Source: Nanobdellota archaeon (GTDB lineage Archaea; Nanobdellota; Nanobdellia; Pacearchaeales; GW2011-AR1). Taken from it: a DNA stretch of 64,000 nucleotides. Shown here one piece after another: positions 1-64,000 of the stretch. The notes under the pieces were generated by a model. It had not been told where the DNA came from and did not search any database. It was given only the letters and a program-made list of their open reading frames with translations. The first letter of the stretch is position 1. Every line of letters begins with the position of its first letter. The DNA lies in NCBI GenBank assembly GCA_027334715.1, contig DAHWUG010000001.1, positions 107,158-171,157 of the forward strand. The letters are read 5' to 3'. Made by a program: the position numbers and the translations under genes.

Positions 1-58
1 TCTTTTTCTTTTTTTTGCTTTTAGATATTTTTTTATAGTATTTTGATGTAATCTAAAT

Positions 59-337
59 ATGGCTGTGATAAAGAGGATTGGTGTTTTGAAGACTGCTAGC
101 TTTATGGGACTTTACAGCTTTTTTATTGGAATAATTCTTGCAATAATACTCTCCTTTTTATCAGCAATGCTTTCAGGACTTATTGGCCTTAATACGCTCA
201 AAATTATTTTATTCCCCTTTATTTATGGAATTGGAACTTTTATAATTAGCATGATACTTATCCCAATAATGAATCTTGTTCTTAAGATAACAAAAGGAAT
301 TAATTTAGATATTGAATTAGCAGGGCAGCTTTATTGA
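59..337 (+). CDS. small integral membrane protein, unknown function
   Basis: 92-aa ORF with an ATG start. It is almost entirely hydrophobic, with about three TM-length segments. No family recognised. Confidence 0.4.
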   Translation: MAVIKRIGVLKTASFMGLYSFFIGIILAIILSFLSAMLSGLIGLNTLKIILFPFIYGIGTFIISMILIPIMNLVLKITKGINLDIELAGQLY

Positions 338-345
338 TTTTCCAA

Positions 346-897
346 TCAGTTTTTTTCTGCTTCTCCCATCTTTGTCTTGCCGTAAGAATTGAAGTACAAA
401 ATATTATCCAAATCTATTTTTGATTCTCTTGCGTGCTTTTTCTCAAACTCAAATCCTATGGGAAAAACAGCCTCAACATTCACATCTTCAGGAATTTCAA
501 GAATGTCTTTTACATTTTTCTCAACAAAGTAGCCAACCCAGCATGTTGATAACCCGAATTCCTGAATTTTCAAAAGAAAATTTTCAATTGCAGCACCTGC
601 CTGTTGCCTTGCATAAACTTCCCCTTGCTTTCCATAGGAATTTATTGTTCTTCCAAACTTTGAGCAAGCAACAACAACATAATGAACAGTTCCTACAAAA
701 TCCTGCTGGCATTCAACTGCAATTTTCTTTATTTTTTCAGAATCATTAACGAGAACGAATTTTAATGTATAATTTCCTCCAGCCATGGGTGCAAAACGAG
801 CAGAGTCAATGCTTTCAATAATATCTCTCCAGTCTGGTTTTTTTGATTTGAACCTGTGAACACTGTGCCTTCCCTTCAATGCTTTGTCTAAATCCAT
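346..897 (-). CDS. nitroreductase family protein
   Basis: 183 aa. The N-terminal GRHSVHRF...ARFAPMAGGN pattern and the later STCWVG pattern are typical of the NAD(P)H nitroreductase fold. Confidence 0.7.
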   Translation of the reverse strand: MDLDKALKGRHSVHRFKSKKPDWRDIIESIDSARFAPMAGGNYTLKFVLVNDSEKIKKIAVECQQDFVGTVHYVVVACSKFGRTINSYGKQGEVYARQQAGAAIENFLLKIQEFGLSTCWVGYFVEKNVKDILEIPEDVNVEAVFPIGFEFEKKHARESKIDLDNILYFNSYGKTKMGEAEKN

Positions 898-940
898 TTT
901 GTAAAGAAGAAGAGTTAATATAAAAAGTTTGTTATAAAAT

Positions 941-1030
941 CATTCCCACCCTCCCACCCTGAAATCCAATTGTTATAAGGGTAATTAATTTTGGTTTATA
1001 TTAGCATATTTTTAGCGAGCGAAGCGAGCA
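941..1030. repeat. composite intergenic repeat, copy A (C-rich/G4 box, AATCCAATTGTTATAA box, TTATATTAGCAT box, GCGAGC direct repeat)
   Basis: Aligns block by block with 45944-46043 in the same orientation and the same context, between two minus-strand genes. Confidence 0.65.
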
Positions 1031-1036
1031 AATGTA

Positions 1037-2191
1037 TTAATCTTCAAAGTTTATCACACCACCACCAAGTACTTTTGTTCCTTGATAAAGAACAGCTGCC
1101 TGACCTTCACTGACACCCGTGATGGGCTTGTTAAGGATGATTTTGTATTCTCCATTAGAATATTTTAACATAGAAGGAAGAAGTTCACCTACCTGGCGTA
1201 TTCTTGTTAAAACTTTAATTGACTTATTACCACCTACCAGACCGTGGGAACTACTTTTAACAGATGAACCTGCTTTAGATTTTTTTATTTTAGCTATAAA
1301 ATTCTTATCCATAAAATGAACATTTTTTATTGCAAATTCCTTTCTAAAAAGCAGCGAGTTGTTTTCTGGCGCTGCAATTATTACATTTGTTTTAGGGATT
1401 TTTTTAGCAACATACCAGCGTTTGACCTGTTTTTCATTTCCTTTATCAACTTCTATGCCAAATCTTGGACCTATTCTCTGGCCTATTGTGTAGTAAAAGA
1501 TTCCATCGTGCTCTCCGATTATTTTTCCCTCCGGATTCAGGATTTTTCCTTTTTTTGGCTTTATTTTCTGCTGAAGGAATTTTTTCAGGTTGATTTTGCC
1601 GACAAAGCAAATGCCAACTGTTGATTTTCTGTTGAAATTTGGAAATTTATTTTTCTTTGCTATTTCCCTTATTTGCTTCTTGGTATAACTGCCAACTGGA
1701 AATAATGAATGTTTTAAATCAGAAGAATTTAGTCTGTAAAGAAAATAAGACTGGTCCTTTGATTCATCCTTTGCCCTTAGCATTTCATTGTTTTTTATCC
1801 TGGCATAATGCCCTGTCGCAATAAAATCAGCACCAATTTTTTTTGCAGCCTGCCACAGAAGAGGAAACTTTACTTTTTGGTTGCAGTCTATGTCAGGATT
1901 TGGCGTAATTCCTTTTTTATACATGCTGAACATTGGTAAAATCACAGATTTCCTGTACTGCTTTTCAAAATCCAATGTTACAATAGGAATTTTTAGCTTG
2001 TTTGCAATTTTCATTGCCTCTTTTCTATCATCTTTCCACTGACAGTCTCCTGTAAGAAGATTTTTTGTGTCGCTCCAGTTTTTCATGAAAGCTCCGATTA
2101 ATTCATAACCTTGCTTTTTGAGAATAAGAGCTGCAACGCTGGAATCAACTCCGCCGGACATTGCCATTAGCACTTTTGGTTTTTGTTTCAT
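1037..2191 (-). CDS. mnmA: tRNA 2-thiouridylase MnmA (bacterial-type)
   Basis: PP-loop motif AMSGGVDSSVAA at the N-terminus; length and overall pattern match MnmA/TrmU. The track start at 2194 is TTG, and an ATG follows one codon downstream. Confidence 0.8.
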   Translation of the reverse strand: MKQKPKVLMAMSGGVDSSVAALILKKQGYELIGAFMKNWSDTKNLLTGDCQWKDDRKEAMKIANKLKIPIVTLDFEKQYRKSVILPMFSMYKKGITPNPDIDCNQKVKFPLLWQAAKKIGADFIATGHYARIKNNEMLRAKDESKDQSYFLYRLNSSDLKHSLFPVGSYTKKQIREIAKKNKFPNFNRKSTVGICFVGKINLKKFLQQKIKPKKGKILNPEGKIIGEHDGIFYYTIGQRIGPRFGIEVDKGNEKQVKRWYVAKKIPKTNVIIAAPENNSLLFRKEFAIKNVHFMDKNFIAKIKKSKAGSSVKSSSHGLVGGNKSIKVLTRIRQVGELLPSMLKYSNGEYKIILNKPITGVSEGQAAVLYQGTKVLGGGVINFED

Positions 2192-2241
2192 CAAAGAAAT
2201 AGCTGAAAGTTAGTTAAAAAAGTTTATGCAGCAAGAAATTA

Positions 2242-2511
2242 TTAAATTTTAGCGAGAATCATTTCTTCAAGCTTTTTTAATTCAAGAGGCCTGTCACCTT
2301 GGCACTCCAAATACAATTTAGAAAAATCAAATTCTGCCAATTTAAGCTGCCTTGTTAAGAAAGCTGATCTTTTTCTCAGGCTCTTTAGAAACCTTTGCCA
2401 GCCCGTATAATTTTTCCAGTCTGCCGTCTTTTGGCCTAAGCAAAAAGCATCTTTCTGTTTCCTGCTCTATTCAGGACCGGTAAATCGTTCAGCACCAAAA
2501 TCATTTTTCAT
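2242..2511 (-). pseudogene. 90-codon ORF (ATG to TAA) interrupted by a single in-frame TAG at codon 15
   Basis: Manual translation gives MKNDFGAERFTGPE*SRKQKDAFCLGQKTADWKNYTGWQRFLKSLRKRSAFLTRQLKLAEFDFSKLYLECQGDRPLELKKLEEMILAKI*. Absent from the ORF track because of the TAG at 2467-2469. Confidence 0.4.
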
Positions 2512-2549
2512 TTAAATTAATTTTTGTAGTGAAAAAACAGAAAAAGAAA

Positions 2550-2670
2550 CGCCCCAGGCAGGATTTGAACCTGCGACCCCATGGTTTCTGCTTTTCTCGC
2601 TGAATGAGAGGAAATGTTGATTTTCGTTCAGTAACAGCCATGTGCTCTAACCGGGCTGAGCTACCGGGGC
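2550..2670 (-). tRNA. tRNA-Asn (GTT) with 46-nt intron at 37/38
   Basis: The reverse complement folds as GCCCCGG TA GCTC AGCCCGGTTA GAGC A CATGG CTGTTA[46-nt intron]A CCATG GGGTC GCAGG TTCAAAT CCTGC CTGGGGC G. All stems pair, and the mature length is 75 nt. Confidence 0.8.
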
Positions 2671-2703
2671 ATGATTTTAAGAAAAGATAACTGTATTTAA
2701 AGG

Positions 2704-3231
2704 TTATTTCTTTTTTCTTTTTGGTTTTTTTACCGGCTTCAAGCCAAGATCCAACACCGGCTTTACCTGGTGCTTTTCAAGAAAAGTATAAACATTTGAC
2801 TGCTTTGACCCTTGAATAAGATAAATAAGCGCTTCCACTGCATTTTTTATGTATTCTGGATCGCCTATTATTCCAACATAATTTCCCTTAATCTCAAAAA
2901 AACATTTTGTAAGCTCGTGAAGAGCACGCAGGGTTTTTCCCCCTTTGCCGATAATTCTTGCCCTGACAACTTCAGGGTCTTTTCTTTTTGAATAATCTTT
3001 TATTTTCAGTGCTTCAAACATCAAATCTTCCTTCTTTATTAAAAGGGCTACAGAAAAAGGAAAACCGAAATCCAAGGCTTCAATTACTTTTTCCCCGACA
3101 TATTCATCTTCTGCCTTGCCGTCAACCACAACTTCATTTCCTTTGATGCTTATTTCCAGATTTAGACTTTTCTCAAGATTTTTTTTATTCTCTGTAATTC
3201 TTTGCACTTTATCGCAAAATAAATTTTCCAT
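2704..3231 (-). CDS. KH-domain RNA-binding protein (Dim2/Pno1-like)
   Basis: 175 aa with the KH signature IIGKGGKTLRAL. Its start overlaps the aIF-1A stop (ATGA), matching the conserved archaeal aIF1A-KH neighbourhood. Confidence 0.65.
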   Translation of the reverse strand: MENLFCDKVQRITENKKNLEKSLNLEISIKGNEVVVDGKAEDEYVGEKVIEALDFGFPFSVALLIKKEDLMFEALKIKDYSKRKDPEVVRARIIGKGGKTLRALHELTKCFFEIKGNYVGIIGDPEYIKNAVEALIYLIQGSKQSNVYTFLEKHQVKPVLDLGLKPVKKPKRKKK

Positions 3232-3551
3232 CAGAATTCAAGCATATCTTTTTTTAGATAGCCGTTATTTTTTAACCATTCTACCTGATTGGGACGATAT
3301 TTGAATATTACATCACCCTTGTCTTTGTCAAGCTCCCAAAGCTCAATTATTACGACATCTCCAGGGCGAAGCCACAACTCTCTTTTTAGCCTTCCAGGAA
3401 CACGGCAATTCCTTGTTTTTCCATCAAGGCAGCTGACAAGCATCTTATTTCCACCAAGTCTCTGTTCTATAACCCCCATTACTTCTTCTTTTCCATGAGG
3501 AAGTCTGACTCTTGTCACAATTTCTTCCTGATTCCCCTGATTTCTGTCCAT
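3231..3551 (-). CDS. eif1a: translation initiation factor aIF-1A
   Basis: 106 aa with an S1-like OB pattern: VIEQRLGGNKMLVSCLDGKTRNCRVPGRLKRELWLRPGDVVIIE. Confidence 0.85.
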   Translation of the reverse strand: MDRNQGNQEEIVTRVRLPHGKEEVMGVIEQRLGGNKMLVSCLDGKTRNCRVPGRLKRELWLRPGDVVIIELWELDKDKGDVIFKYRPNQVEWLKNNGYLKKDMLEF

Positions 3552-3601
3552 TATGATTTTAGATAGAAGTTGTTTATAAAATTAATGTAAATTTTCTGTG
3601 T

Positions 3602-3901
3602 TTATAGAAGAACCAAAGCAAAAGGAATACCCTGAATTTTTCCAATGTTCTCTTTTGAGATTATTCCTGCTTTGACTGCTGCATTAACAGACTCCTTGCC
3701 TGCAATATTGAATGTCGCATCTTCCTTCGCAAGGTCTTTCATCATTACAACTGCTTTTTCAGCAGAGACTTCCTGGCCTTTGTAAAAAGATTCCTTAACA
3801 TCAAGCTGAAATTTCCCGCTTTCAAATATCTTTCCCAAAATAGAGGAATCACAGACAGCGACAACATCCCTGTAGGACTTTATTACATTAAGATATACCA
3901 T
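3602..3901 (-). CDS. DUF424-like small protein
   Basis: 99 aa. The pattern DVVAVCDSSILGK...F.L....FYKG resembles the archaeal DUF424 family. Assigned from memory only. Confidence 0.45.
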   Translation of the reverse strand: MVYLNVIKSYRDVVAVCDSSILGKIFESGKFQLDVKESFYKGQEVSAEKAVVMMKDLAKEDATFNIAGKESVNAAVKAGIISKENIGKIQGIPFALVLL

Positions 3902-4063
3902 TTTATTTATTTTATTAAGGAGATGCTCTTATATATTTTTATAACCACTGTTTTGATGTAATAGAATTATTATTGGCTATAACTTAATTAATTTATTAAT
4001 TACAAACTACCTTTGCCTTAGCTTTACTAACTATACCTGAAAAATTTTCCTAAAAATACAAAA

Positions 4064-4255
4064 TTAAAAAGCTTTCTTGGCACCCTGCTTCATGGCTTTC
4101 TCTGCATTATCCTTGGACATCATTGCGCTCATTTTTGTTCCGCATACAGCGCAAGCTCCCTGAGCCATGTATCCACCTCTGGATGTCATTGTTATCTGTG
4201 GATTTTTCATCTCTCTGCCTTTTACTTTGCATTTAACACAATATCCCTGTACCAT
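4064..4255 (-). CDS. small zinc-ribbon protein (DUF5679-like)
   Basis: 63 aa with CxxC ... CxxC (CVKC ... CAVC) and a basic tail. Confidence 0.45.
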   Translation of the reverse strand: MVQGYCVKCKVKGREMKNPQITMTSRGGYMAQGACAVCGTKMSAMMSKDNAEKAMKQGAKKAF

Positions 4256-4324
4256 TTTTTCCTCCTAAAATCCCTAGGAAAATTTGATTTTTAAAGATTG
4301 TTATTGGGAAATTTGAGAAAAAAA

Positions 4325-4735
4325 TCAAATTTTGCTTCTAACACTGTGTTTTGCCCCGCATGCCTGGCACTTTATGAATGTTATCCTGTCTTCCCTGAAG
4401 ATTTCCGTGTCTGGTTTTCCGCATTCCCTGCAGATGACAAATTCTTTTGCGTACTCTTCTATTTTTTGATTTATCTTTGAGCTTGGAACTTTTATGTTAA
4501 GAACCAAACGATCGCCTTCTTTCTGGCCTGCCGCTGCTAATTCCTTAAGCAGAAATTTCTGCAAATGCTCAGGGCTTCTGCGAAAAATTGATGCAATCTG
4601 CGAGAAATTTGTGATTATTGTCTTCTTTCCTTCAAAATGCCCTTCAACTTTGGGTATTTCGAATCTTTCCCCGCTTGTTTCTGCTTTCTTTATTTTTCCA
4701 TATGCTTCATCAAGAAGCTGTTCATATGTTTCCAT
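4325..4735 (-). CDS. eif2b: translation initiation factor aIF-2 beta subunit
   Basis: 136 aa. It has the RFEIPKVE...GKKTIITNF core and a C-terminal zinc ribbon, CRECGKPDT...CQACGA. Confidence 0.85.
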   Translation of the reverse strand: METYEQLLDEAYGKIKKAETSGERFEIPKVEGHFEGKKTIITNFSQIASIFRRSPEHLQKFLLKELAAAGQKEGDRLVLNIKVPSSKINQKIEEYAKEFVICRECGKPDTEIFREDRITFIKCQACGAKHSVRSKI

Positions 4736-4795
4736 GAATCTATGCTTTAATGTTACTATATAAATATTTATAAGTAAATAAATAGTTCCAAAAAA

Positions 4796-5143
4796 ATGGT
4801 TGAGATTGAAGATTTAACAGAAGAAAATAGTTTAAGTGCACAATGTGCTAATGAAGTTAAGGGTCTAATGAAGAAAGTTTTTGGAAATAATGTTACAATT
4901 TATGCCTATAAGGATATGGTTTCTGTTAATAAAAAAAGTTCATTTCTTCATAAATTAATATACGGCCTTTTCCAATATGATGATCCTGTTGTATCTTTTT
5001 ACTCTATGTTCGGTTCTGGTGATGCATGGTTTACCGTTCATGACCCCAAATATCTTGAAAGAACAAGACAAGTAGCAGAGGAATATGAAAAATCAGGCAG
5101 AAAAGCTAAGATAAGAATTGATTACTTCAAACAATCTCACTGA
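4796..5143 (+). CDS. hypothetical protein
   Basis: 115-aa ORF with an ATG start, in a divergent promoter region shared with aIF-2beta. No family recognised. Confidence 0.4.
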   Translation: MVEIEDLTEENSLSAQCANEVKGLMKKVFGNNVTIYAYKDMVSVNKKSSFLHKLIYGLFQYDDPVVSFYSMFGSGDAWFTVHDPKYLERTRQVAEEYEKSGRKAKIRIDYFKQSH

Positions 5144-5177
5144 AAGAATTTATAAATCTTTTAACCTTTCTTGATTT

Positions 5178-5714
5178 ATGAACATAAAAAATACCGTTCT
5201 TGGAATTGCAATAATTGTTCTTACGATTTTTGTGACATATTATGCAATAAACACCTTTTTTCCATCTGCCAATTACAATGATTTTTGTGGAAATGTAAAT
5301 TACAACATGCAGATTAGTAATAATGCAACCTGTGCTGCCCAGGGAGGTATGCGGAGTTATACAAACGGCCCAAAAATAGACAATAGCTCAACTGGCTACT
5401 GCGACCTGACATATTACTGCAGTAAGCAATATGAAAATGCTGCCAAGTCAAGAGCTGAAAAAGTTTTCTTTATTGCGCTTCCTTTAGGGATTGCAATAAT
5501 TGCTGCCGGAGCTTTCTTTTTTGGACTAGAATTTGTCGGAGCCGGTTTGATGGGCGGGGGAGTCGGGACATTGATTTACGGAAGCGGTGCATACTGGCCA
5601 TACACACAAAACTGGCTTAGATTTTTGCTTTCGTTTGTTGGATTGGTTCTTCTTATTTGGTTTGCCTATTTCTGGAACAGGAAACTGAAGAAAAACAAGA
5701 ATAAAAGAAGATAA
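5178..5714 (+). CDS. membrane protein with Cys-containing ectodomain
   Basis: 178 aa. It has an N-terminal TM segment, a roughly 70-aa Cys-containing segment, C-terminal Gly-rich TM helices and a KKNKNKRR tail. Confidence 0.45.
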   Translation: MNIKNTVLGIAIIVLTIFVTYYAINTFFPSANYNDFCGNVNYNMQISNNATCAAQGGMRSYTNGPKIDNSSTGYCDLTYYCSKQYENAAKSRAEKVFFIALPLGIAIIAAGAFFFGLEFVGAGLMGGGVGTLIYGSGAYWPYTQNWLRFLLSFVGLVLLIWFAYFWNRKLKKNKNKRR

Positions 5715-5890
5715 ATGATTGATACACAAAAAACAATAATAAATCTTTATACAGAACATATTAAATGATTAGTTACCTTAGAATTTATAACCGCTATCTT
5801 TAGCAGAATTAAGCATTAACAGAAATGAGGTAAAATAAAAAATAATTGATATAATTCTCACAATTTTACCGGTAATCTATCTTTCTCAAT

Positions 5891-5922
5891 TTATTATATT
5901 TTAAGATTATTATATTTTAAGA
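5891..5922. repeat. perfect 16-nt tandem duplication (TTATTATATTTTAAGA x2)
   Basis: Read directly: 5891-5906 equals 5907-5922. It lies immediately 3' of the OB-fold gene stop. Confidence 0.8.
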
Positions 5923-5923
5923 A

Positions 5924-6577
5924 TTAGCCCAGATATCTTATTTTTCCTGGGCGAGGCTCGAAAACAATTCCTTCTTCAAGAAGCCTCTGGATTTCCTTGT
6001 TTATTATTGCCGGAGAAAAATTCTGGAGCTTCAATATTATCTTTTCTGTTTCAACTCCCCCCTCCGGTTCTGATTCCTTTATCATGTTAAGAATCTGGTC
6101 GCTTATTGCAACTATCTGCTCTTTCCCCATTGGAAACTGGTTTTGTGAAACAGCTTTATCTTTCTCAGTTTCAAGCTTTCTTATTAAAAGATATTTTGGG
6201 CTTGTTTCCTTGATTATTTCAGGAGAAATATAAATTTCATTGTTCCAGTACCGCAAAACACCAATTACAACAACAGTCTGTCCTTGGACAAAACCCATGT
6301 ATTTTCCCGTGTCATCGCCAAAAATTTTAACTCTTATCTGGCCAGACCCGTCATCAATCGTAAAAGAGATGTATTTTGTCTCCCCCATGCTTTCATACTT
6401 GTCGACAACATTTCCTATTACATTGACGCGCACGATTTTTTTGTCCCCTAATTCAAGGAATGCAAATCTTTCCTGTCCTTGCGATCCTGTGCCAGTGTTC
6501 ATAATTGGCTTCCCAATTAGAATGTCTCCAACTCTGAATTTGTATGCTGTGTTTCTTTTGAATTGTTGTTCTGCCAT
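5924..6577 (-). CDS. OB-fold plus C-terminal winged-helix protein (RPA32/Rpa2-like ssDNA-binding candidate)
   Basis: The central VNVIGNVV...ISFTIDDGSGQIRVKIFGD...VVVIGVLR region has an OB (tRNA_anti-like) pattern, and the C-terminal EIQRLLEEGIVFEPRPGKIRY region looks like a winged helix. It sits next to mcm. The track start at 6607 is TTG; I used the ATG at 6577, which has TTTATATTTT about 30 nt upstream. Confidence 0.5.
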   Translation of the reverse strand: MAEQQFKRNTAYKFRVGDILIGKPIMNTGTGSQGQERFAFLELGDKKIVRVNVIGNVVDKYESMGETKYISFTIDDGSGQIRVKIFGDDTGKYMGFVQGQTVVVIGVLRYWNNEIYISPEIIKETSPKYLLIRKLETEKDKAVSQNQFPMGKEQIVAISDQILNMIKESEPEGGVETEKIILKLQNFSPAIINKEIQRLLEEGIVFEPRPGKIRYLG

Positions 6578-6756
6578 TTTAACCTTGTGATAAATAATTA
6601 CCTTCAAAATATAAATCTGATGCTATTAAAAATATGCCGCTGATATTTTCTAAATATCTATTATTATAATTTATCATCATGTTAGTCATTATAACACCAC
6701 CAATAAATCCCGATGAAATCAATATTTTTTCCCAATTTATTAAATGCCATTTTTAT

Positions 6757-8802
6757 TTATGTCCTTCCCACATATCCTCTTCTTGGACGGAAGACAACGC
6801 CGCTTACATCGAGCTTTGTTATTGCTTCCTCTATTTCATCTTTTGTGAGCTTGCCTTCCAATTCTTTCTCAATTTCTTCTATAGGTATCATTTTTCCCAA
6901 ACGGCTTTCAAGCTGAGTTATTGTGTCTCTTACAATGAAGACTTTATTTCTTTGAGAAGCAGCCATCCCCCCTGTTCCACGATCTATGTCAAAAGTTTTT
7001 GATTCATAATCATAACCAACCTGCATAAGATAATACTTAAGGATATCAATTGCCCTTATTGCATCGTCTTTATCAACTGTTTCACTGAGACGCATTTTTG
7101 CAGAAGCTTCAGCCATTCTTATCAAAGCCTGCAATTGCCTTGCTGAAATCGGAATAGGACGAACCGCGCCTTCTGCTGAAACAGGGGTGTTTCTCAATTC
7201 GACATAGAATTTTTTTATTTCATCAACGGCATCATCTGTCAAAATAGGCTTTACCCTTTGTTTTGCGTATGCAACATATTTTCTCAGGAGTTCTTTTGAA
7301 ATTACCATTTCTTCCCCAAGATTCTGGTGTTCGTGAAGAACATGAATTGCGATAAGCTCATCTTTTTCCTTGTTTGGCAAATCACGCAGAGGAAAGATAA
7401 CATCAAACCTGTTGATTAGTGTAGGAGGTAAATCAATCTGCTGCGCAATTGACTGGAAAGGGTCAAACCTTCCGAATTTTGGATTTGCAGCTGCCAGAAC
7501 ACTTGTCTCTGCACGAAGAGTTGCATGTACATTTGCCTTGCTGATTGTTACTGTCTGCTGTTCCATTGCCTCGTGCATTGCGCTTCTGTCACCAGGGTCC
7601 ATTTTTTCAAGTTCATCAATACAAATCAATCCTTTATTTGAAAGAACCATTGAACCTGCTTCAAGAGACCAGCCTCTTAAATATTCATCCCTGACGACAG
7701 TTGCTGTCAAGCCGGCTCCACTTGCACTTTTTCCAACAACATAACGTCCTTTTGGCGCAATTCTTGACATAAATCCAAGAGTTGCTGATTTTGCAACACC
7801 TGGGTCGCCAATCAGAAGAATGTGAATGTCTCCCCTGCTTCTCTGGCCATCTGCGTGAATTTTTACAACACCCCCAAATAATTGCAGGATAAGGCAGCGC
7901 TTTATTTCATCATAGCCCCACACGCTTGGAATAATGCTTTTTGTAAGCTTTTCAAATAATCTTGGGTCCTGGGAGAGCTCAAGAATCTGCTTTTCATCTT
8001 CTTCATTTATGTCCAATTCTTCAAAAGTTTCTTCCATTGGAATTATATTATTTGCTTCAAGGGCCAATTCAAAACGTGTTGAAAGACCTCCTGACTGCAA
8101 AGGAACAGGAACTTCTTTCAAAACACCTATTACTTTTATTCTGCTTCCTGGAGTTGTTTTTTCCTCCATGTTTGGTTCGACAAGATCTTCTTTGAGGAAG
8201 AGGTTAATTCTTTTTGGCTGCTCTCCTCCTGTCAAAGATTCGGGGGATTCTTCAACAACGAGTCTCTGGGTGTCAACCATTTCTTTGCTGATGAGCTTGA
8301 AACCGCCTCGCCTGCCGCATGAACATCTTGATGGCTCATGAAATTTTCTTTCTATCTGCAAAACAGACAGGACTGTTCCGCAGCTTGGGCATTCGAATTT
8401 TGCATTTACAACCTGGGGACGAACATCGCTTGCCTGCCTCACAATTCCCTCAACAACAAGCATTTCGTTAAGGTTTCTGGAGCGAAGGTCACGGATTTTT
8501 ATTTCATTGCTCTTTGGAACATTTACAAGGCGAACCCGGACATTTGTAATAAGCCCTTTTTCCTCAATTGCAAGCTCCAAAACACGAAGATTTTCCTCCG
8601 GATTTACAAGAATTTCCTCTGCCAGCTTGTTCGAATATTCAAGAAGCTTAATAAAATCAAGATAAATCGTGTTTACCTTTGAAAGCGCATTTTTCCCCTT
8701 TCTTATTGACTCGCCAAGCTCTTTTTTGTAGGAATCAAAGAAGCTCTTTGCTTCAATCATCAATTCTTCATTTTTTGATTTTGACAGCTGGGTTTCTTCC
8801 AT
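6757..8802 (-). CDS. mcm: MCM replicative helicase
   Basis: 681 aa. It has a zinc motif (CPSCG...CSCG), Walker A (GDPGVAKS), Walker B (ICIDELEKM), an arginine-finger region (SRFDVIF-like, NRFDVIF) and a C-terminal winged helix. Confidence 0.95.
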   Translation of the reverse strand: MEETQLSKSKNEELMIEAKSFFDSYKKELGESIRKGKNALSKVNTIYLDFIKLLEYSNKLAEEILVNPEENLRVLELAIEEKGLITNVRVRLVNVPKSNEIKIRDLRSRNLNEMLVVEGIVRQASDVRPQVVNAKFECPSCGTVLSVLQIERKFHEPSRCSCGRRGGFKLISKEMVDTQRLVVEESPESLTGGEQPKRINLFLKEDLVEPNMEEKTTPGSRIKVIGVLKEVPVPLQSGGLSTRFELALEANNIIPMEETFEELDINEEDEKQILELSQDPRLFEKLTKSIIPSVWGYDEIKRCLILQLFGGVVKIHADGQRSRGDIHILLIGDPGVAKSATLGFMSRIAPKGRYVVGKSASGAGLTATVVRDEYLRGWSLEAGSMVLSNKGLICIDELEKMDPGDRSAMHEAMEQQTVTISKANVHATLRAETSVLAAANPKFGRFDPFQSIAQQIDLPPTLINRFDVIFPLRDLPNKEKDELIAIHVLHEHQNLGEEMVISKELLRKYVAYAKQRVKPILTDDAVDEIKKFYVELRNTPVSAEGAVRPIPISARQLQALIRMAEASAKMRLSETVDKDDAIRAIDILKYYLMQVGYDYESKTFDIDRGTGGMAASQRNKVFIVRDTITQLESRLGKMIPIEEIEKELEGKLTKDEIEEAITKLDVSGVVFRPRRGYVGRT

Positions 8803-9080
8803 TTTTTTATTCTTTACCTTTTTTCAGTGCAAATTATGAAACCAGTGTTTTCTTTTTATACTTTATTGTAAACTATTGGATAGTTTTAGAATATCGAGTT
8901 GATTTTTCCAGTGGTAAAAGTCAATGTTATTATTTAACATATAAATTTTAATAAATTGAGCCTCCAGATAAATTAAAAGATCTGATAGACAATTCTGGTT
9001 TTAAACATATCAGAATTTTAGCTAATAATTCTAATATTTGTTGTCTTGAATTTAGAATTTCTGGCGAAAGTTTGAGATAA

Positions 9081-9632
9081 TTACTTTTCGTAATTCTTCA
9101 GGATTGCCTTGACATTCTTCAAAAGCTGTGCCATTGAGAATTCAAGCTGCTGCTTGTTCTTTGTTCCTGTGCACACAAGCTTTCCATTGCTGAAAAGAAG
9201 GAATGTTGCATTTGGCTCTACAAGCTTGTAGACAAGGCCTGGAAACTGCTCTGGCTCATATTCCGTGTTTTCCATTTCTATTGCAAGGAAATTAAGGTTA
9301 AGCTTTAAATTGATTGTTCCAGAAGCAACAATGTTCTGCACAGTTATCTTTGGCTTTGTGGTTATGTTAACATTTATTTTCCTTAGCTGCTTTATGACTG
9401 CCTGGATGACTTTTTTGACCTGTGCAATTGATTTTGTTCCTGTGCACACAAGATTCCCTGAACTGAAGACAAGGACAGCTGATTTTGGCTCTTTAACACG
9501 CAGAACAAGACCAGGGAATGTCTCTGGATTGTACTCTGTATTTGGCTGAGTTCTTGCCAGTTTTGTCAGGGGAATGGGCTTTTCAAGAGAAGTAGTTGCA
9601 ACAATGTTCTGTATTTTATAGGTGCTTACCAT
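9081..9632 (-). CDS. tbp: TATA-box binding protein
   Basis: 183 aa with two direct repeats (IQNIVAT.. and VQNIVAS..), each containing EQFPGLVY/ETFPGLVL. Confidence 0.9.
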   Translation of the reverse strand: MVSTYKIQNIVATTSLEKPIPLTKLARTQPNTEYNPETFPGLVLRVKEPKSAVLVFSSGNLVCTGTKSIAQVKKVIQAVIKQLRKINVNITTKPKITVQNIVASGTINLKLNLNFLAIEMENTEYEPEQFPGLVYKLVEPNATFLLFSNGKLVCTGTKNKQQLEFSMAQLLKNVKAILKNYEK

Positions 9633-9744
9633 TTTTTAACTAAAAATCATTTATAAATAACAGAAGAACGGCTTTATAAAGCTTTATAAATGAAATAATG
9701 AAAGTTACATAAATCTTTTTAAAACAAAAAGCATATTTCATAAA

Positions 9745-10204
9745 ATGAGAAGAAGCTTTTTGAAGATGATCATGCCATTTGCTTCTGCCTTATTTTTCAG
9801 TTCATGCGGCATTGTTACACTCCCAAACCTAAATAGAGTAGGAGAAAATTATAGGGGTTTTCCGGAAGAGCAGTTTTCTCCATCGCCGATTTTTAGGATG
9901 GCATACCATGACGCCTGCGAATGCGCACATTTGTCAGGAAACTTTGATGATATAAAATGGTTTCATGTGAAAACAAGATATATCAATTGCAGGTCTAAAA
10001 GCGGAAAATGCTATGGTTTATGGAGTCCTCCCCCATAACATTTATATTTCAAATGAAGTGTTTGAAAGCCTAAACTATTTTTCTTCACCAAATAAATTTT
10101 TTAGAGCAGTAAGGGTTCTTGAGCATGAGGATATTCATGACCTAAGACAGGATACTTCCCATACAGAAATTTTTCGCAAATGTGGTCTTGCTTTTCTCAA
10201 TTAA
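9745..10204 (+). pseudogene. small lipoprotein-like HExxH protein, frameshifted at a C5 run
   Basis: ORFs 9745-10038 and 10013-10204 overlap in different frames. Deleting one C from the C5 run at 10030-10034 fuses them into about 152 aa. The fused product has a signal peptide plus lipobox-like FFSSC and an HEDIH motif. Confidence 0.45.
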
Positions 10205-11926
10205 TCATCCATATTTCCAGTTTCTTTTCTGGCCTTCAAAATCTTTTTTTATTTCCTTCAATGTTGAAATGTCATCAGGACTCTTATCCGGGCGCAATGC
10301 TGTAAATCTCGGGAATCTGAGGGCAAATCCTGAATTGTAATTTGGAGAATTCTGGATTTCCTGATAAGTCACTGCCACAACAATTTTTGGTTTTATTTTT
10401 ACTGTTTTTCCTTTTTCTTCCAGGAAATAAGGCCTTAGTTTTTCTGTTAGCTCATTGAATGAAATATCCTCATTCCCCCCTTCTGTTGCTTTTTCCTTTA
10501 TTCCTGTTCCCACTTTTCCTATTTCCAAAAACTTTCCTGTTGAATCATCCTTGCATGAAAGGATATAACTTGAAAGCCAGCCAGAACGCTTTCCTGTTCC
10601 ATATTCCCCGCCTGTGATGACCAAATCCAAATCGCGCTCTTCCGGCTTCATTTTTAGCATGTTCCCAACCCTGCTTCCCGGCTGATAAATAGCCTGAAGG
10701 TTTTTGAACATAATTCCTTCCTGATTGTCGTGCAGAGCTTTTTTGTAGAATTTATCAGCTTCTTTTTCATCGCTGGTAATTATCTGTTTTGCGTGGATTA
10801 TTTTGTAAGGCTCATTTTTGATAATTTTTCTTAAAAGTTCTGTTCTCTTCCCAAAAGGGGCATTAAGCATTGATTTTCCATTGTAATAAATGATGTCGAA
10901 AACATTGACTTCAACAGGAAGTTCTTCCTGTAATTTTTCTATGTCATATTTTCTTCTTATTCTCTGGCTGATTTCCTGAAACGGCTTGTATTCCCTGGTT
11001 TTTCTGTCAAAACCAACTGCTTCTGAATCAATAATGAACGAATCTCCCTTCACATATCTTTTTATGTAATCAATAACTTCTGGAAACTGCCTTGTAACAT
11101 TTTCCAATCGGCGTGTGAATAAAATTATCTGATTTTTATTTTTGTGAATTTCAAGTCGGAAACCGTCGTATTTATATTCTATTGCGCATGGCTTCCCAAC
11201 CCTTTCAAAGCCATCTTTTATGTTTTTTGCCTTTTGTGCAAGCATGACCTTTATAGGTTTTCCAATTTCAAGCTCAAGAACATTTAGCTGTTTTATTTTT
11301 CCTGTTTTCAGTATCTCAAAAACAGAAGCAATATCATTTGTCTTGTCTATGGCGTCCTGAAGTTTTTTTATTGCCTCTTTTTTGTCAGAAAAAAATGTTA
11401 CAGCCATTGAATCACGAATTGTGCTTTCCTTGACTCCGATTCTTAAGTCACCTATAAGAGTTCTCACAAGATACAAGGCTTCAATTGGATTTGCAGATGT
11501 AAGCAGCTCAACAATCAAGGACAATTTTTTTTCAACAGTTCCTTTTCCCTCCAGGGAGGGAAGCTTCCTCAAATTTTCCAGGACTTTTTCCGTCGTGAGA
11601 ACATGCCTTTGCAAAGTCGCCTGCTTCTTTTTTTCCGTGAGTTTTTCAGCAACTTTTCCCAAGTCGCCAATTTCCTTCCATTCATGCAAAACCCCTGCCT
11701 CTTCTGTTCCTGTTGCCTTTGAAATTGCCTTTATTGCAAGCTGGCTGCTTATTCCAATTCTTCTTTCGTCATATTCAGGATAAATTTCTCCAAGAAGAAG
11801 ATAAATAATGTCCTTGTTTTTTTCAGGAATTTCTTTGAGGAAATGGGAAAGGATTTCTATTTTTTCAAGCCTTTTTGCAGTGTTTCCTGCCTTATTGTAG
11901 AATTCTGCCAGCTTTGAATAGAGCAT
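10205..11926 (-). CDS. lig: ATP-dependent DNA ligase
   Basis: About 573 aa. It has the adenylation motif EYKYDGFR (KxDG) and an OB-domain C-terminus. The track start at 11929 is TTG; the ATG is at 11926. Confidence 0.9.
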   Translation of the reverse strand: MLYSKLAEFYNKAGNTAKRLEKIEILSHFLKEIPEKNKDIIYLLLGEIYPEYDERRIGISSQLAIKAISKATGTEEAGVLHEWKEIGDLGKVAEKLTEKKKQATLQRHVLTTEKVLENLRKLPSLEGKGTVEKKLSLIVELLTSANPIEALYLVRTLIGDLRIGVKESTIRDSMAVTFFSDKKEAIKKLQDAIDKTNDIASVFEILKTGKIKQLNVLELEIGKPIKVMLAQKAKNIKDGFERVGKPCAIEYKYDGFRLEIHKNKNQIILFTRRLENVTRQFPEVIDYIKRYVKGDSFIIDSEAVGFDRKTREYKPFQEISQRIRRKYDIEKLQEELPVEVNVFDIIYYNGKSMLNAPFGKRTELLRKIIKNEPYKIIHAKQIITSDEKEADKFYKKALHDNQEGIMFKNLQAIYQPGSRVGNMLKMKPEERDLDLVITGGEYGTGKRSGWLSSYILSCKDDSTGKFLEIGKVGTGIKEKATEGGNEDISFNELTEKLRPYFLEEKGKTVKIKPKIVVAVTYQEIQNSPNYNSGFALRFPRFTALRPDKSPDDISTLKEIKKDFEGQKRNWKYG

Positions 11927-11960
11927 CAATAATAGAAGATATCATAATTTTTAAGCCTGT

Positions 11961-12545
11961 TTATCTAAATCCCCTGGACTTCTTTGCAGAACTTGTCAAT
12001 CCATGGAAAACTCTGCCCTTATTCTCGGGTTTTGCAATCCATGAAATAGTGGGGTCATTTTTTATCTCTGGCCTTTCCGGATCCACAAGAATTACTTCAT
12101 AGAAAAAGTATATCCCGTCTTTTCCAACCTGATAAGAATTAAGAACTTCCATATTTGTGAATTTTTTTGCAGCTCTTTGCTCTGCAATCCACTGATAGTT
12201 CATTGTAAGATTTTTTCTTGTATGGAGCCTTTTTCCCCTTCTTCCCTTGTTTGGTCTTGACCTTCTGTGACCGCCACGCATAAGCCTTACCCTGACGATG
12301 ATAAAACCCTTTTTTGCCTTGTAACCAAGAGCTCTTGCCCTGTCCAATCTAAGTGGCTTTTCCACTTTTGTAAGAACAGGGGATCTTCTCCACTGAATCA
12401 TTCTTTCTCTCATGACTTTTATGTCGGGTTTTTTCCAGGCCTGCTTTATGTGATGATACATTCCTTTGTATGAAACAGACTTTTCTTCTGAGCCCGATTT
12501 TGTTTCCTTCGACTTTTTTTCCTTTGCTTCTTTTGCTTTAGCCAT
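11961..12545 (-). CDS. rpl15e: 50S ribosomal protein L15e
   Basis: 194 aa. The region QWRR.PV...EKP.RLDRARALGYKAKKGFIIVRVR..RGG is diagnostic of L15e. It has a Lys-rich N-terminal extension. Confidence 0.9.
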   Translation of the reverse strand: MAKAKEAKEKKSKETKSGSEEKSVSYKGMYHHIKQAWKKPDIKVMRERMIQWRRSPVLTKVEKPLRLDRARALGYKAKKGFIIVRVRLMRGGHRRSRPNKGRRGKRLHTRKNLTMNYQWIAEQRAAKKFTNMEVLNSYQVGKDGIYFFYEVILVDPERPEIKNDPTISWIAKPENKGRVFHGLTSSAKKSRGFR

Positions 12546-12591
12546 GATTTATCAAGAAAAAGTTGGTTTTTAAAATTATTGAAAATAGAAA

Positions 12592-12666
12592 TGAGGCTGC
12601 AAGGATTTGAACCTTGGACCCCGGCCTTATCAGAGCCGTGCTCTAGCCAGGCTGAGCTACAGCCTC
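12592..12666 (-). tRNA. tRNA-Ile (GAT)
   Basis: The reverse complement folds as GAGGCTG TA GCTC AGCCTGGCTA GAGC A CGGCT CTGATAA GGCCG GGGTC CAAGG TTCAAAT CCTTG CAGCCTC A. Length 75 nt, no intron. Confidence 0.9.
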
Positions 12667-12716
12667 ATTCAACTAACCAGTAAATTGCATATTTATAAGT
12701 TTTCTTACTCCAGAAC

Positions 12717-13460
12717 TTATTCAGTCGAATCCAATTCAAGAGTAAGGACTCCGTTAGAAAGATTGTAACTGTTTATTGGAAGGTTTATTGGAATTATTTT
12801 GTAAAAAACTTTTTTTGCCGCAAGCGCTTTTATTTCAATGCTGCTTTCAAGCTGGATTATCGACAAATCGCTTACATTTTTCACTCCAGGAATCTTGATT
12901 TCATAGACAACTTTGTTTGAGAGCCTTCTTATGTTTGTTTGCGGCTCTTTTTTAGGCAATCCTGCAAACTTTTTAGAGTCTGAAACAGGAAGCTTTAATT
13001 TTTTCTGGATATTATTAATATTCTGGTTTTCCTGAATTTCCGGATTGTTTCCAAAGCTTCTTACTTTTATTTCAGGAGGTTTGTCTCCTGAAGTGCTTAT
13101 TGAGATGCTTATACCTCCCTGTTTTTTTGTGATTTTCTTCCCTTGCTGATTGTTGTTTTGCTGTTGATTCTGGTTATTCTGCATGCCTTGCTGCATCTGC
13201 TTATTCAAGTCTTTTAAAAGAGAATTGAACAGTGCATTAAGCCCCATTGGCATTTTGATTCCTTCTGGTTCAAGAATATCATTTCTTCCAAGCATCCCCC
13301 ATTCTTCATTGTCAAATACATCTTTTAAAGGGGCATTGCAGTATGGGCAATAATTAAAATCATCTTTCACTTTTTCTCCGCATCTTCTGCATTTTTTTTT
13401 GCCGAACATAGAATAGTAATCAATGCCTTTGTTTAAATAATTTTCGAAGGTAAAGTCCAT
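12717..13460 (-). CDS. zinc-ribbon protein with Q/N-rich linker and HSP20/alpha-crystallin-like C-terminal domain
   Basis: It has CRRCG...CPYCNAPL near the N-terminus and a C-terminal VVYEIKIPGVKNVSDLSI...SNGVLTLEL pattern. The track start at 13481 is GTG and overlaps tRNA-Gly, so I trimmed to the ATG at 13460. Confidence 0.5.
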   Translation of the reverse strand: MDFTFENYLNKGIDYYSMFGKKKCRRCGEKVKDDFNYCPYCNAPLKDVFDNEEWGMLGRNDILEPEGIKMPMGLNALFNSLLKDLNKQMQQGMQNNQNQQQNNNQQGKKITKKQGGISISISTSGDKPPEIKVRSFGNNPEIQENQNINNIQKKLKLPVSDSKKFAGLPKKEPQTNIRRLSNKVVYEIKIPGVKNVSDLSIIQLESSIEIKALAAKKVFYKIIPINLPINSYNLSNGVLTLELDSTE

Positions 13461-13476
13461 GCTTTCATGGATTTTA

Positions 13477-13585
13477 TGCACCAGCCGGGAATTGAACTCG
13501 GATCACGAGCTTATTCCGTTTGACGAATGCATATACATGTAGTCATTCATGGGAAGCTCGTATTCTGCCATTAAACCACTGGTGC
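13477..13585 (-). tRNA. tRNA-Gly (CCC) with 38-nt intron
   Basis: The reverse complement folds as GCACCAG TG GTTT AATGGCA GAAT A CGAGC TTCCCA[38-nt intron]A GCTCG TGAT CCGAG TTCAATT CCCGG CTGGTGC A. There is one A-C mismatch in the T stem. An alternative register would read TCC. Confidence 0.7.
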
Positions 13586-13650
13586 ATGTTTTCTGTAAAT
13601 ATAGTTTCCATTTAATAAATTTTTATATACACAAATTGCTTTTCTTAATT

Positions 13651-14013
13651 ATGGTAAAAAGGCAGGTAAGATGGAACATGGAAACAGATACCGGGGAGCA
13701 GGTAAGACTAAGGCACAAATATACTTTTTTGGTGGTTAATGAGAACAAAGAAATAAACAGGATTACAGAGAGGATATTCCAGCAACTGGCTCCTGTTGAT
13801 GAATATGATCATATTGGAGTTTACCATATAAAAAAATCAAATGGGCTTCTCTGCGATGTATTTTCATTCCTTACAGATAAAGGAAGAATAGAACATCCTG
13901 AATTAATATACAATAATCTAATCAATTTTGTTCATGACAGGGATTTAAAATCTAGGCCAGAAGAAGACATCTTACCTTATCTGGAAAGGACACTGGGCGC
14001 AGGTATAAGTTAA
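13651..14013 (+). CDS. hypothetical protein
   Basis: The track ORF starts at 13549 inside tRNA-Gly, so I trimmed to the ATG at 13651 (120 aa). No family recognised. Confidence 0.4.
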   Translation: MVKRQVRWNMETDTGEQVRLRHKYTFLVVNENKEINRITERIFQQLAPVDEYDHIGVYHIKKSNGLLCDVFSFLTDKGRIEHPELIYNNLINFVHDRDLKSRPEEDILPYLERTLGAGIS

Positions 14014-14043
14014 CTTTTTATACATCTCCCTTCTTTAGGATTT

Positions 14044-15471
14044 ATGGCAAAAACCAATGAAAAATTTTACATAACAACTGCAATAGACTATGTTAATGCA
14101 AAGCCACATGTTGGCCACGCATTCGAGAAAACAATAGCAGACGCTCTTGCCCGCTGGAATAAACTGAAGGGCAAAAAGGTATTTTTTCTGACAGGCGTTG
14201 ATGAAAACGCACAAAAAAATGTTCAGGCAGCTGAAAAAGCAGGAATTCCAGTGAAGCAGTTTGTGGACAAGAATACCGGATTTTTCATTGAACTCTGCAA
14301 AAAACTAGAAATAAATTATAATGACTTCATAAGAACTACTGCAAAAGAACATGCAATAATCGTGAAAGAAATAATAAAAAAGATAATTGATAAAGGAGAC
14401 ATATACAAATCAAATTATGAGGGCCTTTATTGCACAGGCTGCGAAGAATACAAGGCAGAGAATGACCTTGTAAACGGAAAATGCCCTGAGCATAACAAAG
14501 AGCCGGAATTCAGGAAAGAAGAGGCCTATTTTTTCAAATTGAGCAAATACCAAAAACAGCTTCTTAAGATAATCCCCAAATATGTTGTTCCTGAAAAAAG
14601 GGCCAATGAAGTTCTTGTAAGGGTGAGGGAAGGCCTTAATGATATATGCATAACAAGAAAGGATGCACAATGGGGCGTTGATTTTCCCGGAGAAAAAGGA
14701 TTCAAGGTCTGGGTGTGGATTGATGCCCTGATAAACTATATTTCAGGATTGAAAGAAAAAGAAAAAGAATACTGGCCTGCAGATGTTCATGTTGTAGGAA
14801 AAGGGATAAACTGGTTTCATTCTGTTATCTGGCCCGCACTACTTCTTTCAGCAGGGTACAGTCTTCCAAGAAGTTTGCTTGTTCATGGTTACCTGACTCT
14901 AAAAGGGGGAAAAATAAGCAAAAGCACAGGTAATGTAATCGACCCTGTTGCTCTTTTAGAAAAATATGACAGCGATTCTGTAAGATACTCTTTGCTCAGA
15001 TGCTCTGTATTTGAAGATTCTGATTACAGCGAAGAAATTCTAAGGGAAAGACACAACAACGAGCTTGCGAATAAACTTGGGAATTTAGTCAGCAGGGTTA
15101 CATCATTGGCTGAAAAATACGGAATAGAAAAGTCCGAGAATAAACTGATTAAAAAATTAAAGCTAAAGGAAATAGAAAAAAATATTGATGAATACTTCCT
15201 GGACAAAGCGCTTAGCGGGATATTTGCATTCATCGACATTTGCAATGAACATGTCCAGAAAAACAGGATATGGGAAACAGGAAACAAAAAACAGATTTAT
15301 GAGCTTTTAGACAGCATAAAGGCGATTGCAATCTTGCTGTGGCCGTTTATTCCCAAGGCAAGCGAGAAAATCGCGAAGAACCTTGGCATAGAGATAAAAT
15401 ACAAAGATATAAATCTGCCCCTGAAAATAAACAGGATAAAAAAGGCAGAAATCTTGTTCAGAAAAACATAG
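14044..15471 (+). CDS. metG: methionyl-tRNA synthetase, catalytic core only
   Basis: 475 aa. It has a HIGH-type motif (KPHVGHAF), a zinc knuckle (CTGCEEY...CPEH) and a KMSKS-type motif (KISKSTGN). The C-terminal tRNA-binding domain is absent. Confidence 0.9.
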   Translation: MAKTNEKFYITTAIDYVNAKPHVGHAFEKTIADALARWNKLKGKKVFFLTGVDENAQKNVQAAEKAGIPVKQFVDKNTGFFIELCKKLEINYNDFIRTTAKEHAIIVKEIIKKIIDKGDIYKSNYEGLYCTGCEEYKAENDLVNGKCPEHNKEPEFRKEEAYFFKLSKYQKQLLKIIPKYVVPEKRANEVLVRVREGLNDICITRKDAQWGVDFPGEKGFKVWVWIDALINYISGLKEKEKEYWPADVHVVGKGINWFHSVIWPALLLSAGYSLPRSLLVHGYLTLKGGKISKSTGNVIDPVALLEKYDSDSVRYSLLRCSVFEDSDYSEEILRERHNNELANKLGNLVSRVTSLAEKYGIEKSENKLIKKLKLKEIEKNIDEYFLDKALSGIFAFIDICNEHVQKNRIWETGNKKQIYELLDSIKAIAILLWPFIPKASEKIAKNLGIEIKYKDINLPLKINRIKKAEILFRKT

Positions 15472-15590
15472 GCTTAGCTCAAAATATTGGTTTCAACTTC
15501 ACTCATCCTTAGATTAAATTTTTATTTATCATCATAAAAATATTTAAATAAGCCTTTTCTTTATATTTAGAATAAGGAATCTGAAAAAAG

Positions 15591-16919
15591 ATGGTGAAGA
15601 AAAGAAATAAGAGGTTTAATCTTTCTAACAGGGCTCTTTACACATTTATAACATTTGGAATAATTATTATCTTGGCTGTCGGAATTTATGCTTTGACGCC
15701 AGGTGTTGCGCCAAATCCGGGGCATTTGATTACAGATGTTGCACCTCCCTCTAACTGTTCTTCTGGACAGTTTCTTCAGTTTAATGGAAGTAACTGGGAT
15801 TGCGCAAGCGTACAGCAGAGTTCTGTCCTGCAAGGAGGATTGAATGTGACTATTATACAACCTCCATCAGATGCAAGTTTTGTTAATTGGGTGCCAATTT
15901 TAGCAACAGTTGTAAATTATAGCCCTGTAAGTGTGCAATTTTATTTAGATGATTCTCCTTTAGGAAAATTCTTTACATCACCTCTTTATGCAATGGATTG
16001 GTTAAGCAATGAAACCCCTGACGGAAATCATACAATTTCTGTAACAGCAACTGACTCTTCTGGAAATCACGCAAGTGACAATGTTACAATATACTTACTG
16101 AACAACGCCTCAAAAAATATTTCTTCAGGATTTTTCTGCAATTATAATGGGGTTTGCGATGTTGGTGAAACCGCTTCCACGTGCGTAGACTGCATACCCC
16201 CTCAAACATCAGGATCATTATCAACATATTGTAATAATAATGGTTATTGTGAGCCGCAACTGGGAGAAAATTCTGTTAACTGTGGTGACTGTTACTCTTC
16301 TGGTTCAATTGGAGGTTCAGGTTGCTTCGTTCCTGGGACAGAAATTTCTACACCATCAGGAAAAGTTCCTATTCAGGACCTTAAATTAGGAGATGAAATC
16401 TTTTCAGTTAACACAAGCAGTAATAAACTTGTGCCTGAGAAAATATTATTCATTTACTCCATTCCTGCCGTGAAAACTATGAGGGTTGTTTTAAGTAGTG
16501 GAACAGTTTTAGTTGTAACACAAGAACATCCTTTTTATGACCCCCTGTCAAAAAGTTATAAACCAATAAAAGATTTTAAGCAAGGAGACAAAGTTCTTAT
16601 TTTCGAAAATTCAACTGCACAAGAATCAATAATAAGCTACATCGGATTCTTACCCTCATATGATGGACAGCCAGTGTATAACATGCATGTGAGCGGTCCA
16701 TTTCTCAACTTCCTCGCAGATAATGTTTTGGTTCATAATAAGGTAGCATATCCTACTGAAGGGGGAGTAAGTGGCAGTACTTCAGGAAGCGGCGGAGGTA
16801 ATGGAGGGGGAGGGGTTTGTTACTCTGTCCTTTTAGGTGGTGGAATACCTTGTAATGCTAATGTGTTTTTTCCTGGAAGTGCTATTTGTGCATCTGGAGA
16901 TATAATAACATGCTCATGA
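15591..16919 (+). CDS. secreted/anchored cysteine-rich surface protein with PNPGH module, Ig-like domain, CxxxGxC..GE...C..DC mini-repeats and an internal Hint domain
   Basis: 442 aa with an N-terminal basic stretch plus a TM segment (YTFITFGIIIILAVGIYA) and many N-x-S/T sequons. Domain motifs were read from the translation. Confidence 0.7.
   Translation: MVKKRNKRFNLSNRALYTFITFGIIIILAVGIYALTPGVAPNPGHLITDVAPPSNCSSGQFLQFNGSNWDCASVQQSSVLQGGLNVTIIQPPSDASFVNWVPILATVVNYSPVSVQFYLDDSPLGKFFTSPLYAMDWLSNETPDGNHTISVTATDSSGNHASDNVTIYLLNNASKNISSGFFCNYNGVCDVGETASTCVDCIPPQTSGSLSTYCNNNGYCEPQLGENSVNCGDCYSSGSIGGSGCFVPGTEISTPSGKVPIQDLKLGDEIFSVNTSSNKLVPEKILFIYSIPAVKTMRVVLSSGTVLVVTQEHPFYDPLSKSYKPIKDFKQGDKVLIFENSTAQESIISYIGFLPSYDGQPVYNMHVSGPFLNFLADNVLVHNKVAYPTEGGVSGSTSGSGGGNGGGGVCYSVLLGGGIPCNANVFFPGSAICASGDIITCS
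16323..16739 (+). other. Hint / bacterial-intein-like (BIL) autoprocessing domain, residues 245-383 of the 442-aa protein
   Basis: CFVPGTEI (Cys1, block A), VVTQEHPFY (TxxH, block B) and ADNVLVHN (block G, terminal HN). Residue +1 is Lys. There is no endonuclease insert. Confidence 0.65.
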
Positions 16920-16926
16920 TAAAAAA

Positions 16927-18777
16927 ATGAATAAACAAAAAAGTCAATTGCCAAGTATAAAAGAAATGAAAATAAAATTTACTCTATTAGATAAATTATT
17001 CTATACTTTTATAACTTTTTTAATATTCTTAGTTTTAGGTGTTGGCGTTTATGCTACATCTTTAACGCCGGGCCAGGCGCCTAATCCAGGGCATCTTATA
17101 ACAGAGATTGCCCCCCCTTCTCCTTGCTCTGCAGGTCAGTTTTTAGGTTGGAATGGAACCTTGTCTTCATGGTTTTGTGCTTTTGCACCTGCTTCGCTTA
17201 TAGTGTCGGTTAGCCCTTCACTAGGGGAACCTGTCTTAACCCCTGGAACAACGCCAAATCCTGGGCATATAATAACAGAAGTTGCGCCGCCTTCTTCTTG
17301 CCTTAATGGTCAATTCCTGCAGTTCAATAGCGCAACATGGGCATGCGCTTCCTTCGCCTCTTCTACAACGCTTTCTGCTCCACAAAATCTTACTGGTTTC
17401 TTTGACCAGTACCTTGTTAGGAACAATCTGGTGTGGCAGCCAGTTACAGGAGCTGCAGGATACAACTTTTACAGAAATGGAACTCTCTTTAAGAGTATAG
17501 GAAATTACACCTACTTTATTGACGATAATATCACAAAGGGCAGCACATACTCTTATACTGTTACTGCCTATGACCAGTATGGCGCTGAATCAGGACAGTC
17601 AAACTCGGTTACAATAAATGTGCCCATCAAGAGTACGACACCCCCAACAGTCAGCATAATAAACCCTGTGAGCGGCGCAAATCTAACTGTATCCTATGCG
17701 TATGGGAATCCTTCTGCTTACATGATTAATATAACGACCCAGACAACAAGTTACAACGGAATATCTTATGTCAATTTCTGGCTTGCTAATAGTTCTCTAC
17801 CAGATTTAAACTCCCAGAGTGTTTATATTGGGACTGCTTGGGGCAACAATCCCTCCCTTTACTGGAATGGTTTGAATGCTCCTAGCGGAAATTATAATCT
17901 TATTGCAGTTGCTTATGATATCTATGGCTATGTATCAAATTTGTCATACGTGACAATCCACATAACTGATGCATCTCCTTTCTGCCCATCATACTGCCCT
18001 GCCTCATGCATAACTGGTGTTTGCGCTGCGCCTTCAAATGGGACTTACAGCATCCCATTCTACTCGTTATGCACTGCAAATGGTGGAATCGTTTTCCCAA
18101 ATGACATATGCCAGTTAAATGATTCTTCATGCCCTCTTAATTGGATTGCAAACTGGAATTTCTCAGACTGGGCAACAACAACATCAAACACCTGTAATGG
18201 AGGCACTGCATATGGTGATTATGGACAAGTATGTACAGGGAATTCATGCACAACTGGCTCAGAACCTTGGAGCAATACCTACTCATATCCTATATCAAGC
18301 TGTAATTATAACTCTGCATATTCATATGCTACATCAGACCCTGCCTTATGCCCACAAGGTGGACAATGCACTGTTTGCGCTACAAACTCAACAACATGCT
18401 ATGCCAATATTGTGCAGGTAGGTTGCACTATTTATCCTACATCTCTGAGATGCACAAATGCAGGAGGTACATGGGACAGTCAGCATAATGTATGCCAGTT
18501 TGGGGGAAGTGCATGCCCTAGTGGATGGAATTTTGTCCCATCATGGACAACCACTATTCGTAATACATGCGATGGAACAAATGCCATAACATTAACAGGA
18601 GCAGCTACAGGGTGTTATGGAAACTCATGTACAACTGGATATCATGCCTGGAATAATCTTCCTACAGAATCCTGCAGCTATAATCAGTCTTATATAAATA
18701 ATGCTACTGGCGCCTGTTCTATTAATCAGCAATTTTGTTATGCTAACGTAACACAGGTCGGCTGCCTCCCTGCTTAA
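16927..18777 (+). CDS. secreted/anchored cysteine-rich surface protein (2 PNPGH modules, FN3, Ig-like, two ~105-120-aa Cys-rich repeats)
   Basis: 616 aa, starting 7 nt after the previous gene. The N-terminal YTFITF anchor is paralogous to the upstream gene. It has an FN3-like segment (APQNLTG...YSYTVTAYDQYGAESGQS) and an internal duplication ending CYAN(I/V)(V/T)QVGC. Confidence 0.7.
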   Translation: MNKQKSQLPSIKEMKIKFTLLDKLFYTFITFLIFLVLGVGVYATSLTPGQAPNPGHLITEIAPPSPCSAGQFLGWNGTLSSWFCAFAPASLIVSVSPSLGEPVLTPGTTPNPGHIITEVAPPSSCLNGQFLQFNSATWACASFASSTTLSAPQNLTGFFDQYLVRNNLVWQPVTGAAGYNFYRNGTLFKSIGNYTYFIDDNITKGSTYSYTVTAYDQYGAESGQSNSVTINVPIKSTTPPTVSIINPVSGANLTVSYAYGNPSAYMINITTQTTSYNGISYVNFWLANSSLPDLNSQSVYIGTAWGNNPSLYWNGLNAPSGNYNLIAVAYDIYGYVSNLSYVTIHITDASPFCPSYCPASCITGVCAAPSNGTYSIPFYSLCTANGGIVFPNDICQLNDSSCPLNWIANWNFSDWATTTSNTCNGGTAYGDYGQVCTGNSCTTGSEPWSNTYSYPISSCNYNSAYSYATSDPALCPQGGQCTVCATNSTTCYANIVQVGCTIYPTSLRCTNAGGTWDSQHNVCQFGGSACPSGWNFVPSWTTTIRNTCDGTNAITLTGAATGCYGNSCTTGYHAWNNLPTESCSYNQSYINNATGACSINQQFCYANVTQVGCLPA

Positions 18778-18910
18778 TCAGATTTTTGGGAAGACTTAAC
18801 TGACAAGAACATATTTTAATAATATGATAGTTTGTGTAATCTATTAGATAAAGTTAATATTACAATAATAGAATATGGACTTGCTGTCATATAAAAAAGA
18901 AGATTAATTT

Positions 18911-19252
18911 TTATCTCACCCTGCTTCCTAATTCAATATCCTTTTCCGGCTGCAGCAGGAAAACATCTCTTTCATCTGAAGAAACAGCTGCAAGAAGCAT
19001 TCCTTGACTTTCAATTCCCTTTAACTTTCTTGGTTCAAGGTTTGTGAATACAATTATTGTTTTTCCTTTTAACTCTTCTTTTTTGTAATGCTTCTTTATT
19101 CCTGCAACAAGCGTTCTTTTTCCCAGCTCTTTGCCCAAATCAATTGAAAGCTTGTAAAGCTTGTCAGCTTTGTCTATTTCTTCAACATCAAGGATTTTTG
19201 CCGTTCGCAGGTCAATTTTCTGCCATTCTGAAAAGGGAATTATCTCTGCCAT
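18911..19252 (-). CDS. stand-alone tRNA-binding domain protein (Trbp111/EMAPII/MetRS C-terminal-like)
   Basis: 113 aa. The pattern F..IDLR.AKIL.VE.I..ADKLYKL.IDLG.E..RTLVAGI...Y..EEL.GK..IV..NL.PRKL.G..S.GMLLAA is the OB-fold tRNA-binding domain. Confidence 0.75.
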   Translation of the reverse strand: MAEIIPFSEWQKIDLRTAKILDVEEIDKADKLYKLSIDLGKELGKRTLVAGIKKHYKKEELKGKTIIVFTNLEPRKLKGIESQGMLLAAVSSDERDVFLLQPEKDIELGSRVR

Positions 19253-19441
19253 GCAATATTTAGTGCAAAAACCGGTTTATAATATTTTTTATTAATCTTC
19301 GCTCGGCCATGGATATGCTAAATTTGCCTTGCTTCATAAAATCTAGAATTTTAATACAGAAAAACTTATTTAATTTATTACCCTGTTTGTTTGTACATTA
19401 AAAACCAGATGGATTTACATGAATAAATCGCGTCATGAAAG

Positions 19442-20215
19442 TTAACCAAAGCCAAGCCAGGCATAGAATCTTTTGAGCATGTTATTCTGGTCTTTTTTGG
19501 AATCGTATGGAACATTAAGGATTTTGGCAGCTATTTCCTTGTATGCGCGTGATGCATCGCTTTTTGGATGCAAATGCACAACAGGAGACTTGTCCTTTAT
19601 TGATTTCTGCACGGCAATATCTTCCGGAACCATTCCAATAATTGGAACTTCAAGCATTTCTTTTACAATATTTGGCTCAAGCTCAATGTCATTCTTTTTT
19701 ACCCTTGTCACAATAACCCCAAGAATTGGCTTTTTCATCTGCTGAGCAAGCCTTACTGTTTTCAATGCATCTGTCACCGCAGGCATCTCAGGATTTGTTA
19801 CGATAATTATCTCATCTGCAGCTTCAATTGCAAAAACAGCCTCAGGACCCAAGCCAGCAGAACTGTCAACAATTATCTTTCTTGAAAGCTTTTTGAACTG
19901 GCTCTTGAAATCCTTGAACCTCTCAGGCTTTGTCTTTCTTAGCTCGCTTAAGGAAAGGGAGGAAGGCATAATCTTTATTCCTGACTCATGCTCATAAACA
20001 GCCTCAAATGGTTCTGCTCTTCCTGACAATACATGATTAAGGCTTATTGGAACTTCAGGAGAATTCAAATGCAGTCCGATATTTGGAGTTGAAAGGTTTC
20101 CATCAATTATTAGGACATCTTCCCCGAAATATTTCATTGCAGCTGCCAGGTTTATTGCTGTTGTTGTTTTTCCAACACCGCCTTTTCCAGATGTTATGAC
20201 AGTTATTCTTGACAT
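19442..20215 (-). CDS. minD: MinD/ParA-family P-loop ATPase
   Basis: 257 aa with the deviant Walker A motif SGKGGVGKTT. Confidence 0.8.
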   Translation of the reverse strand: MSRITVITSGKGGVGKTTTAINLAAAMKYFGEDVLIIDGNLSTPNIGLHLNSPEVPISLNHVLSGRAEPFEAVYEHESGIKIMPSSLSLSELRKTKPERFKDFKSQFKKLSRKIIVDSSAGLGPEAVFAIEAADEIIIVTNPEMPAVTDALKTVRLAQQMKKPILGVIVTRVKKNDIELEPNIVKEMLEVPIIGMVPEDIAVQKSIKDKSPVVHLHPKSDASRAYKEIAAKILNVPYDSKKDQNNMLKRFYAWLGFG

Positions 20216-20331
20216 TTTTGTTAAATTATTTTATGGTATAATAAACTTTTATGGGCTTATAAGGATTATTATTAGAATTGCTTTGTGTTAAATTTAATTG
20301 TTACAGGATTATATTAACCCCTTAAACCTGT

Positions 20332-20772
20332 TCATGATGAGTGAAATTGTTTAACTGTGCTTATAAATTTTTCCAGCTTTTCTGCATAAAGCTTGAGTTT
20401 GTCGAGGTTGATGTTTATTTCTTCGCCAAGATAAAAAACCTTTAGGGTGACATTTTTTCTGAATTCTCCTATTCTCTCTTTCCTTAACTCTTCTATCTTT
20501 CTGAACATTTCATACATATCCATGACTTCCTGGAAATTCTGATCTTTCTTGAATAATTTTCTTACAGATTCTATCTGGCCTATTGGATTTGCAGGGATAG
20601 AAGATATTTTCTTCTTCTTTTTTGCATGTTTTAGAATTGCATTTATGGCTGTCTCTATCATCTTCCTCCAGCGAAGAAGAAGGTTGATAATGACATCACA
20701 AGTTTTTGTGTATTTTAGGCTGACATACAAAAGATGGTCAGCGCTGATTTTCTCCTGAATTATTTCTTCCAT
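20332..20772 (-). CDS. helical protein of unknown function (paralog of 20865-21338)
   Basis: 146 aa. The N-terminal ADHLLYVSLKYTK...AINAILKH aligns with LDHMVYVTFPLIK...CITSILQY of its neighbour. Confidence 0.45.
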   Translation of the reverse strand: MEEIIQEKISADHLLYVSLKYTKTCDVIINLLLRWRKMIETAINAILKHAKKKKKISSIPANPIGQIESVRKLFKKDQNFQEVMDMYEMFRKIEELRKERIGEFRKNVTLKVFYLGEEININLDKLKLYAEKLEKFISTVKQFHSS

Positions 20773-20864
20773 TAAGCCAACTTTTCACCCCTCAGAAAGG
20801 CATTATTATGCGAGGGTGCGCTACTATTTATACCTTTCTTTCTGTCATTTTTACGAGGTAAAAT

Positions 20865-21338
20865 TTAAGCACTATTTTTTCTCATTCCTTCCCTTGTTTT
20901 CTTCAGCATTTCCTTGGCAAGATTGAGAAACTGCTTGGTCTTTTCAATGCTCAAGGTTATATGATTCATACTTTCAGAAAGAATAACAACCTCTTCTCCC
21001 TTTATGAATTCAAAAGGGCTAGATTTATGTTTTTCGACAAAATCAAAAAGCTCAAGGACAAGACTAATTTCATCTTTGCCTATTCCATATCTTGCAGCGC
21101 ATTTTTCAGTGAATGTCCTGAAATTTTCCTTTGGATCCCTTGACAGGCTCACGCGTTTGAAAATGTATTCATATTGCAGAATTGAAGTTATGCAATCTGC
21201 CACAGATTTTTTTATTTCCTGGATTACCTTTAGAAGAAGCCTTTTGTCTTTTATAAGGGGAAATGTCACATAAACCATGTGATCAAGAGTCTTTATCGTC
21301 TTTTCAGCTTCCTCAAGACTTTCAAGGAATTTTTCCAT
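20865..21338 (-). CDS. helical protein of unknown function (paralog of 20332-20772)
   Basis: 157 aa. See the paralog alignment under 20332-20772. Confidence 0.45.
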   Translation of the reverse strand: MEKFLESLEEAEKTIKTLDHMVYVTFPLIKDKRLLLKVIQEIKKSVADCITSILQYEYIFKRVSLSRDPKENFRTFTEKCAARYGIGKDEISLVLELFDFVEKHKSSPFEFIKGEEVVILSESMNHITLSIEKTKQFLNLAKEMLKKTREGMRKNSA

Positions 21339-21401
21339 AATCTGATAAAGGACCCAGAATTAATATGATTATTGGTTGTTTAAAATACATTACAATTATT
21401 C

Positions 21402-21749
21402 TTAACTAAGCTTTAAAATTGCATCTGCAATGTCCCTTGTTTCTTCAAGCGTTTTCCTTGCCTTTTCCCTTGTTGCGCCTGTTTTTTCCATTACTGTTTT
21501 TATATCATCATCTGAAATCTCAAAACCGGATTCTTCATGGGCATCTCCTGAAATCTGGAAGCTTTCCTGACCCTGCATTGAAATCTTTGCCACAGAAGGA
21601 TTTTCAATGACAATTTTTTTCCCATCATTTTTTTCTATTATGACACGAAAGGCGTCTATGTCTTCCTGAGACATGCCAAGCTGCTTCATCACTGCCTGCA
21701 TTTTCTTTGGATTTAATCCCCCGCCTAATCCGCCAAGTCCCCCTAACAT
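21402..21749 (-). CDS. nac: nascent polypeptide-associated complex protein (NAC)
   Basis: 115 aa with a NAC beta-barrel segment (VIIEKNDGKKIVIENPSVAKISMQGQESFQISG) and a C-terminal UBA-like segment (DIKTVMEKTGATREKARKTLEE). Confidence 0.8.
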   Translation of the reverse strand: MLGGLGGLGGGLNPKKMQAVMKQLGMSQEDIDAFRVIIEKNDGKKIVIENPSVAKISMQGQESFQISGDAHEESGFEISDDDIKTVMEKTGATREKARKTLEETRDIADAILKLS

Positions 21750-21782
21750 TTTTCAGCTTTTAAAATTCTATTTAACCTTTAT

Positions 21783-21941
21783 TTATTTAATCAAGAAAGT
21801 AAGTGCAACCCTAAAAACAAGTATGAAAACTACAAATGCAACCACATGAGCTGGCTTTATCATTATCTTTGATTCATATTCTTCATCAAATCTCATCAAC
21901 CCGCCAAATCCAGCGGGCATCTGTATTTTATCGTCTGCCAT
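21783..21941 (-). CDS. secG: preprotein translocase subunit Sec61beta/SecG (52 aa, not in ORF track)
   Basis: Manual translation gives MADDKIQMPAGFGGLMRFDEEYESKIMIKPAHVVAFVVFILVFRVALTFLIK*. It has the AG(L/F)xR(Y/F) motif followed by a single C-terminal TM, as in archaeal Sec61beta. Confidence 0.6.
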   Translation of the reverse strand: MADDKIQMPAGFGGLMRFDEEYESKIMIKPAHVVAFVVFILVFRVALTFLIK

Positions 21942-21998
21942 TTTAACAATGTAAAAAGAATGGCATAGTTTTTAAAAGTTGTTGTATTAAGAATATTA

Positions 21999-24377
21999 AT
22001 GGCACTTAAGGACATAAAAAATTGGAATATTGAGCTGGAAAAAGAGATAACATCCAGGTGGAAGAAGTCAGATATGTTCAAATTTGACCAAAAATCAAAA
22101 AAAAAGGTATATTCTATTGATACCCCCCCTCCTTATGTTAATGCTCCTGTTCACATAGGTCAGGCAGTTACCTATTGCTACATGGACTTCTTTGCAAGGT
22201 ACAGGAGAATGAAGGGATTACAGGTTATTTTCCCTCTTGGCTTGGACCGGAATGGCTTGCCAATTGAAATGGCAGCTGAAAAAGAATTTGGAATTTCTCC
22301 ATTTCATATTCCAAGAGAAAAATTTATTGAATACTGCAAGAAAATACTTGAAAGAACCTCCACCGAAACAGAAGACACATTCGCCAAACTAGGAATTTCA
22401 TTCACATCATACAAAAAAAGCAGGAATATTGGCTCTGTTTATCTGACTGATTCAGAAGAATACAGGAGAATAACACAGGCAACATTTGTTGATTTATTCA
22501 AAAAAGGACTTGTCTATGAGGATACACGGATAAATAACTGGGACCCTAAACTGCAGACGACCATTGCCGATTCTGAAATAGAATACAGGGATTTGCCCAG
22601 CATATTTAATTTTGTAAAATGGAAAATCAAGGAAACAGGAGAAGAAATAATAATTGGAACAACAAGGCCTGAGTTAATATGCACTTGCGGCGCAGTTATA
22701 TTTAATCCAAATGATGCAAGATACAAGAGGCTTAATGGAAAAACAGCAATAAGCCCGATTTTTGGGAAAGAAGTAAAAATAAAATCACATTCCCTGGCAG
22801 CTGAAGAGAAAGGGACAGGGATTATGATGATGTGTTCTGTAGGAGACTTGTCAGACATACAATTTTTCAGGGAAGAAGGATTGAAACCAATTATTGCAAT
22901 TAACGCAGACGGAACAATGAATGAACATGCCGGAGTTTTAAAAGGATTGAAAGTTAAGGAAGCCAGAAAAAAAATTATTGAATTGCTCAAAGAAAAAAAT
23001 CTTATACAGAAGCAGGAAAACATTGTGCACAGAACTCCTGTTTCTGAAAGAAGCGGAGCAGAGGTTGAATTTATTGAAATGCCTGAATTTTACATCAAGC
23101 AAATAGAATTTAAGAACAGCCTTAAAAAATTTGCAGGTAAGAAAAACATTTATTTTTATCCAGAGGAATCCAGAAAAATACTTTTTGACTGGATTGATTC
23201 CCTTAAAATAGACTGGCCTATTTCAAGGAGAAGATTCTATGCAACGCCAATTCCATTGTGGAAATCAGGAAAGAAAATTGCGATTTCAGATGGAAATGCC
23301 TACTATGAGCCCTGGAAGCAGAAACCAGAGCAAAATTTTGAAGTTTTTGAAAAAGGTAAGAAAATAGGCAGGGTAAAGGACTTCCAAAACGAAAAATGGA
23401 TTGGCGAAGAAAGAGTATTTGACACATGGATGGATTCTTCAATTTCAGAGCTTGTTCTCTTGAAATATAAGGAAGACGACACCTTTTTCAAAAAAGCATA
23501 TCCTGCAACATTAAGGCCGCAGGGAAAAGAGATTGTAAGAACATGGCTATACTACACCTTGCTTCGAGGATATTTAATTGATTCTAAAACACCCCCATTT
23601 GAAAATGTCTGGGTACATCAGCATATTGTTGATGCAAAAGGATTCAAGATGTCAAAATCCAAGGGAAACATAATAAATCCGCAGGATTTATTGAAAAAAT
23701 ACGGTGCAGAAGCAATAAGATTATGGGCTGCCACAGAAGGAGACCTTTCAAAGAATGATTTGAAATGCTCAGAAGAAAAAATAAATTCTGAATTAAAGAC
23801 ACTGAACAAAATTCTCAATGTTTCAAAGTTTGTCATGCTGTTTAACAATCCAAAAAATGCCAAATTGACTGAATTTGATAAACTATTTGTGGATTATATT
23901 GAGAGTCTCACCGAGTTTTCAGGCAAAGAATATGAAAAATATGATTTTTATGCTCCTGCCTTAAAACTTAAGCACTTTTTATGGGAAATATTTGCTTCCC
24001 ATTATCTTGAAATGATTAAAACAAGGGCTTACAACCAGGAGGGGAAATTTACAAAGGAAGAATCTGATTCTGCGAAGCATACGCTTCACTTTTTGCTTGA
24101 GAGATTTTTGCTTTTGATTTATCCCATAATTCCCCAAATAACCTCAACAATTTGCATTGAGAATGAAATTGATTTGCTAAACCATGACTGGCCAAAATCC
24201 AAAAAAGGAAAATCCGAATTAAAACTTATTGACGAGATTATGGAATTCAACAGTCTTGTTTGGAAAGAAAAGAAAGAGAAAGGAATAAGCCTTAGGGAAA
24301 AAATTTCTGGAATACAGATTCCAAAAAGACTTAAGCAGTTTGAAAAGGATTTAGGGGCTGCCCATAACTTAATTTAA
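21999..24377 (+). CDS. valS: class Ia aminoacyl-tRNA synthetase, most likely valyl-tRNA synthetase
   Basis: 792 aa with a degenerate HIGH motif (DTPPPYVNAPVHIGQA), DTWMDSS, RPQGKEIVRTWLYYT and KMSKSKGN. I assigned ValRS rather than LeuRS or IleRS from motif memory and from size. Confidence 0.6.
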   Translation: MALKDIKNWNIELEKEITSRWKKSDMFKFDQKSKKKVYSIDTPPPYVNAPVHIGQAVTYCYMDFFARYRRMKGLQVIFPLGLDRNGLPIEMAAEKEFGISPFHIPREKFIEYCKKILERTSTETEDTFAKLGISFTSYKKSRNIGSVYLTDSEEYRRITQATFVDLFKKGLVYEDTRINNWDPKLQTTIADSEIEYRDLPSIFNFVKWKIKETGEEIIIGTTRPELICTCGAVIFNPNDARYKRLNGKTAISPIFGKEVKIKSHSLAAEEKGTGIMMMCSVGDLSDIQFFREEGLKPIIAINADGTMNEHAGVLKGLKVKEARKKIIELLKEKNLIQKQENIVHRTPVSERSGAEVEFIEMPEFYIKQIEFKNSLKKFAGKKNIYFYPEESRKILFDWIDSLKIDWPISRRRFYATPIPLWKSGKKIAISDGNAYYEPWKQKPEQNFEVFEKGKKIGRVKDFQNEKWIGEERVFDTWMDSSISELVLLKYKEDDTFFKKAYPATLRPQGKEIVRTWLYYTLLRGYLIDSKTPPFENVWVHQHIVDAKGFKMSKSKGNIINPQDLLKKYGAEAIRLWAATEGDLSKNDLKCSEEKINSELKTLNKILNVSKFVMLFNNPKNAKLTEFDKLFVDYIESLTEFSGKEYEKYDFYAPALKLKHFLWEIFASHYLEMIKTRAYNQEGKFTKEESDSAKHTLHFLLERFLLLIYPIIPQITSTICIENEIDLLNHDWPKSKKGKSELKLIDEIMEFNSLVWKEKKEKGISLREKISGIQIPKRLKQFEKDLGAAHNLI

Positions 24378-24378
24378 A

Positions 24379-25470
24379 ATGACACAATTATCTAAGGAAG
24401 AACTTGCAGAGCTTGTTGAAGAGCTGGAGCAGTACAAAGGAAGGGCGACAGAGCTGATAAGCGTTTACATTCCTGTTGGACAAAATATTTACACTGTTGC
24501 AGACCAGCTTGAGGCTGAAAAATCAACTGCAAAGAACATTAAATCAACGAGCACAAGAAAAAATGTAGGAAATGCGCTTGACAAAATAACAAGGCAGCTT
24601 AAAGAGCATAAAAAAACCCCTGAAAATGGAATGGTTATTTTTGCAGGAAATATTTCCAAAGTTGAAGGCCAGGATGATTTAAGATTGTGGGAAATTGAAC
24701 CCCCTATGCAGGTAAAAACAAGAATGTACAGATGCGACAAGGAGTTTATTCTAGAGCCAATTAAGGAAATGCTGGAAGTAACGGAAGTTTTTGGACTGCT
24801 TGTAATGGATAGGAAAGAGGCAACAATCGGGATTCTTGAAGGAAAAAGGATTGAGGCCCTCCAGAAAATGACTTCCGGCATTCCTAGCAAAGTAAGGGCA
24901 GGAGGGCAATCAAGTCAGAGATTCCACAGGATTACAGAAGGGCTTACCAAGGATTTTTACAAAAGAATTGCAGAAGAAATGAAAACTATTTTTTTCACCA
25001 TGCCAAAGCTAAAGGGAATTCTTATTGGGGGACCAATACCAACAAAGGACGAATTTGTTGAAGGAGATTATCTTACCGGCAATCTTCAGCAAAAAGTCAT
25101 GGGAAAAATAGACATTGGCGATGCTTCTGAATCAGGATTGAGGGAACTTGTTGAGAAATCACAGGGTCTTTTAGTTAACCATGAAAGGACAAAAGAGAAA
25201 AAAATTGTTGAATCACTTTTTAGAGTTTTGGGCGAAGACCCAAAAAAAGCGCTTCTTGGAGAGCAAGAAGCGAGAAAAGCACTGGAAATGGGTGCTGTTG
25301 AGACATTGTACTTGAGCCTGAAAATACAAAAACCTCTTGCAAAAGAACTGTCAAAAATGGCCAAGAATATTGGTTCAGAAGTTTATCTTATTTCAACAGA
25401 AACGCCTGAAGGCGAGCAGTTCTTTAACATGGGAGGAATTGGCTGCGTTTTAAGATTTAAAATCGGATAA
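24379..25470 (+). CDS. prf1: peptide chain release factor aRF1
   Basis: 363 aa with the NIKS motif (AKNIKS) and the GGQ motif (AGGQSSQRF). Confidence 0.9.
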   Translation: MTQLSKEELAELVEELEQYKGRATELISVYIPVGQNIYTVADQLEAEKSTAKNIKSTSTRKNVGNALDKITRQLKEHKKTPENGMVIFAGNISKVEGQDDLRLWEIEPPMQVKTRMYRCDKEFILEPIKEMLEVTEVFGLLVMDRKEATIGILEGKRIEALQKMTSGIPSKVRAGGQSSQRFHRITEGLTKDFYKRIAEEMKTIFFTMPKLKGILIGGPIPTKDEFVEGDYLTGNLQQKVMGKIDIGDASESGLRELVEKSQGLLVNHERTKEKKIVESLFRVLGEDPKKALLGEQEARKALEMGAVETLYLSLKIQKPLAKELSKMAKNIGSEVYLISTETPEGEQFFNMGGIGCVLRFKIG

Positions 25471-25477
25471 ACTTTAA

Positions 25478-26086
25478 ATGGTAAACAAATTGGGAGTTGC
25501 CACAAAAGTTTTTGGACTGTATTTGGTATTTCTTTCACTGCTTGCTATTGCAAATGCTTTTTTTCACCCTGAAATTGCCTCGCCTCTTTGGTTTTGCTAC
25601 ATAGCTGTTTTTCTTATTGGGCTTGGCCTTTTTTACGGGAAATCAGATATTGTTGCAATGCAGATAAATATAATGGCAATACCTGTTCTTGTATGGAACA
25701 TTGATTTTTATCATTACCTTATAACGGGAAAGACTTTATGGGGGGTAACAGATTATTTCTTTGCTAGCAAGGATACTTTGAGTAATTTTATAACCCTTCA
25801 GCATCTTTATGTAATTCCGATTACATTGGTTTTCCTTTATTTTCTCGGAAGCTATGGAAAGAACATATGGAAGTGGAGTTTTCTTGAAGCAGCAGGAATA
25901 TTTATTTTGTCCTGGTTTTTTACAGCACCTTCCGCAAATGTCAATTGTGTCTTTAAATCATGCATTAACTTCTTGCATGTAACAGGAATATCATACCAGA
26001 TTTTATGGTTTGCCGCGATGCTGCTCATGATTTTCCTGACAAACAGGATATTTTCTTATCTTATTAATAAAATTAAAAAAAGATAA
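25478..26086 (+). CDS. polytopic membrane protein, unknown function
   Basis: 202 aa with about six hydrophobic segments. Confidence 0.45.
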   Translation: MVNKLGVATKVFGLYLVFLSLLAIANAFFHPEIASPLWFCYIAVFLIGLGLFYGKSDIVAMQINIMAIPVLVWNIDFYHYLITGKTLWGVTDYFFASKDTLSNFITLQHLYVIPITLVFLYFLGSYGKNIWKWSFLEAAGIFILSWFFTAPSANVNCVFKSCINFLHVTGISYQILWFAAMLLMIFLTNRIFSYLINKIKKR

Positions 26087-26127
26087 AACGAATAAGTTTA
26101 AAACTTGTTGGGATTTATTTTAACTAT

Positions 26128-26760
26128 ATGGAAGAAGTAGGGAACGCAAGAAATATTTCCAGCAAAACACAAATTGAAATTGATGAAGGGAAAGAAAGAG
26201 AAGCAATGCAGATGGTAGAAGCTGTCCTTTTTGTTTCAGGCAGGTTTTTGGGAATGAAAGAAATGATAATGCTTTCTGACCTGAACCCAATAATAATAAG
26301 GGAAATAATAGAAAAGCTTCAAGATGAATACGAAGAAAGAAATTCTGCATTGAGAATTGTGGAGAAAAATGAAATGTGGAAAATGGACCTTAAGCCTGAA
26401 TTTTCAGGAATAATTAACAAGCTTGCAACAGGAAGCAGCGAGTTTACAAAGGCAGAGCAGGAAACTCTTGCGATAATTGCATTCAAGCAGCCGATAAAAC
26501 AGTCTGTTATAATAAAAATAAGGGGAAACAAGGGATATGACCATATAAAGAAATTCTCGGACCAGGGACTTATAAAAAAGAAAAAGCAGGGACACACGCA
26601 TGAGCTAAGCTTAAGCGACGAGTTCTATGATTATTTTAATGTAGAACAGAAAGCAAAGGAAAAAGAGGAAAAAGAAACAGGTGAAGAAGAAAAAGAAGAA
26701 GGACAGGAAAAAACAGAAGAGATAAAGAACGAAAAAAACGAAGAAAAAAAGGAAAATTAA
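26128..26760 (+). CDS. scpB: segregation and condensation protein B (ScpB) with Glu/Lys-rich tail
   Basis: It has the VEAVLFVSGRFL... pattern and a second winged-helix segment, TKAEQETLAIIAFKQPI....I..IRG. Confidence 0.7.
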   Translation: MEEVGNARNISSKTQIEIDEGKEREAMQMVEAVLFVSGRFLGMKEMIMLSDLNPIIIREIIEKLQDEYEERNSALRIVEKNEMWKMDLKPEFSGIINKLATGSSEFTKAEQETLAIIAFKQPIKQSVIIKIRGNKGYDHIKKFSDQGLIKKKKQGHTHELSLSDEFYDYFNVEQKAKEKEEKETGEEEKEEGQEKTEEIKNEKNEEKKEN

Positions 26761-26761
26761 A

Positions 26762-27994
26762 ATGCTTGATTTTATAACAATAGTATATCTTGTATACACA
26801 TTTATAGCACTTTACTTTCTCTTTCTTTTTATAATCATTTACCTTAAAAACAAGAATAAGATATTTGAAGTTCCAAAATTAACCAGAGAATATTCCTTGA
26901 GCATTGTTGTTCCATGCTATAATGAAGAAGAAAGCATTGGAGGGACAATTGAAGCACTTCTTCATTCTGATTACAAAAACCTGAGGAAAATAATTGTTGT
27001 TGATGACCGCAGCACAGACAATTCCTACCAGATAATAAAGAGATATGCGGCAAAATACAGTAGGGTTATGGCTGTGCAGACACCAAAAAATACAGGAAAG
27101 GCAAGCGGATCAAAGAATTATGGCTCAAGATTTGTAAAAACAGACTTGATTGGATTTGTGGATGCAGACTCTTATCCTGAAAAAGAGGCAATAAGAAATA
27201 TGATTGGCTTTTTTGACAATCCAGATATAGCTGCTGTTACATCCTCTGTTCTTGTAAAAGAAAGGAACAATTTCATTGAAAAGCTGCAGGCAATAGAATA
27301 CAAGATTATAACATTCTCAAGGAAGCTTCTTGGTTTTGTTGATGCCATTTATGTTACTCCTGGTCCTTTGGCAATCTACAGAAAAAATCTTTTTGACAAA
27401 GTTCATGGATTTGATGAACGAAACATGACAGAAGACATTGAGATTACATGGAATTTTGTTTCTCATGGCTATAAGGTTGCCATGAGCACTATCTCAAGAG
27501 TCTATACTGTTGCACCTGACAAATTCAAATTATGGTACAAGCAGAGAATAAGATGGAATGTCGGGGGAATCCAAACAATAAACAAGTATAAAAACAATTT
27601 TATGAAAGCAGGTATGCTTGGCGTCTTTATACTTCCTTTTTTTGTCATGTCATGGGTTATTGGCGTTATTGGAATTTTGTTCCTTGCATATAGAATAATA
27701 AGTCAGGCAATAATTTGGTTTCTGTCAATTTCATACTCAGCACAGGCCCAAACAGCTGTATTAACCCTTAGAGATATAAATTTCACGCCTACTATATTAT
27801 TTTTCTTTGGAATGGCATTGCTTGTTTTAGGAACAGCATTCACCCTTGTCGCTTTGAGCTACACAAAAGAAAAAGGATTTAAAAAGCAAGGGATATTCAG
27901 CTTTTTTGTATATTCATTCGTTTATTTGCTGGCATATCCAGTCATATTGGTCAACTCAGCCTTTAAGTATATTACAAAAACACATAAATGGTAA
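26762..27994 (+). CDS. membrane-embedded family-2 glycosyltransferase (processive, PgaC/NodC/cellulose-synthase-like)
   Basis: 410 aa with an N-terminal TM, SIVVPCYNEE, the VDDRSTD and DAD motifs, TED, Q-R-I-R-W (the QxxRW motif) and C-terminal TM helices. Confidence 0.8.
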   Translation: MLDFITIVYLVYTFIALYFLFLFIIIYLKNKNKIFEVPKLTREYSLSIVVPCYNEEESIGGTIEALLHSDYKNLRKIIVVDDRSTDNSYQIIKRYAAKYSRVMAVQTPKNTGKASGSKNYGSRFVKTDLIGFVDADSYPEKEAIRNMIGFFDNPDIAAVTSSVLVKERNNFIEKLQAIEYKIITFSRKLLGFVDAIYVTPGPLAIYRKNLFDKVHGFDERNMTEDIEITWNFVSHGYKVAMSTISRVYTVAPDKFKLWYKQRIRWNVGGIQTINKYKNNFMKAGMLGVFILPFFVMSWVIGVIGILFLAYRIISQAIIWFLSISYSAQAQTAVLTLRDINFTPTILFFFGMALLVLGTAFTLVALSYTKEKGFKKQGIFSFFVYSFVYLLAYPVILVNSAFKYITKTHKW

Positions 27995-28000
27995 AATAAA

Positions 28001-28657
28001 ATGCTAGAAAGTTCAAAACACGCTTTTTGGGAAGCGTTTGTCATTACAATTGCTGTTTTTGCTTTGGGAATTTTTGTAGGAATTGCATATGAGAACTCCA
28101 ACGCAAATCAAATAAACAAATTTTATTCTTCTTCAGAAATATCACTTATTGACTCATTGGCTTTGAACAATATTTTCCAGACAAACACTGTTACATGCTC
28201 TGCATTCATAAACTCAAGCATTGATTTTGCAGACAGGATTTACCAGGAGGCTTACACCTTGGAACAGTATGAATCAGCTGGTAAGCTTACAGATTCCTTA
28301 AGGCTGGCGCATACTAGATACGACCTTTTGAGGACACTTTTATGGGCAGATGTTATGCAAATACCTGACAAATGCAAAACAAACCTTTCCACAGTTGTTT
28401 ATCTTTACCAGTATGACACCCAGGATTTAAACCAGAAAGCACAGCAAGGTGTATGGTCCACAGTGCTTTTCAACCTGAAACAGCAGGAAGGGAACAGGAT
28501 AATTCTTATTCCCATAGCTGTAGACAGCAACCTTACTTCACTGAACTCATTGATAAGCTCATTTAACATAACAAGATACCCTGCTGTAATAATTGACAAT
28601 AACTATGTTCTTTATAATATAACAACTGTAAACGATGTGGAAAAATATCTCAAATAA
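28001..28657 (+). CDS. N-terminally anchored protein, unknown function
   Basis: 218 aa with one N-terminal TM. It starts 7 nt after the GT2 stop. Confidence 0.4.
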   Translation: MLESSKHAFWEAFVITIAVFALGIFVGIAYENSNANQINKFYSSSEISLIDSLALNNIFQTNTVTCSAFINSSIDFADRIYQEAYTLEQYESAGKLTDSLRLAHTRYDLLRTLLWADVMQIPDKCKTNLSTVVYLYQYDTQDLNQKAQQGVWSTVLFNLKQQEGNRIILIPIAVDSNLTSLNSLISSFNITRYPAVIIDNNYVLYNITTVNDVEKYLK

Positions 28658-28722
28658 AACAGGATTTTTCCTATATTCTGTCATATCCAAATATTAAAAA
28701 ACGACTTTTTTCTCTTTCTTTG

Positions 28723-29484
28723 ATGGAATGTTCTATCTGCGGAGCGAGTGAACTAGTGAGACCTATTTTTCGCGCCCTTTCACCAACAGGCATTGTTCTT
28801 GTATGCGAAAACTGTGCACAGGAGCAAGGATACCCTCTTGTAAAAAAGCCAGAAGTGAAAAAAGAAGAGTTGGAAAAAAGAGACAGTGTTTATGAGACAA
28901 TGGTCAGGCTTTCTGGAGTCAAAAGAAAGGAACCAGAGAGATTTGAACTAATTGGTCAGGAAAGAAAAATAAAAGAAGTTGTAAGCAAAAATTATGAGAA
29001 AAAACTAAAACAGGAAACAATAAGCCTTGCCCCCAGACCGGACCTTGTTGACAATTTTCACTGGATAATCATGAGGGTTCGCCGTGTCAAGGGGCTTACA
29101 CAGGGACAGCTTGCAGACAGAATAGGCGAGACAGAATCTGCGATCAAAATGGCAGAGCAGGGAATAATTCCACAGGGGTATGAATTACTGAACAAACTTG
29201 AGAGATTTCTTGGAGTCAGGCTTGTTAAAGACAATGTAATTCATCCAGAAACAAGTCCTTTCCAAAAGACACAGCTTGATTTAAGCAATTCAAACATTGT
29301 TCCTACAAAACAGCTGCCAAAAACAGTTCCTGAAGCAAGAAAAACAGAGCCCGCAAAAATTACTTATCCCAAATCAGGAATTATTAATTTTGACAAAAAA
29401 ATACTTGATACTCTTACAATAGATGATCTGAAAAGGATTAAAATGGAAAAGGAAAAAGGAAGCAAATCTGAAGAAGAGAAATAA
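28723..29484 (+). CDS. MBF1-like zinc-ribbon plus HTH (XRE) transcription factor
   Basis: It has CSICG...CENC at the N-terminus and an HTH segment, VKGLTQGQLADRIGETESAIKMAEQG. The track start at 28720 is TTG; the ATG is at 28723. The C-terminal extension is long. Confidence 0.6.
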   Translation: MECSICGASELVRPIFRALSPTGIVLVCENCAQEQGYPLVKKPEVKKEELEKRDSVYETMVRLSGVKRKEPERFELIGQERKIKEVVSKNYEKKLKQETISLAPRPDLVDNFHWIIMRVRRVKGLTQGQLADRIGETESAIKMAEQGIIPQGYELLNKLERFLGVRLVKDNVIHPETSPFQKTQLDLSNSNIVPTKQLPKTVPEARKTEPAKITYPKSGIINFDKKILDTLTIDDLKRIKMEKEKGSKSEEEK

Positions 29485-29492
29485 ATAAAAAA

Positions 29493-29792
29493 ATGGATAC
29501 CAAAATACTTTATCATGATGACCAGATACAAATACATTTTTATTCTAAGGCAGAATGTCATATCTTAACATTGGAAAAACAAATACTGCTTCTCTCCAGG
29601 GGTGTTCTAGAAGAATTGGCAAGAACCCCACTAGCTAATTTAAAAAGTAAGATTTCTGCAATTGACCCGTCTTTTGATTACACTATGGGGAAATATGCCC
29701 TTCCTTATGAAAGAGTTGCCATTGCAATAACGCAGGCACGAGTTAATGAATTAGAAGATGAATTAAGAAATTCCGGAAAATACGCCCCTTAA
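29493..29792 (+). CDS. hypothetical protein
   Basis: 99-aa ORF. No family recognised. Confidence 0.35.
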   Translation: MDTKILYHDDQIQIHFYSKAECHILTLEKQILLLSRGVLEELARTPLANLKSKISAIDPSFDYTMGKYALPYERVAIAITQARVNELEDELRNSGKYAP

Positions 29793-29845
29793 TCTTCCTG
29801 GCTTATTAACAGAAAGTTTATAAATCAAATTCCTGATTTCTTAAT

Positions 29846-30109
29846 ATGGAACTTGAAATTCTTAAAAGCTCAAAGGAAGAAATTGAAGTAAGGCTTGAAA
29901 ATCTGACTTTGGTTGAAATCTTAAGAGTTTATCTCAACAAAGATTCAGGAGTAAGCTTTGCAGCCTGGAAAAGAGAGCACCCTTCTGAGAAGCCAATACT
30001 AAAGGTTGTGACAAAAGGCAAAACAGCCAAAAAAGCAATTGCAGATGCGGTCAAGGAAATAACAAAGGACCTTGACAAAATAGAATCTGATTTCAAGAAG
30101 ATGAAGTAA
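29846..30109 (+). CDS. rpoL: DNA-directed RNA polymerase subunit L (Rpo11)
   Basis: 87 aa. The pattern LE......L.L.EILRVYLNKDSGVSFAAWKREHP....P.L.V.T.G resembles RpoL. Confidence 0.55.
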   Translation: MELEILKSSKEEIEVRLENLTLVEILRVYLNKDSGVSFAAWKREHPSEKPILKVVTKGKTAKKAIADAVKEITKDLDKIESDFKKMK

Positions 30110-30257
30110 GTTTTGTAATTATTAATCCCCCCCACACTTTTTTAATGAAGAAACGAATTATACCCATTAAATCAAAATTATCTATTAATAGGCGAGCGAA
30201 GCGAGAGAGTTAGTACATTACAATAATCCTTATTAATCAAAATAATTTTTTTCAGAT

Positions 30258-30995
30258 ATGGACATCCAGAAAATTTCTGCAGGAAGCTTTGATTTGAACA
30301 AATGGCTTTACGGGGGATATGAAGCAGGAATTATAACAATGATTGCAGGGCCTCCTGCCAGCGGAAAGACAAATTTTGTAATACTTGCTGCATGCAGCCT
30401 GGCAAAAAAAGGAACAAAAGTAATTTTTATTGACACAGAAGGCGGATTCAGTGTTGAAAGGGTAAAGCAGATTGTCGGGGAAAATTATGAAAATGTCTTA
30501 AAAAATATTTTTCTTCTGCAGCCAGGAGATTTCTATGAGCAACGGAAGATTTTCAACAGGCTGGCTGAAAGAGCGAAAAAAGAAAGCATTGGTTTGATAA
30601 TTGTTGATGGGATGGCAATGAATTACAGGCTTGAATTGGGAACTGTCAAGAACAAGGAGAATGCAACAGCTGAAGACATAAAAAAAGTAAACAGGGTACT
30701 TGCATGGCAGATGAAAGTCCTTGCAGAGATATCAAGAAAACAGGAAATTCCTGTGATAATTACAAACCAGGTTTATTCTGAATTTTTGTCAGAAGAGCAA
30801 CTGAAAAAAGGAATTAAGCCAGGCGTTAATCTTGTTGGCGGAGACCTTATGAAATACTGGAGCAAGGCAATAATTGAGCTTGGTAATGACAATGGAAAAA
30901 GAAAGGCAATTCTTCTCAAGCACAGGAGCATGCCTCAGAAAGAGCTTAATTTTGAGATACGAAATGCCGGAATTTTCAGAAAAGGGTGGATATGA
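30258..30995 (+). CDS. radB: RadB (RadA/Rad51 paralog lacking the N-terminal HhH domain)
   Basis: 245 aa with Walker A (GPPASGKT) and Walker B (LIIVD). Confidence 0.8.
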   Translation: MDIQKISAGSFDLNKWLYGGYEAGIITMIAGPPASGKTNFVILAACSLAKKGTKVIFIDTEGGFSVERVKQIVGENYENVLKNIFLLQPGDFYEQRKIFNRLAERAKKESIGLIIVDGMAMNYRLELGTVKNKENATAEDIKKVNRVLAWQMKVLAEISRKQEIPVIITNQVYSEFLSEEQLKKGIKPGVNLVGGDLMKYWSKAIIELGNDNGKRKAILLKHRSMPQKELNFEIRNAGIFRKGWI

Positions 30996-31160
30996 AATTG
31001 ATTAAGAGGTATAAAGAGCAATAATATTAAAAAATAAAATTTAATAATAAAAAGTCAGATTATCTTATCATAAAATAATTGTTATTTATTTGGTTATTTA
31101 GCTTTTAGCACTAGTTTTATTAAGGCTTTTTTCCTATAACACTAATTAAGGAGGTGTAAA

Positions 31161-31343
31161 ATGTGGATGCATCATAATGGTAAGGATCTTATTTTGGGTC
31201 TTGTCATACTGATTGTTACAATTTGGCCAGCAATATTTGGTTCTGTTGCTAGCATGTGGATAGTAATCCTTGCCGCTTTATTACTGGTAATACACGGGCT
31301 TTTCTGCATGCATGGGAAAAAGCCTGAACACAAAAGAAGGTAA
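31161..31343 (+). CDS. small two-TM membrane protein
   Basis: 60 aa. It is preceded by a strong SD-like AAGGAGGTG at 31148-31156. Confidence 0.45.
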   Translation: MWMHHNGKDLILGLVILIVTIWPAIFGSVASMWIVILAALLLVIHGLFCMHGKKPEHKRR

Positions 31344-31438
31344 TTTCTTTTTTATTTTTTTCCTTCTTATTTTTTTTATTTTTAAACAACTTTTAGGTAG
31401 TTCTTAAATATTTTAAACATCTTTTTCCTTGATTTTTA

Positions 31439-32668
31439 ATGCCTGAAGAAAGCAATGAAGAAAAAGACATAAAATTTGAAGTAATAAAAAAGATAGCTAA
31501 CACCAAATTCAAATACAAGGATATTGAAAAGGTTTCACAGATTTCCTCAAGTTCGCCCCCAAGCGTTTTTATTGGCTCAAAGCTAAAATACCCTCTTGTT
31601 AATGTCGGAATACTAAGCCCTTTGGAAAGAGATGAAGATGTATGGGTTTATGACGATGCAGAATTCTGGGCAAAGAACAATTTTGGTATTAGGGATGTAA
31701 TAAATCTTAGGGAAAGCCTTCTTAATTCAAGGTTTCAGTCAAAAGTTACTGACATAAGGTCAAGCAGCAAGAAATTTGTTGACATGGCGCAGGAAATCGC
31801 AATTGCTTCCAAACCTGTTGATCTTGAAATTGAGCTGAAATCCAAAGTCGGACCTGGCTTTAAAAGAGACAGGGTTGTTCTTCCCCAGGGAATGCATGCT
31901 CCATTGAAAAAGGCAACAATAACAAGCAATGTAAAGATTGACCAGAAACTGGACAAGGTCATGAATGATGACATAAAAGCAGCAGAGGCTGTCGAATTCC
32001 TCTATAAAAATTCTTTTTCAGAATACACACTGAGCAAAATTCTTAGTGTTGGTGTTTTGGGCATGAAAAAAGACAGGAAGCTTGTTCCAACTCGCTGGAG
32101 CATAACTGCCACAGATGACATGCTTGGAAAGCAACTTCTTGAAAAAATCAGGCAATACAAATGGATTGAAAATTATGAATTCTTTTTTGGAGAGTTCATG
32201 GGAAACTGCTATCTGATAATGCTTTTTCCAAATATTTTTTCATATGAGCTTTTTGAGCTTTATATGCCTGGCAGCTCATGGAATCCAAGCAATGATATAA
32301 AAGCATCAACTGATATGGAGGATTTTTACGGAAGAACAAGCTATGCTTCAAATACTGCTGGAGGATATTATGCAGCAAGGCTTCCCATATTAGAATACCT
32401 GGAAAGCATTCAACGACAGGCTTCAATCCTTGCCATAAGAATAGAGCTTCCAACTTATTGGGCAGCTTTAGGTGTATGGGTTGTAAGGGAAAGCGTTAAA
32501 AAAGCAATGGAAAACAAAAAATTCCAGTTCGATGATATGAAAGAAATGATTGAAAGTGTGAGAAAAGTCGGAATGATTAAGTTTGGTTACGATCCAACTA
32601 AAATATTTAAGAAAAGTAAACTAATTGCATCTTTAGATCAAAAGAGTCTTACTGAATTCTTTGCGTAA
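31439..32668 (+). CDS. Nre-family DNA repair protein (DUF650/DUF651)
   Basis: 409 aa with the family signatures SPPSVFIGSKLKYPLVNVGILSP and LVPTRWSITATDD. The usual N-terminal Cys cluster seems absent. Confidence 0.65.
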   Translation: MPEESNEEKDIKFEVIKKIANTKFKYKDIEKVSQISSSSPPSVFIGSKLKYPLVNVGILSPLERDEDVWVYDDAEFWAKNNFGIRDVINLRESLLNSRFQSKVTDIRSSSKKFVDMAQEIAIASKPVDLEIELKSKVGPGFKRDRVVLPQGMHAPLKKATITSNVKIDQKLDKVMNDDIKAAEAVEFLYKNSFSEYTLSKILSVGVLGMKKDRKLVPTRWSITATDDMLGKQLLEKIRQYKWIENYEFFFGEFMGNCYLIMLFPNIFSYELFELYMPGSSWNPSNDIKASTDMEDFYGRTSYASNTAGGYYAARLPILEYLESIQRQASILAIRIELPTYWAALGVWVVRESVKKAMENKKFQFDDMKEMIESVRKVGMIKFGYDPTKIFKKSKLIASLDQKSLTEFFA

Positions 32669-33805
32669 ATTTATTGTTTTTATGTGCTAAAGTGCATGTT
32701 GGAAAAATGGAAGACAACTCTTTCATATCTTCATACAGCTTATTATAACTCTTTGATGATATGCTAAACCTGTAAACATCAAATTTTCCATAAGCATATT
32801 TTTTTCTTATGGGATGATATATATACCCACATTTTATGCCAATACTTCTTATATCATTCATTAATCTTGCATTCTTTCCATAAATAGTTATAACTCCCCA
32901 TACATGTCCTTCATCTATTATAAAAGAGATTAGTCCAGCAACCAAAAAATCTCTTTTTAACTTTTTGATGTTTTCTGGAGTATAGGATTCAAAAGTGTTT
33001 GTGCTTGGAAGCTTAAAATAATAATTATAAAACTCCGTGATAATTTTTGGAATATTTAGCCGACCATTGTTAAACTCTTTTTTAGGATAATCAAAATCAC
33101 CAAACACACTTTGCAATTTCTTTAGAAAATTGTTTAGCCCTTCTTTATTCATTTGCCTATAAGAAGAAACTTCTCCTTTTTTTCCTATATGCCCGTCCCC
33201 TAAAAAATGAAATATTACTGAGACCATTTCTGGAGTGAAATATAATGGTAATTTTGGATTAAATATGGGATGAGATTTTCCAGTGCCTGTGTAAAGTTCG
33301 ATATTCTTTTCTATTTCTTTTATTGTCTTATTACCTATTTTATTACTCTTAGAAAGGATTTTTGAAATCTCTATTAAAAGCCATAGCGGGATATATACAT
33401 TTTTTATCTTCCCTCTGTCCTTTTTTGAACCTTTAATCCATGAACTTAAATGTCCTGTGTTATAATTTCTTTTTATCTTATATTCCCCTGAGCCTGAGGG
33501 GAACCACGGACATTGATTATCATGTTTCTGTTTTTTTCCAAAGCAGGATAAATACAATAAGTCATCTGTGTGTGCCACTTTTTGTTAATATCCCTGAAAA
33601 TCTTGCTTATTCCCAGGAAATCCTGCTCTGTAAAGTGAACAAATCCCATATTCAAGTCAAATTCATAAACAGTTGGTCTTCCCATGTAAAATGGCATCTT
33701 TCTTTTACCAAACAATTTGAAATTAAAATTTCTTAACTTGCTGACAACCTCATTAACCAGCTTTTTTTCAGTGAATGGCCTGCTTACATCAAACTCTTTT
33801 TTCAT
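32649..33805 (-). pseudogene. free-standing double-motif LAGLIDADG homing-endonuclease-like gene, frameshifted at an A7 run
   Basis: ORFs 33473-33805 and 32649-33578 overlap in different frames, and the downstream one has only a GTG start. Adding one A to the A7 run (T7 on the plus strand, 33531-33537) fuses them into about 385 aa. The LAGLIDADG motifs are VIFHFLGDGHIG and GLISFIIDEGHV. Confidence 0.6.
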
Positions 33806-33829
33806 AGAACTAAAATATGCAAAACCCAG

Positions 33830-36184
33830 TTAAATATCTTTCTGAGAATTGTTTTCAGCTTCCTTCTTTTTTCTGTATTCTTCCAGTCGTGCCTTGTTTG
33901 TTTCGCAATCCCTGTTGAAGCAGAAGATCCATGGTCTCTTGCCTTTTTTCAGGGACATTAGCATTGGAAATCCGCACTTGTCGCAAATCTTGTCTGCTTT
34001 CTTTATGAATGTTGCAGGGGGAAGAGAATATGTGTTCTTGCATTCAGGGTATCTGTCGCATGCAATGAAGGAGCGCTTTGTTTTTGGAGAATATGTTATC
34101 TTCAAATTTCCTTTCTGGCAGACAGGGCACTGGTTCAGCTTATTTTCCTCTTTTTGCTGTGCCCAGATTTTTTCATTGGCTCCTGCAAGTTCTTCTCCTA
34201 TTTCTTTTTCCTTTGACTTGAACTGCTGCGATATTTTTGTTATAGCTATTTTTGCCTCATCAATGACTTTTTGCTCTTTTTCCTGCTGGTTTTTCTTTGC
34301 AATTTGTATCTCATTCATTTCTTTTTCAAAGCTTCTTGTCAGTTTTTCATCTATTATTATTGGAGAGTGCTTTTCAAGGGTTTCAACAAGTGAAATCCCT
34401 AGAGGAGTTGCCTTTATGCTTTGCCCCTGAACATATCCTCTGTCGTAAAGAGTTTCAATGACAGAAGCTCTTGTTGCCTTTGTTCCAAGATTTCTTTTTT
34501 CAAGCTCTGAAACAAGAGAAGCAGGTGAAAATCTTTTTGGGGGCTGTGTTTCCTTTTCAACAATGTTTGAATTCGAGATTTTTATTTTTCCGTTTACATC
34601 TGGAATATGCGCTTCCGGCATTTTTATTGGATAAATATCCATCCAGCCTGGTTTTTCAACAGAAGAACCACGTTTTACAAAATTAAATCCATTGACCTTT
34701 GCTGTTATTACTTTATTTTCAATAACCGCATCTTCGCAGAACAAAGAAAGAAATCTTTTTGCTATCAATCCATAAATTTTTTCCTCATCTTCACTCATTG
34801 CTCCTGAATTTCCTGTAGGGTATATTGAAGGATGGGCAGGGTCTGTCTTTTTGCCTTCAACAGGTGTTTTTCTTGAAATCAGTTTTTCTGCATTAAATCT
34901 TGCAGCTAATTTTTTTAAAATATTAAGGTAAGCTATTGAAGGAGGAAGTTTCTGGCTTGAAGTTCTTGGATACGAAATTAAGCCTGCCAGATAAAGATTT
35001 TGTGCTAACTGCAATGCACGTGCGGGATTTATTCCAAAAACCCTGTACGCTTCTGTTTGCAAAGTAGTAAGGTTAAAAGGAGGGTTTGGAGGAATTTCCT
35101 GTGTCTTTTTCTGCGTTTCAACATCTGCTATTTTTCCTTTTAAATCTTTGAATTTTTCAAGCTCTGTTTTTTTGAAGATGTCCTTATTATGAACCATCTC
35201 TATTTTTCCTTTTTCTGTGTCAAGGGTTATGAAAACCTGCCAGTAAGGAAGCGGTTTGAATTCAGAGATTTGCTTTTCTTTTTCAACAATTAAATTTAAC
35301 GTTGGCCCCTGCACGCGGCCAATTGACATTATTTTGAATTTTCCGATTGACTTCAGCGCGCTCATAAGCTCTCTTGAAAGATTTATTCCATAAAACCAGT
35401 CAAGATAATGCCTTGTTTCGCCTGCTATTGCCTGGCCCCAGTCAATTGTTGGAGACTTGCTTTCATAGGAATCATTGAGCTCTTTTTCAGTAAGTGTTGA
35501 GTATTTCATTCTTGAGGCATCTTTTTGATTTGCAATAAAACGGACGATGTTCAGCCCTATTACTTCTCCTTCTGTATCATAATCTGTAGCAACCGTAATA
35601 GAACCAGCTTCTTTAACAAGAGACAGAAGAGTGTCATAATATTTCTTTGTAAAATCCCCTTTTCTTGCAATATAATTCGGAACCCATTTTAGGTCAAAAG
35701 TTGGACCACCTGTCATATTTCTTGAGGTTTGCGTTAATGTGAACAAATGGCCGACAGCGCATGCAACAACAATTTCTTTTCCATTTCTGTTTACCTCATA
35801 ATATGAAATACCATGCTCATTTCTCTGAACTGATTTTCCCAATGCAGATGCAATTTTCAAAGCTGCCTGTGGCTTTTCTGTTACAATAAGCTCGTAGCCG
35901 CCTTGCTTGAGATTTATTTTTTTTGGAACAAAATCAATTGCTGTTTTTTTTGGCTTTCTCTGTGTTTTTCCCCTTACATTTTTCTTAATTCTTGCCCTTT
36001 TTGTCTTTGCCGGCTTTTCCGGGATAATTTTCCCTTCTTTTTCAACTGTTGTAAGAGAAGAAACATCTATCTGTTTTACAGGCTTTTCAATAGAATATTT
36101 TAAGTCTTCCGGTTTTACAGGAAAAAATTCCTGAGCTGTTATTTCTGCCCTTGTCTGTTTTTGTTTTTTCGGCGCTTTTGGCAT
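33830..36184 (-). CDS. topA: DNA topoisomerase I (type IA)
   Basis: 784 aa. It has a Toprim segment (ELIVTEKPQAA...VATDYDTEGE), an active-site region (GLISYPRTSS) and C-terminal zinc ribbons (CPVC...CDRYPEC, CDKCG...CFNRDC). The first 90 or so residues are a Lys-rich extension. Confidence 0.9.
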   Translation of the reverse strand: MPKAPKKQKQTRAEITAQEFFPVKPEDLKYSIEKPVKQIDVSSLTTVEKEGKIIPEKPAKTKRARIKKNVRGKTQRKPKKTAIDFVPKKINLKQGGYELIVTEKPQAALKIASALGKSVQRNEHGISYYEVNRNGKEIVVACAVGHLFTLTQTSRNMTGGPTFDLKWVPNYIARKGDFTKKYYDTLLSLVKEAGSITVATDYDTEGEVIGLNIVRFIANQKDASRMKYSTLTEKELNDSYESKSPTIDWGQAIAGETRHYLDWFYGINLSRELMSALKSIGKFKIMSIGRVQGPTLNLIVEKEKQISEFKPLPYWQVFITLDTEKGKIEMVHNKDIFKKTELEKFKDLKGKIADVETQKKTQEIPPNPPFNLTTLQTEAYRVFGINPARALQLAQNLYLAGLISYPRTSSQKLPPSIAYLNILKKLAARFNAEKLISRKTPVEGKKTDPAHPSIYPTGNSGAMSEDEEKIYGLIAKRFLSLFCEDAVIENKVITAKVNGFNFVKRGSSVEKPGWMDIYPIKMPEAHIPDVNGKIKISNSNIVEKETQPPKRFSPASLVSELEKRNLGTKATRASVIETLYDRGYVQGQSIKATPLGISLVETLEKHSPIIIDEKLTRSFEKEMNEIQIAKKNQQEKEQKVIDEAKIAITKISQQFKSKEKEIGEELAGANEKIWAQQKEENKLNQCPVCQKGNLKITYSPKTKRSFIACDRYPECKNTYSLPPATFIKKADKICDKCGFPMLMSLKKGKRPWIFCFNRDCETNKARLEEYRKKKEAENNSQKDI

Positions 36185-36289
36185 TCATAATACAGGAAAC
36201 AGGTGTTTTATAAATTTTTCATAGGTCTTTCTTTCTTTGTCCGGATAAAAGTAGATAACTTTTTAAGATATAAATCCTTTTTTTTGTTT

Positions 36290-36634
36290 ATGCCAACATT
36301 AAACACAGTTCATCACCATATGAGCCTGAGAAAGAGGATTCATCAAAAAAAAGAAGCTTATCCGCACCCAACGCTTATCGGAAGAGCTCTTGACAGGATA
36401 ATATACCTGAGTGCGATAATTCTGCCTTTGCTGAACACGATACAATTATACAAAATCTGGACAACACACAGTGCTGATGGATTGTCATTGCTTGCCTGGA
36501 TAGGATTTTCATTTTTTTCACTTATGTGGATGTTTTATGGTATTCTTCACAAGGAAAAACCAATAACATTCCTTAACGCAGGATTGTTTATAGTACAGAC
36601 ATTGATAGCATTAAGCGTAATTCATTTCAGATAA
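36290..36634 (+). CDS. PQ-loop / SemiSWEET-like small transporter
   Basis: The three-TM core LSAIILPLLNTIQLYKIW....ADGLS...W..F...S..WMFYGIL.KEKPI...N aligns with SemiSWEET. The track start at 36203 is GTG; I used the ATG at 36290, which has a TATA-like AAGATATAAAT upstream. Confidence 0.6.
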   Translation: MPTLNTVHHHMSLRKRIHQKKEAYPHPTLIGRALDRIIYLSAIILPLLNTIQLYKIWTTHSADGLSLLAWIGFSFFSLMWMFYGILHKEKPITFLNAGLFIVQTLIALSVIHFR

Positions 36635-36635
36635 A

Positions 36636-37136
36636 ATGATTTTATATCTAATTTTAGGAATAATCTGCTTTCTTATTGTCTTTTTTTGGCTTTCTGGCTT
36701 TATTTACGGAGCACCTTACCAAGCTTCAAGCACTTCAGCAGCAAAGAAAATGGTTAAGCTTTCACAAGTGAAAAAAGGTCAGAAAGTTGCAGATCTTGGC
36801 TCTGGAAATGGGAAGCTCGTGATTGAATTTGCAAAAAAAAGGGCAGTAGTTACTGGCTTTGAGATAAATCCTATTCTTGTATTGGTTTCAAGATGGAAAA
36901 TTAGAAAGCTTGGATTGCAGAAAAGAGCAACAATCAAGCAACAGAACTTCTGGAATGTCAGTTTGTCCAAGTTTGACATTGTTTCTGTGTTTCAGGTATG
37001 GCATGTAATGCCCAGTTTGGAGAAAAAACTTAAGAAAGAGATGAAGAAAGGTTCCAAGGTTGTTTCAAACACATGGAAGCTAAGAGGAATGAAGCCTGCA
37101 AGGAAAGACGACCATGTTTTCATGTATAAATTCTGA
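36636..37136 (+). CDS. class I SAM-dependent methyltransferase with N-terminal TM
   Basis: 166 aa with motif I, VADLGSGNGKL. Confidence 0.6.
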   Translation: MILYLILGIICFLIVFFWLSGFIYGAPYQASSTSAAKKMVKLSQVKKGQKVADLGSGNGKLVIEFAKKRAVVTGFEINPILVLVSRWKIRKLGLQKRATIKQQNFWNVSLSKFDIVSVFQVWHVMPSLEKKLKKEMKKGSKVVSNTWKLRGMKPARKDDHVFMYKF

Positions 37137-37240
37137 ATATAGTAGTATTTCCCATTATTCTATATCAAGAAATATGGTTTCCAAAAGATTTAAAAGCACA
37201 TCACTGATGGGATATATACATTAAAATACACGCATCCAAA

Positions 37241-37507
37241 ATGAAAGACAATTTTGACATCTTTTTTAGGAGAAAGCCGGCGTTAATGCTGGTCTCTTTG
37301 AAAAAGAACACAAGGATGAGGTATGGTAGTATTTTGGCTAAGGAAGTTGATTGCACGTATAGCCATGCAGTGAAGATACTGCAGACACTTGAGGCTTTGA
37401 GCCTGGTCGATTTCGAAAAAAGAGGGCGGATAAAGGTAATAAAATTGACCAAGAAAGGCAAAGAAGTTGCAGACGCAATTGAGAACATTCAAAAGCTGAT
37501 AAGATAG
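37241..37507 (+). CDS. winged-helix transcriptional regulator
   Basis: 88 aa with a wHTH pattern: RYGSILAKEVDCTYSHAVKILQTLEALSLVDFEKRGRIKVIKLTKKG. Confidence 0.55.
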   Translation: MKDNFDIFFRRKPALMLVSLKKNTRMRYGSILAKEVDCTYSHAVKILQTLEALSLVDFEKRGRIKVIKLTKKGKEVADAIENIQKLIR

Positions 37508-37657
37508 TTATTCTACCGCCCCAAATTTATTTATTTTTCTTATTTGTTAATGTTTTTCTTGTTTTTTTCTTTTTATTTTCTTTATTCCCATCCACCCACC
37601 CTATTTTAAAGGGAGAAAAAGTTTAATACTAAGTTATTGTTTGTTCTATGATAAAAA

Positions 37658-37855
37658 ATGGTCCTTCAGTATAAACTGAAAAAGGAGAAACGCTGGAAAA
37701 AATATCCTGGAAAGGAGAAGTTAAAAGAAAGTGTTGGAAAATATGACTTTCGCTTGTTAAATGAAGCTAAGACAAAGGTTCTTGTGCCGAAAGGCAGTTA
37801 TCAGCATGTTCTAAAAAGATTCAGGCAGATTGAGTATTTCAAGAACAGAAATTAA
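37658..37855 (+). CDS. small basic hypothetical protein
   Basis: 65-aa ORF. Nothing recognised. Confidence 0.3.
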   Translation: MVLQYKLKKEKRWKKYPGKEKLKESVGKYDFRLLNEAKTKVLVPKGSYQHVLKRFRQIEYFKNRN

Positions 37856-37859
37856 AGGA

Positions 37860-37979
37860 TGGCCCCGATGGGATTTGAACCCACGACACCTGGATATCTC
37901 CATGTTCTTTCGCAGAACTTCCGCGGGAAAACCCGCGTCGTAAGAGTCCAGTGCTCTGACCAGACTGAGCTACGGAGCC
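37860..37979 (-). tRNA. tRNA-Lys (CTT) with 45-nt intron at 37/38
   Basis: The reverse complement folds as GGCTCCG TA GCTC AGTCTGGTCA GAGC A CTGGA CTCTTA[45-nt intron]A TCCAG GTGTC GTGGG TTCAAAT CCCAT CGGGGCC A. The intron contains the GC hairpin CGCGGGTTTTCCCGCG. Confidence 0.8.
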
Positions 37980-38097
37980 TTCATTTCATTTGTCTCCTGC
38001 TGCAATGAGATTCTCCCTTAAATCTGGGCATCTCATAGAGTTACGGAGCCGTATTGTATAAAAGAATAAAACTTATGTCTTAAAAAACTATTTGTTT

Positions 38098-38688
38098 CTA
38101 AACAGAAACAAACCTTATTGTTGTCTGGGCCATTCTTCTGTGAAACTCTATGTTTGCATTTTCCTTCTTTGCATCAAAGACAAGCAATTGGCATCCTTCC
38201 CAGAAAAGCCACCATCCGCCCGGCTCGAGAAGAACGGTGAAGAAGCTTGTTATGAATGTATTGTTCTGGTATTTGAAGATGAGGAAAGTTGCTGCAAACA
38301 TAAGCAAAATTCCAGACAGAACAAACCAGATACCCTGATTGACTATTTTCTGCTTTTCCTTGTCAAGAATATCAGAGTGTTTTCTGAAGTATTTTTTCAG
38401 CCTGTCTGCTATTATTGACTCCTTTTTTATGTTTCTCGCATTTTTTGGTACAGTGAATATAAAATCAATTCTTCCTGCCTGCTTTACAAGGCTTGCCCTT
38501 CTCGCTTCTTCAAGAAAATCTTCTGACAGCCCCCTTTGCACAATAGGCCTTGGGTCAAAATCGGAGAAAATTTCATCATAATTGTTTATTGCAAATCTTA
38601 TCTCAGAACTTTCCTTAAGCTCAGCCAGTTCTTCCTCCCTTTCTTCCTCTTCTTCCAAATCTCCTGTCAATTCACCCCCTAATTCCAT
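38098..38688 (-). CDS. membrane protein with acidic N-terminus
   Basis: 196 aa with an EEEEREEE N-terminal stretch and two C-terminal TM helices. Confidence 0.45.
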   Translation of the reverse strand: MELGGELTGDLEEEEEREEELAELKESSEIRFAINNYDEIFSDFDPRPIVQRGLSEDFLEEARRASLVKQAGRIDFIFTVPKNARNIKKESIIADRLKKYFRKHSDILDKEKQKIVNQGIWFVLSGILLMFAATFLIFKYQNNTFITSFFTVLLEPGGWWLFWEGCQLLVFDAKKENANIEFHRRMAQTTIRFVSV

Positions 38689-38809
38689 TAAGAATATAAT
38701 TGATGGATGTTTTTAAAGTTTAGGAATTAATATCGTTAAAACACTATTCTAACGCCCAAATTCCATGAATCATAATTAAGACATTTTAACTTAAAATTTT
38801 ATAATAAAA

Positions 38810-39118
38810 TCAGCGATATTCCCGCCAGGTAAAATCGCATTTTGTACACTTGAAAAATTTTGTCTCTGATTCATCGCTTGCTCTTGTCTGCATTGTCCAA
38901 AAATAAACCTTATTGTGCCCGCATTTCTTGCATTCCCCGTCAATTATGGGATAAATCTCAACATCCTTGTCCTTTACAACAGCTATTTCCTTTTTTTCAT
39001 CCATTTTTTCAGAAGTTTTTAATTTGACCCTTGATTTTGATGCATAATTGCATCTAATGCAACCATCATTCTTCCTTTTCTGCACAAGAACAGCTCCGCA
39101 TTTTGGACAAAATTCCAT
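38810..39118 (-). CDS. tfs: transcription elongation factor TFS / RpoM
   Basis: 102 aa. It has an N-terminal zinc ribbon (CPKCG...CIRC) and a C-terminal ribbon (CKKCGH...QTRASDE...F.C.KC) with the acidic-loop motif. Confidence 0.8.
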   Translation of the reverse strand: MEFCPKCGAVLVQKRKNDGCIRCNYASKSRVKLKTSEKMDEKKEIAVVKDKDVEIYPIIDGECKKCGHNKVYFWTMQTRASDESETKFFKCTKCDFTWREYR

Positions 39119-39230
39119 GTTGTTTTTTTATCAATTACCTATTTATATACCTTTTGCAGCTTGTCTGCCTTTTTTAGCATCAAACTGCACTGATTTATAT
39201 TATATTGTATCCTGTTTTTAATGTTATCTG

Positions 39231-39860
39231 TCAGTTCTCATGGCAAAATCCTCTTTCTGAAGCAGGATTCTGCCAGTCGTAAAATATGAGCTTTACCCAT
39301 CCAAGATATGGGGCAATTTTCAATGCAGCTTTCCCAACAATTTGATTTCCTGTTATTCCGTTTTCAAAGCTTAGCTGGCCGTTGTTGTTGTCCCCCTCTG
39401 TCGAAAATGTTCTCTGTCCATTCACTTCAGTTATGTTAATGACTCTATGAATTATTGGATTTGCCTGACCTGCATTAAATATAATAATATCCCCGATTTT
39501 AATCTTTGAAGGATCTGCATGAACTATGAAAAGAATATCCCCCTTGTTAAAACCGTTTTTTAGTGGAAAACTCTGAAAATCAAGCTTGTTTATTATGTAA
39601 GGAGCATATTTTTCCTCATGTCTTGCCCACCACTCATCAAAATTGCTGAACAGATTACCCTGATGATACATACTGCAGGATTCAACAATTGCCAAAGGCA
39701 TAGAGGTTCCTGCAACAATGCTTAATCCAGGAAAAAAAATGAATTTTATAAAAATGAAAAGAAAAATCAGGGAGAATATCCACCCCTTTAGGCTATCATC
39801 CTTCCAGAGAAGGAACCAGAACTTATTCCAATAATATCTGAACCCCTTTTCCGAAGCCAT
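39231..39860 (-). CDS. signal peptidase I (archaeal/eukaryotic Sec11 type)
   Basis: 209 aa with an N-terminal TM, a VESCSMYH segment (Ser box), GDIIIF, IIHRVI (His box) and TEGDNN. Confidence 0.65.
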   Translation of the reverse strand: MASEKGFRYYWNKFWFLLWKDDSLKGWIFSLIFLFIFIKFIFFPGLSIVAGTSMPLAIVESCSMYHQGNLFSNFDEWWARHEEKYAPYIINKLDFQSFPLKNGFNKGDILFIVHADPSKIKIGDIIIFNAGQANPIIHRVINITEVNGQRTFSTEGDNNNGQLSFENGITGNQIVGKAALKIAPYLGWVKLIFYDWQNPASERGFCHEN

Positions 39861-40245
39861 TAGACATTTAATTATTAATAGTTTTTAAAGTATTTGTAGA
39901 GAATTTATACAACAACAAAAGATGTTACTGGAATGCCGGTGAATAGATCAATTTTTAATTTCATAAAAGGGCCTTGCTAAGATGTCCCAAAAGACATCTT
40001 TGGAGCCAGGAGAATTTGCATCTTCTGTAAGTTTTGTTCAGTTTGATATTGTGAAGAGCTAGGTAAGAAATCAGGATTTATATCACGGAAACTCTGCACT
40101 TTAGTATGGAGTGGATACCATTTTAAACATAAGTTTAAGGGAATTCCTTTCTCAGAGAAAAGCAATGTTTAAACTTTAATAAATTTACGTGCAAGAAAGG
40201 TTCATTTATGTGCAGAATTTAATTTATATGCAAAGCCATGACTAC

Positions 40246-40260
40246 CGAAATATTTAAATA
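40246..40260 (+). promoter_or_regulatory. BRE/TATA-like element CGAAATATTTAAATA
   Basis: It is a near-consensus archaeal TATA (TTTAAATA) with an upstream purine-rich BRE-like CGAAA. It lies in a gene-free region about 190 nt upstream of the next CDS. Confidence 0.3.
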
Positions 40261-40329
40261 GTATATCTTTTATGTGTATACATTGAAGTGTATATACACA
40301 AAATATACAACCTCTTTTCGACCCAACCG

Positions 40330-40357
40330 CCGTGTCTGAAAATGACACGGTTGTTTT
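40330..40357 (+). terminator. hairpin CCGTGTC-TGAAAAT-GACACGG followed by TTGTTTT
   Basis: A perfect 7-bp inverted repeat was read at 40330-40336 and 40344-40350, followed by a T-rich run. Confidence 0.35.
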
Positions 40358-40450
40358 ATGCTAAAAAAACAAAAGAAAACGAAAATAAAAAAACAAAAAA
40401 ATGAAAGCAAATCAGAAAAATTTTAATTCATTCGCTACAGGAAGTGCCAA

Positions 40451-40879
40451 ATGACAGACGTTTTTGACAACACAATCCTTTGCAACAAATGCAATGTTAA
40501 AATGCAGAAAGCCCAGATTATCAGAAATGGATTTGCATTAAGGGCTGTTGTATGCCCAAACTGCGGCTCAAAAATAATTCATCCAAATGATGAAGCAGAA
40601 TTTGGAAAATTCAACGACTTAAAAAGCAAGGAATTTCATGTCAAAATGAGGCTTGTCGGTAATAGCTATGCTGTTTCAATACCAAAAGAAATAGTCTCCT
40701 TCATAAAAGAACAGGAAAAAATAATGAATGACATGGTCAAGCTTTGCTTTGAAGATTTTGGAAGATTAAGCCTGAATTTCGGGCAATCTCAGATAAATGG
40801 GCCTGAAAAGGAAGCTGAAAAAGAAATTCATGCTAATTTAAATGGAATAAGGGTAACTGAGATAAAAAAGAAAAAATGA
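40451..40879 (+). CDS. zinc-ribbon plus SpoVT/AbrB-type swapped-hairpin domain protein
   Basis: 142 aa with CNKCN...CPNCGS followed by MRLVGNSYAVSIPKEIVSFIKE, an AbrB/MazE-like motif. Confidence 0.6.
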   Translation: MTDVFDNTILCNKCNVKMQKAQIIRNGFALRAVVCPNCGSKIIHPNDEAEFGKFNDLKSKEFHVKMRLVGNSYAVSIPKEIVSFIKEQEKIMNDMVKLCFEDFGRLSLNFGQSQINGPEKEAEKEIHANLNGIRVTEIKKKK

Positions 40880-41016
40880 AAATAGTGCTGGAAATAAGCG
40901 AAAAAGAGAAAAGAGCATTAAAAGAAGCTGGGCGTGGCATAAAGGACTCATTCAATAAAATAAAAGATAGCTTTCAGGTAAGGATTGTCAAGGACAAAAA
41001 GGAGAGGAAAAAATAA
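40876..41016 (+). CDS. 46-aa Lys/Glu-rich small ORF (not in track)
   Basis: Its ATG overlaps the upstream stop (ATGA), and its stop lies 2 nt before the cdc48 ATG. Translation: MKIVLEISEKEKRALKEAGRGIKDSFNKIKDSFQVRIVKDKKERKK*. Confidence 0.3.
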   Translation: MKIVLEISEKEKRALKEAGRGIKDSFNKIKDSFQVRIVKDKKERKK

Positions 41017-41018
41017 AG

Positions 41019-43367
<2,349 letters not shown>

Positions 43368-43401
43368 ATAAACTTTTATACCTTATTTTTTACTAAAGTG
43401 A

Positions 43402-44232
43402 ATGCCAGAACCAAGTAATTTCGCTCATGAAATACTAAAGAGTAAAAAAGAATTTTTTATAAACACTGTTCGTGATGCTTCTAAAAAATTCGGAATTTCA
43501 CAACCTATAGTTAGATTTTGGAATTGCCCAAACTTTAGCGGTCATGAAATAGCTCATTGTCACACTAATTCCTTTACCATTTGCATTTCCGAGTCCGTAT
43601 TATCTGATTTAGACAATAGTGAGATATATGAAACTGCAACACATGAAGTTACTCATTTAATTCACAAAAATCATGATGTGCATTTTCACAACATTCAAGA
43701 TGCCTTGAAAATAGCTTCTTTTAAACCAGAAAGGGGTGGAATAGTGCAAATAAGTGAAAAAGAGTTGTCTAAAACAAATAAAGACAAAAACAATTACTCT
43801 CCTAACAAAAGAAAATGCAATTACATCCAATCAAAAGAACATATCAAAAATACAGTTAAAGAATGCATTTTTTGTAAACGATTTTTTTGTGAAAAACACT
43901 TAACCCCAAGACCAATATTATACAATCAGGATTCATATATAATTCCTTACCGTTTTGAGAAAGAAGTTAACAATCAAGATTCTCACCCATGCCCGAATTA
44001 CACTTTAGTTTTTCTTACTAAAATAAAGAAATTTAGAGAAGAAGAAAATAAAAAAATTAATAATTTATTAAGAAAAAATAAATATAAAGAATTTAGTATC
44101 AATTTTAAAGAAGATAATCAGAGAAAAAAGATTGTTGAAGTTAAACCAAAAACAAACAATATAAAAAAATCTCTTATTCTAAAAAAGAAGAAATCTCTTT
44201 TTAAACGTATTAAAAATTTCTTAGAAAATTGA
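43402..44232 (+). CDS. WLM/SprT-like zinc metalloprotease fused to AN1-like zinc finger and Lys-rich tail
   Basis: 276 aa. HEVTHLIHKNHDVHF matches the HExxHxxxxxH(D)..F pattern of WLM/SprT minigluzincins. CIFCKRFFCEKH...HPC resembles the C-x2-C-x4-C-x2-H...H-x-C half of an AN1 finger. Confidence 0.55.
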   Translation: MPEPSNFAHEILKSKKEFFINTVRDASKKFGISQPIVRFWNCPNFSGHEIAHCHTNSFTICISESVLSDLDNSEIYETATHEVTHLIHKNHDVHFHNIQDALKIASFKPERGGIVQISEKELSKTNKDKNNYSPNKRKCNYIQSKEHIKNTVKECIFCKRFFCEKHLTPRPILYNQDSYIIPYRFEKEVNNQDSHPCPNYTLVFLTKIKKFREEENKKINNLLRKNKYKEFSINFKEDNQRKKIVEVKPKTNNIKKSLILKKKKSLFKRIKNFLEN

Positions 44233-44334
44233 AGACACATTCATAAAGAGCGCAAAGACAGCTGTGCCTTTAGAAGGCAGTTACCTGGGTTAGAGACAAG
44301 CAAAATTTAAAAACAGAATTCTCCAGAATTTTTT

Positions 44335-44760
44335 ATGGCAGAAGAAAAAAAGAAAATCCTATACGCTGAAGATTATGAGAGCCTTAGGATTGTTACAATG
44401 AATGTGCTTCAAAAAGAGTTCTCAGGTTACAGTATTGAACAATTTGCAGATGGCTCGCTATTAGAAGACAGATTGAAACAAGGGGCTGAAAATATAAGGC
44501 TTGTGCTTCTTGACCACAACATGCCAGGAAAAAAAGGCATTGATATAATAAGAGAATATTCAAGAACAAAAGATTTCATAAGAATTCCATTTGTGCTTTA
44601 TTTTTCAGACAAAGAGCACTTGGGATATAATGCACTTATTGATGGCGCTTTTGCCTATGTTCCCAAGGGAATTGCAAAAATAGGAGATCTTATCTTTACA
44701 TTAAGGAAAGCTTTGAAATATGCTGAAGTGCACGCAGAATTTACAGAGTCGTTACAATAA
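44335..44760 (+). CDS. stand-alone response-regulator receiver domain protein
   Basis: 141 aa with a CheY-like pattern: KKILYAEDYE...LVLLDHNMPGKKGIDII...PFVLYFSDK. Confidence 0.7.
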   Translation: MAEEKKKILYAEDYESLRIVTMNVLQKEFSGYSIEQFADGSLLEDRLKQGAENIRLVLLDHNMPGKKGIDIIREYSRTKDFIRIPFVLYFSDKEHLGYNALIDGAFAYVPKGIAKIGDLIFTLRKALKYAEVHAEFTESLQ

Positions 44761-45700
44761 CCTTATTTTTCTTGACAAAAATTGTATGCTCTGCCTGGCT
44801 GACTTTTGAACCAGACACTTCAACAAGCTGGGAAAAATGATGGAGGTTCCCATTTGCTTCCAATTCTCTTAATGCCAAAGCTGAACTTGATCCTAATTTT
44901 TTAGAAAGCCATCTTGAGCAGAAAGGAAGAGTTTTGTATTCTTTTTCTATGAATGCAAGAGTTTTTCTTGCGAGCTCGCTTCTTGGCTTTTTGTCACTTT
45001 CAATCTGGTATATTCCCGAAGGCCTACCATCCCTGACTTTTCCGTTGCCTTTTGTTGCAAATGGCTCAATTGCATAAAGGCCTTCCCCAAGAATGACATT
45101 CTTCCCGTCATTTATATTTGGAACTGTAATTCCTGCATGAAGATCATATTGTTCCATGCTGTGCCCTGAAAGATTTATTACCGGAGTGAGACCATATTTA
45201 TCTATTGTATTTTGAATAACCTTGCCGATTTCATTAACATAAATATTCCTGCCTTCCCACCCGAGAGAAGGATTGTTAACAGATGAACCAGCGACTTCTG
45301 ATTTATTATTAGCGTTTATTTTTTCTTCAATCAAACTTATTGCATTTTTCAAAGCCTCTTCTGCAGCCTCAATCAGCTTTTTGTTTTCTTCTGAACCATC
45401 AAGGTCAAAAGAAATAGAATTATCAGATGTCCATCCATCAACATGAACGCCGAAGTCAACCTTAATCAGGCCGTGAGCAAGGGTTTTGTCATCATAGCTC
45501 GGAGTGTAATGCGCCGCAATTTCATTTATGCTTAAATTTGTAGGAAAAGCAGGCTTTCCGCCAAGTTCTTCAATTTTCTTCTCTATTTTTTCAGCTATTT
45601 CAAGAAGAGGAACACCTGGCTTTACAATTGTCTTTGCAAAATCTCTTGTCTCCCTTGTAATTTTCCCAGCCTTAAGTATTTTTTCTTCATTCAGCTCCAT
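44741..45700 (-). CDS. map: methionine aminopeptidase, type II
   Basis: About 319 aa with FPTNLSINEIAAHYTP, DFGVHVDGW, the SGHS..QY.LH. pattern and a C-terminal winged-helix insert. The track start at 45718 is TTG; the ATG is at 45700. Confidence 0.85.
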   Translation of the reverse strand: MELNEEKILKAGKITRETRDFAKTIVKPGVPLLEIAEKIEKKIEELGGKPAFPTNLSINEIAAHYTPSYDDKTLAHGLIKVDFGVHVDGWTSDNSISFDLDGSEENKKLIEAAEEALKNAISLIEEKINANNKSEVAGSSVNNPSLGWEGRNIYVNEIGKVIQNTIDKYGLTPVINLSGHSMEQYDLHAGITVPNINDGKNVILGEGLYAIEPFATKGNGKVRDGRPSGIYQIESDKKPRSELARKTLAFIEKEYKTLPFCSRWLSKKLGSSSALALRELEANGNLHHFSQLVEVSGSKVSQAEHTIFVKKNKVIVTTL

Positions 45701-45714
45701 TTTTGTTATTAAAA

Positions 45715-45912
45715 TCAAGGCACATATTTACTAAGTAATGCTATTAACAATGTTATCACTATTATTAAAATGAAGAGCCATATCAATCCCCTTACATCAA
45801 ATTTAATATTTTTATCTGCTTTTCTCAAAGGCAAGACTGGTTCATATTTCTCAAGCCCGGGATTAAATCTCATTGGAAGCTTTATTTCCTTGACTTTTCT
45901 TTTGACTGCCAT
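45715..45912 (-). CDS. small single-TM protein
   Basis: The track ORF starts at 45972 inside repeat copy B. I trimmed to the ATG at 45912 (65 aa), which has a TATA-like element 19-31 nt upstream. Confidence 0.4.
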   Translation of the reverse strand: MAVKRKVKEIKLPMRFNPGLEKYEPVLPLRKADKNIKFDVRGLIWLFILIIVITLLIALLSKYVP

Positions 45913-45943
45913 TTTTATTGAAGAAAACAGTATTTTATAAAAG

Positions 45944-46043
45944 CTTTCCCACCCGCCCACCCTAAAATCCAATTGTTATAATAATAACTCATTTAGACTT
46001 TTATATTAGCATGTTTTTAGCGAGCCGAAGGATTGAGGCGAGC
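45944..46043. repeat. composite intergenic repeat, copy B
   Basis: TTCCCACCCGCCCACCCTAAAATCCAATTGTTATAA ... TTATATTAGCATGTTTTTAGCGAGC ... GCGAGC aligns with copy A (941-1030). Confidence 0.65.
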
Positions 46044-46054
46044 ATTATAAAAAA

Positions 46055-46792
46055 TTATACAATCTTGAAAACAGCTGTTACGCTTGCAGAAATGTCCTGG
46101 CTGCTTGGCTGTATGTTTGTCGCTTCTGTCTTAACCTGCGAAGGAGTTGCTCCTGCACCGCTGACAGCTAGCCAAGGCATGTAATTATAATTGTCAACAG
46201 ACACTGAAACTAAAGAGCCAACCTTTTTTCTCAAGCCATCTGCAACAGCCTGTGCCTTTACTGCTGCATCCTGTGCAGCAAGTTCTATTGCCTGAGCCTT
46301 GTACTTGTTCTGGTTGTCTTGGCTTAATTCAAAGTTTATGTAGCTAATGCCCGCACCTGCTGAAACCCCTGCGTCAACTACTTGTCCTATTTTTTCTGTG
46401 TTATTTACTGAAAGCTGAACTCTTATCAAATGGGTTGCCTTGTAATCTATCAATCTTTGGGTTCCTTGGCTGTAATCATATTCCGGATAAACACTGTAGC
46501 TTTGTGTCTGTATATCTCTGCTTGAAAATCCATCATTTATCAGAGCGTTTGTAAGATTATCGACAATTGCAGAATTTTTGCTGCTTGCATCCTGAATAGT
46601 TGAACTTTGTGTTTCAACACTGAAATAAATCCCAACCAAATCAGGCATTACATGAATTGTTGACTGTCCTGCAACGCTTACTGTATTTTGCGCTGATGGA
46701 TTTAATGAGTTAAGTATTATAGCGCCAAGTATTATTGCTCCTATAACAATTATTAATGTTATTTTTACAGAATTAGACTTGTTTGCTGCCAT
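46055..46792 (-). CDS. SIMPL-domain (DUF541) protein with N-terminal anchor
   Basis: 245 aa with an N-terminal TM and an I.V.G......PD......SVE........A........V......L...G......IQT..YSVYPEY pattern. Confidence 0.7.
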   Translation of the reverse strand: MAANKSNSVKITLIIVIGAIILGAIILNSLNPSAQNTVSVAGQSTIHVMPDLVGIYFSVETQSSTIQDASSKNSAIVDNLTNALINDGFSSRDIQTQSYSVYPEYDYSQGTQRLIDYKATHLIRVQLSVNNTEKIGQVVDAGVSAGAGISYINFELSQDNQNKYKAQAIELAAQDAAVKAQAVADGLRKKVGSLVSVSVDNYNYMPWLAVSGAGATPSQVKTEATNIQPSSQDISASVTAVFKIV

Positions 46793-46834
46793 AATAGAAA
46801 TAAAGTCCTCCTGTTTATAAATTTTAAGTGAAAC

Positions 46835-47398
46835 TTATTTCTTTCCACTAAAAAACAATCCAGCCAAACCAAAGACAAAAAGAATCAATCCAATCAAGCC
46901 CTGACTTGTCCCTGTCAAATTTCCGATTGCATTTCCAGTCGGAGTTATTGAAGTTAATCCAAGAGCGATTCCTGCAAAGACAGAGCCAAGAAAGGCTAAC
47001 TCTCTACCTGTTGCAATCTCGAGACCGCCGGCATGTCGTTGCCTTTCTCTTTCACTTTTTTTGATGAGCATTTTTACATAGACTAAGTCGCGACTATCAA
47101 TGGTATAACCTGATTTATGCCATTTTTCTAACTTACTTATCAGTTTTGGAATAACTTTTCCTCCTTTACCTAATTTAGTGTACAATCTAGCACCAGTTAT
47201 TATGTCCCTTGGTTCTGACCACTCACTATTCATTAACCCATAAGCGATTGCTTGAATTTCTTCCCTATGATCACTAATCTCTTTACCTGTTACCTTTTTC
47301 TCACCTTCTTCATCCCATGAAAAAGGATGATATATATCATTGGAATTATGCTGTACATGTTTATTTACATAGTCTTCATCAAAATACTGTCTTGACAT
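46835..47398 (-). CDS. hypothetical protein with C-terminal TM-hairpin anchor (TGNAIGNL loop)
   Basis: 187 aa. The soluble N-terminal part is unrecognised. The C-terminus has two TM helices flanking ITPTGNAIGNL. Confidence 0.4.
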   Translation of the reverse strand: MSRQYFDEDYVNKHVQHNSNDIYHPFSWDEEGEKKVTGKEISDHREEIQAIAYGLMNSEWSEPRDIITGARLYTKLGKGGKVIPKLISKLEKWHKSGYTIDSRDLVYVKMLIKKSERERQRHAGGLEIATGRELAFLGSVFAGIALGLTSITPTGNAIGNLTGTSQGLIGLILFVFGLAGLFFSGKK

Positions 47399-47448
47399 GT
47401 CATAATCTAGATTTTTCCTTTTTGAATCTCCTAGAAAGTAATGTGCTT

Positions 47449-47637
47449 TTATCGAACGGCTTTCGTTATTATTTGTTTCTCTTTCTCTTTTATAAACCCC
47501 CTTACCTCCCTAATCTTATATCTCCTTCTTTCCTCTTTTTCATAATCTTCTTTTTCCCTTACCCTTTTTCTGCTTAGCTGTTCATTTTCTTGCCTCAAAT
47601 CTTGTAATCTACTTAAGAATTCATCAGTCTGACCCAT
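47449..47637 (-). CDS. small charged coiled-coil protein
   Basis: 62-aa ORF, highly charged (E/K/R). Confidence 0.3.
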   Translation of the reverse strand: MGQTDEFLSRLQDLRQENEQLSRKRVREKEDYEKEERRRYKIREVRGFIKEKEKQIITKAVR

Positions 47638-47675
47638 CTTTTTATTAATCTTCTTTCCTTTTTAAGCATTATTAT

Positions 47676-48143
47676 TTACTGCTGCCTTTCCTTAAGCCTT
47701 CTGTTCTTGGGTATGAAGTTTCCTATTTTTTCATCAGAAGCTTTTCCTGTTCCAAGGAAATCCTCCTTATGCTTCATGATCAAGAATCCATTGACACCTG
47801 TTTTAATAGGAAGCTCTCTGCCTTTCATCCATTCTTCTGCTTGAGAAGAATTAAGCTCAAATATATTCTTTGTTATTTGCTCTTTGAGAATCTGAGAGCC
47901 TTCAATGCTAAGCCTTATTTTGCCATCAACAAGCTTTGCAAAATAAACACCCATTCTTTCTATGAATGTGCATTTCTCAAGCTTATCAATTTCATTTTCA
48001 TTTAAATTTCCTGAAAAAAGGAAAAGCCTTTCTTCACCGCGCATTATAATCATTCCCGGAATTGTTTTTATTCCAAATTGTTTATCCAATTGTTCTTCTA
48101 TTCTTGCTTTCTCTGTTTTATTTAGTATTTTTATGTAACTCAT
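47676..48143 (-). CDS. PUA-like / RsmF C-terminal-domain-like protein (split from the adjacent methyltransferase)
   Basis: 155 aa. Its ATG overlaps the methyltransferase stop (ATGA). The C-terminal GFLIMKHKEDFLGTGKA...IGNFIPKNRR resembles the C-terminal domain of RsmF/NSUN enzymes. Confidence 0.45.
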   Translation of the reverse strand: MSYIKILNKTEKARIEEQLDKQFGIKTIPGMIIMRGEERLFLFSGNLNENEIDKLEKCTFIERMGVYFAKLVDGKIRLSIEGSQILKEQITKNIFELNSSQAEEWMKGRELPIKTGVNGFLIMKHKEDFLGTGKASDEKIGNFIPKNRRLKERQQ

Positions 48144-49105
48144 TTTATCCTCCTTATTTTTGCAACAAAAAATCCCTCTGTATCATTATCCTGGGGATAA
48201 ATTCTGCAGGAATTTTCAACTTCTTTGCTATAGCTATTGCCATTCCATTCTTTTATGCCTGGCCTGCATTTTATTGGCAAGCTTATTCTTTCTATGCTAA
48301 TGTTTTTACCAAATTCATTTAGAACAAAATCCAAAACTTCCTCATTTTCTTCCGGAGCATGAGTGCATGTGCTGTAAACGACTTCTCCCCCCTGTTTTAG
48401 TATTTCTATTGCAGAAACTAACAGGGATTTCTGGAGCTTTGAAAGCTGAATTATTGTCTTTGGATTCCACATCAAATTGGTTACATTGGAACTTCTTATT
48501 GTTCCTTCTCCAGAACAAGGAGCATCAACAAGAATCCTGTCAAAGAGAAAACCCTGCTCTTTCAGCTTTTTGCAGAGAGAAACACCATCTTTTTTTGTTA
48601 TTATTGCATTCAAGACACCGCATCTTTCTGTATTTGATGCAAGAATCTTCAAGCGGCCTATGCTCACTTCATTTGCAATTATTGTTCCCCTGTTTTCCAT
48701 TTTTGCCCCAATTTGTGTTGTCTTGCTTCCAGGAGCTGCTGCAACGTCAAGAACAAGTTCCCCTGGCTTTGGATTAAGTGCGAGAACAGGAAGCATGCTT
48801 GCAATTTCCTGAACATAATAATATCCGAGAAGATGCTCCAAGCTTCTTCCAAGTTCGCCCGGTTGAAGACTGCTTTTAATAATCATAATCTCCGGAAAAT
48901 TTTTAAATGGCTGAATAATACCCCAACCTTTATTCTCCAGCCTGATTAACAATTCTTCTGGTTTTATTTTTAAGGTATTGCATCTGATTGAATTTACAGG
49001 CTGCTTTTCCAGAATTTTAAGGTAATTATCAAAATCTTTTCCAAGAAGTTTTTTCATACGCTCAAGAAAAAGAGGCTTTGGCGGATAAGTTTTCCTTGAT
49101 GACAT
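48140..49105 (-). CDS. RsmB/NOP2/Sun-family RNA cytosine-C5 methyltransferase
   Basis: 321 aa with a SAM motif (LDVAAAPGSKTT), motif IV (DAPCSGEG) and motif VI (VYSTCT). Confidence 0.85.
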   Translation of the reverse strand: MSSRKTYPPKPLFLERMKKLLGKDFDNYLKILEKQPVNSIRCNTLKIKPEELLIRLENKGWGIIQPFKNFPEIMIIKSSLQPGELGRSLEHLLGYYYVQEIASMLPVLALNPKPGELVLDVAAAPGSKTTQIGAKMENRGTIIANEVSIGRLKILASNTERCGVLNAIITKKDGVSLCKKLKEQGFLFDRILVDAPCSGEGTIRSSNVTNLMWNPKTIIQLSKLQKSLLVSAIEILKQGGEVVYSTCTHAPEENEEVLDFVLNEFGKNISIERISLPIKCRPGIKEWNGNSYSKEVENSCRIYPQDNDTEGFFVAKIRRIK

Positions 49106-49129
49106 TATTTTAATAAGAAAGAGGCTGTT

Positions 49130-49909
49130 TTAATTGTTTTTGTAATTTTTTTCATACAGCAATCCGATAAAAATCATAAACAAAGACACAAAAAACACCA
49201 ATGCCCCGATAATGTTTGACTGAAAATAGCTTAAATTGCTGATTGCTTTTCCTGTTATACCTGCAGAACTTATAATTATTGAAATTAAGATTCCTGATGC
49301 ACCTAGAATAATCGGAATTTCACCCATTGATGACCTTTCACTGACAGTTTTTTCAAGTTCGCCCGGTTTTTCTAAATCTCTTAGCATTCCCCTCACATTT
49401 ATCAATTCTCTTTCTAATTCAACAACTTTTGCATCCCTTTCTTTCATGCCTTCCTGGAGTTCTCCTTTGTATTTTTCTAAAATATCTACCCTTTCTTTGT
49501 AATCCGTACTTTCATCTTTGAGCTTAGCTATTTCCCTTTTTGTAAGATATCCCGACAAGCCAGAGATTGCATATTTTCCAGCACCATAAGCTGCCCCAAG
49601 AAAAGTTCCAGCAGCAACAGGATGCTCATGCACTTTGCCCACTAATGTTCTTAAAAAATTTCTTCTTGTCACATGCTTTTGTTCTTCCTGTTTTTCAGGC
49701 TCTTTTCTAAAAGGGTTTAATCTTCCCAGCTTTTCTTCAAAATCATTAGCTTTTTCATAGCCTTTTTCTATGGTATCTGCAACAGGTTTTATGGTATTGT
49801 TATAGATTTCTCCAGCCAAGTGGCCCATAGTTCCCCATAAAGCTGCGCCTATGCCAACTCTTGTGCCATACTTTATTGCTTCTCTTCTTGTATAATCTTT
49901 TGAAGGCAT
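49130..49909 (-). CDS. membrane-anchored coiled-coil protein with Tat-like N-terminus and TM-hairpin anchor (TGKAISNL loop)
   Basis: The track start at 49924 is TTG; the ATG at 49909 lies 1 nt after the polB stop. YTRREAIKYGTRVGIGAALWG resembles a twin-arginine signal. Confidence 0.45.
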   Translation of the reverse strand: MPSKDYTRREAIKYGTRVGIGAALWGTMGHLAGEIYNNTIKPVADTIEKGYEKANDFEEKLGRLNPFRKEPEKQEEQKHVTRRNFLRTLVGKVHEHPVAAGTFLGAAYGAGKYAISGLSGYLTKREIAKLKDESTDYKERVDILEKYKGELQEGMKERDAKVVELERELINVRGMLRDLEKPGELEKTVSERSSMGEIPIILGASGILISIIISSAGITGKAISNLSYFQSNIIGALVFFVSLFMIFIGLLYEKNYKNN

Positions 49910-49910
49910 T

Positions 49911-52900
49911 TTAAAAATCTCCAAGCTTTGTCTGCTTTTTTCCTGTAATCATTTCGTGGATATTTATGTTGAAGACCTGAAGAATATTTTCAACTGCAGG
50001 CAGAATTTGCTTGTTCAAATAATATTCAATATTGTATTCCCCCTTTTCATCAGGAAGCTTTACTTTTTCACGAACTAATTTCTTTTTTTCTCTTGTCTCT
50101 GCTATGAAATATTCAATAAGATTGCCACTGCCTATCGGAATTTCTTTTTCCCGCATTTTTTGCGCTGCAATTACATGAGGAGAAATTGCCTTATACTCTG
50201 CCAATGGCTTTTGCAGCATCGTCTTGATTATAATTTCCTCTCTCTGCACCTTTCTTTGTTTCAAGTCCTGAATAACTTTTTTTATGAAATTTAAAGCCCT
50301 TTGTTCATTTCCGTCCTGCAAAACCATGCGAATAACCTCATTCTGCGTTTTTCTTGCAAGCTGGCACCAGTCGCGCCTTACCGTTTCGAAACCACGGATT
50401 TTTAGTTTGTTATCTTTTCCAAGAAGAGCATATTTCTTTTTTGCCCCTAAACCACCTGCTCTTTTTGTTACCCACAAACCCCTAGTGAAGAAACCTTCAA
50501 GCTCAAGATCCATTATTCCAGGAAGTTCTGAATTAAGCCTTTCAAGAAGTTTTTTTGCCTGCTCTTCTGTATGATTTTCAAGAAGGAAAGCTATGCTGTC
50601 TGTGTTGTGAACTAAAACATAATTAGCAAAAAATCTATGGTTATCTTCTACTTCTATATCATAAACATATCCCCTATTATTTATCTCTTCAATTTTTTTA
50701 ACCCCCTGTAAATCAAATTCGAAACCACTTATAGATTTTTTTCTATAACTCTTGGTTTTTATTTGAGATAACTTATTTTTTCTGTCTAAAACAAAGCCAA
50801 TTTTCTTACAAAATGACACTTTATCCTTAATAATCAGATTTATGGAATTACTTCCTGAAGAGTATACCTTTCCTTTAGACTTATACCTGTTATCAGAGTT
50901 TTCCCTAAATGTAGAATTGGATATCCCCAATTTAAACAATAATTTTCTAACTTCTTTAACATACTTTTCATTGATAGAAGTATATTTTATAATTGGAGTA
51001 TTATTTCTCATCATCACGGTTCCGTCAGCAGAAAATAACCCCCTCAAGAAAGAACCAACATTCTCCTCTTTATCATAGAATAACCACCCAGGTATGGATT
51101 TTTTGGAGCTATCATCCACAAACTCCTTTGATATAATATTAACAATTTTTAAGCCATTAGTGGTTATATCCCCTTTTCTTGTTTTGCTCAACCAATAGTT
51201 CTTAATATACCCCATTTTCTGCAGTGGTTTGATTAATTTCTTTATTAATTCTTCTTTATCTGATCCAAGAGAAAGACGCAAGTAATAATCTTTTTTATAT
51301 TTTTGATAAAACCTGTTTCTCATAAAACTTCCATCTCCAATAAAATATCCTGCAAATTCATAAACTTCTTTAGGGTAATTTTTAGATTTTTGAGAATTAA
51401 CTGGAATGTTCTTTAAAGAAATAATGCTATTTGCCCTCTTCTTTATCTCTTCTGGTTTTATTTCAATAAGCCTATTCATAGGATTAGTTTTATTATTCTT
51501 TGATTGATTAAAATTTACTGCTTGATAACCAATTAATGAATGATCTTCAGTGACATCAATATGCCAATTATTAGTAAAGTGAACCCTAAACATCCTTTTA
51601 TTAGACTTATGACGCATGACATATTTTATTGGGCTAAATACTGATTTACCCTTAGCATCAATTGTTAAAACTTCAGCGTCTTTTATGAGATTATACTCTT
51701 TATCAACTCTTTTATTATAAATTTTCTTAAAAAGATTTTCTATATTCTCTTCATAAACCTGATTATCTTTTCTTAATATTACCTTTGTATCCCCGCTAAC
51801 GCTATCAGAGTATATTACTTTGTAGCCGCTCTTGTCTATTTTCTCTATTGAATCCCTTATTGATTTTCTTGCAAAGGCAGCTGTTGCAGCAGCAGCTTCT
51901 CTTGAATAATATCTTGCCCCGAAAAATCCCTGATATCCATAGGAAGCGTTTGCCAAGAGCTTGAATGCATTGCTTCTTGCACGCTTGATTACATCTGGCT
52001 TTTTTTTCAGCTCTTCCTTGAACTTTTTCCTCTTTTCAATTATTTCCTTAAGCATTTCCGGGAAAAATCCGGGCTTTTTTGTAAAGGAAACTTTTTTACC
52101 CTGTATTTCTATGCTGTAAGAATTTTTATCGTCCTTTTCTTTTTCAAGGAATGTAGACTTTGACAGATTAAAAGTTACTATAGTGCTTCCATAGCTGGAT
52201 GTGAAATCGAAAACAGAGATATTTTCATACAATCCGGGAGTTGGCTCAAAAACAAATGCACCTTCATACTTTTCCTTACTTCTTCTCTCCCCTATTTCAT
52301 CATTTGTCGGCCTTTTTTCAGGTATCTCATTGAATTTTTCAAGATTGTGCAGGATAAAAGATTCCACATTTTTTGACATTCCGTTTCTTGTCACTTCTGA
52401 TGTTGGCTCGTGCATTACTCTGCTGAATTCAAGAATATCTGGCCACATTTTTTCAAATAGTTCATAAACAAGAACAGAATCATGAAGGTTGTATTCAAAA
52501 TAACTTTCCCAGTTTGAATCAGTGAGTTTTGAGGAATGCTGATGCTTGAACTGCTTTTTTTCATCGCCAAGAAATTCATGAGCAACCTCATTTAAGGATA
52601 AAGTTTCTGACTGCATGTACTGGGAGTAAGCTGTTCTTATGAATTTCAATAAATCAACATGAACAATTCCCTTTGTTTTTGCGGAAATTTCAAATCCACG
52701 AGAAAAACGGGGTTGTGTTGAATCAAGACCAATTGAAAGCCTTATATTATTCTTCTCTGCGCGCATTTTCATATACGGAAGGTCAAAGCCATCTGAGAAA
52801 TATCCAACAAGGAAATCAGGAGAAAGCTTTTTTACATATTCAAGGAATTTTTCTATCAAATCAGCCTCATCCTTTACATATTCAAGAAAATCAAGATTTT

Positions 52901-53582
52901 TTTCACTGGTTTTTGGCTTTTTCCATGTGATGACTTTTTTGAAATTGTCTGAAACAAGGGAAACCATCAAAATTTCCCCCTCTCCAAGCTTTATGTCATC
53001 TGTTTCAATGTCATATGCCATTACCTTTGGCTTGAATTCAATTTCATCCTCAATTTTTTTTGTGGAATCAATCTTAATGCAGAAATCAACATCAAGATTT
53101 GAATCAACACCACCAAAATCCATGGAATTGTTCAGAACTTCTCCTGAAATTTTGTACCACTGCAATGGATTTATCTTTTTCTCAATTATGTAGTGTGTGT
53201 CAAAACCAAGATCATAACCTCTTCTGCACTGTATTTCCGGAAAATCAAGCCTGTCTGCAACATCATGAAGATCTTTGTAGTTTGTGGCAAAAATTTTGAG
53301 TGCTTTTACCTTTTTGTCAAGGAAGTTTTTTTCATGCAATTCAACGCCTTCCACCTTTGTTTTTCTGCCTTTAAGGTCAAGCTCAATATCCTTTATCTTT
53401 TCAATAAGCCTGTTTATCTTTTCAGAGCTAACTCCTTCCTTGATGATTGCCCAAAGATAAACAGGGCAAGTGTCAATAAGGCAAATTCTCTGGTTTTTGC
53501 TGTTTCTTCCGAAGATTTTGATATAATTCCTGTCTTCAAAGTCAAAATGGTCATAGTCTACTGGAATAAAATCTGTTTCCAT
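49911..53582 (-). CDS. polB: family B DNA polymerase (PolB), interrupted by an intein
   Basis: 1223 aa. It has an Exo I motif (AYDIETD), Exo II (YFSDGFDLPY), Pol motif A (VFDFTSSYGS), motif B (KLLANASYGY) and motif C (YSD|TDS), which is split by the intein. The extein is 823 aa. Confidence 0.95.
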   Translation of the reverse strand: METDFIPVDYDHFDFEDRNYIKIFGRNSKNQRICLIDTCPVYLWAIIKEGVSSEKINRLIEKIKDIELDLKGRKTKVEGVELHEKNFLDKKVKALKIFATNYKDLHDVADRLDFPEIQCRRGYDLGFDTHYIIEKKINPLQWYKISGEVLNNSMDFGGVDSNLDVDFCIKIDSTKKIEDEIEFKPKVMAYDIETDDIKLGEGEILMVSLVSDNFKKVITWKKPKTSEKNLDFLEYVKDEADLIEKFLEYVKKLSPDFLVGYFSDGFDLPYMKMRAEKNNIRLSIGLDSTQPRFSRGFEISAKTKGIVHVDLLKFIRTAYSQYMQSETLSLNEVAHEFLGDEKKQFKHQHSSKLTDSNWESYFEYNLHDSVLVYELFEKMWPDILEFSRVMHEPTSEVTRNGMSKNVESFILHNLEKFNEIPEKRPTNDEIGERRSKEKYEGAFVFEPTPGLYENISVFDFTSSYGSTIVTFNLSKSTFLEKEKDDKNSYSIEIQGKKVSFTKKPGFFPEMLKEIIEKRKKFKEELKKKPDVIKRARSNAFKLLANASYGYQGFFGARYYSREAAAATAAFARKSIRDSIEKIDKSGYKVIYSDSVSGDTKVILRKDNQVYEENIENLFKKIYNKRVDKEYNLIKDAEVLTIDAKGKSVFSPIKYVMRHKSNKRMFRVHFTNNWHIDVTEDHSLIGYQAVNFNQSKNNKTNPMNRLIEIKPEEIKKRANSIISLKNIPVNSQKSKNYPKEVYEFAGYFIGDGSFMRNRFYQKYKKDYYLRLSLGSDKEELIKKLIKPLQKMGYIKNYWLSKTRKGDITTNGLKIVNIISKEFVDDSSKKSIPGWLFYDKEENVGSFLRGLFSADGTVMMRNNTPIIKYTSINEKYVKEVRKLLFKLGISNSTFRENSDNRYKSKGKVYSSGSNSINLIIKDKVSFCKKIGFVLDRKNKLSQIKTKSYRKKSISGFEFDLQGVKKIEEINNRGYVYDIEVEDNHRFFANYVLVHNTDSIAFLLENHTEEQAKKLLERLNSELPGIMDLELEGFFTRGLWVTKRAGGLGAKKKYALLGKDNKLKIRGFETVRRDWCQLARKTQNEVIRMVLQDGNEQRALNFIKKVIQDLKQRKVQREEIIIKTMLQKPLAEYKAISPHVIAAQKMREKEIPIGSGNLIEYFIAETREKKKLVREKVKLPDEKGEYNIEYYLNKQILPAVENILQVFNINIHEMITGKKQTKLGDF
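50604..51803 (-). mobile_element. 400-aa LAGLIDADG intein in PolB motif C (residues 594-993)
   Basis: The N-junction is VIYSD|SVSGDTKVIL, block B is VTEDHSL, the LAGLIDADG motifs are FAGYFIGDGSF and FLRGLFSADGTV, and the C-junction is YVLVHN|TDSIAF. Coordinates were checked against the DNA codons. Confidence 0.85.
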
Positions 53583-53722
53583 TATCTTAGTAATAGCATT
53601 AGTTATTTAAAGTTTAATGAGCCAAAAAATGGCATTTCAGAAAGAGTCGTTTACAAACGTCCAAGCCGTTTGGAAGAAGGGTTTTTCATAAAGTTTATAT
53701 ATGGTTTTCAAAGAGTAAAAGT

Positions 53723-53995
53723 ATGACATACAGACAGCACAGGCCATTAAATCCTCTTGATGTTTCAAGAGCAAGAATGATTATTAGTGAATACGGCAGA
53801 GCTGACCTCAATTCTCCAAATGCTGATTTAGCCGGTCTAGTTAAATTAAGATATAACAGGATTAGGGGCATTCCCGTGGAAAATCTCTCAACGCAGCAGC
53901 TTTACAGCATAGCTGTCAGACTCCGTAATCAGGCATATACTATAGTAAACCTTGCAAACAAAAATTCTAATTTAGAAAGGAAATTGCTTCCATAA
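53723..53995 (+). CDS. hypothetical protein
   Basis: 90-aa ORF divergent from polB. Confidence 0.35.
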   Translation: MTYRQHRPLNPLDVSRARMIISEYGRADLNSPNADLAGLVKLRYNRIRGIPVENLSTQQLYSIAVRLRNQAYTIVNLANKNSNLERKLLP

Positions 53996-54033
53996 ATAAC
54001 TATTTATATTTATTTTTCTTCTAAATCTATGAA

Positions 54034-55071
54034 ATGGGGCTAAATATTAAAGATATAATTCCAAGAAAAGAGATTGAAATCTCTGACTTAAAAGACAAGC
54101 TTGTTTTTGTAGATGCATACAACATGCTTTATCAGTTTCTTTCAACAATCAGGCAGCCTGATGGAACGCCTTTGATGGATAACAAGCATAGGGTTACTTC
54201 TCATTTATCTGGAATTTTCTACAGAAATACAAACCTGCTTTCAGAAGGGATAAAAATGGTTTATGTATTTGATGGCATTCCTCCTGATTTAAAGGCAGGA
54301 ACAAACAGAACAAGATCTGAGATAAAAGACATTGCCAAATCAAAGTATGAAGAAGCAAAGCAGGAAGAGGACATTGAGGCCATGAGAAGATACAGCTCAC
54401 AGATGGTAAGGCTTAATGATGAAAGGATAAGGGAAAGCAAAGAGCTTCTTGAAGCAATGGGAATTGGAGTTGTCCAGGCTCCGGGAGAGGGAGAAGCAGA
54501 AGCAGCTTTTCTAAGCAGGGTTAAGCCAAGCTATGGAGTTGTAAGCCAGGATTATGACAGCCTCCTTTTCGGCGCAACAAATCTAATTAGAAATCTGGGA
54601 TTAGCAAGAAAGAGGAAAACAATGTCGGGATGGATTGAAATAAAACCGGAGCTTATTGAGCTAAATAGGGTTCTGAATCTCCTTGAAATAAACCTTGACC
54701 AGCTGATATGCATAGGAATCTTGGTTGGTACAGATTACAATCCAAGAGGAATTCCGGGAATAGGACAGAAAAGGGCATTGGAGCTTGTAAAAAAATACAA
54801 GCAGCCTGTTCTGATATTCCAAAGCGTTGAAGAACAGATGATGAGCATGCCTGAAGAAGACAGGTTTGAATGGAGTGAAATCTTTGAACTGTTCCACAAA
54901 CCAAAAACAGTCAATCCAGACATTAAATTCAATAAGGTAAATGAAGATGAAATAAAAAGAATTCTTGTTCATGACCATGATTTTTCAGAAGAAAGGGTTG
55001 ACAAGCAGCTTGAAAAACTGCATGAACTAAAAGAGCAGAAGAAGCAGAAAGCTTTAGGCGATTGGATTTAA
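54034..55071 (+). CDS. fen: flap endonuclease 1
   Basis: 345 aa with an XPG-N segment (VFVDAYNMLYQFL...RQPDGTPL), an XPG-I segment (APGEGEAEAAFL...VVSQDYDSLLFG), an H3TH segment (LVGTDYNP.GIPGIG) and a C-terminal PIP-like LGDWI. Confidence 0.9.
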   Translation: MGLNIKDIIPRKEIEISDLKDKLVFVDAYNMLYQFLSTIRQPDGTPLMDNKHRVTSHLSGIFYRNTNLLSEGIKMVYVFDGIPPDLKAGTNRTRSEIKDIAKSKYEEAKQEEDIEAMRRYSSQMVRLNDERIRESKELLEAMGIGVVQAPGEGEAEAAFLSRVKPSYGVVSQDYDSLLFGATNLIRNLGLARKRKTMSGWIEIKPELIELNRVLNLLEINLDQLICIGILVGTDYNPRGIPGIGQKRALELVKKYKQPVLIFQSVEEQMMSMPEEDRFEWSEIFELFHKPKTVNPDIKFNKVNEDEIKRILVHDHDFSEERVDKQLEKLHELKEQKKQKALGDWI

Positions 55072-55078
55072 ATAACAC

Positions 55079-55846
55079 ATGGCAAAAACAAGAAAAATCT
55101 CAGAAGAAATTCCAAATTTAATAAAAAAAGAAATAAAGTCTTATCAATTTAAAACAAAGATTATAACTTTAATAGCGGTTTTTTTATTATTCTTTTTCTC
55201 ATTGAGCAAGTATCATCTTACTGGAGCATTTATAGGGACAATTAAGGAGGGCTCATTAATTTTCCTTCTTCCTATTATTTCTTTAATTTTATTTATAGTC
55301 GCTTTTCAAAGGGGAAGGCAGAGTATAGAAGATAAAGTTTCAAAAGCGATTACTGGGATGAGTTATAGAAATCCTAAAATGTATCAACGAGTCATTGAAG
55401 ATAAAAAAATAGTAAGGGCAAAATATAATTTACCTCCTTCTAGACTATTATCAGAAGAACCGCGCGAATATATTAGAAAAATAGAAAATTTAGCTGCAGA
55501 AAACGGCATGAGAATTGAAAATCTAAATAGAAACAATTATGGGATAGGAGGAATGGCCAGTAGTGGTGATGAAAGAGTAATCAGAATGACTCCTTATAAA
55601 ATTAAAGATAAAGATTCACTCATAAAATATGGGAGAACACTTACTCATGAATTAGTTCATATGTTTCAGCATGAAAAATATCCCCAGATGCCAGTAGAAA
55701 GGCGGGAATATGAAGCATATTTAGTTTCGGGCACCGACGACCCAGCCAGACTAAAAAAACAAGATGTAAGACAATCCTTATTTAGTCTAATAGATATGTC
55801 AGCTCAATGGTGGCATAAACATCATCAACAGACAAAAAAGGATTAA
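55079..55846 (+). CDS. TM-hairpin-anchored HExxH protein (putative metallopeptidase)
   Basis: 255 aa. The N-terminus has two TM helices flanking HLTGAFIGT, and the C-terminal domain carries LTHELVHMFQHE. Confidence 0.45.
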   Translation: MAKTRKISEEIPNLIKKEIKSYQFKTKIITLIAVFLLFFFSLSKYHLTGAFIGTIKEGSLIFLLPIISLILFIVAFQRGRQSIEDKVSKAITGMSYRNPKMYQRVIEDKKIVRAKYNLPPSRLLSEEPREYIRKIENLAAENGMRIENLNRNNYGIGGMASSGDERVIRMTPYKIKDKDSLIKYGRTLTHELVHMFQHEKYPQMPVERREYEAYLVSGTDDPARLKKQDVRQSLFSLIDMSAQWWHKHHQQTKKD

Positions 55847-55869
55847 TAGATTTATTAGATTAATGAAAT

Positions 55870-56475
55870 TTATTTAACCATTCTTATGTTACTTATCCTT
55901 GCTTCTCTTTTAAGTTTCTTTTCATGCATTTTTTTGCCTACAAATAATCCTATAAAGACTAATATAAATCCCAAGGCAAAGGCTGTTCCCTGTTCATATA
56001 TTAATTGGGTAAATACAGAAATGCCCATAAGCAGCAAACCAGAGATTATAAAAAAGCCGGGCCATTTGAATTTTATTATGACAAAAATGGCAAGAATTAC
56101 AGCAATAATTATCACTAATAAAGATTGCAAATTCCCTGCAAAACCAAGATTATACAAGACAGAACTGACATCGTAACCGCTTTGGTAGATATAGTAAACT
56201 ATGAGCGCAGCAACTGAAAAAGAGACAACGCCTGCCGCAACCCTGTTTGGCTCCCCTGATTTTTCTGTGAAAAGGCTCGTTCTTCTGATAGCCAAATTAA
56301 CAACTGTTAGGATTATAAGAAAAATCAAAATGTAGACAAATGTTGCAGGGTCAATTGTGCTGAAAAGATTATTAAGAGAAAAACCGCCATAACCACCTCC
56401 AAAAAACTGCGCACCCACAAGATTAATAAAAAATAAAGAAACTAAAATCGCTAAAACTAATACACCATTTTTCAT
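55870..56475 (-). CDS. polytopic membrane protein
   Basis: 201 aa with about five TM helices and a basic C-terminal tail. Confidence 0.45.
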   Translation of the reverse strand: MKNGVLVLAILVSLFFINLVGAQFFGGGYGGFSLNNLFSTIDPATFVYILIFLIILTVVNLAIRRTSLFTEKSGEPNRVAAGVVSFSVAALIVYYIYQSGYDVSSVLYNLGFAGNLQSLLVIIIAVILAIFVIIKFKWPGFFIISGLLLMGISVFTQLIYEQGTAFALGFILVFIGLFVGKKMHEKKLKREARISNIRMVK

Positions 56476-56568
56476 ATTTTACACAATTCTTTTTATCTTA
56501 TAAATATTGTTGATTTGTTCTTATGCTCCTATAATAATGTTTATAAATCTGTTTTGAGTAATTGGGAT

Positions 56569-56970
56569 ATGAGTAAAACAGTTGCTAAAATTTTTGGTGT
56601 TATAATAATTTTATTTGTTATTGCTACTTTTGTTATACCTAATATGATTCTTCCTTTTTCCCCCTTTATAGCTATACTCTTAGGAATTTTAGTAATGTTT
56701 ACTCCTTTAACAAGTTCAGGTGGACAACAGATATACGGACAAACATATCCTGCAGGAAGGGGATTTAGAGAAGGATTTTTTGCACATGTAAGGAGATGGT
56801 TCTTTGGAGCATATATGGTATTCGCTGGAATTGATGCTTTTTTATTTACTCCTCTTCTTCCTTATGTTGGCATAGACCAAACTATTGGGAAAATAATATT
56901 TGGTGCTATTGGATTGATATACCTTGTAGCTGCTTCTAAACACAGGAATTATCAAATAGTATCTGCTTAA
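56569..56970 (+). CDS. polytopic membrane protein
   Basis: I trimmed the track start at 56515 to the ATG at 56569, because TTTATAAAT lies about 25 nt upstream of it. Four hydrophobic segments. Confidence 0.4.
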   Translation: MSKTVAKIFGVIIILFVIATFVIPNMILPFSPFIAILLGILVMFTPLTSSGGQQIYGQTYPAGRGFREGFFAHVRRWFFGAYMVFAGIDAFLFTPLLPYVGIDQTIGKIIFGAIGLIYLVAASKHRNYQIVSA

Positions 56971-56994
56971 TCAATCGAAGAATTATTAAAGTTT

Positions 56995-57318
56995 TTAAGC
57001 GCCCTGCAATGCCCTTAATCTCTGGACATCCTGCATCGCTTTTATCTGGGCATCATTTATTGCCTTCATTTTTCTTACATCGCCAGATCCTGATGGTCCT
57101 GTGAAATTGCCACCAAATGCATTTTTCATCTTTCTTGCCTTGTTCCATGACATGAAAACAAAAACCAATATAAAAGCTCCAATGATTATTGAAAGAGTGT
57201 TATTGCTCAGTATATCAACGCCAATAACCGAACCTGCTGGAAGTAAAGATGGGAACACCAATGGCAATACAACAAGGGCTATACCGATGATTCCAGATAA
57301 AAACCTTCCTTTTCCCAT
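56995..57318 (-). CDS. small membrane protein
   Basis: 107 aa with two TM helices and a basic/helical C-terminus. Confidence 0.4.
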   Translation of the reverse strand: MGKGRFLSGIIGIALVVLPLVFPSLLPAGSVIGVDILSNNTLSIIIGAFILVFVFMSWNKARKMKNAFGGNFTGPSGSGDVRKMKAINDAQIKAMQDVQRLRALQGA

Positions 57319-57368
57319 TTCAATAATACGGATTTAATATTTATAAAGTTTAATGTTCTTTTTTTACA

Positions 57369-58151
57369 ATGGATGCAAAGGCGCCTTATGACCTTCTTGG
57401 AAACATAGCTCTTGTGAAATTTTCAAGGGAAACAAAAGCAAATGACAAAAAGAAGTTTGCAGACAATCTCCTGAAGAAAAACAAGTCAGTAGCAACTGTT
57501 CTGGAAAAGACAGGCGGGTTTAAGGGCAGGCTTAGAAAGCAGGAAACAAAGTGGGTAGCAGGAGTTAAAACAAAAGAGGCAATTTACAGGGAAAATAACT
57601 GCATTTTCAGGTTTAACCTTGATTCTGTTTACTTTTCTTCCAGACTAAGCAATGAAAGAAAAGAGATCGCAAAAATGATTCGTAAAGGAGACAAGGTATT
57701 TGTCATGTTTGCAGGAGCTGCACCATTTTCCATAGTGATTGCAAGGAATTCCAAAGCAGACATTGTCTATTCAAATGAAATAAACAAAAAAGCAAATGAA
57801 TACGGAAGATTAAATGCTGAATTGAACAAAGTCAAGAACAAAATAATATTTTTTGATGGAGATATAAAAAGAGTTGCAAAAAAAATCAAAAACAAGTTTG
57901 ATGTGATTGTTATGCCGCGTCCGCAGCTGAAAGACAGCTTTTTGAAAGAGGCATTTATGCTTTCAAGAAAAGGCACACGCATTTTTTATTATGACTTCTG
58001 CAAAGAGGATGATATGGATAAAGTTGTTAATAAGGTAAAATCAGAATCTGTTAGATACAGACATAAAATAAAAGTCTTGGGCATAAAAAAAGCAGGTGAA
58101 ATTGCCGCTTACAGATACCGGATTAGGGTTGATTTTAAAATGTTGAATTAG
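57369..58151 (+). CDS. trm5: tRNA (guanine37-N1)-methyltransferase Trm5 / Met-10+ family
   Basis: 260 aa with DLLGNIALVKF, the ...FRFNLDSVYFSSRLSNER pattern and a SAM motif, VFVMFAGAAPFSI. Confidence 0.7.
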   Translation: MDAKAPYDLLGNIALVKFSRETKANDKKKFADNLLKKNKSVATVLEKTGGFKGRLRKQETKWVAGVKTKEAIYRENNCIFRFNLDSVYFSSRLSNERKEIAKMIRKGDKVFVMFAGAAPFSIVIARNSKADIVYSNEINKKANEYGRLNAELNKVKNKIIFFDGDIKRVAKKIKNKFDVIVMPRPQLKDSFLKEAFMLSRKGTRIFYYDFCKEDDMDKVVNKVKSESVRYRHKIKVLGIKKAGEIAAYRYRIRVDFKMLN

Positions 58152-58426
58152 AATTTATTGCTTACCCTTGTTTCCAGATGAACCATAAAATCCTTTTCTC
58201 CGCTCATTCTTTTGTAGACTATAACTTCCTGTTCAGTTCCAGAAGGGTCTAGAAAAACATATTCCCTATTTGCTGTTTTTCCATCTATAATTATTGGTTT
58301 TGATGAGAAATATCTTCCACCCATTAATTCTAATTCGTCCAATGAAGCTCTTGCTGGAAGACCTGTTCTTGATTCAAAATCCATCAATCTTATTTCTCCT
58401 TCAGTTGTTATTTCTAATCCAGTCAT
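58148..58426 (-). CDS. hypothetical protein downstream of the HerA-like ATPase
   Basis: 92-aa ORF located 47 nt after the ATPase stop. Nothing recognised. Confidence 0.35.
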   Translation of the reverse strand: MTGLEITTEGEIRLMDFESRTGLPARASLDELELMGGRYFSSKPIIIDGKTANREYVFLDPSGTEQEVIVYKRMSGEKDFMVHLETRVSNKF

Positions 58427-58473
58427 ATTATTTTCTAATAAAAACCCCTTTTAAAACTTATGAAAATCAAAGT

Positions 58474-60897
58474 TTACAGCTTCTTCTCTGCCTTTACCGC
58501 AGTAGGAGCTTCTCCTCCATGCCAGGTGAATCTTGGGCGAACACGAATTGGATAAAGCCTTTCTGAGTTGTCGTCAAGAAGAACAGCGCTCCCCTTCAAA
58601 GAGGGAAGGTCGTCCATCTGCTTTTTTATGCTTTCAAGAACATAAGATTGCATTATGTAATTCAGTGCCTCTACATCCGGCTTTGATGTAACCCTATGCG
58701 CGATGACAATGTCCGATTGCGTCATTACATCATGATGTATTTGTCCTGGCTGCTGTGTTGCAAGAACAAGCGAAATCCCTGGCTGCCTTCCTTCTCTTAA
58801 AAGCTGGATTAAAGCATCTGTTGCAACTGTTTTTCCGTTCAATGGGAGAAATTCATGGGCTTCATCAATAAAAATCCAGACAAGCGGATTGTCTTTTTTT
58901 ATGCTTCTTGAAAGGTAATCGAGTCCCTGGGCAACTGATTCCGTCTCTTCCTCTTTTCTTGAATCCATTCTCTGGCTGAAGATTTTTCTGCAGAGAAGGC
59001 TTATTGCCAAAGCGCGGATATTAAAAACACCGACAGAATTGTAAACGCTTAAGTCAAGCACTGTTGTTATTCCTGCTGAAACCAATTGCTCAACTTTTGT
59101 GGCTTCTCCCCCTTTTTTTGCAAAGATTCCCCATGTATTTGCAGCTTCAAAAAGTCCGATTGCAGCGTTTTTTATTTCCTGGGGAGTTTTTTCATCTGAA
59201 TTCAATGCATCAAGAATATCATCAAGGTCATATTTTCCCTGCTCTTTTAATTTAGTAAGAACTCTTTGTATAATAATTGAAACAGGATTAATCAGCTCAA
59301 GACCAAAAGTAAGAATCCAGTCTTCAGGATTCAGCTCATTAACATCCAGGGCAAAAGTTTCATCTGCAGGAATCCCTTTTTCAAGATAAGAGTCATAATG
59401 TCCAAAAGGAACAAATATTTTTACAGGAAGATTTTTTTGCTTTAAATCCCATTCTGTCAGCAAATCCTTGTCCTTTTCATTTTTGAATTTCATTGTCCAA
59501 TAAATTCCCATTGTGTCAAAAATAAGAGAGCCTATGTTTTGGCTTGCCTCTTTTGGAAGAGAAGAAAGTTCTTCTGCTATAACCCCAAGGGTGTATGATT
59601 TTCCACTATTATGTGAAATTATTCCATTTGCAATGAAAGAATGATTTTTATCAACTGTTAAATCATAAACCTCTTCAATATTCTGTAAAAAAGAAATTTT
59701 TTTTATCTTTTTGCATACCAAACTTTCATCAATATAACAGGTTCTTCTTTTCCCCATATTATTAGCCTTATGGTTGTTTAATCTATCCTGTTTAAATTTA
59801 ATTATGCTCCCTATTCCCTTAAATTTTTCAATTGAATTATTGTCTGTTATAAATAACCTGTAACTTTCAAATTTCTTTCCATTTACTTTAGATATTTTTA
59901 ACCTTATTGACGATTCTATTCCAAAGTGAGTCAATAATAATTGCAAATCCTGTAAAAATTCTCTGGATTTTGAACTATAATCAATATATCTTCCTTTTTG
60001 AGGTATATAGCAATCACAAGAAAATAAGGCATTAATAAAATGGGACTTAAATTCATTAGAACTCTCAAATACTATTCTTGGAACCCTAATAATAGCCGAT
60101 TTATTTCCTTCTGGAACACCAAAGGAAATTAGTTTATTTACAACTGGTTGATGTAAAATCTGAACTACTTCACAATTGCAATCATTTCTTAAATATCTTT
60201 TTGCATAAACATTAAATTCCTGCTCAAAATCCTCTTTTGCCTGTGATAGGACTTCATTATCAGCATTGAATATTCTTATTCTTGCTTTTGTACCATTATA
60301 CAAATAGCCTCTTCCGTCTTTCCATATCCCTTTTCTAATTCTTATATTCCCATCAGCGAGTATATAACCTAATAATCTTGCTATTCTTAGGCTTTCTTTA
60401 CCTTTTTTAATCTCAGGCAATCCTAAAGGAAGAACTATTTTATCCCCAACTTTTAATTCTTCCCCGCCCCTCCAAAAAATATATTTTCCATAAGATGCAA
60501 GTAAGGGATGTTCTTTTGTAATTACTATCTCCCTTCCATCATCAAGTTCTATTTTTAAAAGCTCTTCATTCTTAATGGGATATTTTAAAAGTTTAGCATT
60601 TTCCAATTCAAAGTTCTTTTTGTCTTTGTTAAAAGATAATATCTTATCTTCTTTTTCATTAAAATCTTTTATTTTTTTATATCCTTTATCTGTAAATACT
60701 AACGTGTTCCCCTCAAGGCATCCCCTTTTTCCGGCAACCAGAATGACATGGGAACGGGCAACGTCCATGAAAATTTTGTTGCTTAAAGAAGTGTACTGCC
60801 CCATTTTCACGTAACCCTTTCCAATATACACAAGACCGCGATTTCCAAATGCCTTTTTGTCAGAAGCATCCCTTCCAACTGTTATATCATAACCCAT
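58474..60897 (-). CDS. HerA/FtsK-like (DUF87, COG0433-type) P-loop ATPase, interrupted by an intein
   Basis: 807 aa. The Walker A motif VAGKRG|SGKSYT is split by the intein. It has Walker B (VWIFIDEAHEF) and LREGRQPGISLVLATQQPGQI...SDIVIAHRV, which is typical of HerA-like ATPases. The extein is 436 aa. Confidence 0.75.
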   Translation of the reverse strand: MGYDITVGRDASDKKAFGNRGLVYIGKGYVKMGQYTSLSNKIFMDVARSHVILVAGKRGCLEGNTLVFTDKGYKKIKDFNEKEDKILSFNKDKKNFELENAKLLKYPIKNEELLKIELDDGREIVITKEHPLLASYGKYIFWRGGEELKVGDKIVLPLGLPEIKKGKESLRIARLLGYILADGNIRIRKGIWKDGRGYLYNGTKARIRIFNADNEVLSQAKEDFEQEFNVYAKRYLRNDCNCEVVQILHQPVVNKLISFGVPEGNKSAIIRVPRIVFESSNEFKSHFINALFSCDCYIPQKGRYIDYSSKSREFLQDLQLLLTHFGIESSIRLKISKVNGKKFESYRLFITDNNSIEKFKGIGSIIKFKQDRLNNHKANNMGKRRTCYIDESLVCKKIKKISFLQNIEEVYDLTVDKNHSFIANGIISHNSGKSYTLGVIAEELSSLPKEASQNIGSLIFDTMGIYWTMKFKNEKDKDLLTEWDLKQKNLPVKIFVPFGHYDSYLEKGIPADETFALDVNELNPEDWILTFGLELINPVSIIIQRVLTKLKEQGKYDLDDILDALNSDEKTPQEIKNAAIGLFEAANTWGIFAKKGGEATKVEQLVSAGITTVLDLSVYNSVGVFNIRALAISLLCRKIFSQRMDSRKEEETESVAQGLDYLSRSIKKDNPLVWIFIDEAHEFLPLNGKTVATDALIQLLREGRQPGISLVLATQQPGQIHHDVMTQSDIVIAHRVTSKPDVEALNYIMQSYVLESIKKQMDDLPSLKGSAVLLDDNSERLYPIRVRPRFTWHGGEAPTAVKAEKKL
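59608..60720 (-). mobile_element. 371-aa LAGLIDADG intein in the Walker A loop of the HerA-like ATPase (residues 60-430)
   Basis: The N-junction is AGKRG|CLEGNTLVFT, block B is ITKEHPL, the LAGLIDADG motifs are LLGYILADGNI and FINALFSCDCYI, and the C-junction is GIISHN|SGKSYT. Coordinates were checked against the DNA codons. Confidence 0.85.
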
Positions 60898-60945
60898 TAT
60901 AGTAAATAGCTGAAGATGTTTATAAAATTACTGACAACCAAAGTC

Positions 60946-60990
60946 ATTTTGCTTCGCAAAATACCCCTAAAAACAGGTTCGCGCTGTTTT
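60946..60990 (-). terminator. two adjacent 7-bp hairpins between rfcL stop and the ATPase start
   Basis: ATTTTGC-TTC-GCAAAAT lies at 60946-60962 and AAAACAG-GTTCGCG-CTGTTTT at 60970-60990. On the minus strand the second hairpin ends in a T run. Confidence 0.3.
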
Positions 60991-61065
60991 AATTTAACAA
61001 GAAACCAATTTTAACAACAGAGAATAATATTCAATTTTATCAGCATTTTTCACATTAAAATATTC

Positions 61066-62274
61066 TCATTCTGATCTGATCACGTTATGCAAATAAGCTA
61101 TTTCTTCCTCAGAAAGCCTGAGCTCCTTCTGTATTTCAGGCTTCATGAGAAATGCCTGCACTTCTGGAAATTCCTTGTAAGCCCTTTTTTCTCCGATGTG
61201 AACATACTCGCCATATTTTCTTGCTATTGACTTTTTCTTGTCATATTTCTGGTTATTGAGCCATATTTTGAGTATTCTTGTCGGTTTTTTGTAGCTAGTA
61301 AATCCGGTTTTGATATTTTTCTTTGCGCTTGAAATTCCATAACTCAAAAGGGCATTTTCATACACAAGGAAGCGCCAGTATTGCTGTCTGTAAATTCTTT
61401 TTTTGAATATGTCAACCTTGCTTAGGATATTAATCGCCCTTGCAAGCTCTTCGCCTTGATACTCTGCAGGAATATTTTCCTCAATCCAGAGAATTATCTC
61501 ATCAATAGGCATGTTGACTGAATCAAGAAGCTGAAGCATGTTTTCATTTGGTTTGCCCTTGAAAATCATTCTTAATGCGGAGAAGATATCCAATTCCTTA
61601 TTCCTTTCATCAAAAATTATTGCAGAAGGATCTTTCATCCCGGAAGCTGTCTGTATGTCATTTATTGCGGCACGCAAATCGCCCCTTGCCTTTATTGCAA
61701 TGTTTGTTACAATATCCCCTTCAAGAAATTTCTTCTCTTTTCTGAGAATAGAAATGAGGACATTCTTTATTGTCTTGTAATCTATCTCCTTTAACTGGAT
61801 TAAGTCTGCCTTTTTTCTTAATGCAGTGAATTTCCTGTCCCAGATGTCATTTGCGGTTATTATCATAGGATATGAGGAGGATTCAACAAGCGCAATAAGT
61901 TCAAGAAGACCGCCTTTATCTGTTTCTGAAATGCCGTCAACCTCATCAACAAGAATTATTTTCTTTTCTTTTGTCAGCGATCTTTGTTCTGTTGCCGGCT
62001 TTAGTATTTCAATCAGTTTTTCCCTGTTTCTTAGGTCAGAGGCATTTAATTCAAACAGTTCTGCATGATTCTCATTTGCAGCTGCAAAAGCCAATGATGT
62101 TTTTCCTGTTCCAGGAGGACCATAAATTATCACTGCCTTGTTGCCTATTGCGAATTTTTTAAGAAAATCTTTTAGCAGGAAAATAGCCTGCTGCTGCCCT
62201 TCAACTTCAACAAAATACTCTGGCCTGTATTTTTCTGTCCAGTTTACTGCTTTTTCAGGTTTTTCTTCTGGCAT
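61066..62274 (-). CDS. rfcL: replication factor C large subunit
   Basis: 402 aa with WTEKYRP, Walker A (GPPGTGKTS) and Walker B (ILVDEVDG). Confidence 0.85.
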   Translation of the reverse strand: MPEEKPEKAVNWTEKYRPEYFVEVEGQQQAIFLLKDFLKKFAIGNKAVIIYGPPGTGKTSLAFAAANENHAELFELNASDLRNREKLIEILKPATEQRSLTKEKKIILVDEVDGISETDKGGLLELIALVESSSYPMIITANDIWDRKFTALRKKADLIQLKEIDYKTIKNVLISILRKEKKFLEGDIVTNIAIKARGDLRAAINDIQTASGMKDPSAIIFDERNKELDIFSALRMIFKGKPNENMLQLLDSVNMPIDEIILWIEENIPAEYQGEELARAINILSKVDIFKKRIYRQQYWRFLVYENALLSYGISSAKKNIKTGFTSYKKPTRILKIWLNNQKYDKKKSIARKYGEYVHIGEKRAYKEFPEVQAFLMKPEIQKELRLSEEEIAYLHNVIRSE

Positions 62275-62290
62275 TTTGATTTACTCTTTT

Positions 62291-63250
62291 TTACAATCCT
62301 AATCCAGCAAGAACAAAACTTGCTAGAAGGGATTGGAGCTGAATGAAAGGGTCACTACCTTCGACAATCCTGAATTCTGCCTCGCCTGTTTTCTCAGTTA
62401 GCTTTACTTTAACTTCTGGCTCTATAGGCAAACTCCATAACTCTTTTTGGATTGCCTTTATAACGTCCTGACCTGAAACACCATCCCTTAGCATAGTGTC
62501 AAGAAGCTTTTCCCTGGCTTTTTGAAAGTCTCCTGAAATAGCATAATCCATAACAACCCTTATATCTTTTGGCTTTGCATTCGATATCACTGTTGAAACA
62601 AGGTCAAAATTTATTATCGGAGAAATTGAGGCTGTTGATTGAAGAATGTTAATGCATCTTCGGCAATCTCCCTCACTACCTTCATAAATTAATTCTAGAG
62701 CATCAGGGTTTATTGTAAGCTTTTCTCCTTCTGAAATCTTCTGTATTACCTTTGCTATGTCTTTTTTCTCCAGAAGCTTGAACCTGAAGATTGCGCAACG
62801 CGATTGTATCGGGTCAATAATTTTGCTTGAATAATTGCATGACAAAATGAAACGGCATGTTGATGAATAGTTTTCCATAGTTCTCCTCAACGCCTGCTGT
62901 GCTTCCGGAGTTAAGGCATCTGCTTCATCAAGGAATATTATTTTGAATGGCACATTTCCTATTGATTTTGTCCTTGCAAAATTCTTTACTTTTTCTCTTA
63001 TTATGTTAATTCCTCTTTCATCAGAAGCATTCAGTTCAAGATAGTTTTCCCTCCAGTTCTTTTCAAAAAGTTCTTTTACAACTATTAAAGCGAGAGTTGA
63101 TTTACCTGTTCCTGCAGGTCCTGCAAAAAGAAGATGAGGAATATTAAGTGAACCTGTAAGAGCCTCTACTTTTTTTACAGTATCATCCTGACCAACCACC
63201 TGGTCAAATTTAGAGGGCCTATACTTCTCTGTCCATATTTCAGAAACCAT
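62291..63250 (-). CDS. rfcS: replication factor C small subunit
   Basis: 319 aa with WTEKYRP, GPAGTGKST, IIFLDEADALT, and an SRC motif (QSRCAIFRF). No intein. Confidence 0.9.
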   Translation of the reverse strand: MVSEIWTEKYRPSKFDQVVGQDDTVKKVEALTGSLNIPHLLFAGPAGTGKSTLALIVVKELFEKNWRENYLELNASDERGINIIREKVKNFARTKSIGNVPFKIIFLDEADALTPEAQQALRRTMENYSSTCRFILSCNYSSKIIDPIQSRCAIFRFKLLEKKDIAKVIQKISEGEKLTINPDALELIYEGSEGDCRRCINILQSTASISPIINFDLVSTVISNAKPKDIRVVMDYAISGDFQKAREKLLDTMLRDGVSGQDVIKAIQKELWSLPIEPEVKVKLTEKTGEAEFRIVEGSDPFIQLQSLLASFVLAGLGL

Positions 63251-63391
63251 TTTTTTATTATTAAAATGTCAAATTTACTTTGACCGTCAATTTTGCCTTT
63301 GACGTGAGGCTTAATTCTGGAAGAAATTGCCGCTTATAAATATTGTTGTAGTGTTTTTAAAAAACCAACGAAAATTAAGAAAAAATAAATT

Positions 63392-63604
63392 TTAGTCCCT
63401 TAAAAGGTTTTCAACCCTATTATGGGCCTTATAACACAACACATTATTATTTCTTTGTTTAATAGTTATTTGTTTATCTCTTTCAAGAAGCTCTTCTAAC
63501 TCATCTATTTCTGTTAATCTCTCGGAAGCGCTTAAATTATGGATTCCTCTTATAAATCTTGAACCAACATATTGCGGATTGGTCATATAGTCCAAAGTAT
63601 CCAT
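63392..63604 (-). CDS. hypothetical protein
   Basis: 70-aa ORF. Confidence 0.3.
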   Translation of the reverse strand: MDTLDYMTNPQYVGSRFIRGIHNLSASERLTEIDELEELLERDKQITIKQRNNNVLCYKAHNRVENLLRD

Positions 63605-63650
63605 TTTTATAACAGATGATTTATATTTATAAAATTAATTATGAAATGAA

Positions 63651-63728
63651 TTATACACTTCTTTGCCTTCTTACTTTTCTTTTGTGCTTCTCTTTCCTGA
63701 GGCGCTTTCGCTGCCATTTCCATCTCAT
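63651..63728 (-). CDS. rpl41e: ribosomal protein eL41 (25 aa); alternative upstream ATG at 63767
   Basis: MRWKWQRKRLRKEKHKRKVRRQRSV resembles eukaryotic/archaeal L41e (MRAKWRKKR.RRLKRKRRK.R.RS.). The 61-aa track ORF extends into tRNA-Glu and was trimmed. Confidence 0.45.
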   Translation of the reverse strand: MRWKWQRKRLRKEKHKRKVRRQRSV

Positions 63729-63806
63729 TTGCCTTTTCTTTTTCCAGCGCCTTGAGCTTCTTTTCATGATAGAACTTGGAAAATTTGGTTTAAAAACATA
63801 ATGGAA

Positions 63807-63879
63807 CGCCCCTGCCGAGATTCGAACTCGGGTCACAGCCTTGAGAAGGCCGTATTCTTGGCCTCTGAACTACAGGGGC
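63807..63879 (-). tRNA. tRNA-Glu (CTC)
   Basis: The reverse complement folds as GCCCCTG TA GTTC AGAGGCCAA GAAT A CGGCC TTCTCAA GGCTG TGAC CCGAG TTCGAAT CTCGG CAGGGGC G. Length 73 nt. Confidence 0.85.
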
Positions 63880-64000
63880 TCACTCGCTTTGCTCGCTCGC
63901 CGCACAACCGCTTTATCAACCATCGGTTTAGTGCTTAATTTATTTTTTAAGCTGAGAAGTCTATTTAAGGTTTATTGGTAATTTCATTCTATCAAGTAAA

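Follow-up and report, generated by a model that had tools for sequence, protein, structure and literature searches.

A 442-aa exported protein of this Nanobdellota archaeon contains, at residues 245–383, a genuine Hint (Hedgehog/intein) domain of the BIL / pre-toxin-HINT kind. The domain is real but a fairly ordinary addition to a kind that is well known in toxins and surface proteins of bacteria. In the reading that we prefer, to which we give a probability of about 0.6, it would be an active, self-excising BIL-type domain whose flanks become joined via an amine of Lys384, with hydrolysis competing. The features concerned are the following, with positions counted in the window (i.e. the whole stretch of 64,000 nt that was analysed).

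15591..16919, + strand: whole gene, encoding the exported precursor of 442 aa (ORF list)
15627..15695, + strand: N-terminal hydrophobic helix, residues 13–35, preceded by KKRNKR (Kyte-Doolittle, AlphaFold2)
15696..15812, + strand: conserved head module LTPGVAPNPGHLITDVAPPS-C-x3-GQFLQFNG-x2-W-x-C, common to many surface proteins whose C-terminal parts are unrelated
15846..16043, + strand: Ig-like domain (Pfam Big_7), residues 86–151, scoring 25.1 bits (cut-off 24.1)
16137..16292, + strand: two Cys-rich mini-repeats (regex match), CNYNGVCDVGETASTCVDC at residues 183–201 and CNNNGYCEPQLGENSVNCGDC at residues 214–234
16323..16739, + strand: BIL / PT-HINT-type Hint domain, residues 245–383, 139 aa, 15.4 kDa
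16323..16325, + strand: Cys245, predicted thioester-forming nucleophile at position 1 of the domain, preceded by Gly244 (SG/CF, the slash marking the junction)
16518..16529, + strand: block-B motif T310-Q-E-H313 (T-x-x-H), within VVTQEHPFY
16734..16739, + strand: C-terminal pair His382-Asn383, at the end of FLADNVLVHN, with the Asn predicted to cyclise and cut Asn383-Lys384
16740..16742, + strand: Lys384, the +1 residue, not a Cys/Ser/Thr nucleophile, conserved in the Hint subfamily
16740..16817, + strand: Gly/Ser-rich flexible linker, residues 384–409, 61% identical to P0002, with indels
16818..16916, + strand: four-Cys C-terminal module CYSVLLGGGIPCNANVFFPGSAICASGDIITCS, residues 410–442, 79% identical to P0002
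16927..18777, + strand: co-oriented neighbour gene of 616 aa, 7 nt downstream, exported, with two PNPGH head modules
49911-53582 (PolB) and 58474-60897 (ATPase): the two proteins with resident canonical inteins, with inserts of ~370–400 aa

A BIL-type Hint domain

The initial annotation had placed an intein-like domain at residues 245–383 of a 442-aa ORF, and these coordinates agree with the ORF list, in which the codon of Cys245 starts at 16323 and the stop codon ends at 16919. The motif set that it had described, consisting of Cys1 (in the context SG/CFVPGTEISTPSGKVPIQDLKLGDEIF), TxxH and a terminal His-Asn followed by Lys, is present and conserved in relatives. Its statement that the domain has no endonuclease insert also holds, because an endonuclease cannot fit into a domain of only 139 aa.

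The assignment to the Hint superfamily was borne out, well outside what chance could give, both by profile searches and by structure prediction. For the whole protein, PT-HINT (Pfam PF07591) scored 28.7 bits (E 1.8e-6), which is a marginal pass at 1 bit over the cut-off of 27.7, and the same profile scored 31.1 bits against the C-terminal 198 aa alone. The Pfam families Hint_2, Hint and Intein_splicing scored slightly under their cut-offs (e.g. 24.7 bits against 29.7 for Hint, PF01079). A phmmer search of the PDB yielded 2LWY as its top match (E 2.8e-6), a ‘bacterial intein-like domain’ that is C. thermocellum BIL4 and that aligned with residues 245–383 from position 4 to position 138 of its 138 residues, as compared with an E of 4.7e-3 for the best intein. 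The AlphaFold2 model of the domain is all-beta, with a pLDDT of 91–98 over residues 245–384, and it has the horseshoe fold with pseudo-two-fold symmetry that characterises the superfamily. When it was compared with the PDB by Foldseek, 63 entries for Hint, intein and BIL structures received a probability of 1.00 at E ≤ 1e-3. BIL2 (6y75/6tmm) was ranked first (E 8.5e-11), 2lwy aligned with a TM of 0.90, an rmsd of 1.6 Å and an identity of 28%, and mini-inteins followed close behind these two.

With Cys1 and His-Asn, no endonuclease, no Cys/Ser/Thr at +1 and a variable secreted host, the domain displays the features of A-type BILs, and its 139 aa fall within the size of about 130–155 aa that defines this type. 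Moreover, its dN/dS is 0.14 relative to the orthologue P0002, in which all catalytic residues are identical. The initial annotation had regarded the domain as Hedgehog/BIL-type rather than as a selfish intein, and the BIL and PT-HINT matches agree with this view, as do the inteins resident in the window, which differ from the domain in both insert and +1 residue (their C-terminal junctions being SHN/S and VHN/T). The window further contains the archaeal genes for MCM, an archaeal-type topoisomerase I, CDC48, TBP and L15e, as well as intron-bearing tRNAs.

The host protein and its orthologue

From N- to C-terminus, the host protein consists of a signal or anchor, a 2-Cys ‘PNPGH’ module, an Ig domain, two Cys mini-repeats (following the pattern C-x(2-4)-G-x-C...E...C-x-DC), the Hint domain, a Gly-rich linker and a 4-Cys tail. 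Residues 13–35 hold the sole 19-residue Kyte-Doolittle window above 2.2 in the 442-aa protein and were modelled as a helix by AlphaFold2. Their sequence reads as a Sec signal peptide or an N-terminal membrane anchor, and a signal-peptide cut after GIYA34 would be possible. The extracellular host proposed by the initial annotation is supported by this hydrophobic helix, by the Big_7 Ig domain and the two mini-repeats, and by a total of 12 N-x-S/T sequons, and the surface protein is probably glycosylated. In the full-length AlphaFold2 model, confidence was confined to the N-terminal helix and the Hint domain, with the Ig-like region modelled at low confidence, so the model does not inform on the tail and the Ig region.

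A single orthologue of the host surface protein was found, P0002, which is 75–77% identical over its full length, lies at a syntenic locus (L001) and also carries the Hint domain. Relative to this orthologue, the dN/dS of the whole gene is 0.13 and that of the head module is 0.05, the minimum within the gene; the locus is vertically inherited and without cassettes. The relatives P0003–P0013 match the head module alone. A metagenome scan keyed on this N-terminal head module revealed a Hint domain in 0/28 loci, and since these 28 family members are without Hint, the scan provided no further tail orthologues. No empty-site allele was seen among the 28 metagenome loci, and homologue searches, a query with the tail and the same 28 loci yielded no Hint-less homologue with a contiguous ectodomain and tail. 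The family of surface proteins to which this host belongs is variable, and its other members do not carry the Hint domain.

Conservation among related Hint domains

An exhaustive phmmer search revealed 4885 relatives with an E of 1e-3 or better, and for 585 the E was 1e-10 or better. Conservation was counted in the best 150 of these 4885 proteins with tandem copies included, so that the observations are not independent. In this set, Cys1, TxxH and HN are ~99% conserved, and across its 322 related domains the conservation of the five catalytic positions (Cys1, Thr, His, His, Asn) is 96–100%. More specifically, Cys occupies position 1 in 297/300 aligned relatives from the best 150 of 4885 proteins (and in P0002), the block-B Thr and His reach 96% and 99%, and the C-terminal pair reaches 100% for His and 99% for Asn. 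A Glu or Asp at the position equivalent to 312 was found in 236/311 domains of the same proteins.

The residue following the C-terminal Asn was Lys in 242/271 domains of the best 150 of 4885 proteins (89%), in 114/132 when only the last domain per protein was counted, and in 36/47 single-Hint proteins. With 89% of the related domains sharing it, this +1 Lys is not an incidental ‘non-nucleophile’. As raw counts in the same best 150 proteins, Glu/Asp at 312 accompanies 81% of the Lys+1 domains versus 36% of the non-Lys domains. Tails of only 2–15 residues occur in 22/47 single-domain relatives from this set. The +1 Lys was also seen to be kept even where just two residues come after the domain.

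By sequence, the domain is nearest to Hint domains from multi-domain secreted proteins and not to inteins. The closest relative that is not an orthologue belongs to a Candidatus Pacearchaeota protein of 2624 aa (NCBI name ‘Hint domain-containing protein’), in which the Hint domain is followed by a 306-aa C-flank that has no match in Pfam or the PDB. Many relatives are pilin-like or secreted proteins with the Hint domain at their extreme C-terminus; P0064 has a pseudopilin-type N-terminus and ten copies of the mini-repeat upstream of its Hint domain, and P0057 is a Hint protein in a bacterial Tad-pilus locus. The flanks on both sides are Cys-rich and of extracellular type in the host protein and its relatives alike. 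Scanning genome loci with an alignment of 8 Hint sequences gave 6 loci, and a whole-protein scan of 185,579 species genomes gave no relative. The initial annotation was aware of no described equivalent, and the searchable literature provided no published description of the domain; with 4885 relatives and a Pacearchaeota protein already named for its Hint domain by NCBI, however, the claim was overstated.

The C-terminal tail and the neighbouring genes

The Gly/Cys-rich 59-aa tail was described correctly by the initial annotation and counts 16 Gly and 4 Cys, the latter at residues 410, 421, 433 and 441. Its linker evolves fast (pN = 0.38 relative to P0002) and has a pLDDT below 50 in the AlphaFold2 model. 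The four-Cys module is under purifying selection, with a dN/dS of 0.13 and all four Cys retained in P0002. The tail had no Pfam match at E ≤ 1, and no homologue of residues 395–442 was found in an index of 5.8 billion proteins; this search missed the orthologue too, probably via low complexity. We also considered whether the tail could anchor the C-terminus in the membrane or act as a sorting signal, and rejected this in view of a maximum Kyte-Doolittle value of 1.33 and the lack of a basic end. A relation between the tail CNANVFFPGSAIC and the Cys-rich module CTANGGIVFPNDIC of the neighbouring protein was rejected as well (BLASTP E 3.3, with the motif picked post hoc).

The neighbour gene (16927..18777) is probably co-transcribed with the Hint gene, and the two are also adjacent on L001. 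Its product had no NCBIfam match and only sub-threshold Pfam matches, to Big_7 and RGI_lyase (both E 0.015), and is a paralogous surface protein and not an immunity-like gene product. Further downstream lie genes for a tRNA-binding protein and a MinD/ParA-type ATPase. Within the window, neither an immunity gene nor a toxin cassette array was found downstream of the Hint gene, and the flanking genes are housekeeping genes. A programmed fusion with the downstream gene was rejected, as the TGA stop codon is followed by an in-frame TAA and the frame of the next ATG is a different one.

Proposed mechanism and alternatives

From characterised BIL domains and the conservation patterns described above, we infer both the reactions of the domain and ligation as their selected outcome. 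After export and folding, the Gly244-Cys245 bond would be converted into a thioester through an N-S acyl shift assisted by Thr310 and His313, and cyclisation of Asn383, assisted by His382, would cut the Asn383-Lys384 bond, so that the 15.4-kDa Hint domain would excise itself. The thioester would be attacked by an amine of Lys384, which could be the epsilon-amine or else the alpha-amine that the cut sets free, and this attack would join the 59-residue Gly-linker/four-Cys tail to the Ig/Cys-repeat ectodomain. Competing hydrolysis would yield a free ectodomain ending at Gly244 and a free tail of 5.4 kDa.

Joint use of both junctions and of the Lys is suggested by the conservation of His-Asn (99–100%) and of the +1 Lys (77–89%) in the best 150 of 4885 proteins, and by the four-Cys tail having a dN/dS like that of the ectodomain (0.13) while the linker drifts. 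In the 22/47 single-domain relatives whose tails measure 2–15 residues, release of a payload would moreover be pointless. The initial annotation had called canonical splicing impossible, which is right, but this omits the non-canonical splicing of BILs that are free of a +1 nucleophile (PMC5874633, PMC7664689, PMC8616854). Arguing against ligation, characterised BIL domains mostly cleave (PMC7664689), and in the tandem-Hint relatives nothing but Gly/Lys linkers would remain after splicing, an outcome that is difficult to make sense of. A Hint-less homologue with adjoining ectodomain and tail would have marked a spliced product, and the searches described above yielded none.

A less probable reading, which nevertheless deserves some weight, follows the logic of pre-toxin-HINT domains, in which cleavage between Asn383 and Lys384 alone would free the 59-residue tail as a diffusible effector (a bacteriocin-like toxin or a signal). 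This would accord with PT-HINT being the top Pfam family and over its cut-off, with the known position of HINT peptidases before C-terminal toxin domains (PMC3482391) and of a BIL in MafB (PMC4287609), and with the predominant cleavage by BILs in vitro (PMC7664689). The host family likewise has a constant head and variable C-terminal parts, the four-Cys module is under purifying selection, and the Pacearchaeota relative has a toxin-like layout (306-aa C-flank, 2624 aa). The tail may be a novel peptide toxin, but it matches neither a toxin nor any family, and its folded part comprises just ~33 residues. Furthermore, the downstream gene encodes a 616-aa exported paralogue instead of a small immunity protein, the flanks are housekeeping genes, and the locus is syntenic, vertical and cassette-free. 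Release would also leave the conservation of Cys1 and TxxH unexplained, likewise that of HN-K in relatives with tails of 2–15 residues. Of the two outcomes raised by the initial annotation, namely thioester-mediated attachment and release of a Gly-rich peptide, neither received direct support, given a tail without homologue or toxin domain, the lack of an immunity-like gene and the tails of half of the single-domain relatives, which are too short for payloads.

A Hedgehog-like transfer, in which an outside nucleophile (lipid, glycan, S-layer protein or host-cell amine) resolves the Gly244-Cys245 thioester so that the ectodomain is anchored and the Hint domain and tail are discarded, seems improbable to us. 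The near-invariant His-Asn and the +1 Lys would be unneeded for a pure N-terminal transfer, which would also leave the purifying selection on the tail unexplained; the tail has no homology to a sterol- or adduct-recognition region, and no acceptor was identifiable. Such a transfer would nonetheless fit the G/CF junction, which is as at the Hedgehog cleavage site, and would anchor a mature ectodomain that is otherwise anchorless if the signal peptide is cut. It would also fit the C-terminal Hint domains of pilin-like or secreted relatives (e.g. P0057 and P0064), and there is precedent in Hedgehog itself, with its N-S shift and external nucleophile (PMC7664689, PMC5874633), and in BIL2, which is able to transfer the N-flank onto Lys residues in other proteins (PMC8616854). 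We consider it most improbable that the domain is catalytically dead and has a structural role only, or that it is a canonical selfish mini-intein that lost its endonuclease. It does have the size of a mini-intein, mini-inteins are among its top structural matches and genuine inteins reside in the same window, but all of its catalytic positions are intact and conserved with the orthologue at a dN/dS of 0.14, and its +1 residue is Lys versus the Ser/Thr of the resident inteins. Its host is a variable surface protein with 28 Hint-free sampled relatives, not a conserved housekeeping site, and its nearest relatives are secreted multi-domain Hint proteins.

Implications

Hint domains outside true inteins are textbook matter in bacteria (BIL domains and polymorphic toxins) and in animals (Hedgehog), and to our knowledge they are hardly discussed for archaea. 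The protein described here offers an example, in the form of a DPANN-like archaeon with a Hint domain on a surface protein. DPANN-like organisms are presumed to spend their lives in attachment to other cells, and remodelling of a surface protein after translation could therefore bear on host attachment.

If the domain merely cleaves, it would be one more BIL/PT-HINT domain. If, on the other hand, ligation through Lys384 takes place and the +1 Lys acts as the ligating nucleophile, this would constitute a new chemistry of splicing, which would be of practical use where proteins are to be ligated without Cys, and would account for many secreted proteins that now have no annotation. Extending this further is speculative, and we hold it to be rather doubtful: the domain might belong to a large ‘His-Asn-Lys’ Hint subfamily of bacteria and DPANN-like archaea, in which the +1 Lys would resolve the thioester to give extracellular splicing free of Cys/Ser/Thr by a peptide or isopeptide bond, and which would here attach a four-Cys knot of 33 residues to an adhesin at the cell surface.

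Comparison with known systems

The domain most resembles the A-type BILs, with which it shares a size of ~140 aa, the lack of an endonuclease, Cys1, TxxH, His-Asn, a +1 residue other than Cys/Ser/Thr, and its placement in the variable region of a secreted protein. It differs from them in its conserved +1 Lys, in its identity of only 28% to 2LWY, and in its archaeal host; the class was defined as bacterial, so this last difference is a matter of distribution and not of mechanism. A Cth domain characterised by Dassa et al. in 2004 reportedly carries Ala at +1. A-type BILs have no nucleophile at +1; they cleave, and an alternative route also allows them to splice (PMC5874633), and the chemistry of the BIL class as a whole comprises cleavage at either end and non-canonical splicing (PMC5874633, PMC7664689). 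In vitro, BIL domains yield mainly cleavage products, and a single mutation can turn them into efficient splicers (PMC7664689).

BIL2 from the BUBL1 locus of Tetrahymena thermophila (6Y75/6TMM) is the top Foldseek match, with an identity of 24–25%. This domain joins its N-flank to the epsilon-amine of a Lys through an isopeptide bond, and it can pass the N-flank to lysines of other proteins (PMC8616854). Its thioester is thus resolved by a lysine amine, and the conserved +1 Lys suggests the same chemistry for the archaeal domain. BIL2 differs in being eukaryotic and cytoplasmic, in lying between ubiquitin-like domains, and in having its nucleophilic Lys inside the downstream ubiquitin-like domain (ubl5; PMC8616854). 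The BUBL-like relative P0065 has Ser at +1, as opposed to Lys here.

HINT peptidases located directly upstream of C-terminal toxin domains were inferred to release them (Zhang et al. 2012, PMC3482391), and the secreted toxin MafB of Neisseria has an A-type BIL between its constant and variable parts (PMC4287609). Pretoxin HINT (PF07591) is the best Pfam family for our domain, which likewise lies between a conserved N-part and a lineage-specific C-part of an exported protein; the Pacearchaeota relative shares this arrangement as a giant protein with a Hint domain and a 306-aa C-flank. In contrast to pretoxin HINT proteins, the C-flank here consists of 59 Gly/Cys-rich residues without toxin homology, and no immunity gene lies downstream.

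With the Hog domain of Hedgehog (1AT0), the domain shares the Hint fold (Foldseek TM 0.80), the G/CF junction and a secreted N-terminal domain, and it differs in retaining His-Asn-Lys and apparently in lacking a sterol-recognition region, to which the tail shows no similarity. A His-Asn-Lys C-terminus is unlike that of Hog domains. Processing in Hedgehog relies solely on the N-S shift and a nucleophile from outside (PMC7664689, PMC5874633), which is a sterol (PMC7664689). Finally, canonical class 1 inteins have the superfamily fold, Cys/Ser1, TxxH and terminal His-Asn in common with the domain, but they have Ser/Thr at +1, carry large inserts and occupy conserved sites of replication and repair enzymes, whereas the domain described here has Lys at +1, measures 139 aa and resides in a lineage-specific, variable surface protein.

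Identity and fold of the Hint domain

The Hint gene is an open reading frame of 442 codons on the + strand of the window (15591-16919), in which the Cys245 codon lies at 16323 and the stop codon marks the 3′ limit of the feature under study. As the initial annotation had claimed, residues 245-383 (CFVPGT...VTQEHPFY...NVLVHN) carry the Hint motif set of Cys1, T-x-x-H and a terminal His-Asn, followed by Lys384; at 139 residues, the domain is too small for an endonuclease. The profile search and structure prediction proposed with that claim both upheld it. Specifically, the Pfam model PT-HINT (pretoxin HINT) scored 28.7 bits (curated cut-off 27.7), with Hint_2, Hint and Intein_splicing slightly below their own cut-offs on the Hint protein, and an exhaustive HMMER search of 1.84 billion representative proteins returned 4885 relatives at E<=1e-3 (585 at E<=1e-10). 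The top match among all PDB sequences was 2LWY, a 'bacterial intein-like domain' (E 2.8e-6), which aligned from residue 245 to 383 with positions 4-138 of its 138-residue chain. The AlphaFold2 model, made from an alignment of 44 relatives, was all-beta with a pLDDT of 91-98, and Foldseek grouped it with bacterial intein-like (BIL), mini-intein and Hedgehog structures: the top match was BIL2 of Tetrahymena (E 8.5e-11), and the C. thermocellum BIL domain matched with a TM of 0.90 and an rmsd of 1.6 Å.

The host protein and its tail

The extracellular features that the initial annotation ascribed to the host protein were each recovered: a single hydrophobic helix (residues 13-35) behind a basic N-terminus, a Big_7 Ig domain exceeding the Pfam cut-off, two C-x-x-x-G-x-C...E...C-x-DC mini-repeats, 12 N-x-S/T sequons and 15 Cys in total, and a tail of 59 residues with 16 Gly and four Cys. 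In a codon-by-codon comparison with the orthologue, the dN/dS of the four-Cys end (residues 410-442) was 0.13, like that of the Hint domain (0.14) and the whole gene (0.13), and the Gly/Ser linker (residues 384-409) was 61% identical with indels, so the tail end is a module under selection, attached by a flexible tether. No match to the tail was found in a Pfam scan and no homologue with residues 395-442, membrane-spanning hydrophobicity was absent from it, and no confident structure prediction was obtained for it. Kinship of the tail with the start of the Cys-rich module of the downstream neighbour gene was considered and rejected, the resemblance not being significant.

Genomic context

The gene content of the window is archaeal (MCM, ATP-dependent DNA ligase, archaeal-type topoisomerase I, CDC48, TBP, ribosomal protein L15e), with a G+C of ~35%. 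Rfam detected tRNA genes of ~110-120 bases that ARAGORN missed (2550-2670, 13477-13585 and 37860-37979 on the - strand), which presumably carry introns; the one at 13477-13585 overlaps the start of a called ORF (13549-14013). The Hint locus is flanked by housekeeping genes: methionyl-tRNA synthetase (MetRS) lies on its upstream side, and downstream come those for a free-standing tRNA-binding domain and a MinD/ParA ATPase.

Features at the Hint locus and at its orthologous locus L001
14044-15471, + strand: MetRS without C-terminal tRNA-binding domain
15696-15812 (approx.): head module of the Hint protein
17044-17160 and 17215-17340 (approx.): the two head modules of the neighbour gene
18911-19252, - strand: free-standing tRNA_bind protein, 113 aa, 3.4 kb from the MetRS gene
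L001 451-1223: two small genes (188 and 69 aa) that separate MetRS from the Hint gene and are missing from the window

Both surface-protein genes lie between those for MetRS and the free-standing tRNA_bind protein. The neighbour gene (616 codons) is co-oriented with the Hint gene and starts seven bases past its stop; its product is exported and contains two copies of the head module, 'PNPGH...C...GQFLQFNG..W.C', that is found at the N-terminus of the Hint protein. Only one full-length homologue of the Hint protein, P0002 (75-77% identical), was present in an index of 5.8 billion proteins. On its 3.4-kb ENA contig (L001), this Hint gene is preceded by the MetRS end and two extra small genes and followed by the same neighbour; the 69-aa extra product has a weak DUF8150 match. 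Because L001 is orthologous, with the same neighbour and ~76% nucleotide identity, the Hint gene and its neighbour are a stable chromosomal pair rather than a mobile cassette. Within the neighbour gene, 17239-17574, which takes in the second head module and the first part of a fibronectin-like region, shows 97% protein identity to L001 3053-3388, whereas the remainder of the locus is at ~76%; this suggests that the stretch is under very strong constraint or underwent gene conversion recently.

The head module (consensus LTPG-x-APNPGH-x-I...C-x3-GQFLQ-x-NG...W-x-C) is covered by no Pfam model and, where N-terminal, comes after a signal/anchor helix. Many exported proteins carry it in front of C-terminal parts that differ wholly from each other, including Gly_rich_2, fibrinogen-like, Ig-array and Cys-rich modules. 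None of the 28 head-module loci from metagenomes (L008-L035) contained a Hint domain.

A conserved lysine after the Hint domain

In an alignment of 322 Hint domains from the best 150 of the 4885 relatives, the catalytic positions were nearly invariant (Cys1 99%, Thr310 96%, His313 99%, His382 100%, Asn383 99%). Unexpectedly, Lys followed the Asn in 242 of 271 domains (89%) from these 150 relatives, in 114 of 132 when each protein contributed its last domain alone, and in 36 of 47 single-Hint proteins. These 47 proteins had a small residue before Cys1 (Gly in 17, Ser in 12), and 2-15 residues (n=22), 16-80 residues (n=11) or more (n=14) after the His-Asn; 15 of the 33 tails of at most 80 residues contained Cys. 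Tails among the relatives include KL, KF, KPPATCE, KTCVVYTDE and a Gly-rich 28-mer with two Cys. Moreover, the position before the block-B His (T-x-E-H; Glu312 in the Hint protein) was acidic, Glu or Asp, in 195 of the 242 domains with a +1 Lys versus 10 of 28 without (raw domain counts from the same 322-domain alignment, uncorrected for relatedness). This acidic residue may serve the +1 lysine as a partner or as its general base.

The survey of relatives that the initial annotation had called for revealed similar architectures elsewhere. P0064 combines a pseudopilin-type N-terminus, ten copies of the Cys mini-repeat of the Hint protein, a Hint domain and a 9-residue tail, and in an Elusimicrobia protein (on L003), Cys-rich sequence and then a Gly run precede the Hint domain, which is followed by a Gly-rich tail with two Cys. 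The pilin-like P0057, with its Hint domain at the end, is encoded at a bacterial locus with secretin and Tad ATPase genes.

Bacterial secreted or pilin-like proteins ending in Hint plus 0-7 residues
L036: 6001-7380
L004: 2-805, 825-2303 and 3320-3790

On a contig labelled Muribaculaceae, three ORFs with Hint domains lie side by side, and at least two of them terminate with that domain. In a large tandem-Hint family (P0014, P0016-P0021, P0023, P0025 and others), a signal peptide is directly followed by two to five back-to-back Hint domains, each ending in HN-K and linked by G, GG or GGG alone; after the last come a Gly-rich stretch, often a hydrophobic stretch, and ~400 aa. P0014, the sole member scanned against Pfam, has a Tim44-like domain. 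Signal cleavage would leave the first Hint domain with only 'GGG' as its N-flank.

The nearest non-orthologous relative (50-51% identical, 2624 residues) comes from a Candidatus Pacearchaeota genome from Lac Pavin; it carries Ser instead of Cys1, and its C-flank has 306 residues. Since this relative already bears the NCBI name 'Hint domain-containing protein', such Hint domains are present in DPANN archaea and annotation pipelines pick them up; within the searchable library, no paper connecting the two was found.

Comparison with the resident inteins

Canonical inteins in the window
49911-53582, - strand: in a family-B DNA polymerase, 1223 aa; +1 Thr (VHN/T)
58474-60897, - strand: in a HerA/FtsK-like ATPase, 807 aa; +1 Ser (SHN/S)

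In both resident inteins (intein_Nterm at residues 595-683 and intein_Cterm at 972-994 of the polymerase; approximately residues 60-431 of the ATPase), the N- and C-terminal splicing blocks are separated by an insert of ~370-400 residues, which is endonuclease size. In contrast to their Thr or Ser after the His-Asn and their large insert, the Hint domain has Lys384 and minimal size, and its host is a lineage-specific surface protein rather than a DNA polymerase or ATPase. Judged from these features, and from the absence of Hint domains at the 28 head-module loci from metagenomes, the Hint domain is not a selfish intein, in agreement with the initial annotation.

Proposed processing and alternative explanations

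For BIL domains without a +1 nucleophile, Dassa et al. in 2004 reportedly described an alternative splicing route in which the Asn cyclises and the amino group thereby freed attacks the thioester. Because a complete conserved catalytic set occurs in an exported protein, and given the chemistry of characterised BIL relatives, we propose that an N-S acyl shift at Gly244-Cys245 would be followed by succinimide formation at Asn383, releasing the 15.4-kDa Hint domain, after which one of the Lys384 amines would resolve the thioester and join the tail to the ectodomain; in a competing route, hydrolysis would leave the ectodomain and the 5.4-kDa tail as separate free products. Cleavage at either end is known for BIL domains that lack a +1 nucleophile, and these may also splice by an alternative route (PMC5874633); their products come chiefly from cleavage, but a single mutation turns them into efficient splicers (PMC7664689), and BIL2 of Tetrahymena attaches its N-flank to a lysine epsilon-amine (PMC8616854). 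That the Hint domain is an active BIL-type autoprocessing domain is very probable. We prefer ligation over plain release because His-Asn and Lys are co-conserved even with two-residue tails, because the tail is under selection, and because both flanks resemble Cys-rich extracellular sequence of one kind, but as the selected outcome ligation is proposed only tentatively: BILs mostly cleave in vitro, no Hint-less 'pre-spliced' homologue was found, and tandem-Hint relatives would keep Gly/Lys linkers alone once spliced. For the combined reading, active BIL-type autoprocessing with flank ligation as the selected outcome, we estimate a probability of about 0.6.

Release of the tail as an effector, in the style of pretoxin HINT proteins, would agree with the PT-HINT assignment and with a family of constant heads and variable tails, but is unlikely, as no toxin domain, immunity gene or cassettes were found. 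Transfer of the ectodomain to an external nucleophile, as in Hedgehog, seems improbable: although the G/CF junction fits and many pilin-like proteins carry C-terminal Hint domains, it leaves both the His-Asn-Lys and the selected tail unexplained. That the domain is dead or a degenerate intein is hardly credible, being contradicted by the conservation of the catalytic residues and by the ways in which the domain departs from the resident inteins. The tandem layout of the tandem-Hint family is accounted for by none of the explanations considered.

Relation to known systems

The observation and core interpretation of the initial annotation stand, but it set the novelty too high and missed the option of non-canonical splicing. 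The point deserving specialist attention is the His-Asn-Lys signature, common to hundreds of secreted proteins. On every sequence feature that can be tested, the Hint domain matches A-type BILs, the sole exception being their bacterial host, a point that concerns distribution. From canonical inteins it differs in both defining features, the +1 nucleophile and the conserved site, and from polymorphic toxin systems in both contextual features, although it marginally passes the PT-HINT model. Because the A-type BIL features are present and those of canonical inteins and the polymorphic-toxin context are missing, the Hint domain is an archaeal representative of the already known A-type BIL kind.

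Follow-up and report, generated by a model that had tools for sequence, protein, structure and literature searches.

Several described systems are worth keeping in mind when a protein family joins a constant N-terminus to a changing remainder. YSIRK-G/S and KxYKxGKxW (Gram-positives) and ESPR (autotransporters) are specialized, conserved signal peptides, with motifs beyond the needs of Sec that are common to many unrelated surface proteins. PilV shufflons and archaeal class III pilins combine a constant hydrophobic N-terminus with an exchangeable C-terminus and tandem paralogs, and the class III signal site needs Gly, Ala, or Ser at position -1. Phage receptor-binding proteins typically keep their N-terminus constant and swap the cargo behind it, and phage S74 tail fibers show such modular exchange. 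In Rhs/CDI-type C-terminal displacement the locus is fixed, the 5' part is kept, and the 3' cargo is replaced, with the breakpoint where the constant part stops.

At the level of single domains, an A-type bacterial-intein-like (BIL) domain is defined by an N-terminal Cys, a TxxH motif, a C-terminal His-Asn, no +1 nucleophile, and no endonuclease; the BILs described are found in bacterial proteins (PMC7765530).

Here, we compare with these systems a gene pair from a tiny DPANN archaeon that is closely related to Pacearchaeota and Woesearchaeota MAGs, in keeping with the DPANN-like organism that an original prediction, made from the letters alone, had proposed.

The gene pair and its constant N-terminus

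Gene 1 (g1; 15591-16919, forward strand, 442 aa) and gene 2 (g2; 16927-18777, forward strand, 616 aa, with an alternative start possible at Met14, position 16966) are separated by 7 nt between the stop of the former and the start of the latter, a gap that suggests co-transcription. An A/T-rich stretch with the TATA-like boxes TTTAAATA and TTTATATTTA (15536..15572, forward strand), 20-50 nt 5' of the g1 start, is a possible archaeal promoter serving both genes. The pair is bordered on the left by the MetRS gene (14044..15471, forward strand) and on the right by the gene (18911..19252, reverse strand) of a Trbp111-like, stand-alone tRNA-binding protein; this gene shows 73-78% blastn identity to relatives, and its syntenic counterpart in L044 carries PF01588. 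The description of this locus as the largest non-housekeeping investment in the window (the whole 64-kb stretch of DNA that was analyzed) holds, because the remaining ORFs of at least 380 aa are all housekeeping genes.

The two proteins share a leader and a PNPGH module far above chance (BLASTP E 9e-24 for leader and module, E 9e-18 for the second module), and the module lies exactly where it had been placed, at 15696-15806 in g1 and at 17065-17181 and 17239-17349 in g2. The duplications of the module and of the Cys-rich repeat of g2 (repeat 1 against repeat 2, E 4e-17) are old: the module copies are ~70% identical as DNA and no DNA-level repeat, whether near-identical or inverted, was detected in the locus.

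What did not survive is the picture of an isolated two-gene novelty. A profile of the shared N-terminus (A1) matches 2045 protein clusters, most of them ~190 aa long, with a threshold of E<=1e-3, of which 646 remain when E<=1e-10 is required, and g1 (E 3.6e-43) and g2 (E 4.8e-35) both show the features by which we define the family: a SNR-x-LYT ... GVYA leader, then LTPGxxPNPGH, then CxxGQxLxWxGxxWxC. Judged by sequence, the two are thus members of a large, unnamed, exported, and disulfide-rich family of Pacearchaeota and Woesearchaeota (DPANN), with at least 2045 clusters, a constant head, and swappable cargo. Named relatives come from Pacearchaeota, Woesearchaeota, and Nanoarchaeota MAGs; a match is found in 27 of the 401 genomes of the phylum, and the full module chiefly within the window's own family. 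The leader begins at residue 1 in 134 of the best 150 matches, and these 134 proteins have a median length of 192 aa and, in 121 cases, an even number of Cys. The shared N-terminus matches no Pfam, NCBIfam, or PDB entry. Small paralogs of ~190 aa occur in tandem arrays, with seven in one G363 cluster and two to three each in L028, L026, and L023.

In g1, the leader (aa 1-34; 15591..15692, forward strand) starts with a K/R-rich n-region that holds SNR-x-LYT, continues as a hydrophobic helix of 19 residues, and ends in I-Y-A; Kyte-Doolittle hydropathy was used alongside AF2, which places the helix at residues 14-34. Its key columns hardly vary in the 134 members (N13 in 125, Y17 in 131, A34 in 127), a conservation far exceeding that of ordinary signal peptides. 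Because of this strong conservation, and a dN/dS (0.12) not above that of the mature part, the leader may serve a different purpose, such as dedicated sorting or pilin-like assembly. Assignment to the archaeal type IV pilin class was tried and rejected for this leader, which has no NCBIfam match and a residue at -1 that varies across the family.

The head module that follows (aa 35-72; 15693..15806, forward strand) is built of a Pro-rich LTPGVAPNPGH linker and a CxxGQxLxFxGxxWxC hairpin, with AF2 strands at residues 60-64 and 69-73. G44, H45, C56, and C71 are invariant among the 134 members, and the module has the lowest dN/dS in g1 (0.06; the whole gene gives 0.13 against its ortholog P0003, which is 77% identical). 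In g2, which shares 84% identity over 205 aa with its partial ortholog P0158, the first copy (aa 47-85; 17065..17181, forward strand) was recognized by sequence and BLASTP, and the second (aa 105-141; 17239..17349, forward strand), which has no leader of its own, in the same ways and by an own-genome profile match (E 1.3e-18). The leader resembles YSIRK-G/S, KxYKxGKxW, and ESPR in kind, but differs from them in its motif (SNR-x-LYT ... GVYA), in being archaeal, and in being followed by a conserved mature head of PNPGH linker and disulfide hairpin.

Both proteins look exported and extracytoplasmic, as had been proposed: each has a single N-terminal hydrophobic segment behind a K/R-rich start, their Cys content stands at the 97th (g1) and 99th (g2) percentile of the genome, and their density of N-glycosylation sequons is near the 95th. 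The even Cys number of most family members points the same way. Regarding the N-terminus as an anchor is less certain. The shared leader is real, but it follows an n-h-c layout with small residues at -3 and -1 (position -1 is Ala in 127 and position -3 is V, I, or A in 132 of the 134 members), and a gene for an archaeal signal peptidase I is present in the genome; the leader may be a cleaved, specialized signal peptide rather than an anchor. Against cleavage stands an h-region that is long (~19 residues) and unusually conserved.

This conserved signal peptidase I-type site after Y-A, with its enzyme encoded, raises the question of whether the proteins are simply released in soluble form, as lectin-like scavengers or signaling proteins, and domain and hydropathy scans of g1 and g2 found neither a C-terminal anchor nor an archaeosortase signal. 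We nevertheless regard release as quite unlikely. The first 40 mature residues (PNPGH and hairpin) are extremely conserved over unrelated cargo, for which a shared role in docking or retention is the best explanation, and the stalk-like FN3/Ig architecture suggests attachment to the surface.

A variable slot with exchangeable cargo

The interval between the MetRS gene and the tRNA-binding-protein gene holds two family genes here, one in G281, one in G368, and three in L044; L043 has orthologs of both g1 and g2, although its contig ends inside the g2 ortholog and only the MetRS side is visible. When compared with G281 by blastn, homology runs through MetRS and 15586-15807, stops, and resumes only at 18903. 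DNA homology thus breaks exactly at the end of the head module, and the shared handle is the homology boundary. From these comparisons, the slot appears to be a fixed site at which family members are replaced or multiplied among close relatives.

What lies behind the head across the family is diverse, with Gly_rich_2, Peptidase_S74, Big_7, Hint, TSP1, Shufflon_N, Fibrinogen_C, and H_lectin domains among the cargo and no Pfam domain at all in the majority of members. Comparison of these sequences shows the cargo behind the constant head to be interchangeable. The fixed locus, kept 5' part, replaced 3' cargo, and position of the breakpoint are all reminiscent of Rhs/CDI-type displacement; unlike in those systems, there are no orphan cargo cassettes or immunity genes, and whole genes with their own leader are duplicated or replaced. 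A diversity-generating retroelement target was considered as well and rejected, as there is no reverse transcriptase (RVT_1) in the genome and there are no near-identical, TR/VR-type DNA repeats at the locus.

Exchange of cargo behind a constant N-terminus could also mean that the genes encode receptor-binding (tail-fiber) proteins and stem from a DPANN virus that has been integrated or has degraded. Certain family members are indeed tail-fiber-like, with S74 chaperone or tail-collar-like motifs, and one such allele occupies this very locus in G368 (PHROG E 5.6e-22). We consider this origin extremely improbable: the slot stands among housekeeping genes, flanked by MetRS and the tRNA-binding-protein gene in five relatives, and its neighborhood contains no other viral gene; g1 and g2 themselves match no tail-fiber PHROG and carry cargo that is not tail-fiber-like; the N-terminal hydrophobic leader points to cellular export; and the genome lacks a reverse transcriptase or DGR.

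Gene 1 and its predicted BIL domain

Behind the leader and the PNPGH module, g1 carries in order a Big_7 Ig domain, two Cys mini-repeats, a BIL/Hint domain, and a 59-aa tail. The Ig-like domain (aa 86-151; 15846..16043, forward strand) scores 25.1 bits with PF17957 against a cut-off of 24.1. The two CxxNGxCxxGExxxxCxDC mini-repeats (aa 183-234; 16137..16292, forward strand) were read from the translation and have no Pfam match; all of their Cys are kept in P0003.

The most informative feature of g1 is one that the original prediction did not contain, a Hint domain of 139 aa (aa 245-383; 16323..16739, forward strand). PT-HINT (PF07591) matches it at 28.7 bits against a cut-off of 27.7, phmmer against the PDB aligns it end to end with 2lwy_A (E 2.8e-6), and the best Foldseek matches are 2lwy and 6tmm, both BIL domains, at probability 1.0, a value that mini-inteins reached as well. 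Its key residues are Cys245, T310-Q-E-H313 (the TxxH motif), and H382-N383 followed by Lys384 (VLVHN/K), and the catalytic residues together with the four tail Cys are kept in P0003. The domain has no endonuclease insert. By fold and profile, nucleophile, TxxH, and a His-Asn end without a +1 Cys, Ser, or Thr, we assign it as a predicted A-type BIL domain. A canonical intein was rejected, given the +1 Lys and a host protein that is variable and exported; the window also contains true inteins, which end in HN/T and HN/S and have LAGLIDADG, whereas the g1 domain ends in HN/K.

The length of ~139 aa, the key residues, and the setting in a variable secreted protein are those of A-type BILs such as the Clostridium thermocellum BIL (PDB 2LWY). 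The g1 domain differs from the BILs described so far in that its host is a DPANN archaeon, that what lies downstream is a 59-aa Cys peptide and not a toxin or large domain, and that its activity is a prediction. That downstream tail (16740..16916, forward strand) comprises an unconstrained Gly-rich linker and then a conserved 33-aa four-Cys peptide, CYSVLLGGGIPCNANVFFPGSAICASGDIITCS, for which the alignment with P0003 gives a dN/dS of 0.135 (aa 410-442). The AF2 model of full-length g1 is poor (pLDDT 53.6, with ~25 in the tail).

A PT-HINT match above the cut-off, a post-Hint tail that is conserved, disulfide-bonded, hydrophobic, and Gly-rich, and a locus as variable as toxin loci would also be expected if g1 were a polymorphic-toxin-type effector, in which a pretoxin-HINT frees a small peptide with toxic or antimicrobial action from the C-terminus and g2 is an accessory or delivery partner. 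This reading is highly doubtful. The tail is only 59 aa long and matches no toxin family, the 3' neighbor is not a small immunity gene but a 616-aa exported paralog, and the Hint domain occurs in only 2 of the 134 family representatives, so that it is not the logic of the family. The candidate classification as a polymorphic toxin system was rejected on the first two of these points.

Gene 2, its probable tip, and a likely role in cell contact

In g2, the leader and two head modules are followed by an FN3-like segment, an Ig-like segment, a Cys cluster, and two Cys-rich tip domains. Both of the segments named in the original prediction are recovered as weak matches. The FN3-like one (~aa 150-236; 17374..17634, forward strand) is matched by phrog_1696, a phage FN3-like tail family (E 1.2e-5), PDB 8pn5 (E 0.0025), and RGI_lyase (16 bits), and shows W..V.GA.GY..YRNG...Y.Y.V.A.D, a pattern typical of FN3 domains; the Ig-like one (~aa 240-345; 17644..17961, forward strand) reaches 16.4 bits with Big_7, under the cut-off of 24.1.

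The tandem Cys-rich repeats are found as first described, at 18070..18426 (119 aa, 12 Cys) and 18451..18765 (105 aa, 10 Cys), both on the forward strand, both with GNSCTTG, and both ending in CYAN(I/V)xQVGC. Neither this repeat nor the PNPGH module could be placed by the original prediction, and neither matches a named family or a solved structure, so the two do not map to known families. The AF2 model of the second copy is good (pLDDT 88.3, pTM 0.72) and has no Foldseek match in the PDB or BFVD.

The domain is rare (4 of the 401 genomes of the phylum) and ends the protein in six of its seven carriers (g2, P0006, P0007, P0047, P0067, and P0015), as well as in ORFs of L029 and L032; the exception is a 550-aa G066 protein in which it is internal. 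A carrier protein from the genome of g1 and g2 matches the archaellin/pilin model TIGR02537 at its N-terminus (24.7 bits, cut-off 20), and a bacterial carrier has the prepilin site G/FGLME. Since it caps type IV pilin-like proteins both here and in bacteria, the domain is most likely a distal adhesive tip; having no relative of known fold, it owes the label "adhesive" to its position.

A Cys-rich tip shared with genuine archaeal and bacterial pilin-like proteins is a likeness to type IV pilus adhesins, and the family could accordingly be one of divergent type IV pilin-like subunits with an unusual class III leader, whose helix is kept in the filament and whose cargo serves as pilus-tip adhesins in the manner of the PilV shufflon. 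The tandem arrays of small paralogs, the strongly conserved hydrophobic helix, the Shufflon_N domain in one family member, and the A24 prepilin peptidase in the genome would all fit. We still find this reading fairly unlikely, on account of the leader. It matches neither TIGR02537 nor a Pfam pilin model (for g1, NCBIfam gives none), whereas TIGR02537 does recognize the genuine pilin-like protein encoded in this genome. Column 15 of the family alignment, which follows the conserved N-R/K, is variable; W, L, and F are its commonest residues, A, V, I, G, and T occur as well, and it thus departs from the G/A/S at -1 of class III pilins. A conserved small-x-small V-Y-A stands at the C-terminal end of the helix, in the place of a signal peptidase I cut. 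Neither a shufflon recombinase nor inverted repeats were seen at the locus.

Our preferred explanation, which we hold with somewhat better than even confidence, is that g1 and g2 are exported, variable, adhesin-like surface proteins that pair a constant handle with exchangeable contact cargo. The handle would comprise the basic leader (SNR-x-LYT, a ~19-residue helix, and G-V-Y-A), the PNPGH linker, and a ~16-residue disulfide-closed beta-hairpin. The leader would pass the protein over the membrane via Sec, N-in/C-out, and afterwards either stay as a signal-anchor or be cleaved off behind Y-A by signal peptidase I; with cleavage, the conserved head would become the new N-terminus and retain the protein on the envelope. 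The cargo, mostly disulfide-rich and glycosylatable, would then provide binding modules for contact between cells or between cell and substrate. In g2 it would form a long stalk (second head module, FN3-like, and Ig-like) tipped by two copies of a ~110-aa five-disulfide beta-domain, and in g1 an Ig domain, two small Cys knots, and the A-type BIL Hint. By analogy to characterized BILs, the latter is expected to form its thioester at Gly244-Cys245, with cleavage at Asn383; the conserved Cys tail of 59 aa would thereby be detached or processed. On these grounds g1 and g2 are likely cell-contact proteins, and the contact with a host envisaged in the original prediction is suggested by protein architecture.

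A bolder extension, which we consider unlikely, is that leader and PNPGH hairpin form a new DPANN-specific sorting and docking signal with its own processing or attachment partner, that the g1 BIL thioester, beyond self-cleavage, covalently joins the exposed ectodomain (or Cys tail) with a nucleophile of the archaeon's envelope or of a host cell, and that the tip is a new host-ligand fold shared through horizontal transfer by DPANN archaea and CPR-type bacteria. Such a "harpoon" adhesin might be likened to thioester-domain adhesins and to BIL-mediated conjugation in Tetrahymena BUBL. If true, DPANN cells would use that leader and hairpin signal to present a set of contact proteins that can be exchanged rapidly.

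Two adjoining genes and their internal repeats

Gene 1 (15591-16919, 442 aa) and gene 2 (16927-18777, 616 aa) are ORFs on the same strand, only 7 nt apart, and translation yields exactly the motifs claimed for them by the original prediction. The module TPGxxPNPGH(L/I)IT(D/E)(V/I)APPSxCxxGQFLx(F/W)N...WxCA is present in three copies over both genes, and gene 2 ends in a tandem pair of Cys-rich units, 119 and 105 aa long, both with GNSCTTG and each finishing with CYAN(I/V)xQVGC. By BLASTP, the leader plus module of gene 1 matches that of gene 2 with an E value of 9e-24, the second module of gene 2 gives 9e-18, and the two Cys-rich units match each other at 4e-17.

As DNA the copies are only ~70% identical, and no DNA-level repeat was detected in the locus; the duplications are therefore old, and this low identity also rules out recent gene conversion among the module copies. 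Variation driven by a diversity-generating retroelement (DGR) was likewise rejected, as the genome has no reverse transcriptase and the locus no TR/VR-like repeats. The remaining ORFs of at least 380 aa in the window are all replication or translation genes, which agrees with the earlier description of the locus as the largest non-housekeeping investment there.

A large leader/head family with changing cargo at a fixed locus

Word-based homology searches returned only 13 relatives with gene 1 as query and 3 with gene 2, almost all matching only the first ~75 residues. A 12-sequence profile of this leader (SNR-x-LYT ... GVYA) and the PNPGH head module, searched against 1.84 billion cluster representatives, matched 2045 proteins at E≤1e-3 and 646 at E≤1e-10. 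The element begins at residue 1 in 134 of the best 150 matches (median length 192 aa). Among these 134 sequences the conserved leader columns are N13 (125), R/K14 (133), Y17 (131), T18 (110), V32 (115), and A34 (127). In the head, P41 and P43 are each found in 131, and G44, H45, and C56 are invariant at 134; C71 is counted in 133 of 134, with one gap, and is invariant in a second alignment. The second half of the module (CxxGQxLxWxGxxWxC) forms a beta-hairpin in the AlphaFold2 (AF2) model of gene 1, with strands at residues 60-64 and 69-73, which the two invariant cysteines would close.

The leader plus module region has no matching entry in Pfam, NCBIfam, or PDB. Similarly, neither the head module nor the Cys-rich repeat gave anything significant in Pfam, NCBIfam, PHROGs, or PDB, by sequence or by profile, nor did Foldseek against PDB and BFVD, in line with the original prediction, which could place neither in a named family. 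Literature searches on DPANN, Pacearchaeota, and surface proteins turned up no account of the family, and "PNPGH" retrieves only unrelated antimicrobial peptides. The named genome records that bear the element are MAGs of Pacearchaeota, Woesearchaeota, and Nanoarchaeota. Within the phylum a match is present in 27 of 401 genomes, with the full module found mostly in the window's own taxonomic family; elsewhere the leader and a GH motif (e.g., YAFGTSxPxVFGHSAEEI) persist, followed by a different continuation.

Several giant proteins of 1000-4700 aa (P0016, P0017, P0018, and others) carry 10-32 copies of the hairpin unit that makes up the second half of the module (CxxGQxLxWNGxxWxC), a repeat not covered by Pfam; P0017 has a proprotein-convertase P domain at its C-terminal end. 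In a genome of the window's own taxonomic family (G363:C4:12740-15908), seven family-related Cys-rich small genes (~90-215 aa) form one tandem cluster.

The cargo, that is, everything C-terminal of the head, is mostly short Cys-rich sequence. A Pfam domain follows the head in only ~20 of the 134 representatives, and the domains seen are Gly_rich_2, Peptidase_S74, Big_7, Hint, TSP1, Shufflon_N, Fibrinogen_C, and H_lectin. The surrounding gene order is conserved: methionyl-tRNA synthetase (MetRS), family gene or genes, tRNA-binding protein, MinD-like ... NAC, with a middle that differs among relatives. In the window this slot is bordered on the left by the MetRS gene (14044-15471, forward strand, 475 aa) and on the right by a stand-alone, Trbp111-like tRNA-binding protein gene (18911-19252) on the opposite, reverse strand, and these two genes border it in every relative for which both flanks are seen.

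What the slot holds varies. This genome has genes 1 and 2 there. Two genomes of its genus have a single gene each: that of G281 encodes 405 aa, with another central domain and a partial Cys-rich unit, and that of G368 is tail-fibre-like and carries an S74 chaperone (PHROG E value 5.6e-22). At locus L044, three family genes lie in tandem. Locus L043, seen on the MetRS side only since its contig ends inside the gene 2 ortholog, has orthologs of gene 1 (77% identity) and gene 2 (84%), preceded by two small inserted genes. By blastn, the match to G281 runs at 68% identity through MetRS and 75% through 15586-15807, which is exactly the leader plus module, is absent across the cargo, and resumes at 78% from 18903. 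Elsewhere, family genes commonly stand in tandem pairs or triplets. The leader/head family is large and unannotated, with cassette-like turnover of cargo at a fixed locus. A prophage origin for the locus was considered and rejected, as the flanks are housekeeping genes and genes 1 and 2 have no tail PHROG matches.

The two small genes of L043 (451-1223, between MetRS and the gene 1 ortholog) have products of 188 aa and 69 aa, of which the shorter matches DUF8150 weakly; the genes may be a toxin-antitoxin-like pair. In the partial gene 2 ortholog there (L043 2765-3388), the first module reads PNPGE in place of the otherwise invariant PNPGH, which the second module has.

The Hint domain of gene 1 and the tip domain of gene 2

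In gene 1, PT-HINT scores over its Pfam cut-off, and Hint_2, Hint, and Intein_splicing match too. The best solved relative is 2LWY, a bacterial intein-like (BIL) domain of C. thermocellum, which aligns end-to-end with aa 245-383; with the gene 1 model, Foldseek places 2LWY and the Tetrahymena BUBL BIL2 domain first, followed by mini-inteins. Cys245, T310xxH313, and H382-N383 are present and kept in the ortholog, and the next residue is Lys. These features match the definition of A-type BIL domains summarised in PMC7765530, and the domain is assigned to that type on this basis. The window also has genuine inteins, full-length with a LAGLIDADG endonuclease, in the family B DNA polymerase PolB (49911-53582, reverse strand) and a HerA-like ATPase (58474-60897, reverse strand); unlike the gene 1 domain, these end in HN↓T and HN↓S. 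Gene 1 carries an archaeal BIL domain that is predicted to be extracellular.

Behind this domain lies a 59-aa tail, made up of a freely evolving Gly linker and then 33 conserved residues with four Cys (dN/dS 0.135). The full-length AF2 model is poor outside the Hint domain, with a pLDDT of ~25 in the tail. A polymorphic-toxin reading lacks two of its defining features here, as both a toxin domain and an immunity gene are absent.

The Cys-rich repeat that ends gene 2, hereafter the tip domain, is rare, found in 4 of the 401 genomes of the phylum. A three-row repeat alignment scanned over the genome contigs found no relative, and a metagenome scan with the repeat alignment found only two. It stands at the C-terminal end of P0006, P0007, P0047, and P0067, all with a PNPGH leader, and of an ORF at locus L029 with that leader at its N-terminus. 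This genome encodes a third tip-domain protein of ~580 aa (C2:218510-220273, ~48.7 kb past the window end), with the domain again C-terminal and an N-terminus, of the class III type, that scores above the cut-off of TIGR02537 for archaellins and type IV pilins (24.7 bits). In the bacterial protein P0015 the C-terminal tip domain is preceded upstream by a classic G↓FGLME prepilin site, and in G005 it ends a TSP1 protein with a Sec signal. At locus L032 the domain is again C-terminal, in a protein from a bacterial, CPR-like context, adjoining a PBP1A-type gene. The exception is a 550-aa protein of G066, in which the domain is internal.

This bacterial (CPR-like) analogue of the architecture at L032 (2016-3372) starts with a hydrophobic N-terminus and has, besides the tip domain, a AWSAPSSAPTGGNVAIPIN motif and NVGIG repeats that resemble tail fibres; its gene may be split over two ORFs.

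The AF2 model of the tip domain, built from an eight-row alignment, is confident (mean pLDDT 88.3, pTM 0.72) and comprises one short helix and eight strands. Foldseek searches of PDB (best E 0.21, TM <0.3) and BFVD (best E 0.13) gave no significant hit, and the tip-domain profile had no match among PDB sequences. Relative to PDB and BFVD, the domain is new-looking, and it is shared with pilin-like proteins. It is probably an adhesive tip, because it sits distally on stalks, is joined to N-terminal devices of three kinds, and occurs in both archaea and bacteria.

Location and meaning

Genes 1 and 2 each encode one hydrophobic segment, directly after a K/R-rich start, so that the positive-inside rule would place most of each protein outside. 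Among the ORFs of the genome they rank at the 97th and 99th percentile for Cys content and near the 95th for N-x-S/T density. The number of cysteines is even in 121 of the 134 family representatives, as expected of disulfide-bonded extracytoplasmic proteins. Together, these sequence features point to an extracytoplasmic location.

The fate of the leader can be read in two ways. Cleavage is favoured by the small residues at the helix end, G-V-Y-A (-1 Ala in 127 and -3 V/I/A in 132 of 134 family members), together with an archaeal signal peptidase I gene in the window (39285-39554, reverse strand; TIGR02228, 70.9 bits). Retention or a special role is favoured by the helix itself, which is long (~19 residues), conserved position by position, and has a dN/dS of 0.12, no higher than the mature protein. 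A class III (pilin) signal was rejected, as TIGR02537 does not match and the residue after the conserved R/K (position -1) is variable; the model does match another protein of the same genome, which also encodes a prepilin peptidase. No PGF-CTERM or other C-terminal sorting signal was recognised in the gene 1 tail, which has no family match, and the only hydrophobic segment is N-terminal.

DPANN archaea such as Pacearchaeota live attached to other cells or rely on them, and to our knowledge hardly any of their contact molecules have been identified, since annotation is lacking for most surface proteins of these organisms. The original proposal of a surface or contact locus in such an organism is plausible and has partial support; the binding step is one that we infer. 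The proteins would be exported by Sec, cleaved or anchored, and disulfide-bonded before binding, and the BIL domain may process itself.

The general principle of joining variable adhesin cargo to a constant N-terminus has precedents in pilins, phage fibres, and polymorphic surface proteins. Here, the short, highly conserved N-terminal signature offers a search handle that retrieves some two thousand candidate clusters of contact proteins, and the slot between MetRS and the tRNA-binding protein is a concrete place in which to follow repertoire change among sister species. The tip domain, compact, confidently modelled, and with no structural relative in PDB or BFVD, lends itself to structural and binding studies, and it is shared with pilin-like proteins of archaea and bacteria. 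A BIL-type Hint domain in a predicted exported archaeal protein would be a rare example, open to direct test, of a protein that processes itself outside the cell.
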